Assembly: GCF_006345805.1 (NCBI RefSeq)
Contig: NW_021834890.1
Span: 1 to 42,209 of the forward strand
From: Octopus sinensis
Lineage: Eukaryota
Length of the DNA: 42,209 nt
Direction: 5' to 3'
Shown piece by piece: positions 1-42,209 of this stretch (position 1 is its first letter; each line of letters starts with the position of its first letter). The notes beneath the pieces were generated by a model. That model was not told where the DNA came from. It made no database searches and was given only the letters and a program-made list of their open reading frames with translations. Both the position numbers and the translations under genes were made by a program.

Positions 1-195
1 TGTGTGGCACTTTGGGCAAAGTATCTTCCACTTTAGCCCCGAGCTTGCTATTTCCAGCAGGTTGACCAACTGTGTCTACACTTATCTGTATGTGTGTGTA
101 TGTGTGTGTGCATGTGTATGTGTGCACATCTGTATGTATATGTGTTTTGCATGCGTGTGTGTATGTATGTGTATGTGTATATATATATATATATA

Positions 196-396
196 TGGCA
201 CCTGTGCAGGTGGCACGTAAAAAGCACCTACTACACTCGCAGAGTGGTTGGCGTTAGGAAGGGCATCCAGCTGTAGAAACACTGCCAGATCAGACTGGAG
301 CCTGAGCAGCCTCCTGGCTTCCCAGACCCAGGTCGAACCGTTCAACCCGTGCTAGCGCGGAAAACGGATGTTAAACAACGATGATGATGATGATGA
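196..396 (+). mobile_element. RTE-clade LINE 3' end (5'-truncated) with (GAT)n tail
   Basis: Same sequence as the 3' UTR that follows the RTE ORF C-terminus at 24498-25153 (…GTTGGCGTTAGGAAGGGCATCCAGCTGTAGAAAC…GTTAAAC-(GAT)n). Confidence 0.8.
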
Positions 397-401
397 TATA
401 C

Positions 402-611
402 AGTTAATCTAAACAAGAAAGCACAAAAAAACAACGACGCGAAGACGTGGAACAAATATAGTATTGTTGGACGCTCAGGAAGGAAGGGAAGAAGGAGGGT
501 TTAACGTTTCGAGCGGAGCTCTTCGTCAGAAACATAGGAGAAGGAAAGATCCAGAAAAGGGAAGACAGAGAAAAAAATCGCCAACGGTACACACGCGGTC
601 ACATTTTGAAT
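402..611 (-). mobile_element. Penelope-like element (PLE) terminal-repeat relic
   Basis: Contains a minimal hammerhead (499-533) of the type known from PLE pseudo-LTRs and abuts TA-rich microsatellite. Boundaries approximate. Confidence 0.6.
499..533 (-). ncRNA. Minimal type I hammerhead ribozyme (C3-G8 core)
   Basis: Minus strand reads GUUU-CUGACGA-A-GAGC-UCC-GCUC-GAAA-C-GUU-AAAC: stem I GUUU/AAAC, stem II GAGC/GCUC, loopless palindromic stem III (ACGU), GUU cleavage triplet. Confidence 0.8.
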
Positions 612-1025
612 GGATATATATAAAATATATATATGAATATATATATATAAAATATTCTATAATTATATACATAATATAATTAGGGATCAGCTAAGTGCCT
701 TGCCACGTACTGAATTAGAAATGTCTTTTCAACTACCATAAAAATCTCAGAGACAATAACATACTTTTTTACCTACATAAAAAAAGTGTGTTATTGTCTC
801 AGAAATGTGTGTGTGTGTGTGTGTGTGTGTAAACAGCTCTGGTCATTTCTATGATCATGCGTCCTTACAATTCATTCACACGTACATACATCCATAGACA
901 CAAACACGCATACATACACACACACGCATACGGATGGGATGTTACACTAACTAAAACATATTGTTATAGAAATAAGCGAAACAAAATGTAAAAAAAAATT
1001 TTTAAACGAGGTACTTTTTGAAAAG

Positions 1026-1125
1026 TCACCTGAGGAGAAGCAAGTGCACCTAAAAGGCATGACAATCAATTGTACAGTATTTCACTTATCAGGTATGGGT
1101 GCAGGAGTCGAAACGATTGTAGTGG
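1026..1125 (+). ncRNA. Type I hammerhead-like motif with extended stem II (PLE-like relic)
   Basis: UCAC-CUGAGGA-GA…UGCACC…GGUGCA…UC-GAAA-C-GAUU-GUA-GUGG. Stem I CAC/GUG, GUA triplet; AATAAA follows at 1131-1136. Confidence 0.55.
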
Positions 1126-1227
1126 ATCTGAATAAAGAATTTCATCAATTCCAGTTTCTGTCTCTCATCCTTTTACTATACATTGTGTAAAATTAAGCAT
1201 AATATATATATATATATATATATATAT

Positions 1228-1563
1228 TTCGTTTTTGGTTTGCAGGATTCTTTATGTGAGTTCGTGTGTTGAAGCATATTCTGTTGTGTCTGGGGAGAGT
1301 CATTCTCTTTTTGTGCCTTATAATGTAATACACTCACTGGTAAAATTTCCACTTATTTCTTATTTTTATTTTCTAAAATTTTCGTTGCGTCTTGCAACCT
1401 TTTCAATAGTCTTGACTCTTGACTCTTTCAAGACTCTTGAAAAGGTTGCAAGATGCAACGAAAATTTTAGGAAAATAAAAATAAGAAATAAGTGGAAATT
1501 TTACCAGTGAGTGTATTACATTATAAGGCACAAAAAGAGAATGACTCTCCCCAGACACAACAG
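1228..1563. mobile_element. PLE-like inverted terminal-repeat insertion in a (TA)n tract (~135-bp arm foldback)
   Basis: Arms 1281-1415 and 1428-1563 are near-perfect reverse complements with a 12-nt spacer. One arm is extended to 1228. Both sides are flanked by (TA)n, and each arm carries a hammerhead variant. Confidence 0.75.
1373..1409 (-). ncRNA. Minimal hammerhead, U3-A8 core variant
   Basis: CUA-UUGAAAA-G-GUUGC-AAGAC-GCAAC-GAAA-A-UUU-UAG. The mirror copy on + at 1434-1470 has a stem I mismatch. Confidence 0.6.
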
Positions 1564-1656
1564 TATATATATATATGTATTACAACTATTAGCGGTTTGA
1601 GTTTGGCTGCTCTTTCTAGTGAGTCGAATGTCCTATTATGGCCATTCCTTATATTT

Positions 1657-1719
<63 letters not shown>

Positions 1720-1850
1720 CAACACATACACACGTGTACACATTCATACACAAACACAAATGCACAGTCACACAATACACACACAGAGACAGGAGTGTAA
1801 ACAGTGGTGTATATATTGCATAAGGAAGTAAATGAAAGTTGGGAGTGAAT

Positions 1851-2057
1851 GGGGGTGGGGAATCAAAAGCAATGTGTGGGCGGGTGGGTGGGTGGGTGGG
1901 TGGGTGGGGGGTGAAGAGTGGCTTAAACTGGAATAACGGTGAGAATGTGAATGAGCGAATGAATGAATAGCAGACAGGTAAATGAGTGAATGAGAGGGTA
2001 TGGGAATATTTGGATGAATGAGCGAGTGAACTGGGGTGGGGTGGGGGTGGGGGGTGG
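1851..2057 (+). repeat. G-rich tracts ((GGGT)n), G-quadruplex-compatible
   Basis: GGGCGGGTGGGTGGGTGGGTGGGTGGGTGGGGGG near 1878-1911 and GGGGTGGGGTGGGGGTGGGGGG near 2033-2054. Confidence 0.6.
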
Positions 2058-2094
2058 AAGAAATTAATGAATGAGAGAGAGAGAATGAGAGAGT

Positions 2095-5000
2095 TGGGAG
2101 AATTTATGGACGAATGAGAGAAAGGAAAGAATTTATAAATGAAAGAGAGAGGGGAAAGAATTTATGGACGAATGAGAGTGGAAAGAATTTATGGACGAAT
2201 GAGAGAGGAAAGAATTTATGGACGAATGAGAGTGGAAAGAATTTATGGACGAATGAGAGTGGAAAGAATTTATGGACGAATGAGAGTGGAAACAATTTAT
2301 GGACGAATGAGAGTGGAAAGAATTTATGGACGAATGAGAGAGGGGAAAGAATTTATGGACGAATGAGAGGGGAAAGAATTTATGGACGAATGAGAGTGGA
2401 AAGAATTTATGGACGAATGAGAGAGGGGAAAGAATTTATGGACGAATGAGAGTGGAAAGAATTTATGGACGAATGAGAGTGGAAAGAGTTTATGGACGAA
2501 TGAGAGTGGAAAGAATTTGTGGACGAATGAGAGAGGGGAAAGAATTTGTGGACGAATGAGAGAGGGGAAAGAATTTATGGACGAATGAGAGAGGAAAGAA
2601 TTTATGGACGAATGAGAGTGGAAAGAATTTATGGAAGAAAGAGTGGAAAGAATTTATGGACGAATGAGAGTGGAAAGAATTTATGGACGAATGAGAGAGG
2701 GGAAAGAATTTATGGACGAATGAGAGGGGAAAGAATTTATGGACGAATGAGAGTGGAAAGAATTTATGGACGAATGAGAGTGGAAAGAATTTATGGACGA
2801 ATGAGAGAGGGGAAAGAATTTATGGACGAATGAGAGGGGAAAGAATTATGGACGAATGAGGGGAAAGAATTTATGGACGAATGAGAGTGGAAAGAATTTT
2901 GGACGAATGAGAGTGGAAAGAATTTATGGACGAATGAGAGAGGAAAGAATTTTATGGATGGACGAATGAGAGTGGAAAGAATTTATGGAAGAAAGAGTGG
3001 AAAGAATTTATGGACGAATGAGAGTGGAAAGAATTTATGGACGAATGAAAGAGGGGAAAGAATTTATGGACGAATGAGAGGGGAAAGAATTTATGGACGA
3101 ATGAGAGGGGAAAGAATTTATGGACGAATGAGAGTGGAAAGAATTTATGGACGAATGAGAGAGGGGAAAGAATTTATGGACGAATGAGAGAGGAAAGAAT
3201 TTATGGACGAATGAGAGTGGAAAGAATTTATGGAAGAAAGAGTGGAAAGAATTTATGGACGAATGAGAGTGGAAACAATTTATGGACGAATGAGAGTGGA
3301 AAGAATTTATGGACGAATGAGAGAGGGGAAAGAATTTATGGACGAATGAGAGGGGAAAGAATTTATGGACGAATGAGAGTGGAAAGAATTTATGGACGAA
3401 TGAGAGTGGAAAGAATTTATGGAAGAAAGAGTGGAAAGAATTTATGGACGAATGAGAGTGGAAACAATTTATGGACGAATGAGAGTGGAAAGAATTATGG
3501 ACGAATGAGAGAGGGGAAAGAATTATGGACGAATGAGAGGGGAAGGAATTATGGACGAATGAGGGGAAAGAATTATGGACGAATGAGAGTGGAAAGAATT
3601 TATGGACGAATGAGAGAGGGAAAGAATTTATGGACGAATGAGAGAGGAAAGATTTATGGACGAATGAGAGTGAAAGAATTTATGGAAGAAAGAGTGGAAA
3701 GAATTATGGACGAATGAGAGTGGAAACAATTTATGGACGAATGAGAGTGGAAAGAATTTATGGACGAATGAGAGAGGGGAAAGAATTTATGGACGAATGA
3801 GAGGGGAAAGAATTTATGGACGAATGAGAGTGGAAAGAATTTATGGACGAATGAGAGAGGGGAAAGAATTTATGGACGAATGAGAGTGGAAAGAATTTAT
3901 GGACGAATGAGAGTGGAAAGAGTTTATGGACGAATGAGAGTGGAAAGAATTTGTGGACGAATGAGAGAGGGGGAAAGAATTTGGACGAATGAGAGAGGGG
4001 AAAGAATTTATGGACGAATGAGAGAGGAAAGATTTATGGACGAATGAGAGTGGAAAGAATTTATGGAAGAAAGAGTGGAAAGAATTTATGGACGACGATG
4101 AGAGTGGAAAGAATTATGGACGAATGAGAGAGGGGGAAAGAATTATGGACGAATGAGAGGGAAAGAATTTATGGACGAATGAGAGTGGAAAGAATTTATG
4201 GACGAATGAGAGTGGAAAGAATTTATGGACGAATGAGAGAGGGGAAAGAATTTATGGACGAATGAGAGGGGAAAGAATTTATGGACGAATGAGAGGGGAA
4301 AGAATTTATGGACGAATGAGAGTGGAAAGAATTTATGGACGAATGAGAGTGGAAAGAATTTATGGACGAATGAGAGAGGAAAGAATTTATGGACGAATGA
4401 GAGTGGAAAGAATTTATGGAAGAAAGAGTGGAAAGAATTTATGGACGAATGAGAGTGGAAAGAATTTATGGACGAATGAGAGAGGGGAAAGAATTTATGG
4501 ACGAATGAGAGGGGAAAGAATTTATGGACGAATGAGAGGGGAAAGAATTTATGGACGAATGAGAGTGGAAAGAATTTATGGACGAATGAGAGAGGGGAAA
4601 GAATTTATGGACGAATGAGAGGGGAAAGAATTTATGGACGAATGAGAGTGGAAAGAGTTTATGGACGAATGAGAGTGGAAAGAGTTTATGGACGAATGAA
4701 AGTGGAAAGAATTTGTGGACGAATGAGAGAGGGGAAAGAATTTGTGGACGAATGAGAGAGGGGAAAGAATTTATGGACGAATGAGAGAGGGGAAAGAATT
4801 TATGGACGAATGAGGGAGGGGAAAGAATTTATGGACGAATGAGAGAGGGGAAAGAGTTTATGGACGAATGAGAGAGGGGAAATAATTTATGGACGAATGA
4901 GAGAGGGGAAAGAATTTATGGACGAATGAGAGAGGGGAAAGAGTTTATGGACGAATGAGAGAGGGGAAAGAGTTTATAAATGAAAGAGAGGGGAAAGAAT

Positions 5001-6050
5001 TTATGGACGAATGAAAGTGGAAAGAATTTATGGACGAATGAGAGTGGAAAGAGTTTATGGACGAATGAGAGTGGAAAGAGTTTATGGACGAATGAGAGAG
5101 GGGAAAGAGTTTATGGATGAATGAGAGAGGGAAAGAGTTTATGGACGAATGAGAGAGGGGAAAGAATTTATGGACGAATGAGAGAGGGGAAAGAATTTAT
5201 GGACGAATGAGAGAGGGGAAAGAATTTATGGACGAATGAGAAGGGGAAAGAGTTTATGGACGAATGAGAGAGGGGAAAGAGTTTATAAATGAAAGAGAGA
5301 GGGGAAAGAATTTATGGACGAATGAGAGAGGGGAAAGAGTTTATGGACGAATGAGAGAGGGGAAAGAGTTTATGGACGAATGAGAGAGGGGAAAGAATTT
5401 ATGGACGAATGAGAGAGGGGAAAGAATTTATGGACGAATGAGAGAGGGGAAAGAATTTATGGACGAATGAGAGAGGGGAAAGAGTTTATGGACGAATGAG
5501 AGAGGGGAAAGAGTTTATGGACGAATGAGAGAGGGGAAAGAATTTATGGACGAATGAGAGAGGGGAAAGAATTTATGGACGAATGAGAGAGGGGAAAGAA
5601 TTTATGGACGAATGAGAGAGGGGAAAGAGTTTATGGACGAATGAGAGAGGGGAAAGAGTTTATAAATGAAAGAGAGAGGGGAAATAATTTATGGACAAAT
5701 GAGAGTGGAAAGAGTTTATGGACGAATGAGAGTGGAAAGAGTTTATGGACGAATGAGAGAGGGGAAAGAGTTTATGGACGAATGAGAGAGGGAAAAGAAT
5801 TTATGGACGAATGAGAGAGGGAAAAGAGTTTATGGACGAATGAGAGAAGGGAAAGAGTTTATGGACGAATGAGAGAGGGGAAAGAATTTATGGACGAATG
5901 AGAGAGGGGAAAGAATTTATGGACGAATGAGAGAGGGGAAAGAGTTTATGGACGAATGAGAGAGGGGAAAGAGTTTATGGACGAATGAGAGAGGGGAAAG
6001 AGTTTATAAATGAAAGAGAGAGGGGAAAGAATTTATGGACGAAAGAGGGA
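2095..6050 (+). repeat. Minisatellite/satellite, 21-23-bp unit GAAAGAATTTATGGACGAATGAGA(GTG/GAGGG), roughly 180 copies
   Basis: Directly visible tandem array, strongly purine-biased on +. Copy number estimated from length. Confidence 0.97.
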
Positions 6051-6270
6051 AGGAATGAGAGGGTAGTCGGGACGAATGGATGCAAGTTTTGGTAAAGGAA
6101 TGACAGGAAGTGGCTTCTGACTGTCCCTTTTAATCGGGATGCTTTAAGGATTAAGGAACAGAAAACACATCAATCCCATTATCAGAGAACTGATAGACTG
6201 TGTCCTGCCATCAAAATATAACAATTACAAACGGTAGAAACTATTATTATTATTATTATTATTGTTGTTA

Positions 6271-6301
<31 letters not shown>

Positions 6302-6614
6302 AGGAAGAAAAAGGATAGAAGGGAGCGGCAGACTTGGTAAACTGCCAAAATAAAATGCTTTGAGCTATGTCAAGCGATACCAAGTTCAATCCCTGGTGAA
6401 ATCAGTTTCACTTTCCTCTCTTTTTCATCCTTCTAGCTATTTTTGCCACCTATGATTCCTGGAAAGGTCATGGGAATAGAGCCCTGAAGCACCCCCTCCA
6501 TAGGGTCCTATCAGTGGCAACTGTCACTTCATTTTCTGGCTTGATTTTCAAGCATGACCAACTGTGGCTCTGGATGTTATCCAGATACTCCATTTTTGTT
6601 TCTTGTCTCATCCT

Positions 6615-6851
6615 ATCATCATCATCATTGTTCGACCGTGGTCAAGACAATGGGATTTACCATGCTATGCCAGACCTCACGGTCCATCATAGCATTACGC
6701 AGGTCCTGTTGCTGGATGCCTGTATCCCTGGAGATTACATCAGGGTAGGAGAGTGTGCGCCCTCTGTTATCGCGAGCAGATGGCTTCCAGAGGAGAAGAG
6801 TAGAAATTGCCTCGTTTTCAGCTCTACAACAATGTCCAGCAAACTGGACTC
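6615..6851 (-). mobile_element. RTE/RTE-X-like LINE 3' fragment, copy 1
   Basis: Minus strand encodes RVQFAGHCCRAENEAISTLLLWKPSARD.RGRTLSYPDVISRDTGIQQQDLRNAMMDREVW…*, followed directly by a (TGA)n tail. This is a typical RTE-group ORF2 C-terminus. Confidence 0.75.
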
Positions 6852-6915
6852 TTCTATGTGTCTGGACTTTTAACGTGTCTATGTGTGTATGTGTATATAT
6901 ATATGATGTTTATAT

Positions 6916-7157
6916 ATCATCATTCATTGTTCGACCGTGGTTGAGACAATGGAATTTACTATGCTACGCCAGACTTCACGGTCCATCATGGCATTACGGA
7001 GGTCCTGTTGCTGGATGCCTGTATCCCTGGAGATTACATCAGGGTAGGAGAGTGTGCGACCTCTGGTATCGCGAGCAGATGGCTTCCAGAGGAGAAGAGT
7101 AGAAATTGCCTCGTTTTCAGCTCTACAAAAATGTCCAGCAAACTGGACTCTCCTACC
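6916..7157 (-). mobile_element. RTE/RTE-X-like LINE 3' fragment, copy 2
   Basis: Near-identical to 6615-6851 and 38908-39147. Confidence 0.75.
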
Positions 7158-7255
7158 TCATCCTAAGTCTCTGGCCCGTTGGCTCAGTTTGAGGAATCTG
7201 TCTTTGGTGCTTTCCTACGACATTCTAATCTAATGTATGTGTGTGTATGTAAATA

Positions 7256-7612
7256 TCATCATCATCATCATTTAGCGTCCGCTTTCCATGCTAGCATGGG
7301 TGGGACGGTTCAACTGGGGTCTGGGAAGCCACAAGGCTGCACCAAGCTCCAGTCTGATCTGGCAGTGTTTCTACAGCTGGATGCCCTTCCTAACGCCAAC
7401 CATTCCATGAGTGTAATGGGTGCTTTTTACGTGCCACCGGCACGGAGGCCAGGCGAGGATGGCAAGGGCCACGATCGGATGGTGCTTTTTACGTGCCACC
7501 GGCACAGAGGCCAGGCGAGGCTGGCAACGGCCACGGTCGGATGGTGCTTTTTACGTGCCACCGGCACAGGCGCCAGACGAGGCTGGCGAACGGCCACGAT
7601 CGGATGGTGTTT
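7256..7612 (-). mobile_element. RTE LINE 3' UTR with about three internal ~60-bp repeats
   Basis: (CAT)n followed by the reverse complement of the RTE 3' UTR at 24760-25153. Confidence 0.8.
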
Positions 7613-7626
7613 GTTATACATGTATG

Positions 7627-7662
<36 letters not shown>

Positions 7663-7808
7663 GAATGTCACTAGTACTGGAGCAGTACTGTATCTACCCA
7701 TCCATTTTTTCTACCCCCTATTTCTTCGAGGGTTATAGGGATAGAGTCCTTAGGCTCTATGCCCATAAAATCCTATCCGAAGCAGCTGTGATTACACTTT
7801 CCAGTTAT

Positions 7809-7971
7809 CAGGGCCGGCCCTAGAATTGCTGGTGCCCCATGCAAGCTGAGCTTCGGCATGTACAAGCTGACGGTTGTGGAAATTTCCTCTTTGTCACGCC
7901 CTCCTTGGCGACCCCTGGCACATGGCACCCTAGAAGACTGCCAGAGTTGCCAGTACCTTGAGCTGGCCCTG
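7809..7971. mobile_element. hAT-type MITE
   Basis: TIRs CAGGGCCGGC / GCTGGCCCTG, and 8-bp TSD CCAGTTAT (7801-7808) / CCTGTTAT (7972-7979) with one mismatch. Confidence 0.7.
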
Positions 7972-8012
7972 CCTGTTATATTGCCAAGCATGACCAACGG
8001 AGACTTTTTACC

Positions 8013-8224
8013 CTTTTACTTGTTTCAGTCATTTGACTGCGACCATGCTGGAGCACCGCCTTTAATCGAGCAACTCGACCCTGGGACTTATTCTTTTGTA
8101 AGCCCAGTACTTATTCTATCGGTCTCTTTTGCTGAACTGCTAAGTAACGGGGACATAAACACACCAGCATCAGTTGTCAAGCAATGCTAGGGGGGACAAA
8201 CACAGACACACACACACACACACA

Positions 8225-8266
<42 letters not shown>

Positions 8267-8439
8267 CATATATACGATGGGCTTCTTTCAGTTTCCGTCT
8301 ACCAAATCCACTCACAAGGCTTTGGTAGGCCCGAGGCTATAGGAGAAGACACTGGCTGAAGGTGTCACGCAGTGGGACTGAACCCGGAACCATGTGGTTG
8401 GTAAACAATCTACTTACCACACAGCCACTCCTGCGCCTG
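8013..8439 (-). mobile_element. tRNA-derived SINE family A (full length, internal (TA)n(TG)n)
   Basis: Head AGGCGCAGGAGTGGCTGTGTGG (A box) … GGTTCAGTCCC (B box), tail …GACTGAAACAAGTAAAAG. More than 10 copies in the window. Confidence 0.85.
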
Positions 8440-8733
8440 GATATTGTTCAACCATTTCATTCTTGGTCTGTCGTCCACACTATGGTCTCCAGCCGGAAGG
8501 CTCAGCTTGAAGATTCCATCTTGTGATTCTTTCCGGCAATTTCCAAATTCCCATGTCTGCAGCATCAGGCCACTAACCTTTCGAGATGGGGAAACAGCTC
8601 CTAGACCTGGAGAGACTCCCTGATTTCCCACCAACACACCATGTCGGGTAATGCTACCAAAGCTGTCGCCTCTCAAAGCAGAGAAGTAACAGTTAGGCCT
8701 GGGGAGACTTGCCAATGTCCGAGCTATGCACCT

Positions 8734-8796
8734 GTTAAGTTAAATTAATTTTTTGGCTCAAAAAGCAAAAAGCAAGGCCATGTAGGGGGGACATGG
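8734..8796 (-). mobile_element. CR1 LINE extreme 3' end
   Basis: Reverse complement of the CR1 3' UTR and tail at 34180-34246. Confidence 0.7.
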
Positions 8797-8875
8797 TTGT
8801 CAAGTAATGGAGGAGGGGACAAACATATATATATATACATATATACCACACACACAACAGGCTTCTTTCAGCTTC

Positions 8876-9443
8876 TTATTTCTTTACTGCTCACAAGGGG
8901 CTAAAATTAGAGGGGACAAACAAGGACAGACAAACGGATTAATGTGGATTACATCGACCCCAGTGCATAACTGGTACTTATTTAATTGACCCCGAAAGGC
9001 AAAGTTGACCTCGGCGGAAATTGAACTCAGAACGAAACAGCAGACGAAATACCTATTTCTTTACTACCCACAAGGAGCTAAACACAGAGGGGACAAACAA
9101 GGACAGACAAAGGGATTAAGTCAATTACATCGACCCCAGTGCGTAACTGATACTTAATTTATTGACCCCGAAAGGATGAAAGGCAAAGTCGACCTCGGTG
9201 GAAATTGAAATCAGAACGTAGTGGCAGACGAAATACCTATTTCTTTACTACCCACAAGGGGCTAAACACAGAGGGGACAAACAAAGGGATTAAGTCAATT
9301 ACATTTTTTCCAGTGCGTAACTGGTACTTAATTTATCGACCCCAAAGTCGACCTCGGTGGAATTTGAACTCAGAACGTAACGGCAGACGAAATACCGCTA
9401 AGCATTTCGCCCAGCGTGCTAACGGTTCTGCCAGCTCGCCGCC
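8876..9443 (-). mobile_element. SINE family B with tandemly repeated body (about three units)
   Basis: Head GGCGGCGAGCTGGCAGAA at 9443; body repeats match the monomer at 34749-34978. Confidence 0.85.
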
Positions 9444-9689
9444 TTTTCTTCTTTCAGTTTCTGCCAAGCAAATCCACTCACAAGGCTTCAGTCAAAGTGA
9501 GGACGCAATAGAAGCCACTTGCCCAAGGTACCGTGCAGCAGGACAGAACCCAGAACCATGTGGTTGAGAAGCAAGCTTCTTACCACACAGCCACGCCTTG
9601 TAGGTGAGGATAGGCAAGAAAACCAAATTCAAGGGGGGTGGGCAAGTATGGCTCTTCTTCCAGCCTCCTCATCTTCTGATGATTGATTG

Positions 9690-9890
9690 ATGCAGCTGGC
9701 ACATTGCCGAGCCGTTAACACCTGCAGTTCCAGCATCCAATTCAGCCTCTTCCCATCACTCGTGAATATGGCCCAGAGGTACTAAAACTCCTCCGCTTCT
9801 CTCAGAGATGTCCCACCAACATGCTGAGCGGATTCCTTCTTAGGGGATTCGTGCGGGACAACGGAAGTGTACGCAGGGGTCATCATCCTC
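9690..9890 (-). mobile_element. Old RTE LINE RT fragment
   Basis: Minus strand HVGGTSLREAEEF*YLWAIFTSDGKR resembles the RT domain 7 motif VEEFKYLG..FTSDG of RTE elements. Confidence 0.55.
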
Positions 9891-9899
9891 ATCTTTTCT

Positions 9900-10270
9900 C
9901 TTTTTACTTGCTGCAGTCATTCAACTGTGGCCATGCTGGGGCACTGCCTTGAAGAAATTTTAATTGAATGATTGAACCCTAATACTCACTTTTTTTTTTT
10001 TTTCAAGCCTGGTACTTATTCTATCAGTCTCTTTTGCTGAACCACTAAGTCACAGGGGTGTAAACATGTCACTGGTTGCTAAGCAACACAAGGAGACAAA
10101 CAGACAGAAAGAGACAAACACACACACTTAATTGTCTTCCCCACAGTATCCACCAACCAAATTCCACTCACAAGATGTTAGTTTTACCCAAGGTTACCTT
10201 AGAAGCCACCTGTCCAGAGTACCACCCACAGGGACCGAACCCTAACACAAACCTGTTATGGTTACAGAAC
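9900..10270 (-). mobile_element. Diverged SINE family A copy
   Basis: Degenerate match to family A (CAGTCATTCAACTGTGGCCATGCTGG…CCACTCACAAG). Confidence 0.65.
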
Positions 10271-10502
10271 AAACTTCTTAAACCCGTAATTAATCCCGGT
10301 CACAACAATGAGGTTTAAGTGAACACCCTCATCTGATCCTTATCTTTTCTAAGCTACAGCAAGCTTGACCTAAAAGTCATCCGGTCAGGGGATTTATTGA
10401 CCTACTGGTTGAAGATTCTGGTCCACTGAAGAGTGACCAACCGAGGACAATGCAGAAGAGAGAATTCCGGAAACAAGTGGTCAAGCACACCGGGCGAAAG
10501 AA

Positions 10503-11290
10503 GGCAGCGAAGTGGCAGAAGCGTTAGCACACCGGGTGAAATGCTTAGCAGTATTTCGTCTGCCATTACGTTCTGAGTTCAAATTCTGCCGAGGTCGACT
10601 TTGCCTTTCATCCTTTCGGGGTCGATAAATCAAGTACCAGTTATGCACTGAGGTCGATGTAATCGACTTAATCTCTTTGTCTGTCCTTGTTTGTCCCCTC
10701 TATGTTTAGCCCCTTGTGGGTAATAAAGAAATAGGCATTTCATCTGTCTTTACGTTCTGAGTTCAAATTCCGCCGAGGTCGACTTTGCCTTTCATCCTTT
10801 CGGGGTCGATAAATTAAGTACCAGTTATGCATTGGGGTCGATGTAATCGACTTAATCTCTTTGTATGTCCTTGTTTGTCCCCTCTATGTTTAGCTTCTTG
10901 TGGGTAATAAAGAAATAGGCATTTCATCTGTCTTTACGTTCTGAGTTCAAATTCCGCCGAGGTCGACTTTGCCTTTCATCCTTTCGGGGTCGATAAATCA
11001 AGTACCAGTTATGCACTGGGGGGGTCGATGTAATCGACTTAATCTCTTTGTCTGTCCTTGTTTGTCCCCTCTATGTTTAGCCCCTTGTGGGTAATAAAGA
11101 AATAGGCATTTCATCTGTCTTTACGTTCTGAGTTCAAATTCCGCCGAGGTCGACTTTGCCTTCTATCCTTTCAGGGTCGATAAATCAAGTACCAGTTATG
11201 CACTGGGGGTCGATGTAATCGACTTAATCCCTTTGTCTGTCCTTGTTTGTCCCCTCTATGTTTAGCCCCTTGTGGGCAATAAAGAAATAA
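10503..11290 (+). mobile_element. SINE family B, one head plus four tandem ~180-bp body units
   Basis: Head GGCAGCGAAGTGGCAGAAGCGTTAGC, then 4x TTACGTTCTGAGTTCAAATT…GTCGACTTTGCCTT…AAAGAAATA. AAGTGGTCAA occurs on both sides. Confidence 0.88.
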
Positions 11291-11443
11291 GTGGTCAACA
11301 GCGTTTGTCTGTGGTGCACAATGAGAAGTGTAAATATGGCCTCAGTTTTTTCAAACATGGTCTTTACTGACAAGTTTTGTGGCCTAAATTCTTCCTATTA
11401 CACACACACACACACACTTGCCTCCGACACTGAATGATTACAC

Positions 11444-11832
11444 TTGTGGGTAGTAAAGAAATAGGTATTTCGTCTGCCGTTTTGTTCTGAGTTCAGTTTC
11501 CGCCGAGGTCGACTTTGCCTTTCATCCTTTCGGGGTCGATAAATTAAGTACCAGTTACGCACTGGGGTCGATGTAATCAACTTAATCCCTTTTATCTGTC
11601 CTTGTTTATCCTCTCTGTGTTTAGCCCCTTGTGGGCAATAAAGAAATAGGTATTTCGTCTACCGCTACGTTCTGAGTTCAAATTCTGCCGAGGTCGACTT
11701 TGCCTTTCATCCTTTCGGGGTCGATAAATTAAGTACCAGTTATGCACTGGGGTCGATGTAATCAACTTAATCCCTTTGTCTGTCCTTGTTTGTCCCCTCT
11801 ATGTTTAGCCCCATGTGGGCAATAAAGAAATA
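11444..11832 (+). mobile_element. Headless SINE family B body dimer
   Basis: Two more ~180-bp units, followed by a second copy of the unique flank seen at 11290-11445. Confidence 0.85.
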
Positions 11833-12056
11833 AGTGGTCAACGGTGTTTGTCCGTGGACCACAATGAGAAGCTGAAGTGTAAATATGGCCTCAGTTTTTT
11901 CAAACATGGTCTTTACTGACAAGTTTTGTGGCCTATATTCTTCCTTTTCTACACACACACACACACACTTGCCTCCGACACTGAATGATTATACTTAAGA
12001 TAAAAATTTAACAAGGACGACAAACAAAATTTGGCAATTTCGCTGTTGAAATTTCG

Positions 12057-12117
12057 TGACTCAAATGCGACTCCTTTCGCAAATGCATGCCTCAAAGTGT
12101 CACGTTACCATGGCAAC
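12057..12117. promoter_or_regulatory. Candidate cis-regulatory site: AP-1 motif and palindromic RFX X-box
   Basis: TGACTCA at 12057-12063 and GTTACCATGGCAAC at 12104-12117, in apparently non-repetitive sequence. Motif match only. Confidence 0.35.
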
Positions 12118-12691
12118 AAAGCAACACTGCAAACAAAAATAGTCACATCTAACATGTTCTACAAAAGTTCAGATTATATAGGACACACAGACAGAAGCAC
12201 ACACACACAATTGTTTGGGCAGTTGCTTTTTTTTTAGACTTTGGTCAGTACTAAACAAGCAAACCTATGATCAAACGTGTTCCGGCCATGATATAGTGTC
12301 TCCTATTCAGACGACACTGTGTACCTTGGACTACAGCAACAAATGTAATACCTCGACTATTCAGTCACAGCATCATTTAATGCCTAGTTCCCATGGGTTG
12401 GTCAGTTATAAAGGGGCCTGATGACTCAGGGGACAGCTTCAATGTCTAATCCGGTAAGATTGCTGTAGCTCAGGGTCTCTCAACCATTTTTTCTCTATGG
12501 GCCCCTCTGATTATTATTTTATTCTAGTGGACCCCAGTTGAGAACCACTGGGTTAAAGCATGAAAAAAGGGGCCATAACAGGTTTCTTACTGTACAGGAG
12601 ATACACGATTACTCACATTATAGAAGAAAGCGGGGCAGTGACCAGGATGGAACTAGAAAGGAATAAAAATAATGATGATGCTACTCAACAT

Positions 12692-12955
12692 GGTGGAGGT
12701 GCAATGGCCCAGTGGTTAGGGCAGCGGACTCGAGGCCGGAGGATCGCGGTTTCAATTCCTAGACTGGGCGTTGTGTGTGTTTATTGAGCGAAAACACCTA
12801 AAACTCCACGAGGCTCCAGCAGGGGGTGGTGGTGACCCCTGTTGTACTCTTTCATCCCAACTTTCTCTCACTCTCTCTTCCTGTTTCTTGAGTAACGCTG
12901 TGATGGACTGGCGTCCCATCCAGCTGGGTGGAACACATACGCCACAGAAACCAGC
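12692..12955 (+). mobile_element. tRNA-derived SINE family C
   Basis: TGGCCCAGTGGTTAGGGCAGCGGAC…GGTTTCAATTCC head (A/B boxes), body ending GATGGACTGGCGTCCCATCCAG. A related fragment lies on - at 22623-22810. Confidence 0.75.
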
Positions 12956-13144
12956 TGTAGAAACCATGCCACAACGGACAATTGGAGCTGGTGGCACGTA
13001 AAAAAACACCCACTACACTCTCGGAGTGGTTCGCGTTAGGAAGGGCATCCAGCTTTAGAAACTCTTTAGGTGACATATTTCAGCCCACCAGAAGTGAATA
13101 TGAGGAAAGTAAAATAGGGATTTTGAAAGAAGTTTCTATAAAAG

Positions 13145-13785
13145 ATTTTTTGTGAAGTCTAGTACTTATTTTATTGGTCTCTTTTTGCTGGACTGCTAAG
13201 TAATGGGGACATAAACACACCAACACTGGTTGTCAAGCGGTGAGGATAGGAAACAAACAAACAAACACATGATGAGCTTCTTTCAGTTTCCGTCTAATAA
13301 ATCCACTCACAAGGCTTTGGTCGGCCCGAGGCTATAATAGAAAACACTTGCCCAAGGTGCCACGCAGTGGGACTGAACCCGGAACCATGTAGTTGGGAAG
13401 CAAGCTACTCACTACACAGCCACACCTTGTCTATGGGTTTGTTTTAGTTCCTGACTACCAAATCTACTCAAAGAATTGGTTGTACAGGAACTATAGAAGA
13501 CAACACTTGCCCAAGATGTTGTTTGGTGGAACTGAACCCAAGACCACATGGTTGGGAAGCAAGCATCTTGGCTACATGGTCTGCACCTGTACTCTTTTAC
13601 TTATTACAGTCATTTGACTGCGGTCATGCTGGAGCACCGCCTTTAATCGAGCAACTCGACCCTGGGACTTATTCTTTTGTAAGCCCAGTACTTATTCTAT
13701 CGGTCTCTTTTGCCGAACGTAAACACACCAGCATCGGTTGTCAAGCAAATCTAGGGGGACAAACACAGATACACAAACACACACA

Positions 13786-13830
<45 letters not shown>

Positions 13831-13999
13831 TATAACAACAGGCTTCTTTCAGTTTCCGTCTACCAAATCCACTCACAAGGCTTTGGTCGGCCCGAGGCTA
13901 TAGTAGAAGACACATGCCAAAGGTGCCACGCAGTGGGACTGAACCTGGAACCATGTGGTTGGTAAACAAGCTACTTACCACACAGCCACTCCTGCGCCT
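13145..13999 (-). mobile_element. Cluster of three tandem SINE family A copies
   Basis: Approximately 13145-13425, 13440-13590 (degenerate) and 13593-13999 (near full length, head AGGCGCAGG at 13999). Confidence 0.8.
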
Positions 14000-15150
14000 A
14001 TGTAGAGAGCATTTTTTTAAAGAGAAGGTTAGGTGATATCACTGCCGCCCTCAGTGCATGACTGGCACTATAGATTTTCGGCCCCTAGAGGGATGAAAGA
14101 TAAAGTTTACCCCAGCAGATTTTGATCACGAACTAAAAAGCGAAAATTTCATAATCGTTTCTAAGTAAGGTACAAACCTGCAATTTTAGGGAGCGGGGCA
14201 GTAAGGCGATTACATGTATCCCAGGACCCAACTTTAGGTGTTTTCGCTAAATAAACACACACAACACCCAGTCTAGGAAGGGATAAAAGATAAGATCGAC
14301 TTCCGTTTGTAAAAAAACTCCGAAGAAATGTCACCATACACCAAGCACTTTGCCCCGTTCGCTAACGATTTTGCCGGCTCGCCGAATAATAATTATTTCT
14401 TCTGAAGACACAAGGCCTGAAATTTTGCGAAGAAGAGTTAACCGATTCCACTGATACCAACATTCAACTGGTAGTTTATTTTATCGTTCCCAGAAAGAAT
14501 GAAAGGTGAAATCGACGTCGACGGAATTTGAACTGTTAACGCAGAGGACCGGAAGAAACGTAGCTAAGTATCCGGCCAGGTTACCAACAAATGACTGTTA
14601 CGTCTGAAATTGAGGTGAAAACTCAGTCTTTTTCACAGAATTACACAAGGTCAATTATTACATACACACACTCATACGTACATAATGTATATATGTATAC
14701 AATAAATTACATCTGTACAGGCAAATAATACCAGAAGATTTTATACATTTATATATATACATAAGAGATATATATATAATCGTTTATGAAGGGCGACAGT
14801 GTGAACGTTTATAAATCAAAAAGACCACGTTTGAATATATATATATATATATTATATATATATATAATATATCTATATATATAATACTCGCAAAACTTAA
14901 GACATATTGTTTTAAAAGAAAACACACCCATTTACGTATACAGTAAAAGAACAATGAAATCAACAAGCGATATATAAATCATATATATATACAAGTCCAA
15001 CACATTAATATAAATATATATTATATATACACACACATTTTTAACACATTTACACAATACAAAAACTGACAATAACCTCTTCAATATACTGTAAAAGCAT
15101 ACGTTTCATGCATATTCCCAACCATTTATGTTATAAACACACGTCTGTCT

Positions 15151-15268
<118 letters not shown>

Positions 15269-15277
15269 GTATGTATG

Positions 15278-15308
<31 letters not shown>

Positions 15309-15789
15309 GCACATACACACAGATGCGTGTGAACAGGTTCGGCTCGACTAGTTTAAGCACATTATACATCCGTACAAGAGAAACGCAGATGTATAAAACG
15401 TTGGAATGGTCCCGATTAGAGCGCCCTTTGATCATGCCTCGGCCCAACCGGGGGGGGGGGCTGACCTGGGGCTACACAACGAAACAAGGCACTATTTACT
15501 ATTTACATACATTATACATACCCTCAGTCATACATAGAAATAGGTACGCATATAAACACACACACGCGCAAGATTCTCTCTCACACGGGACTGCGAAAGT
15601 TTACATCGGGCACCGAGGTACGGAAGAAGGAAAGCAATTAAAAGTCCAATTAAACTTTAATTGTCGTTAAATCTGGATTCGTTGGGGGGACATCACAAGG
15701 AAGATGTTGATGTTAATTTTAGAAGAACAATAAAATGAATGTCGGGTGAGGGTAAATGAAATTTGAAAAACGAAAATTGAATAGAATGT

Positions 15790-17125
15790 GTGTGTGTGTG
15801 TGTGTGTAACTATGTGTACATATACGAGAATATGTCTATATACGAGTGTACATATATAATATATATTATGTATGACTGTACACTTACGTGTATGTATATA
15901 CTTATATATATATCAGTGTGTTTGTATATACATGTGTCTACTTATACATTATATACATATGACTACATTTACGTGTGTGTACATGTGTGTATATAACAGT
16001 GTGTTTGTATATACATCAGTGTGTGTGTGTGTGCTTATATATATATATCTATGACGGTACATTTATGTGTGTGTGTATATATATATATATATCAGTGTGT
16101 TTGTATATACATCAGTGTGTGTGTGTGCATATATATATATATATATGACTGTACATTTACATGTATATATATATATATATATTGTATATCAGTGTATACA
16201 TATGTGTATATAACAGTGTATATACATCAGTGTGTGTGTGTGCTTATTATATATATATATCTATCTGATTGTACATTTACGTGTGTATATAATATATGTG
16301 CGCGTATAAGTGTGTGTATGTATACGATCGTGTATATGTGGGTGTGAAGTGTGTGGGTGTATATATATATGTGTCTGTGTACTATTGTTTGTATGTCTAA
16401 GTGTAGGAGTTGTATAATGTGTATAATACAAATACAAAGAAAAAAAAAACGAAGAGGTGTAGAGATTGATATATAAGTGTTAAGAAGATTGTTGATATGT
16501 CTAAAGACTTGAATAAAACAGAGATGGAAAGACTCTGGTGGAAGACGAGAGATTCAAAGTGAGAGAAACTGGGAAGAAAAACTGATTGAAAGACCGAGGA
16601 AGTCATATTCAAAAGACAGAAGGAAAGAGCAAAAAGGAACATCGCCCTATCCGGGGACGAGACGGACATGGGAGACTCTATCGAGCTTGTCCCAGGTAGA
16701 GTGAAAACGAAGGACTGTGTGTATATAGATATACATACACACACATACTAAGGTGTACATATATATATATGTACGCGCAAATCAGGGTTCAAGGTGTATG
16801 TATATATATATATATATATCTGTGTACATATTTATGTGTAGGTATATATACTTATCTACATATTATACACACTTGTCTGTATGTGTATGTATATATATAT
16901 ATATAAACTGTGTACATATATATAATCTATATATTATATACACTTGTCTGTATGTATATCTATATATATATAAACTGTGTACATGTTTATGTGTACGTAT
17001 ATATACTTATCTAGATATTATACACACTTGTCTATATGTGTATATATATATATAAACTGTGTACGTATATATACTTATCTACATATTATACACACTTGTC
17101 AGTATGTATATACATATATACATAC
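15790..17125. repeat. Degenerate (TA)n/(TG)n low-complexity region surrounding a unique island (~16400-16715)
   Basis: Directly visible. Confidence 0.85.
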
Positions 17126-17581
17126 ATGTATAACATATTTAAAACCTCTGGTATGAACACAAAACATCAACAGATAGAAAGAACAAATTATGAACATCAA
17201 TTATAATTAACATTATAATTTTTTTTTTTTAAATCACAATTATAGTTAACAACACTGATTAATTAATCATTATCATCGTTAATTACTTACCTTCTAGAAA
17301 TCATAATTCGGGTGGAAAGAGGTGTTTTTTTTTTTAGGTGTTTTTCAGCTGTTTTTGTTACCTTAACTTATTAACAAATAACAACAACAACAACACTGAT
17401 AATAATAATGATAATAATAACCGTAGTAATTAACAGTAATAATCACCGTAAGCTTCTATTATTAGGAATATCCGGATTAAAAGATATTTTACGTCAAATG
17501 CATAAAAGTGTGTGACATATTAAATTATAGACGAGCAGAGCAACAAGAAGAAATGTACATATGTATGTATATATATATATG

Positions 17582-17612
<31 letters not shown>

Positions 17613-17649
17613 ACGTGTGTAATCACGTCCTTAGTATTGTTGTTGTTGT

Positions 17650-18250
17650 TGGTTCGTTAATAATGCGTTACACAGTGCGCGCGTGTGAGGGCGTGAGCGC
17701 GCGCGCACCTTGTTCGTGTGTGTGTGTGTTAGCGTGTCTGTGTGTTAGCGTGTCTGTGTGTTAGCGTGTGTCTGTGTGTGCGTACGTACGTGGTTATGTA
17801 GATGTATGTAAATGAGACGAATAGAAAAAAACGTTAAACCCCCCTCACTCCGACCGCGCCTTCTCCTCCTCCTCCTCCTCCTCCTCGGCTCGTTCGCACG
17901 CGCGCACGCTCGCTCGCTAGTACGCCTCCTCTTCCTCCTGCTCCTCCTCCTCCTCCCCGTCAACAGAAGCCTGCTGCTGCTGCTGCTGCCGCTTGCTGCT
18001 GATGGATTCATCAGGAAGCGGAAGTCGAAGTCGACGACGACCACAACCACGACAACGACAACGACGAAGGCGAAGGCGAAACGAAAAAAAAAAAAAATTA
18101 AAATGAGGAGGAGGGGGAGAATGGGAGAAAAAAGGAGGAGGAGGAGCGGGAGAACGGGAGAAAGCAGACGAGGAGGGGAGGAGCGGGAGAATGGAAGGAG
18201 GAGGAGAGGAGAAGCAAGAGGGGTGAATGAATAGAAGCGCAACACGCAGT
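17650..18250. promoter_or_regulatory. CpG-rich, promoter-like island
   Basis: Dense CGCG runs in an otherwise CpG-poor window, tandem ETS-like GGAAGCGGAAGT near 18014-18025, and CCT/CTG triplet runs typical of 5' UTRs. Confidence 0.4.
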
Positions 18251-18549
18251 CACACACACACACACAGATAAGCACAGAAACACACACACACACGCACAGA
18301 AACACACACACAGACACATTCACTCCTAAAAGAGAGAGAGAGAGAGAAAGGAAGAATGAAGGTTGGCAATTTTCTTCCCAGGAACCAGCAAGCACGTGTC
18401 CAAGACGTCTGCTTTGGAAGTTCCCAGCCGTTTGCTCTCTGCCTTTCCTCATCAAAATGTCCTTCCGTTTCTTCCTCAATCCAACTTTTTTTCTGCTGGG
18501 GTTTGGCTTTCGTAAATTTCTGCAACCTATGCTACTCACCTTTTCACCT

Positions 18550-19010
18550 GCCGGATTAATAAACCGCCGTATTTTTACCTTGTTCTTTACGTTCTGAGTT
18601 CGAACCCAGCCGAAGTCTCACCTTTTGACCTGCTGGATTAATAAACCGCCGTATTTTTACCTTGTTCTTTACGTTCTGAGTTCGAACCCAGCCGAAGTCA
18701 ACTCTACCTTTCTGTTCGTCCGGGGTCGATAATAAACCGCGGTATTTTTACCTTGTTCTTTACGTTCTGAGTTCGAACCCAGCCGAAGTCAACTTTTGCC
18801 TTTCGTTCGTCCGGGGTCGATAATAAACCACCGTATTTTTACCTTGTTCTTTACGTTCTGAGTTCGAACCCAGTCGAAGTCAACTCTACCTTTTTTTCAA
18901 CCAGGGTCGATAATAAACCACCGTATTTTTACCTTGTTCTTTACGTTCTGAGTTCGAACCCAGCCGAAATCAACTCTACCTCTCGTTCATCCAGGGTCGA
19001 TAACATCGAC
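18550..19010 (+). repeat. Tandem array of five to six ~87-bp units derived from the SINE B core
   Basis: Unit AATAAACCGCCGTATTTTTACCTTGTTCTTTACGTTCTGAGTTCGAACCCAGCCGAAGTCAAC…GGGGTCGAT. Confidence 0.85.
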
Positions 19011-19367
19011 AATTCCCCCTCCACACTCACACAACATTCCTTTAAAATAACTGGCCTTGTTCGTAAATTAAAAATGATTATTTATTCACCTTAGGGCGGG
19101 GTGGGGGTCGTTATGACATCGGATAAGATACCTGTATTTGTTCTTTACGTTTCGAGTTCAAATCCGGGTAGTCAGTTTTCTCTTTCGCTCCTTCGGAATC
19201 GATGATACCATCGACTAACATCCATACGGACGCACTCCCTGGAAATTGCTGGTCTTTTTCCGCAAATCAAATATCATCATATATTTATCTTATGATGGTG
19301 GATCGTTACAGCATCGATGACAAAAGTTAACCTTGTGGTATAAACGAAAAGCGCGTGACCTTACGTA

Positions 19368-19890
19368 CAGGTGTGTGACTGTGTGGTACGAAGACTGCTT
19401 CCCAACCACAAGGCTGTGGGTTCAGTCCCACTGTGTGGCATCCGGAGAAGTAACCGTATTTTCTACTATAGGTTTGGGCTGACCAAAGCCTTTGTAGACC
19501 GTCGTGTGTCTGTGTATGTGTGTGTACTCTTTTACTCTTTACTCTTTTACTTGTTTCAGTCATTTGACTGCGGCCATGCTGGAGCACCGCCTTTTAGTAC
19601 TTATTCTATCGGTCTCTTTTTGCCGAACCGCTAAGTAACGGGGACATAAGCACACCAGCATCGGTTGTCAAGCAATGCTAGGGGGACAAACACAAACACA
19701 CACACATACATATATATACATATATACGACAGGCTTCTTTCAGTTTCCGTCTACCAAATCCACTCAGAAGGCATTGGTCGGCCCGGGGCTATAGCAGAGG
19801 ACACTTGCCCAAGATGCCACGCAGTGGGACTGAACCCGGAACCATGTGGTTGGTTAGCAAGCTACTTACCACACAGCCACTCCTGCGCCT
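19368..19890. mobile_element. Two SINE family A copies tail-to-tail
   Basis: Partial + copy at 19368-19520 and - copy at 19535-19890. Confidence 0.8.
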
Positions 19891-19987
19891 GTGTGCTCTC
19901 TTTTTATAATTTAAAATAAATTTTGCATGCGTGCATACGTACGTACGTAAGTATGTATTGTATGTCTTTTTCTTATTTATTTAATTT

Positions 19988-21778
19988 TTATATATAAAAG
20001 TGAAGTTGTGTGAGTGTCTGTCTCCTACGATTTAGATTCCTAACTACTCCCACATTTTGCAGTGCAGTTTAACCAAAACCGGGTATCTTATAGTCGTGAT
20101 TCATATCGAGCCCTTCTAGGTATTAGCGCGCGTCGACGATGAGTCTACGATTTTTAAAATAATTTACTATCATTTTTTTCCATTTTAATGCATTTTTTGC
20201 TATTATATAAGGGAAGTAACTCTCTAAAGATGTCTACGATGAGTCTACGATTTAAAAAAAAATTTACCATAATTTTTTTCCATTTTCAATGCATTTTTTT
20301 CGCTATTATATAAGGGAAGTAACTCTCTAAAAATGTCTACGATTTAAAAAATAATTTACTATCATTTTTTCCATTTTAATGCATTTTTTCGCTATTAATT
20401 AAGGGAAGTAACTCTCTAAAAATGTCTACGATGAGTCAACGATTTAAAAAAAAATTTACCATCATTTTTTCCATTTTCAATGCATTTTTTCCGCTATTAT
20501 TTAAGGGAAGTAACTCTCTAAAAATGTCTACGATGAGTCAACGATTTAAAAAAAATTTACCGTGATTTTTTTGCATTTTCAATGCATTTTTTTCGTAATT
20601 ATATAAGGGAAGTAACTCTCTAAAAATGTCTACGATGAGTCAACGATTTAAAAAAAAATTTACCAGCATTTTTTTCCATTTTCAATGCATTTTTTTCGCT
20701 ATTATTTAAGGGAAGTAACTCTCTAAAAATGTCTACGATGAGTCAACGATTTAAAAAAAAATTTACCATCATTTTTTCCATTTTCAATCCATTTTTTTCG
20801 CTATTATTTAAGGGAAGTAACTCTCTAAAAATGTCTACAATGAGTCTACGATTTAAAAAAAAATTTACCATCATTTTTTCCATTTTCAATGCATATTTTT
20901 CGCTATTATATAAGGGAAGTAACTCTCTAAAAATGTCTACGATTTTTAAAATAATTTACTATCATTTTTTCCATTTTAATGCATTTTTTCGCTATTAATT
21001 AAGGGAAGTAACTCTCTAAAAATGTCTACGATGAGTCAACGATTTAAAAAAAAATTTACTATCATTTTTTCCATTTTGAATGCATTTTTTCCGCTATTAT
21101 TTAAGGGAAGTAACTCTCTAAAAATGTCTACGATGAGTCAACGATTTAAAAAAAAATTTACCATCATTTTTTCCATTTTCAATGCATTTTTTCCGCTATT
21201 ATTTAAGGGAAGTAACTCTCTAAAAATGTCTACGATGAGTCAACGATTTAAAAAAAAATTTACCATCATTTTTTTCCATTTTCAATCCATTTTTTTCGCT
21301 ATTATTTAAGGGAAGTAACTCTCTAAAAATGTCTACAATGAGTCTACGATTTAAAAAAAAATTTACCATCATTTTTTTCCATTTTCAATGCATTTTTTTC
21401 GCTATTATATAAGGGAAGTAACTCTCTAAAAATGTCTACGATTTTTAAAATAATTTACTATCATTTTTTCCATTTTAATGCATTTTTTCGCTATTAATTA
21501 AGGGAAGTAACTCTCTAAAAATGTCTACGATGAGTCAACGATTTAAAAAAAAATTTACCATCATTTTTTTTCCATTTTCAATGCATTTTTTTCGCTATTA
21601 TTTAAGGGAAGTAACTCTCTAAAAATGTCTACAATGAGTCAACGATTTAAAAAAAAATAAACCATTTTTTTTCCATTTTCAATGCATTTTTTTGCTATTT
21701 TTTTGGCTATAACTCTCTAAAAATGCTTATATAGTTATTTCCCTTACACACCCGAGCAACGCCGGGCGATACTGCTAG
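19988..21778 (+). mobile_element. Non-autonomous Helitron containing a ~102-bp tandem array
   Basis: 3' hairpin CCCGAGCAACGCCGGG (21751-21766) followed by terminal CTAG|T (21775-21779). 5' end TATATATAAAAG resembles Helitron 5' ends but the TC is not intact. About 16 internal repeats lie at 20135-21725. Confidence 0.8.
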
Positions 21779-22084
21779 TTTAGAACAAATTTTGAATGGT
21801 CACCGACTTAGCACGTTTGGGAAAGTAAATATCATCCCTTAAACCTTACGGTCTTGCGGAGTTTTTATAGTCCCTGATACCATGTCCCTTTGCATGTATG
21901 TATGTGTGTATGTCGTTATTCAGTTTATCTCAAGATTTCTTGCCAATAGAGAAAGAGCTGGTTTCTAACCTAAATCCAAGGTCCCTTCATTGGAATTTCA
22001 ACATCAACAACAGGGTATTTTTGTTTGTATGTATGTATATGTGTAGATTTGTATGTTTTATGTATGTACTCTCATGCATATAGT

Positions 22085-22290
22085 TGCATATCTATATGCT
22101 CATATATATTTTAATAATAAACTTCTGGAAAGTTTTACAGATTTTTACAGTTCCAGTGATGGATTGGATCTGTAATCTTTGAATTAGCTTTCTCCTTTCT
22201 GGTTTTGTGAAGCCTAATTTCTCAAGATTGGTATTTAGGCAGTGTGTTACATATCTCAGGGTCCAGATAATTACAGGTATAAACCTGAAC
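22085..22290 (-). mobile_element. 3' end of a restriction-like-endonuclease (R4/Dong-like) non-LTR element
   Basis: FRFIPVIIWTLRYVTHCLNTNLEKLGF…LIQRLQIQSITGTVKICKTF resembles the C-terminal P-V-I-I-G-A-L-G…LQ…GT..I motif of RLE-type ORFs. Confidence 0.55.
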
Positions 22291-22622
22291 ATGTATGTAT
22301 GTACGTGTCTTTTTTTTCCCCCCACTCCACTGCTTGACAACCAGGGTCGATAAAATAAGTACCTAGTCATGTACTGAGGTCAATGTAATGGACATTCCCC
22401 TCCCCTTAAAATTGTAGGCCCTATGACTAAGTCAGCAACAATCATAGTTTTTTGCTATTTACATTCTGAGTTCAAAACCTGCTGAGGCTCAAGCTTGCCT
22501 TTCATCCTTCTAGGGTCAATAAAATAAAGTACCAGTCATATATTAGGGTTAATAGTATTGCGTACTCTCCTCTCTTCAAGTATTCTGTCTTTGTACCTAT
22601 ATTTTTGTTGTCTGTCCTTTCT

Positions 22623-22810
22623 CAAGCTACGCCTGGCCCATAAGGGCCGGTTTCCCGGTTTCCTTGGCATATAGGTTCCCCACCTGGATAGGACGCCGGT
22701 CCCGTCGCAGGTGAGCTGCAAGATGCAGGAGGAAAGAGTCAGCAGAAGTTCGCCATTACCTTCTGCTGGGGGTCCCTGGAGTTTAGGTGTTTCGCTCATA
22801 AACACACACA
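22623..22810 (-). mobile_element. SINE family C 3' fragment
   Basis: Reverse complement similar to 12770-12950. Confidence 0.65.
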
Positions 22811-22839
22811 TGCCTATATATGTGTGTGTGTGTTTGTGA

Positions 22840-23162
22840 AGACATTTGGCTTAGTGGTTAGGGGCATTCGGCTTATGATCGTAAAGTCGTGAGTTCAATT
22901 CCCGTCGACGTGTTGTGTCCTTGAGCAAGACACTTTATTTCACTTTATTGCACCAGTCCGCTCAGCTGGCAAAATCGAATTGTACCTTTAATTGAAAGGG
23001 GCCAGCCTTGTCACACTCTGTATCACGCTAAATCTCCCTGAGAAGTACGTTAAGGGTACACGTGTCTGTGGAGTACTCAGCCACTTGCACATTAATTTTA
23101 CGAGCAGGCTCCACTGTTGATTGTATCTGCTGGGACCCTTGTCATCATAACCGACGGAGTGC
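22840..23162 (+). mobile_element. tRNA-derived SINE with CORE-like segment (family D)
   Basis: TGGCTTAGTGGTTAGG…GAGTTCAATTCCC head, then GTGTCCTTGAGCAAGACACTTTATT. Confidence 0.75.
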
Positions 23163-23174
23163 TATATATATATA

Positions 23175-23224
<50 letters not shown>

Positions 23225-23228
23225 ATAT

Positions 23229-23657
23229 ATCATCATCATCATCATCATCATTTAACGTCCGCTTTCCATGCTAGCATGGGTTGGACGGTTCAACTGGGTC
23301 TGGAGAGCCCAAAGGCTGCACCAGGCCAGTCAGATCTGGCAGTGTTTCTACAGCTGGATGCCCTTCCTAACGCCAACCACTCCGAGAGTGTAGTGGGTGA
23401 TTTTATGTGCCACCGACACAGGTGCCAGACGAGGCTGGCGAACGGCCACGCTCGGATGGTGTTTTTTTTGTGCCACCGACACAGGTGCCAGACAAGGCTG
23501 GCAGACGGCCACGCTCGGATGGTGTTTTTATTTGTGCCACCGACACAGGTGCCAGACGTGGCTGGCAGACAGCCACGCGCGGATGGTGTTTTTATGTGCC
23601 ACCGACACAGGTGCCTGATGAGGCTGGCGAACGGTCACGATCGGATGGTGTTTGTTA
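23229..23657 (-). mobile_element. RTE LINE 3' UTR with four ~62-bp internal repeats
   Basis: (CAT)n tail plus reverse complement of the RTE 3' UTR. Confidence 0.8.
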
Positions 23658-23699
23658 CATATATATATATACATATATATATATATTACATATATATAT

Positions 23700-24080
23700 A
23701 CTCTTTACTCTTTTACTTGTTTCAGTCATTTGACTGCGGCCATGCTGGAGCACCGCCTTTAATCGAGCAAATCGACCCCGGGACTTATTCTTTTGTAAGC
23801 CCAGTACTTATTCTATCGGTCTCTTTTGCCGAACTGCTAAGTGACGGGGACATAAACACACCAGCATCAGTTGTCAAGCAATGCTAGGGCGACAAACACA
23901 CACACATACATATACATGTATATATATATATACATATATACGACGGGCTTCTTTTAGTTTCCATCTACCAAATCCACTCACAAGGCTTTGGTCGGCCCGA
24001 GGCTATAGTAGAAGACACTTGCCCAAAGTGCCATGCAGTGGGACTGAACCCGGAACCAGGTGGTTGGTAAACAAGCTACT
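23700..24080 (-). mobile_element. SINE family A
   Basis: Near-identical to 8013-8439, head slightly truncated by (TA)n. Confidence 0.85.
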
Positions 24081-24150
24081 ATATATATATATTTGTAAAA
24101 AAGAAGTTTGAAAACGCCACTATATTACATAAATTTTAATTTTCTTATGA

Positions 24151-24195
24151 ATTTTACATGTTTCGGTTCTTGAAAAAACGAACCTTATCAAAAAT
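24151..24195 (-). ncRNA. Minimal hammerhead, U3-A8 core variant, in a probable PLE relic (~24100-24495)
   Basis: AUUU-UUGAUAA-GGUUC-GUUUUUUCAA-GAACC-GAAA-C-AU-GUA-AAAU: stem I AUUU/AAAU, stem II GGUUC/GAACC, palindromic stem III ACAUGU, GUA triplet. Confidence 0.7.
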
Positions 24196-24497
24196 ATTAT
24201 AAAGAGTGCAATAGAAAAGTTCATAATCGTCTCTTACTGGTCTCAATAGAATCCATGTGGTGGTGTTTTGTCGGTAGTTGGTATAATCGCTATATTCCTG
24301 TTGAGTGTAGTGAAGAGGTTCATTATTGTTTCTTGCTGGTATCAAAAGGAACCGCATTTTTGTTTCCCTGTGTTCCAATGGTAGCAACAGTAGTGATTGT
24401 TGGTCGTAGTAGTAGTAACCTGTGGCTGTCCTAGCAGCAGTTACTGTTGGTCGTAATTTTGGCAACCTTGGTGGTGGTTGGGGTTGTAGCAGTTAAG

Positions 24498-25153
24498 CTG
24501 TGGCCTGGGACGAGGTGGTGAAGCACGACCTTCGAACGTTAGGTCTCACCATGGAAATGACTAGAGACCGAGACCTATGGAAGTATGCTGTGCGTGAGAA
24601 GACCCGGCAAGACTAGTGAAGCCATAACCCGTGGCCCCTACCTGGGACGTAGTCAGTCCACCTGTGCATACCTTCCTTCTTGTGACACTTGTAAAGACCT
24701 GTTGAGGCAAGTGAAAATCAAATCAAATCAAACCAAATCAAAATAGATGAACATCAATGGAATTTGTATCTTTGTGGTACCAATGCTGGTGGCACATAAG
24801 AGAACCATCCGAACGTGGCCGTAGACAGTACCGCATCGACTGGCCTCCGTGCTGTGGGCACGTAACAAACACCATCCGATCGTGGCCGTTCACCAGCCTC
24901 GTCTGGCACCTGTGTCGGTGGCACAAAAAACACCATCCGAGCGTGGCCGTCTGCCAGCCTCGTCTGTCACCTGTGTCAGTGGCAGATAAAAGCACCCACT
25001 ACACTCTCGGAGTGGTTGGCGTTAGGAAGGGCAACCAGCTGTAGAAACACTGCCAGATCTGACTGGCCTGGTGCAGCCTTCGGGCTTGCCAGACCCCAGT
25101 TGAACCGTCCAACCCATGCTAGCATGGAAAGCGGACGTTAAACGATGATGATG
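24498..25153 (+). mobile_element. RTE LINE: ORF2 C-terminus, 3' UTR and (GAT)n tail
   Basis: WDEVVKHDLRTLGLTMEMTRDRDLWKYAVREKTRQD* followed by the 3' UTR shared by many fragments in the window. A further short tail copy lies at ~25200-25257. Confidence 0.85.
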
Positions 25154-25549
25154 AATTCTGTGAACCTTGGTGCAGTTTTCTGCCCAGCTAGCTACTGCCA
25201 AACTGTCCAACCCATGCCAGCATGGAAAGCGGACGTTAAACGATGATGATGATGATGGTGGTCATGGTGATGATACGTTTGGACCTGTGGACCTTCTTTT
25301 ATAAAAGAACTAATGAAAGGGGACGAAATAAGCAACAGAGAAAAGAAAAAGGAGTCCTTAAATGATTTTCCTGTTACAATCCAACTGGAAGTTTATTGAG
25401 CAATTCCTACTCTTTAAATCTCTTAGCGAGTTCATCTACCCATGGATAGGGAGCTAGTCCATCCAGTATTAATAGACGAAGGACTATCAACGATTCCTGG
25501 ATGTTAGTTTGGTTTGGACTTGATTTGAATTAAGATGGTCAGCGCGTAA

Positions 25550-26037
25550 AATGATGGCGATGCGGAGGAGAATGACAATGAGGATGATGACATGAGGAGG
25601 AGGATGATGATGATGATGATGGTGGTGATGGTGATGATGATGATGATGACGACAACAGAGATGATGATGATGATGGTGATGATGGTGGTGATGATGATGA
25701 TGATGATGAAGATGATGATGATGATGATGGTGATGATGACGACGACGGTGATGATGGTGATGATGATGATGACAGTGTTGAGTAGCAGGAGCAGAAGGTA
25801 GAGGAGGAAGCAGAATAGAACGGGAGGAGGAGGATGTTAACAATGACCCTGATGACAATGATGATGATGAGGAGGAGGAGAATGATGACACTGATGATGA
25901 TGATGGTGATGGTGATGATGATGAGGAGGAGGACGATGAGGGTGATGATGATGATGATGGAGATGAAGAGGAGGAAGAGGATGGTGATGATGACAATAAC
26001 CAGGATGGATTATGATGGTGATGATGATGATGATGCT
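25550..26037 (+). repeat. Degenerate (GAT/GGT/GAG)n triplet repeat
   Basis: Directly visible. Confidence 0.9.
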
Positions 26038-26159
26038 GTCCACGATTATGTATTAGGGATAAAAATGATAAAAAAAACCCCCAAAACAAAACAAAACAAA
26101 TGACATCCTTGCTTTGTGAATTGAAAGAATTTGTCTGCAAAATTCTTAAATACATTTAT

Positions 26160-26692
26160 GGGGTAAGAAGCTTGCTTCCCAACCACGTGGTTCTGGGTTC
26201 AGTCCCACTGCGTGGTACCTTGGGCAAGTGTCTTCTACTATAGCTTCAGGCTGACCAAAGCCTTGTGAGTGGATTTGGTAGGCGGAAACTGAAAGAAGCC
26301 CATCGTATATATGTGTGTGTACATGTGTGTGTATGAGTGTCTGCATGTGTGTGTGTGTGTACATGTGTGTGTGTGTACATGTGTGTGTGTGTACATGTGT
26401 GTGTGTGTGTGTGTGTGCATATGTGTGTATGAGTGTGTGCATGTGTGTGTGTGTGCATGTGTGTTTGTGTGTGTGTGTGTTTGTGTGTGTGCGTGTCTTT
26501 GTGCTTGCGTTCATCCCTCACTATTGTTTGACAACCGGTGTTGGTGTGTTTGCATCCCTGTAACTTAGCAGGTTGGCGAGAAGGGACCCGATAGAATTAA
26601 ATAAGTACCAGGCTCCAACGAAAGACTGAAAACCATTATCCAAGGCGGTGCTCCAGCATGGCCAAAGTCTGATAACTGAAACAAGTCAAAGA
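26160..26692 (+). mobile_element. SINE family A with expanded internal (TG)n
   Basis: Head and tail match family A; ~200 bp TG-rich expansion at 26310-26500. Confidence 0.8.
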
Positions 26693-26923
26693 ATCAAAAA
26701 AAAGATTTTTATTTGTTTGTTTGTTTGTTTGTTTGTTTGCAAATTTAAGGCTGCCATGCTTGGGGGACAAACTAACCCCCCCCCCTTGATTGAAAGCAGA
26801 ATCATGTCTTTTAACAAAAGGTGGCGGGGGTGGGAGAGAGGGGGAGAGTTTCCAGTCTGTAATTACAGCCGCTGTCATCACTTCTGAGAGAGATCAGAGA
26901 CACCATTGTCGCCATGGTCAAGT

Positions 26924-27432
26924 TCATCATCATCATCACCATCCTCCTCCTCCTCATCATCATCACCCTCATCATCATCATCACCACTGTCGTTGCTGTC
27001 GGTGTTGTCCTCCTCCTCCTCATCATCATCATCACCATCATCACCATCACCCTCTTCATCATCACCATCATCACCATCACCCTCTTCATCATCATCACCA
27101 TCATCACCATCACCCTCTTCATCATCATCACCATCATCACCATCATCATCATCATCACCCTCATCATCATCATCACCCTCATCACCATCACCTTCTTCAT
27201 CATCATCATCATCACCATCACCATCATCACCCTCATCACCATCATCATCACCATCACCACTGTCATTTCTGTCGGTGTTGTCCTCCTCCTCTTCATCATC
27301 ATCACCATCATTCCAATCACCATCATCAGCAGCAGCATTATCATCATCATTGTCATTGTCATCATCATCATCACTGTCGTCGTCGTCGTTGTCCTCCTCC
27401 TCCTCCTCCTCAACATCATCATCATCATCATA
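26924..27432 (+). repeat. Degenerate (CAT/CAC/CCT)n triplet repeat
   Basis: Directly visible. Confidence 0.9.
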
Positions 27433-27534
27433 ATTGTTGTTGTCCTCAGTCTGCCTGTAACTATGGTAACAGCTCTACCGAAGAGTCTGTCCTTTCTCTC
27501 CGCTCTCACGCAGGTGTATACGCGTGCATGCGCA

Positions 27535-29130
27535 TGAGTGTGAGTGTGAGTGTGAGAAGGTGTGAGTGTGTTTGAGTCAGTGTGTGTGTATGTGTGTGTG
27601 TTTGAGTCAGTGTGTGTGTGTGTGTATGTGTGTGTTTGAGTCAGTGTGTGCGTGCGTGTGTGTATGTGTGTGTGTTTGAGTCAGTGTGTGTGTGTGTTTG
27701 AGTCAGTGTGTGTGAGTGTGTGTGCGTGTGTGTGAGTGTGTGTGCGTGTGTGTGAGTGTGTGTGTATGTCTGTGTGAGTGTGTGTGTATGTGTGTGTGTG
27801 TGCGTGTGCGTGCGCATGAGCAACTACGACTGAAGTGAACGGCTTTTTTCTTTTTCTCTCTTGACAATACTTGAATATAATGGAGAGAAAATTGTAGAGG
27901 GAGAGAGAGAGAGAGAGGGAAAGGTTGAGAGAGAGGGGGAAATGGTACAGAAAGAGCAAGAACTATAGAGAGAGTGAGAATGAGAGAGAGAGAGAGAGAG
28001 ACGTGGTGGGGGTGGGGGTGACGGCTGAGGAAGAAGAGAACAGTAAGATTATGAAGATCAGAATAGACAGAGAAATGTGTGTGTGTGTGGGAGAGAGAGA
28101 GAGAGAGAGAGAGCGAAAGAAGAAGAGTGTGTATGTGTGTGTGAAAGAGAGAGAGAGAGGGTGTATGTGTGTGTGTGTGAGAGAGAGAGGGAAAGAAGAA
28201 GAGTGTGTATGTGTGTGTGAAAGAGAGAGAGAGAGAGAGAGAGGGTGTGTGTGTGTGAGAGAGAGGGAAAGAAGAAGAGTGTGAGAGAGAGGGAGTATGT
28301 GTGTGTGTGAGAGAGAGAGAGAAAGAAGAAGAGTGTGTATGTGTGTGAGAGAAAGAAGAAGAGTGTGTATGTGTGTGAGAGAAAGAAGAAGAGTGTGTAT
28401 GTGTGTGAGAGAAAGAAGAAGAGTGTGTATGTGTGTGAGAGAAAGAAGAAGAGTGTGTATGTGTGTGAGAGAAAGAAGAAGAGTGTGTATGTGTGTGAGA
28501 GAAAGAGGGAGAAAAGAAGAGAGAGGGTGGGTGAAAGTGAGAGAGAAGAAGCAAGTGTAGGAAAGAGAAAGAGAATTAGAGAGAGGGAGGGGTAGTTAGA
28601 AAGATAGAGGGGAAGGTTAAGGAGAGGGGCAGAGAGAGAGAGAGAGAAGGAGAGAAAGATAAGAGGCTTCTAGAGAAAAAGAGTGACAGAGATGAGAGGT
28701 AGAGAAAGAGATGGAATGAAAATTGGGGAGAGAGAGAGAGAGAGAGAGAGAGAGACAAAGGAGGGCAGAGAGGGGGGACGAGAGGGAGAGAAAGAGATAG
28801 AGAGAAAATAGGAGAGAGAGAGAGGGGGGCGAGAGGGAGAGAAAGTGATAGAGAGAAAATAGGAGAGCGAGAGGGAGAGAAAGAGATAGAGAGAAAATAG
28901 GAGAGAGAGAGAGAAAGGAGGGCAGAGAGGGAAAGAAAGAGAGAGAGAGAGAAAATAGGAGAGAGAGAAAGGAGGGCAGAGAGGGAGAGAAAGAGATAGA
29001 GAAGAAATAGGAGAGAGAGAGAGAAAGGAGGGCAGAGAGGGAGAGAAAGAGATAGAGAAGAAATAGGAGAGAGAGAGAGAGACCAAAGAAGGCAGAGAGG
29101 GGGGACGAGAGGGAGAGAAAGAGAGAGAGA
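27535..29130 (+). repeat. (TG)n- and (GA)n-derived low complexity, including a 30-bp minisatellite at ~28311-28503
   Basis: Unit GAGAGAAAGAAGAAGAGTGTGTATGTGTGT, about six perfect copies; long polypurine tract at 28560-29130. Confidence 0.9.
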
Positions 29131-29252
29131 TGTCTGGGGTGCAATGCAGGGGAGATAACTTCTTCAGATTTCTTCCAGCCACAGAGCATCAGGAATCTGA
29201 CTTGTGTGGGGATTGTGAAAAGGGACCAACTGGAGAGTGACGTCACTGCTTA

Positions 29253-29900
29253 CATCATCATCATCATCATCATCATCATCGTTTAGCGTCCGCTTTCCAT
29301 GCTAGCATGGGTGGGACGGTTCAACTGGGGTCTGGGAAGCCAGAAGGCTGCACCAGGCTCCAGTCTGATCTGGCAGTGTTTCTACAGCTGGATGCCCTTC
29401 CTAACGCCAACCACTCCATGAGTGTAGTGGGTACTTTTTATGTGCCACCGGCACAGGGGCCAGACGAGGCTGGCAAACGGCCACGATCGGATTGTGCTTT
29501 TTACATGCCACCGGCACAGGGGCCAGGCGAGGCTAGCAAACGGCCACGATCGGATGGTGCTTTTTACATGCCACCGACACAGGTGCCAGGCGAGGCTGGC
29601 AAACGGCCACGATCGGATGGTGCTTTTTACATGCCACCGACACAGGTGCCAGGCGAGGCTGGCAAACGGCCACGATCGGATTGTGCTTTTTACGTGCCAC
29701 CGACACAGGTGCCAGGCGAGGCTGGCAAACGGCCACGATCGGATGGTGCTTTTTACGTGCCACCGGCACAGGGGCCAGGCGAGGCTGGCAAACGGCCATG
29801 ATCGGATGGTGCTTTTTACGTGCCACCGGCCCGAGGCCAGTGGGGGCGGTGCTGGCAACGGCCACGTTTGGATGGTTCTCTTATGAGAACCGGCACTGGT
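29253..29900 (-). mobile_element. RTE LINE 3' UTR with about seven tandem ~62-bp repeats
   Basis: (CAT)n tail, then the shared 3' UTR; unit TTTTTAC(A/G)TGCCACCG(A/G)CACAGG…GGCCACGATCGGATGGTGC. Confidence 0.85.
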
Positions 29901-30264
29901 ATTGAATCCATATATTTCCAGAACACCTTACTGTCAGGGTCGGTTGCTATGAGCTGCTCAAATTCAAGCACTGGCCCCTTTTTTTTTCTTCTTTTGATGA
30001 TTTTCTGTAGCAAAAAAAAAAAAAAAAGGGAGGCATTGTTTTAGATGGAGAATGTTAATTACTAAATACAGGTAAACTTAAAATACAGGTTGTTAGCATT
30101 TAATGATGTTTGATTGGATTAGTAAACAATGACCAATCTTTGACCACTAATTACTGGTTAAGTCCAGTTCTCAACATGTCCCTCCCCTGTTGCCTTGACG
30201 ATCTAATTATCTATTTACAGCCGTCCAATTGTAACTTCATTTACGGGAATTGTTTCTCAATAAA

Positions 30265-30465
30265 TCATCATCATCATCGTTTAACGTCCGCTTTCCATGC
30301 TAGCATGGGTTGGACGATATTTGACTGAGGGTTGGCGAGCCAGATGGCTGCACCAGGCTCCAATCTTGATCTGACAGAGTTTCTACAGCTGGATGCCCTT
30401 CCTAACGCCAACCACTCTGAGAGTGTAGTGGGTGCTTTTTACGTGCCACCGGCACGGGGGCCAGA
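30265..30465 (-). mobile_element. RTE LINE 3' end
   Basis: (CAT)n plus the shared 3' UTR. Confidence 0.8.
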
Positions 30466-30699
30466 TAGAAATGACAGACAGAAACCTAAATGGTTATAAC
30501 CGTTCCACCCTTTTAACACCAAACCATCTCACACTGTCTCCCATTCTCTGATAACAATCCTTTCCCCATATTGTTTCAAATTTTGGTACAAGGCCAGCAA
30601 TTCCTGGGAGAGGATAAGTCAATTACTTATACTGTTGACTCTGAAAGTAAAACAAGGCAAAGTTATCTCCATATTTGTGCCTTCTGCCTCGAATTTGTT

Positions 30700-31393
30700 G
30701 CCTCATAACTTCCAGAAAAATGGATATTTTGGAATGAAATTTTCTACAAATATGCTTCAGATGGTGTAGAATTTCATTATATTAGAATATGTGGTGAAAG
30801 AATTTTTCCGAGGGTTGAGTGGGAAGTTTCGGAAAATTCACACCAGAGAGCTTTCTTTGCACATAACTTTCAAGAAAGTGGGTAATTTTTAATGAAATTT
30901 TTTTTAAATACCTTTCAGAGTGTGTAGGTTAGAATTGTTTTGGAATGTGAGGTGAGGAAATAAATTTGGTAAGTTCTTACACATACGTGTGAAGGCGTAT
31001 GGCTCAGTGGTTAGAGCGTCGAGCTTACGATCGTGAGGTTGTGAGCTCGAATCCCGGACCGGGCTGCGTGTTGTGTTCTTGAGCAAGGCACTTTATTCCA
31101 TGTTGCTCCAGTTCACTCAGCTGTAGAAATGAGTTGCGACGTCACTGGTGCCAAGCTGTATCGACCTTTGTCTTTCCCTTGGATAACACTGGTGGCGTGG
31201 AGAGGGGAGGCTGGTATGCATGGGCGACTGCTGGTCTTCCATAAACAACCTTGCCCGGACTTGTGCCTCGGAGGGTAACTTTCTAGGTGCAATCCCATGG
31301 TCCTTCATGACCGAAGGGGGTCTTTACCTTTTACATAGCAAGACATCATATCTATCTACAAAATGAAATTTCGAAAAATTGTGATGTATGCCA

Positions 31394-31424
<31 letters not shown>

Positions 31425-31640
31425 AGCTCAGTATTTTTTTTTTTGGGTGTTTTTTTTGTGTTTTTCACAACAAAATCTGATATAATTGTAATTTACACAT
31501 TCTGAAAAGAATTTGTAGAAACTTTTGTTAAAAAATACACCTTTTTCTGAAAGTCGTTAAGAAATAAAGTCAACTCGTGTGAATTTTCCAAAACTTTTCT
31601 TCCTACACATAAAAAATTTTTTTCAGGACAAATTTCAATA
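30700..31640. mobile_element. Old long-TIR (foldback/MITE-like) DNA element interrupted by a SINE
   Basis: ~30795-30930 is a degenerate reverse complement of ~31490-31628 (GGAAAATTCACAC / GTGTGAATTTTCC; TTTCAGAGTGTGTA / TACACATTCTGAAA). Confidence 0.5.
30988..31333 (+). mobile_element. tRNA-derived SINE with CORE-like segment (family E)
   Basis: TGGCTCAGTGGTTAGAGCG (A box) … GAGCTCGAATCCC (B box), GTGTTCTTGAGCAAGGCACTTTATT, tail CTTTACCTTTTA. Confidence 0.8.
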
Positions 31641-31654
31641 CAATCAGAATATAC

Positions 31655-32098
31655 GGATCTTTTCGGTTTGAACGGCAGTTTTTAAAAAAATAATTTCCAC
31701 GTAACTAAACACTTTTAAACTTCGTATACTGATAGAATGTGTTTATAAAACATTTTTTTCTCTTGGCTTTATTGAGAGAATTCTATAGTTTGTAAGATAT
31801 TTGTTGTTGTTTTTTCTTCAATTTCTGCAATTTCAACCAACCAATGACGTCCATTGAGGTAAAAAAAAAAAATTCTGTGCCGTATGAATATGTCCCTCGT
31901 TTAAGAAACAGATTGGGTTTATTTACATTTCTGAAGAAAAAAAAGACACCCTTCCTCCCACCCCTATCCCTAACCCTAACTGTAACCCTAACCCTAAAAC
32001 AGATTGAAATGCAATAGATCGATACTAGGGTCATAATTACGGGGGACAATTTCATATGACACCGCTAGAAAAAACTGCCGTTCAAACCGAAAAGATTC
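31655..32098. mobile_element. MITE with ~29-bp TIRs and internal (CCCTAA)n
   Basis: GGATCTTTTCGGTTTGAACGGCAGTTTTT (31655-31683) versus AAAAACTGCCGTTCAAACCGAAAAGATTC (32070-32098). Confidence 0.85.
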
Positions 32099-32264
32099 TA
32101 ATTTTTTTACATAAAGTAAATAAAGTAAATAAAGCACAAAAATACAAAGTAAGGATCGACTAGTCACGACTAGCTAGCGCGGATACGCAAGTGCGCGCTC
32201 CGGGGACACTGTTCTCAAGTAGTATCCCAAAAATCGCTGGTTAATTATTTTTAATTATAAAGTA

Positions 32265-32493
32265 GTTCGATTCACTTCAACATTTAAGTTTAATTTGTCA
32301 AAATATTTTCGGCGCTAAAATCCGCGACCTGTTCACTGACAAAAATCCGAGGTCGCGGATTTTAGCGACGAAAATATTTTGACAAATTAAACTTAAATGT
32401 TGAAGTGAATCGAACGGCTTTTGTGTGTTTCTTAAATGGCTTATAAACACCTTCCACGCTGCAATTGTTTTCGTTCCAGCACACGATCTCAGA
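32265..32493. mobile_element. PLE-like inverted terminal-repeat insertion with 13-bp TSD
   Basis: 66-bp arms at 32265-32330 and 32350-32415, with the right arm extended to 32493. TAATTATAAAGTA is duplicated at 32252-32264 and 32494-32506. Confidence 0.8.
32295..32342 (-). ncRNA. Minimal hammerhead, G3-C8 core variant
   Basis: UUGUCA-GUGAACA-G-GUCGC-GGAUUUUA-GCGCC-GAAA-A-UA-UUU-UGACAA: 6-bp stem I and palindromic stem III AAUAUU. The other arm shows the fully paired stem II (GUCGC/GCGAC). Confidence 0.65.
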
Positions 32494-32700
32494 TAATTAT
32501 AAAGTATATATATTTGTAAATAACCAGCATTATTTCATCATGACCCGGAACAAAACTAAAACAGGTTACTTTAAGCGTCGTACACCGTCAATGTTGCGGG
32601 AACCAGGAAGCGAAGAGGGCGGACCCAAACTTTTGAGTATAATTTGTGACTCTTTTTGAACTGATTTAAATTGTTTTGATATTTATAATTCTATACAAAC

Positions 32701-33645
32701 ATGAGCGCCGAACGAATGCATCATATTTCTAAAGAACAATTTGTAAAAATCCGAGTTAAATTTGTAAAATCCATGGACGATATCGATTCCTTTCTCGACG
32801 AAGCTTTGGCAAATGGTTTATTGGCCGATGGACATAAACAGGGAATAGGAGCCCTGAAAAATGTTTACGATCAAGCACGGCAGTTGCATGATTATATATT
32901 AAGGAAACTACCGGATGGGTCCGAGAAATTTGTGTCGGCCTTGAAAAAGTCAAATCATGATCAAATACTTGAGTTATTAGACGATCCAGAAGTCTACCCG
33001 ATGAAGTTTAAGCCACACGGGCGTGTTGTAATAATAAATAATATAGAGTTTGACGATGAGAAGAAATACGAAAAAAGGACTGGAAGCGAAAAGGATGTGG
33101 TGGGTATTGAAAAACTTTTCAAGGAGTTCAGTTTTAATGTTCTAACTTATTCCAATAAAAAAGCGAAAGAAATGAAAGATATAATTACAAAAGAAGCTGA
33201 AAAAAGTACAGCCAGTGAAGACTGTTTCGTTATGTTCTTGATGTCCCATGGGGCCATAGGGAACATTATTGGAATTGATGGTGATGAATTATCTTATTCC
33301 ACTATTAACGACGCTCTAAAGGAGAGTTCTCAGCTGAAAGACAAACCAAAGCTCATTTATATAAACACTTGTCAAGTTAGTTCTGATAAGAAAAATGAAT
33401 ATTTCAACGTTGCAGATCTGTATGTTGCTTTTGCCACTGTCCCCGAACACTTGGCTTTCCGAACTAAGGAAAGTGGTTCTGTTTTCATCGAAAGTTTAAT
33501 CAGTGTTTATGAAAAGAACAAAGAAAAGTGTGACGTCAACTCACTATCCCCTAAAATACATGCTCAAATTCCCAAGGAATCTGGTCAGATTTCAAGTAGT
33601 TACAACACTTTGAAGAAAAAGGTGATACTTCGAGCCACAATTTAA
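32701..33645 (+). CDS. Single-exon CARD-containing caspase-family (peptidase C14A) protein, 314 aa
   Basis: N-terminal ~94-aa death-fold/CARD-like region (…QARQLHDYILRK…FVSALKKSNHDQILELL). Caspase motifs follow: YPM..KPHGRVVIINN, R.GSEKD, DCFVMFLMSHG (His codon 33247-33249), KPKLIYINTCQ (Cys codon 33370-33372), ADLYVAFATVP…AFR…GSVFIESL, Q…NTLKKK. AAACATG context with in-frame upstream TAA at 32686-32688; no internal stops. Confidence 0.93.
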   Translation: MSAERMHHISKEQFVKIRVKFVKSMDDIDSFLDEALANGLLADGHKQGIGALKNVYDQARQLHDYILRKLPDGSEKFVSALKKSNHDQILELLDDPEVYPMKFKPHGRVVIINNIEFDDEKKYEKRTGSEKDVVGIEKLFKEFSFNVLTYSNKKAKEMKDIITKEAEKSTASEDCFVMFLMSHGAIGNIIGIDGDELSYSTINDALKESSQLKDKPKLIYINTCQVSSDKKNEYFNVADLYVAFATVPEHLAFRTKESGSVFIESLISVYEKNKEKCDVNSLSPKIHAQIPKESGQISSSYNTLKKKVILRATI

Positions 33646-33949
33646 CCAAATCCTATCCTTATTTTCTCTTCTTGCTCCCTACAAACATGAAGAACTTAAA
33701 CAACAATGGTATGTACGTTATATGTTTCCAAACCTGCCCCCCGTCCACTATATTCTATGCTGATTTGGGATTTCACAAACTAAATTCTTACCCTGCGTCT
33801 TCAAACAAAGTATTTCTCACTTCGACACAAAGCCAGCAATTTTAAGAGAGGTGCTTGTTAGACCCTGTTCTCTGCAGAACTTTATTTTATTTTATTGAGC
33901 TGATATGCATGACTCGAACCAAGTTCACTCAATTTTCCACCTGTTTTTA

Positions 33950-34246
33950 ACCCATAAAGCGCTGGAATTTGCATGTCCATAACGGGGTCACTCCGAAAAG
34001 CTCTATCTGCGACGATTTCATCTCAATCGAAGGAGATGAGCTTTCTCCGTCTGGGTTGCGGATCCGTGGAACAAGCTGCCAGACAAGATGGTGAAAATGC
34101 CGACAACCGCTTTGTTCAAAGTCTCCCTTGACCTCAAATGGCCTGAAATCTTTACATGAACACCACCCTGTACTTAATTCCATGTCCCCCTACATGGTCT
34201 TGCTTTTTGCTTTTGAGCCAAAAAATTAACTAACTAACTAACTAAC
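33950..34246 (+). mobile_element. CR1 LINE 3' fragment with (AACT)n tail
   Basis: From 33983: RGHSEKLYLRRFHLNRRR*AFSVWVADPWNKLPDKMVKMPTTALFKVSLD, matching the CR1 ORF2 C-terminal RGH..KL…FS.RV…WN.LP…FK..LD motif. Confidence 0.85.
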
Positions 34247-34748
34247 ATAGACTGCTGAGCACATTTTATGAAAACGAGACGGAAAGACTTCCGCCACAGA
34301 CTCTTTATGGAACTCTTATAGACTCCACATTGTCTGACAGAACCAAAATCATCTTTGGGGTGCAAACACGATGAGGGAAGTCCAACAAGATTAAGTTTGA
34401 CTCCCTATTTAATCCTGTTCCTTCTGAATTTGGTCCATAACTGAATACGGCACAGGATGATCTTGTGGTGATGTCATGTCAACAGATAACTTTGTCTTAA
34501 AATCCTTTAAACAACTCAACTTATCACTAAACGCTGACCGAAACTCAGCGAGAAGCTCCTTCAATTTCAACAGAATTCCTTTCCCCAATCAAAGGAAATA
34601 TGGTTCTCCAATTTAAATTGATTTTCTTCATCCGTTTTCTCTCCGACAACACCTGAACATTGCTTTCACCACCAATAATGGCAACTGGATCTCGCTTCCT
34701 TTGTCGTTGGACTCATGGCTTCACCAATTCTCTGCTATATGTATTCAG

Positions 34749-34978
34749 GCGGCGAGCTGGCAGAACCGTTAGCGCACTGGGCAAAATGCTTAGCCGTATT
34801 TCGTTTGGCTTTACGTTCTGAGTTCAAATTCCGCCGAGGTCGACTTTGCCTTTCATCCTTTTGGGGTCGATAAATTAAGTACCAGTTACGCACTGGGGTC
34901 GATGTGATCGACTTAATCCCTTCGTCTGTCCTTGTTTGTCCCCTCTGTGTTTAGCCCCTTGTGGGTAGCAGAGAGATA
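34749..34978 (+). mobile_element. SINE family B monomer with TSD
   Basis: Head GCGGCGAGCTGGCAGAACCGTTAGC; 12-bp TSD ATATGTATTCAG at 34737-34748 and 34979-34990. Confidence 0.9.
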
Positions 34979-35275
34979 ATATGTATTCAGTCTTACCAAT
35001 ATCTCTTGTAAATCCCCCCCCCCATTCTTCCAGGTTCTTAAAATTCTTCACTGAGTCTGAAGCCCCTCCATCATCCCATCCCAATCCTTCCCCAATATTT
35101 CCACCTCCCCTGCCAGTAAATGTGACCCACCCTTTGCATACAGTTCCAGCATCACCATTGCTCTATCTCTTCTTCTCTTCACCCAACAACTATTCACCTT
35201 ATTTTCTATCTTATTCAATGCAATTTGTCTCTCATACTTTCCTTTCTTGTCAAATTACCAACATTTTCAATGAGT

Positions 35276-36655
35276 TTATCCAATATTCTTACACACACAC
35301 ACATGGGTATATCCAATATTCTTACACACACACACGGGTATATCCAATATTCTTACCCACACACACGGGTATATCCAATATTCTTGCACACACACACGGG
35401 TATATCCAATATTCTTACACACACACACACACAGGTATATCCAATATTCTTACACACACACACACAGGTATATCCAATATTCTTACCCACACACACAGGT
35501 ATATCCAATATTCTTACACACACACACACAGGTATATCCAATATTCTTACACACACACACACGGGTATATCCAATATTCTTACACACACACACACAGGTA
35601 TATCCAATATTCTTACACACACACACAGGTATATCCAATATTCTTACACACACACACAGGTATATCCAATATTCTTACACACACACACACAGGTATATCC
35701 AATATTCTTACACACACACACACAGGTATATCCAATATTCTTACACACACACACAGGTATATCCAATATTCTTACACACACACACAGGTATATCCAATAT
35801 TCTTACACACACACACACAGGTATATCCAATATTCTTACACACACACACACAGGGTATATCCAATATTCTTACACACACACACGGGTATATCCAATATTC
35901 TTACACACACACACACGGGTATATCCAATATTCTTACACACACACATGGGTATATCCAATATTCTTACACACACACATGGGTATATCCAATATTCTTGCA
36001 CACACACACATGGGTATATCCAATATTCTTACACACACACACATGGGTATATCCAATATTCTTACACACACACACAGGTATATCCAATATTCTTACACAC
36101 ACACACATGGGTATATCCAATATTCTTACACACACACACATGGGTATATCCAATATTCTTACACACACACACATGGGTATATCCAATATTCTTACACACA
36201 CACACATGGGTATATCCAATATTCTTACACACACACACATGGGTATATCCAATATTCTTACACACACACACAGGTATATCCAATATTCTTACACACACAC
36301 ACATGGGTATATCCAATATTCTTACACACACACACATGGGTATATCCAATATTCTTGCACACACACACACGGCTATATCCAATATTCTTACACACACACA
36401 CACGGGTATATCCAATATTCTTACACACACACATGGGTATATCCAATATTCTTACACACACACATGGGTATATCCAATATTCTTGCACACACACACATGG
36501 GTATATCCAATATTCTTGCACACACACACACATGGGTATATCCAATATTCTTGCACACACACACATGAGTATATCCAATATTTTTACACACACACACACA
36601 GGTATATCCAATATTCTTGCACACCCACACACAGGCATATCCAATTTTCTTGCAA
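35276..36655 (+). repeat. Minisatellite, ~29-31-bp unit GGTATATCCAATATTCTT(AC)n, about 45 copies
   Basis: Directly visible; unit length varies with the internal (AC)n. Confidence 0.97.
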
Positions 36656-37035
36656 ACAAAACATTCCTTTAGTCTCGAAGGAAATACACTTAAGCAAGAT
36701 GGTTGCAATTCCCAGAATGGTGACATTCCTGTTTCTCTGTCGGTTTATGAAAGGAGTTTCCAGATTCCCCTCCAGGTAAGCGTTGCATGTCCTGAATGTC
36801 CCCTGGAAAAGACTGATCTCAATTCAACTGCAACCAATATTTTAAGGGCACGCTCTTACGTCAGTGTCCTTTCACTGGAAGATGTGAATTTAGATCACTT
36901 TAACCCTTTTGTTACCATATTTCTGTTGAAATAAACTGATTTTGTTTCAATTAACTCTGAAAATAGTCAAGAATTAAGTAAAACAGCTGTTCTCAGGAAC
37001 CCAAATGAACATGAAACATTAATGGAAATTTTTAA

Positions 37036-37399
37036 CTGACCAACCACATGGTTCCGGGTTCAGTCCCACTGCGTGGCATCTTGAGCAAGTGTCTTCTGCT
37101 ATGGCCCTGGGCCGACCAATGCCTTGTGAGTGGATTTGGTAGACGGAAACTGAAAAAGCCTGTCGTATATATGTATATATATATATATGTATATGTGTGT
37201 GTTTGTGTGTCTGTGTTTGTCCCCTAGCATTGCTTGACAACAGATGCTGGTGTGTTCATGTCCCCGTCACTTAGCGGTTCGGCAAAATGAGACCGATAGA
37301 ATAAGAACTGGGCTTACAAAGGATAAGTCCTGGGGTCGATTTGCTCGACTAAAAGGCGGTGCTCCAGCATGGCCGCAGTCAAATGACTGAAACAAGTCA
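37036..37399 (+). mobile_element. SINE family A (head-truncated)
   Basis: Match to 40068-40463. Confidence 0.85.
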
Positions 37400-37593
37400 A
37401 TGATAAATGATAATGAGATCTTTAGAAAATGGAATCTTTATGACGGAACCAGGGTTGAACTCAGCCAAGCATCCTCGCCACAGTCCCCTAATTTTCGACA
37501 AAATTACTTGTGGGGCCAGGATATCCCTCTTAATCCTTGCCTTCCTTTTCCTGAAGAGGAAAGTGTATGTTTTCAGTCATGTCACTCCTCTCC

Positions 37594-37624
<31 letters not shown>

Positions 37625-38349
37625 GAGTGAGAGAGCAGTGCATGCCATCAATGGGTGGTTCGTTCAACATCCTTAAACAACCCTTATTCAGGGATCTTTT
37701 GAGCGAGATGGGTTACTCAACCAGAAGAAAATTCTACCTGGGCCCCACCTGCAAGGTCATGTGCTGTTTATCTTGATATGAGATCACCATGTCATGCACA
37801 TGTGGTTGTGATGCATGTGCCTGGTGGACCCTTATCAGACGGGTAGTCAAGATGGGTATACTGGGCTTCGTATATTTGTGCTTAGAATCAAAAACACTGC
37901 TAAATTACTGAAGACGATTGTATAATTTTAATTATTTTCTTCTCAATATAAAAAGACGACATACACTGCCAACTTTGAGTGAGACTATCTCATACAACTA
38001 ATAATGTTGAGCTTTCTAAATAAGTACATAAAATGGCCGACAAATGCTCAAACAGGTTGCTGATCTCTCATATAATTTATGACATATCTTTGGTTTACTT
38101 CCGGTGGAATCGGTTCCTTTCAGCTTCAAGATTTTCACATAAAAATATAATAAAGTTTTGCAATAATATTTCATTGTGTTCCTTTATTTTAATTGAAAGA
38201 TTTTACAAATTTTGGTAGGGTACCTCTGTGTTGAAAGTGGTTTATCGGGGTAAAATGAGTGATTTTGTAAAGAACCAATTGAGAATATTCTATGTTGCTT
38301 TTAAATTTAGTGAGGTTTTGTTAATGTCATACCACGAGCCACTTTCCTA

Positions 38350-39900
38350 GTAGTGGGTGTTTTTTATGTGCCACCGGTATGAAGGCCAGTCAGGCGGTAC
38401 TGGCATTGACCACATTTGAATGGTGCCTTTTAAATGCCACTGGCATAGGAGCCAGTCAAGCGGCACTGGCACCGATCACGATCGAATGGGGCTTTTTATG
38501 TACCATCAGCACGGGAGCCAGTCAGGTGGCACTGGCAATGATCACACTCAAATGATGCTTTTTATGTGCCACTGGCATAGGATCAGTCAGCCGGAACTGG
38601 CATTGACCATGCTCGAATAGTGCATTTTACGTGCCACCAACACTGGTGCCAATCAGGCAGTACTGTCATTGGCCACGACAATGATTTCACTTGACTCAAC
38701 AGGTCTTCGCAAGCACAATTTATTGCCCAATGGTTGAAGGGTACTCTTAAATGGACCAGTTATACTGCACTGGCATAGGCCACGGTTACAGTCTCACTTG
38801 GCTTGCCGGGTCTTCTCAAGCATAGCATGTCTCCAAAGGTCTCGGTCACTAATCATTGCATCGGTAAGGTCCAACGTTCGAAGGTCGTGCTTTCACTACC
38901 TCATCCCATCATCATCATCATTGTTCGACCGTGGTCGAGACAATGGAATTTACCATGCTACGCCAGACTTCATGGTCCATCATGGCATTATGGAGGTCCT
39001 GTTGCTGGATGCCTGTATCCCTGGAGATTACATCAGGGTAGGAGAGTGTGCGCCCTCTGGTATTGCGAGTAGAAGGCTTCCAGAGGAGAAGAGTAGAAAT
39101 TACCTCTTTTTCAGCTCTACAACAATGTCCAGCAAACTGGACTCTCTTACCTCATCCCTGGTCTTCCTCTTCCACAGGTTCTCTCAACTGCTAGGGTGTG
39201 ACACTTTTTCGCACAGCTGTCCTCATTTGTACGCAACACATGACCATACCAGTGCAGTCGTCTCTCTTGCACACCACATCTGATGCTTCTTATATCCAAC
39301 TTTTCTCTTAGGGTGTTTACACTCTCTCATGTATGCACACTGACATTGCACATCCAGCAGACATACTAGCTTCATTCCTTGCAAGCTTACGTATGTCCTC
39401 AGCAGTCACAGCCCATGTTTCACTGCCATGTAGCATGGCTATTCGCATACATGCGTCATACAGTCTACCTTTTACTCTGGGCAAGAGGCCCTTTGTCACC
39501 AGCAGAGGTAGGAACTCTCAGAACTTTGTCCACGATATTCTTATTCTAGCAGCTACACTCTCACAACATCCACCCCCGCTACTGACTTGGTCACCTAGGT
39601 AACGGAAACTATCGACTACTTCAAGTTTTTCCCCCTAGCATGTGATGGAAGCTGCTTTCTACACATTTTCAGCGTTTATTGCCCCTGAGCATTTGCCACA
39701 CACAAAAACTATCTTTCCAGTTAACTTTCCTTTGATATTGCTGCACCTCTTATGTGTCCATAGCTTACACCTGGTACATCTTCTGGAGTTTCTACCTACG
39801 CCTTTTCTACAAATCAAGCATGGCCTTCTACCTGAAGGGATTTGTTATTTTTCTGTCTTCCTACTTATTACGACTTTGGTTTTTGCTAGATTGACTCTAA
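38350..39900 (-). mobile_element. RTE LINE relic: distal RT region, C-terminus and 3' UTR
   Basis: RVNLAKTKVV…GEKLEVVDSFRYLGDQVSSGGG…LVTKGLLPRVKGRLYDACMRIAMLHGSETWA… with internal stops, then a C-terminus homologous to 24498-24620 and degenerate ~60-bp UTR repeats. Confidence 0.9.
38908..39147 (-). mobile_element. RTE/RTE-X-like LINE 3' fragment, copy 3, nested in the RTE relic
   Basis: 11-bp TSD TACCTCATCCC at 38897-38907 and 39148-39158. Confidence 0.85.
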
Positions 39901-40067
39901 TCGACTTTGATAAAACTTTTCCCAGCTGGTTTGCACACTATGGCAACACCATTGTTATGTTTTCATTATTCTCTGTAACATCCTTTCTTTTCTATTTCAA
40001 ATTCTTTGGTTTTGGGGTGGAACACACTAATTGCTTTTGAAAGAAAATAACCTGTTTCAGAAAATGA

Positions 40068-40239
40068 AGGCGCAGGAGTGGCTGTGTGGTAAGTAGCTTG
40101 CTAACCAACCACATGGTTGCGGGTTCAGTCCCACTGCGTGGCATCTTGGGCAAGTGTCTTCTGCTATAGCCCCGGGCCGACCAATGCCTTCTGAGTGGAT
40201 TTGGTAGACGGAAACTGAAAGAAGCCCGTCGTATATATG

Positions 40240-40270
<31 letters not shown>

Positions 40271-40463
40271 TTGTCCCCCTAGCATTGCTTGACAACCGAT
40301 GCTGGTGTGTTTACGTCCCCGTCACTTAGCGGTTCGGCAAAAGAGACAGATAGAATAAGTACTAGGCTTACAAAGAATAAGTCCCGGGGTCGATTTGCTC
40401 GACTATAAAGGCAGTGCTCCAGCATGGCCGCAGTCAAATGACTGAAACAAGTAAAAGAGAGTA
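40068..40463 (+). mobile_element. SINE family A (full length)
   Basis: AGGCGCAGGAGTGGCTGTGTGG…GACTGAAACAAGTAAAAGAGAGTA. Confidence 0.9.
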
Positions 40464-40489
40464 CTGACAAATATTAATGCCAGGAAGTA

Positions 40490-41930
40490 GTTTGTACGCT
40501 GTGCATTTTAGGCTTGACATGGACGTGCAGAACGACACGAGCGTGTCCTTGACGCCAATTGTAGGTGCCGAGTGTTGACTGAAGATATCGATTCCGATGA
40601 TGACCGGAGCTACATGGTGATCGGCAACAAGGAAATAAGGGTTATAGGCGTTATTTTCAAGTTATAGTTTGCCAGTGAATTAGCCCTTTAATCTCCAGCG
40701 TTGTGTTGCTGACCAAGTTAACTCTAGTGTTATCGGGGTTGACCATTTTTGGTGGTACCGTTGGCTCCATGACACTCTATAATTTAGTCAGGAATGAAAG
40801 AAAAAGGCAGTCACTGTTTTTGCTCATAACTGTGGGATGAGGTCGGCAGCTGGGGAGCTGATGGGAACTTGGGGCTGACCGGAAGAGGAAGGAACAGGAG
40901 TAACGCGATCGAGTTAACCGAGGGCGTCAGACGTGTGAGCACGTTGCTAAGGTAGGGGAGAAGCAGCTGCTATTTGTAGTGTTCGGGTCGGGCTGCGTTG
41001 AAGGGGTCCATTACTGCTGAGAGGTCTCCGTCGAGCGAAGAAAAGGTAGGTGCCCTTATTTCGAATCCCTCGCATATACAACAAGAGAATAGAATTCACG
41101 AGACGCTTGTAATAAGTGAAAACCTTTTTTTTTTTTTTCACTGGAGGTTAACTGAAGGAAGCTTATAACCTTTCTGCTTTTATTTGCTTCAGTCATTTGG
41201 CTGCGGCCATGCTGGAGCACCGCCTTTAGTCGAGCAAATCGATCCCTGGACTTATTCTTTGTAAGCCTAGTACTTATTCTGTTGGTCTCTCTTGCCGAAC
41301 CGCCAAGTGACGGGGACGTAAACACACCAGCATCGGTTGGGGGGGAGCGACAAACACAGACACAAACATATACATACACACAAACACACATATATACATA
41401 TACATATATACGACGGGCTTCTTTCAGTTTCCGTCTACCAAATCCATTCACAAGGATTTGGTTGGCCCGAGGCTATAGCAGAGGACACTTGCCCAAGGTG
41501 CCACGCAGTGGGACTGAACCCGGAACCATGTGGTTGGTAAACAAGCTACTTACCACACAGCCACTCCTGCGCCTATTCATTACATGAATATGTTCTGTTT
41601 TGCAGTCACGTGTCTCCAAGTAAGAAAGGCGAATGGGTGCGCGAGCGGGCGATATTGACTCAATGCCAGCCAAAGGGTTAGACGGGCACAGAGAGCGCGA
41701 ATTTAGAATTTCTTCCCTTATATAAGGGATGGACCTGAAATCCCCGACTTACACGTAAAACCGAAAGCTTCCAGAAGGATCTCGAGGGAAATTACTCTCG
41801 TTACATCCCTTTTCCGTTTTGCTTGCCGTCGTAACCGCCAGGTGTCACTACATCATTCCCCTCTCAGATGAGCAGTCGATAAGCAGAATCATTGTAGCGA
41901 TCCAGGGCAGATACGAAACTAAACGAGGTA
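40490..41930 (-). mobile_element. Highly decayed Gypsy-like LTR retrotransposon gag-protease relic
   Basis: Minus strand YFLVADHHVAPVIIGIDIFSQH (~40570-40640) resembles the retropepsin C-terminal IIGxD motif. RVNLVSNTTLEIKG lies upstream, and LAGIES…IRLSYLE (~41615-41673) weakly resembles a gag motif. Frameshifted, no DTG motif seen. Confidence 0.4.
41177..41574 (-). mobile_element. SINE family A (full length)
   Basis: Reverse complement of 40068-40463. Confidence 0.88.
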
Positions 41931-42209
41931 ACCGAAATATGTACTTGCAAACAAGGAGTAAAATAGAGTAAAAAGTAATTCATGCATCATAATAGATTCG
42001 GAGTATAATTGCAGAGTTTGGCGCAGTAAACCTTTAGCTACACAGCTATGCACATCAAATTAAATGCAAAACATGGAAAATGAAACTACAATGTGAAAAC
42101 ATGCACAGGAACAATGTTTTGAATAACGTTCTTTGAAAAAGAAATAACAAACAGTTTGTGTTGTAATACAAAGTTAAGTGTACATAGTTCTGGATAATAT
42201 TTGTGTGAG

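Follow-up and report, generated by a model that had tools for sequence, protein, structure and literature searches.

Here, we describe an intact gene for a compact CARD-caspase, located at positions 32701..33645 (forward strand) of the window, i.e., the whole stretch of 42,209 nucleotides of the Octopus sinensis contig NW_021834890.1 that was analysed. In our preferred reading, held with moderate confidence, it belongs to an octopod-specific family of tandem, recombining CARD-caspases and encodes an initiator-type, single-chain enzyme that would be activated by CARD clustering and dimerisation and that would probably act in immunity, its activity being predicted. One paralogue is already published, as the divergent "Octopus caspase-Y1." For the cluster, the Asn motif, and the linker, we found no published description in a literature search covering journals other than subscription ones.

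The gene is made of one frame, from the ATG at 32701 to the stop codon at 33643-33645, and encodes 314 amino acids. This is far beyond chance, since 200 shuffles of the 3.5-kb region produced no stop-free frame longer than 147 aa. Both domains pass the Pfam cut-offs, namely the CARD (residues 18-90, 33.3 bits for a cut-off of 23.9) and Peptidase_C14 (residues 107-308, 112.8 bits), which places the protein among the caspase-domain proteins. Hence, the HMMER search proposed in a preliminary description of this DNA agrees with its account of an intronless compact CARD-caspase. The CARD extends over about residues 7-96 (32719..32988), with six helices in the structural model (pLDDT > 88), and according to Pfam, the alignment, and the model it is followed without any spacer by the large subunit (p20) region (residues 97-226, 32989..33378). 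The alignment then places an 11-residue intersubunit linker, SSDKKNEYFNV (S227-V237, 33379..33411), before the small subunit (p10) region (33412..33642); the short linker and the CARD abutting the protease had both been described beforehand. The closest solved relatives by sequence are of the caspase-3/7 types, and the ESM Atlas gave matches to generic CARD-caspase clusters only. The single frame itself is less special than it had seemed, as the whole protease domain lies in one frame at 14 of 18 unrelated caspase loci of the O. sinensis genome (L013-L030). Oyster CARDs are reported as split over two exons in the available part of PMC7836458. As for the surroundings, a MITE-like palindromic repeat occupies window positions 32259-32500, 200 nt upstream of the gene, and recurs at least 40 times elsewhere in the genome. 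Minisatellite arrays with 27-, 102-, and 33-nt units are found at 2083-6047, 20132-21725, and 35270-36658, respectively.

The catalytic residues and most of the S1 pocket are recognisable. In the family alignment, where several rows are chimeric annotation isoforms and the counts overstate independence, the catalytic His183 (33247..33249, followed by G184) is kept in 23/23 rows, the S1 arginine Arg126 (33076..33078, caspase-1 Arg179) in 22/23, and Arg254 of A252-F-R254 (33460-33462, caspase-1 Arg341) in 20/22; among the 22 rows covering the NTCQV motif (residues 222-226, 33364..33378), all have the Asn that replaces the S1 Gln283 (Asn222 here) and 19 the catalytic Cys (Cys224). S260 was also placed by the alignment. 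The preliminary description had read the dyad, the two arginines, and the changes of Gln to Asn, Ala to Thr, and Gly to Val in the same way. The QACxG pentapeptide of caspases is thus absent. We nevertheless regard NTCQV as a caspase variant and not as a ground for exclusion, given that Asn occupies the Gln283 position in 3 of 67 unrelated caspases (alignment A3), and the part of PMC7836458 at hand describes widely varying active-site motifs in bivalve caspases. As far as the available text of PMC2064784 goes, the caspase S1 pocket is formed by Arg179, Gln283, and Arg341, positions at which metacaspases and paracaspases carry acids. The acidic pocket of the latter (Asp for Gln283, Asp/Glu for Arg341) is not found here, where the residues are Asn222 and Arg254.

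What would such an active site do? Because both S1 arginines are kept, an acidic P1 residue is the predicted specificity. An altered specificity is plausible: the shorter side chain of Asn may loosen the S1 pocket towards Glu, a tentative suggestion that we would not lean on. The Gly after the Cys and the S2 Trp of SWR are also lost, and since these losses add to that of Gln283, one of three S1 residues, activity may be low. The short linker is more unusual than the S1 Asn. The catalytic Cys and the p10 Asp are separated by 14 aa, versus a median of 48 in the 67 unrelated caspases, one of which is as short. Canonical maturation cleavage sites lie about 12 residues from the catalytic Cys. Here, the sole linker Asp follows it by 5 residues, a position for which linker cleavage would be dispensable.

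The six-frame search of the O. sinensis genome returned at least 37 matches and uncovered the paralogue cluster that had been proposed as a check. C26 carries, in tandem at 15.122-15.162 Mb, five paralogues that are intact and single-ORF, a copy with a frameshift, and a copy consisting of a CARD only; two more CARD-only copies, one of them with a stop, are on C15. One paralogue, L002, is identical over 316/316 residues to a protein recorded for both O. sinensis and O. vulgaris. The protein search brought the family to 23 sequences including the query; the 22 named ones come from three Octopus species and Argonauta and are labelled caspase-3, -7, or -8-like. Orthologue-like records are 90% (O. 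vulgaris) and 77% (O. bimaculoides) identical. Conservation of the dyad and both arginines extends to the Argonauta member, which is about 49% identical. The Asn of the NTCQV-type motif is a trait of the octopod family and not a peculiarity of the window copy. Some members resemble decoys: L009, L011, and L012 consist of a CARD only, three records have NTYQ (Cys to Tyr), and L003 has Pro in place of Arg341. The suggestion that the window gene encodes a cFLIP-like regulator fared less well, since the loss of the catalytic Cys or His that defines such pseudo-caspases is seen only in other family rows; the window copy keeps the His-Cys dyad and the S1 arginines.

A profile search against 1.84 billion proteins, extended by a second search, identified the next relatives, P0025 (QACQP) and P0178 (QTCQI), each of which has two CARDs. 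In quick trees, of which one dropped 4 of 173 rows and kept 60 non-family rows and the other used 41 chosen rows, these proteins are sister to the octopod clade (SH-aLRT 99), and the window gene falls in an Octopus clade with caspase-Y1, XP_014790087.1 (SH-aLRT 97-98). L021, whose very long branch lies within the octopod clade, was left out of the counts. The simplest reading of these trees is that the change from Gln to Asn and the shrinkage of the linker took place on the octopod stem. Word-limited searches with P0025 and P0023 found no member in cirrates, vampire squid, or Nautilus, and gained only P0178. By eye, P0025 matches EsCasp10 of Euprymna scolopes as presented in the part of PMC9389742 at our disposal, and the "QACQP" group of EsCasp9/EsCasp10 would thus be the sister of the octopod clade; unlike the window gene, the proteins of this group have two CARDs, a Gln at S1, and longer linkers (23-27, versus 14 here when counted from the Cys to the p10 Asp). 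The O. bimaculoides caspase-Y1 (P0024) shares the clade, the compact CARD-caspase layout, and the S1 Asn (NACQA), but is a paralogue with 63% identity (alignment A3). It is treated as a divergent long branch, "Octopus bimaculoides Casp. Y1," by Krasovec et al. 2023 (PMC10959488), whose available sections do not mention its cluster, motif, linker, or exon structure. Monophyly with the gastropod, bivalve, and annelid caspase-Y of the same authors is possible: with Bulinus KAH9513478.1 (P0043) as the one named Y included, the free tree does not join the two, and the AU test does not reject their joining (p 0.16).

An error of the consensus had been named as a condition that would undermine the motif. 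It is ruled out because NTCQV recurs in independent assemblies and runs, because L002, elsewhere in this genome, and two O. vulgaris records encode it too, and because no other letter occurs at 33364-33378 in the four runs with a complete variant table. The frame is spanned by contigs of five small runs, four of which are RNA by guess (X3, X8, X9, and X14) and one of unknown kind (X6), none being recorded as RNA; none of the joints listed falls inside it. Contig pieces reach 35200 in four small runs, and two RNA-guessed contigs begin at 32619-32620. The unique upstream bin 31442-31598 served to control for DNA content and has a depth of 0-0.38 in four small runs; absent cover was not counted as evidence. 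Among the differences between runs, 21 of 26 classified ones (a subset of those listed) change the amino acid, which is near the neutral ratio, in a mixture of species and conversion tracts. Dense and mostly amino-acid-changing differences concentrate at 33043-33121 (codons 115-141), around the loop with the S1 Arg126. Several of them match an O. vulgaris record, which suggests conversion tracts or divergent alleles. A-to-I editing was considered as a source of the A>G differences and rejected: three of them (33059, 33073, and 33121) are shared with the O. vulgaris record P0002, and the large run X16 contains another two. One contig of the RNA-guessed run X14 has a C>T at 33247 that changes His183 to Tyr, possibly a segregating dead allele.

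How did the family arise? The preliminary description envisaged a retroposed gene or one of recent origin, and the data point elsewhere. There is no A-run of 10 or more downstream of the gene and the hallmarks of a processed retrocopy are missing, the upstream element is common to the tandem copies, a member exists in Argonauta, and no close intron-bearing parent was present among the at least 37 genome matches. Ancient intron loss is possible. The copies are products of DNA duplication and undergo recombination. From codon 196 up to the N gap of C26 (33286..39260, forward strand), the window shares with L002 and the DNA downstream of it (G000:C26:15122k-15117899) a 3' block of about 98-99% identity, which includes the 33-nt-unit minisatellite array; the 5' halves of the two genes are 56-87% alike in sliding windows. 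Before codon 196, L002 agrees with L004 at 150 of 159 informative sites; after it, L002 agrees with the window gene at 80 of 84 (p ~2e-48 at the best cut). Contigs of runs X6, X14, and X16 extend across the junction of the window gene, and both junction types have O. vulgaris records. In DNA runs X1 and X17, but not in X16, the shared 3' block has about double the depth of the unique 5' half, contig depth not being equivalent to copy number. The window gene and L002 may be paralogues or alleles in the genome G000. Two probes of a position of the window contig beside the C26 gap matched repeats only. We also considered splicing between cluster copies, given that four RefSeq isoforms (P0007, P0008, P0011, and P0014) each combine parts of two copies that meet at homologous positions, and rejected it because the CARD-protease joins inspected, which do not include that of P0008, lack GT-AG. 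These isoforms on G000:C26 may stem from recombinant haplotypes or from mis-mapping.

Purifying selection acts on the family, which is nevertheless fast-evolving. The codon model for the six intact copies of the O. sinensis genome gave an omega of 0.57 and rejected omega=1 (2dlnL 27.9), and the NG86 ratio of the window gene to each paralogue ranges from 0.38 to 0.53. The dN/dS is thus not near 1 and, together with the tandem cluster, it fits the earlier idea of a lineage-expanded cephalopod caspase under selection. Positive selection is marginal (M2a vs M1a, 2dlnL 6.1, df 2; no site > 0.82) in a test that gene conversion inflates. At most, this suggests an arms race.

Structure prediction, which had also been proposed, returned a full caspase fold. 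The AlphaFold2 model from 84 sequences has a pLDDT of 94.2 and a pTM of 0.85, with about 85 in the uncut linker; it replaced a model from 16 sequences that was weak in p10 (pLDDT 77). Its best Foldseek matches are caspase-9, -7, and -8, with an E value of 5e-22 to caspase-9. The homodimer predicted for residues 96-314 scored 0.83, versus 0.01 for the best control, with at least 94% contact agreement between runs and pLDDT >= 90. The same mark was attained by 21 of 30 dimers of solved structure and by none of 23 monomers (17/29 and 0/30 for eukaryotes), and, as caspase dimers are already solved, the pass may reflect memorised structures. The subunits of the predicted dimer pair via residues 297-307 (33589-33621) and the linker lies within the interface, i.e., the model predicts the canonical beta-strand homodimer with an uncut linker. 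The search for CARD partners found family copies and two weak matches only, and no activating partner. The gasdermin search gave no match, with an equally silent control.

Upstream of the gene, an Ets site or one-mismatch Ets-IRF composite, GGAAGCGAAG (32606..32615, forward strand), starts 95 nt before the ATG. Its GGAAG core is found in 8/8 copies, at -93 to -101. The longer GGAAnnGAAA, which the available part of PMC4821649 describes as the Ets-IRF composite element of myeloid genes, is exact in 5/8 copies, three of them near-identical (L002, L004, and L006), and has one mismatch in the other three, including the window copy, whose mismatch sits in the IRF half-site. In an unrelated single-ORF caspase-3/7-like family, 5 of 11 copies carry the exact reverse element at -88 to -108, for a background of 0.01 per 80 nt; these 11 copies are related and the element counts as one event. 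Six IRF-domain matches were found at three places in the genome. The element is likely a promoter, and its likeness to Ets-IRF composites is a lead, without being proof, for expression in haemocytes or upon induction. Several C26 copies also show, about 40-70 nt upstream of the ATG, a CAG|GT and, 22-30 nt further on, a pyrimidine tract with AG. This arrangement, degenerate in the window copy, resembles a vestigial 5' UTR micro-intron.

The mechanism that we propose combines these elements. The gene would be transcribed from the likely Ets/IRF-type promoter into a protein with the predicted caspase fold, beta-strand homodimer, and uncut 11-aa linker. Recruitment to a platform by the CARD would drive dimerisation, with no need for linker cleavage, and substrates would be cut after an acidic residue. 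The CARD-only and Cys-to-Tyr copies could act as decoys, and unequal crossing-over could re-pair CARD/p20 halves with p10 halves. The closest mode of working is that of dimer-activated initiators such as caspase-9 and caspase-8, which share the fold and the predicted beta-strand dimer, whereas in the octopus protein the linker is much shorter, the CARD is followed by no spacer, and S1 has an Asn. Some initiator caspases are active without linker cleavage, and Dronc and MALT1 are further examples of activation by dimerisation. Dronc also has a non-QAC motif and cleaves after Glu. Primate inflammatory caspases are encoded by multi-exon genes and have QACRG motifs and long, self-cleaved linkers. 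Apaf-1 is reported as absent in Octopus in Table S2 of PMC10959488, among the parts of that work at hand. As our best reading by analogy, the octopod cluster parallels the primate CASP1/CARD16-18 locus: CASP1/4/5/12 and CARD16/17/18 are, in the available text of PMC11630849, tandem CARD-caspases accompanied by CARD-only and dead copies that underwent repeated conversion and duplication. This is an analogy and not a claim of orthology, and the octopod genes differ in their single ORF, the Asn motif, and the short linker. A role in immune defence is probable in light of this analogy and of the promoter motif.

Could the protein instead be a weak or inactive caspase, serving as a scaffold or decoy that tunes CARD platforms or other caspases in the manner of cFLIP-L or caspase-12? 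The changes of the S1 Gln, the post-Cys Gly, and the S2 Trp together with the very short linker would fit this, as would an omega of 0.57, which is high for a core enzyme. The family has repeatedly yielded Cys-to-Tyr (a Tyr for the catalytic Cys also likens these members to the pseudo-caspases), Arg-to-Pro, and CARD-only forms, and the His183Tyr contig of run X14 shows that dead alleles may be tolerated. However, the dyad would be expendable in a pure decoy, and the His in 23/23 rows, the Cys in 19/22, and both arginines are retained to Argonauta. The window copy itself, with its His, Cys, and two arginines, is unlike cFLIP-L and caspase-12, and an Asn at the S1 position occurs together with an intact dyad in unrelated caspases (3/67). 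We consider the scaffold or decoy unlikely. An active initiator caspase used in developmental, stress, or senescence-linked apoptosis, in which the dynamics of the cluster are a by-product of a repeat-rich genome, seems to us more unlikely still. It would accommodate the marginal site-level positive selection, and octopus mucus proteins labelled "caspase-3/7-like" vary with senescence in what is available of PMC11431876. Yet caspase-2 is listed separately for Octopus in Table S1 of PMC10959488, a source seen in part, and the decoy-like copies, the mosaicism, and the Ets-IRF-like elements match immune loci.

A recent processed copy, a pseudogene, an assembly chimera, or a consensus error might be suspected for an intronless gene on an unplaced contig of 42 kb, the 3' part of which repeats C26 sequence as far as a gap, the more so as the amino-acid-changing run differences (21/26 classified) come near the neutral ratio. 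The orthologue-like records of O. vulgaris (90%) and O. bimaculoides (77%), an omega below 1, the motif and the junction in independent runs, the lack of an A-tail, and the upstream element common to the copies make this explanation very improbable.

If the immune part of our preferred reading is true, the family is a counterpart of the primate CASP1 locus that arose by convergence. A more far-reaching version, which we find rather improbable as a whole, is that octopods independently built an inflammatory-caspase-like immune locus of Ets/IRF-driven, intron-free CARD-caspases, with enzymes that act uncut and accept Glu in an S1 pocket remodelled by the Asn, with CARD-only and dead decoys, and with new specificities that differ between individuals and are made by recombination of CARD/p20 halves with other p10 halves. 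In practice, the family offers small, intron-free, and easily expressed candidates, and a natural test, by the replacement of Gln283 with Asn and by a minimal linker, of two textbook rules, namely that caspases are strictly Asp-specific and that they mature by cleavage of the linker. The database labels of caspase-3/7/8-like are wrong for the family genes, which leads to confounded biomarkers in octopus transcriptomes and proteomes.

The genome search brought up other loci. The second, unrelated single-ORF expansion, of caspase-3/7-like genes, comprises L013, L015-L020, L023, L024, L026, and L029, on C5 and unplaced contigs. Another single-ORF CARD-caspase, with QACRD and a short linker, lies outside the octopod clade (L014:958-2175, G000:C18). 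L054:3511-4560 (G000:C14) encodes a CARD-less single-ORF caspase with SACRN, a short linker, and a long charged insert, and groups within the octopod clade, where its branch is very long. On C18 as well, L051:4301-5101 (G000:C18:26722300) is a single ORF of 267 aa in which a CARD precedes a region that has no match in Pfam and that, by eye, resembles a decayed caspase domain. Finally, a phospholipase A2 exon (Pfam PF05826) is located 10 kb from the C26 cluster, on the reverse strand (L038:1902-2315, G000:C26:15171902-15172315).
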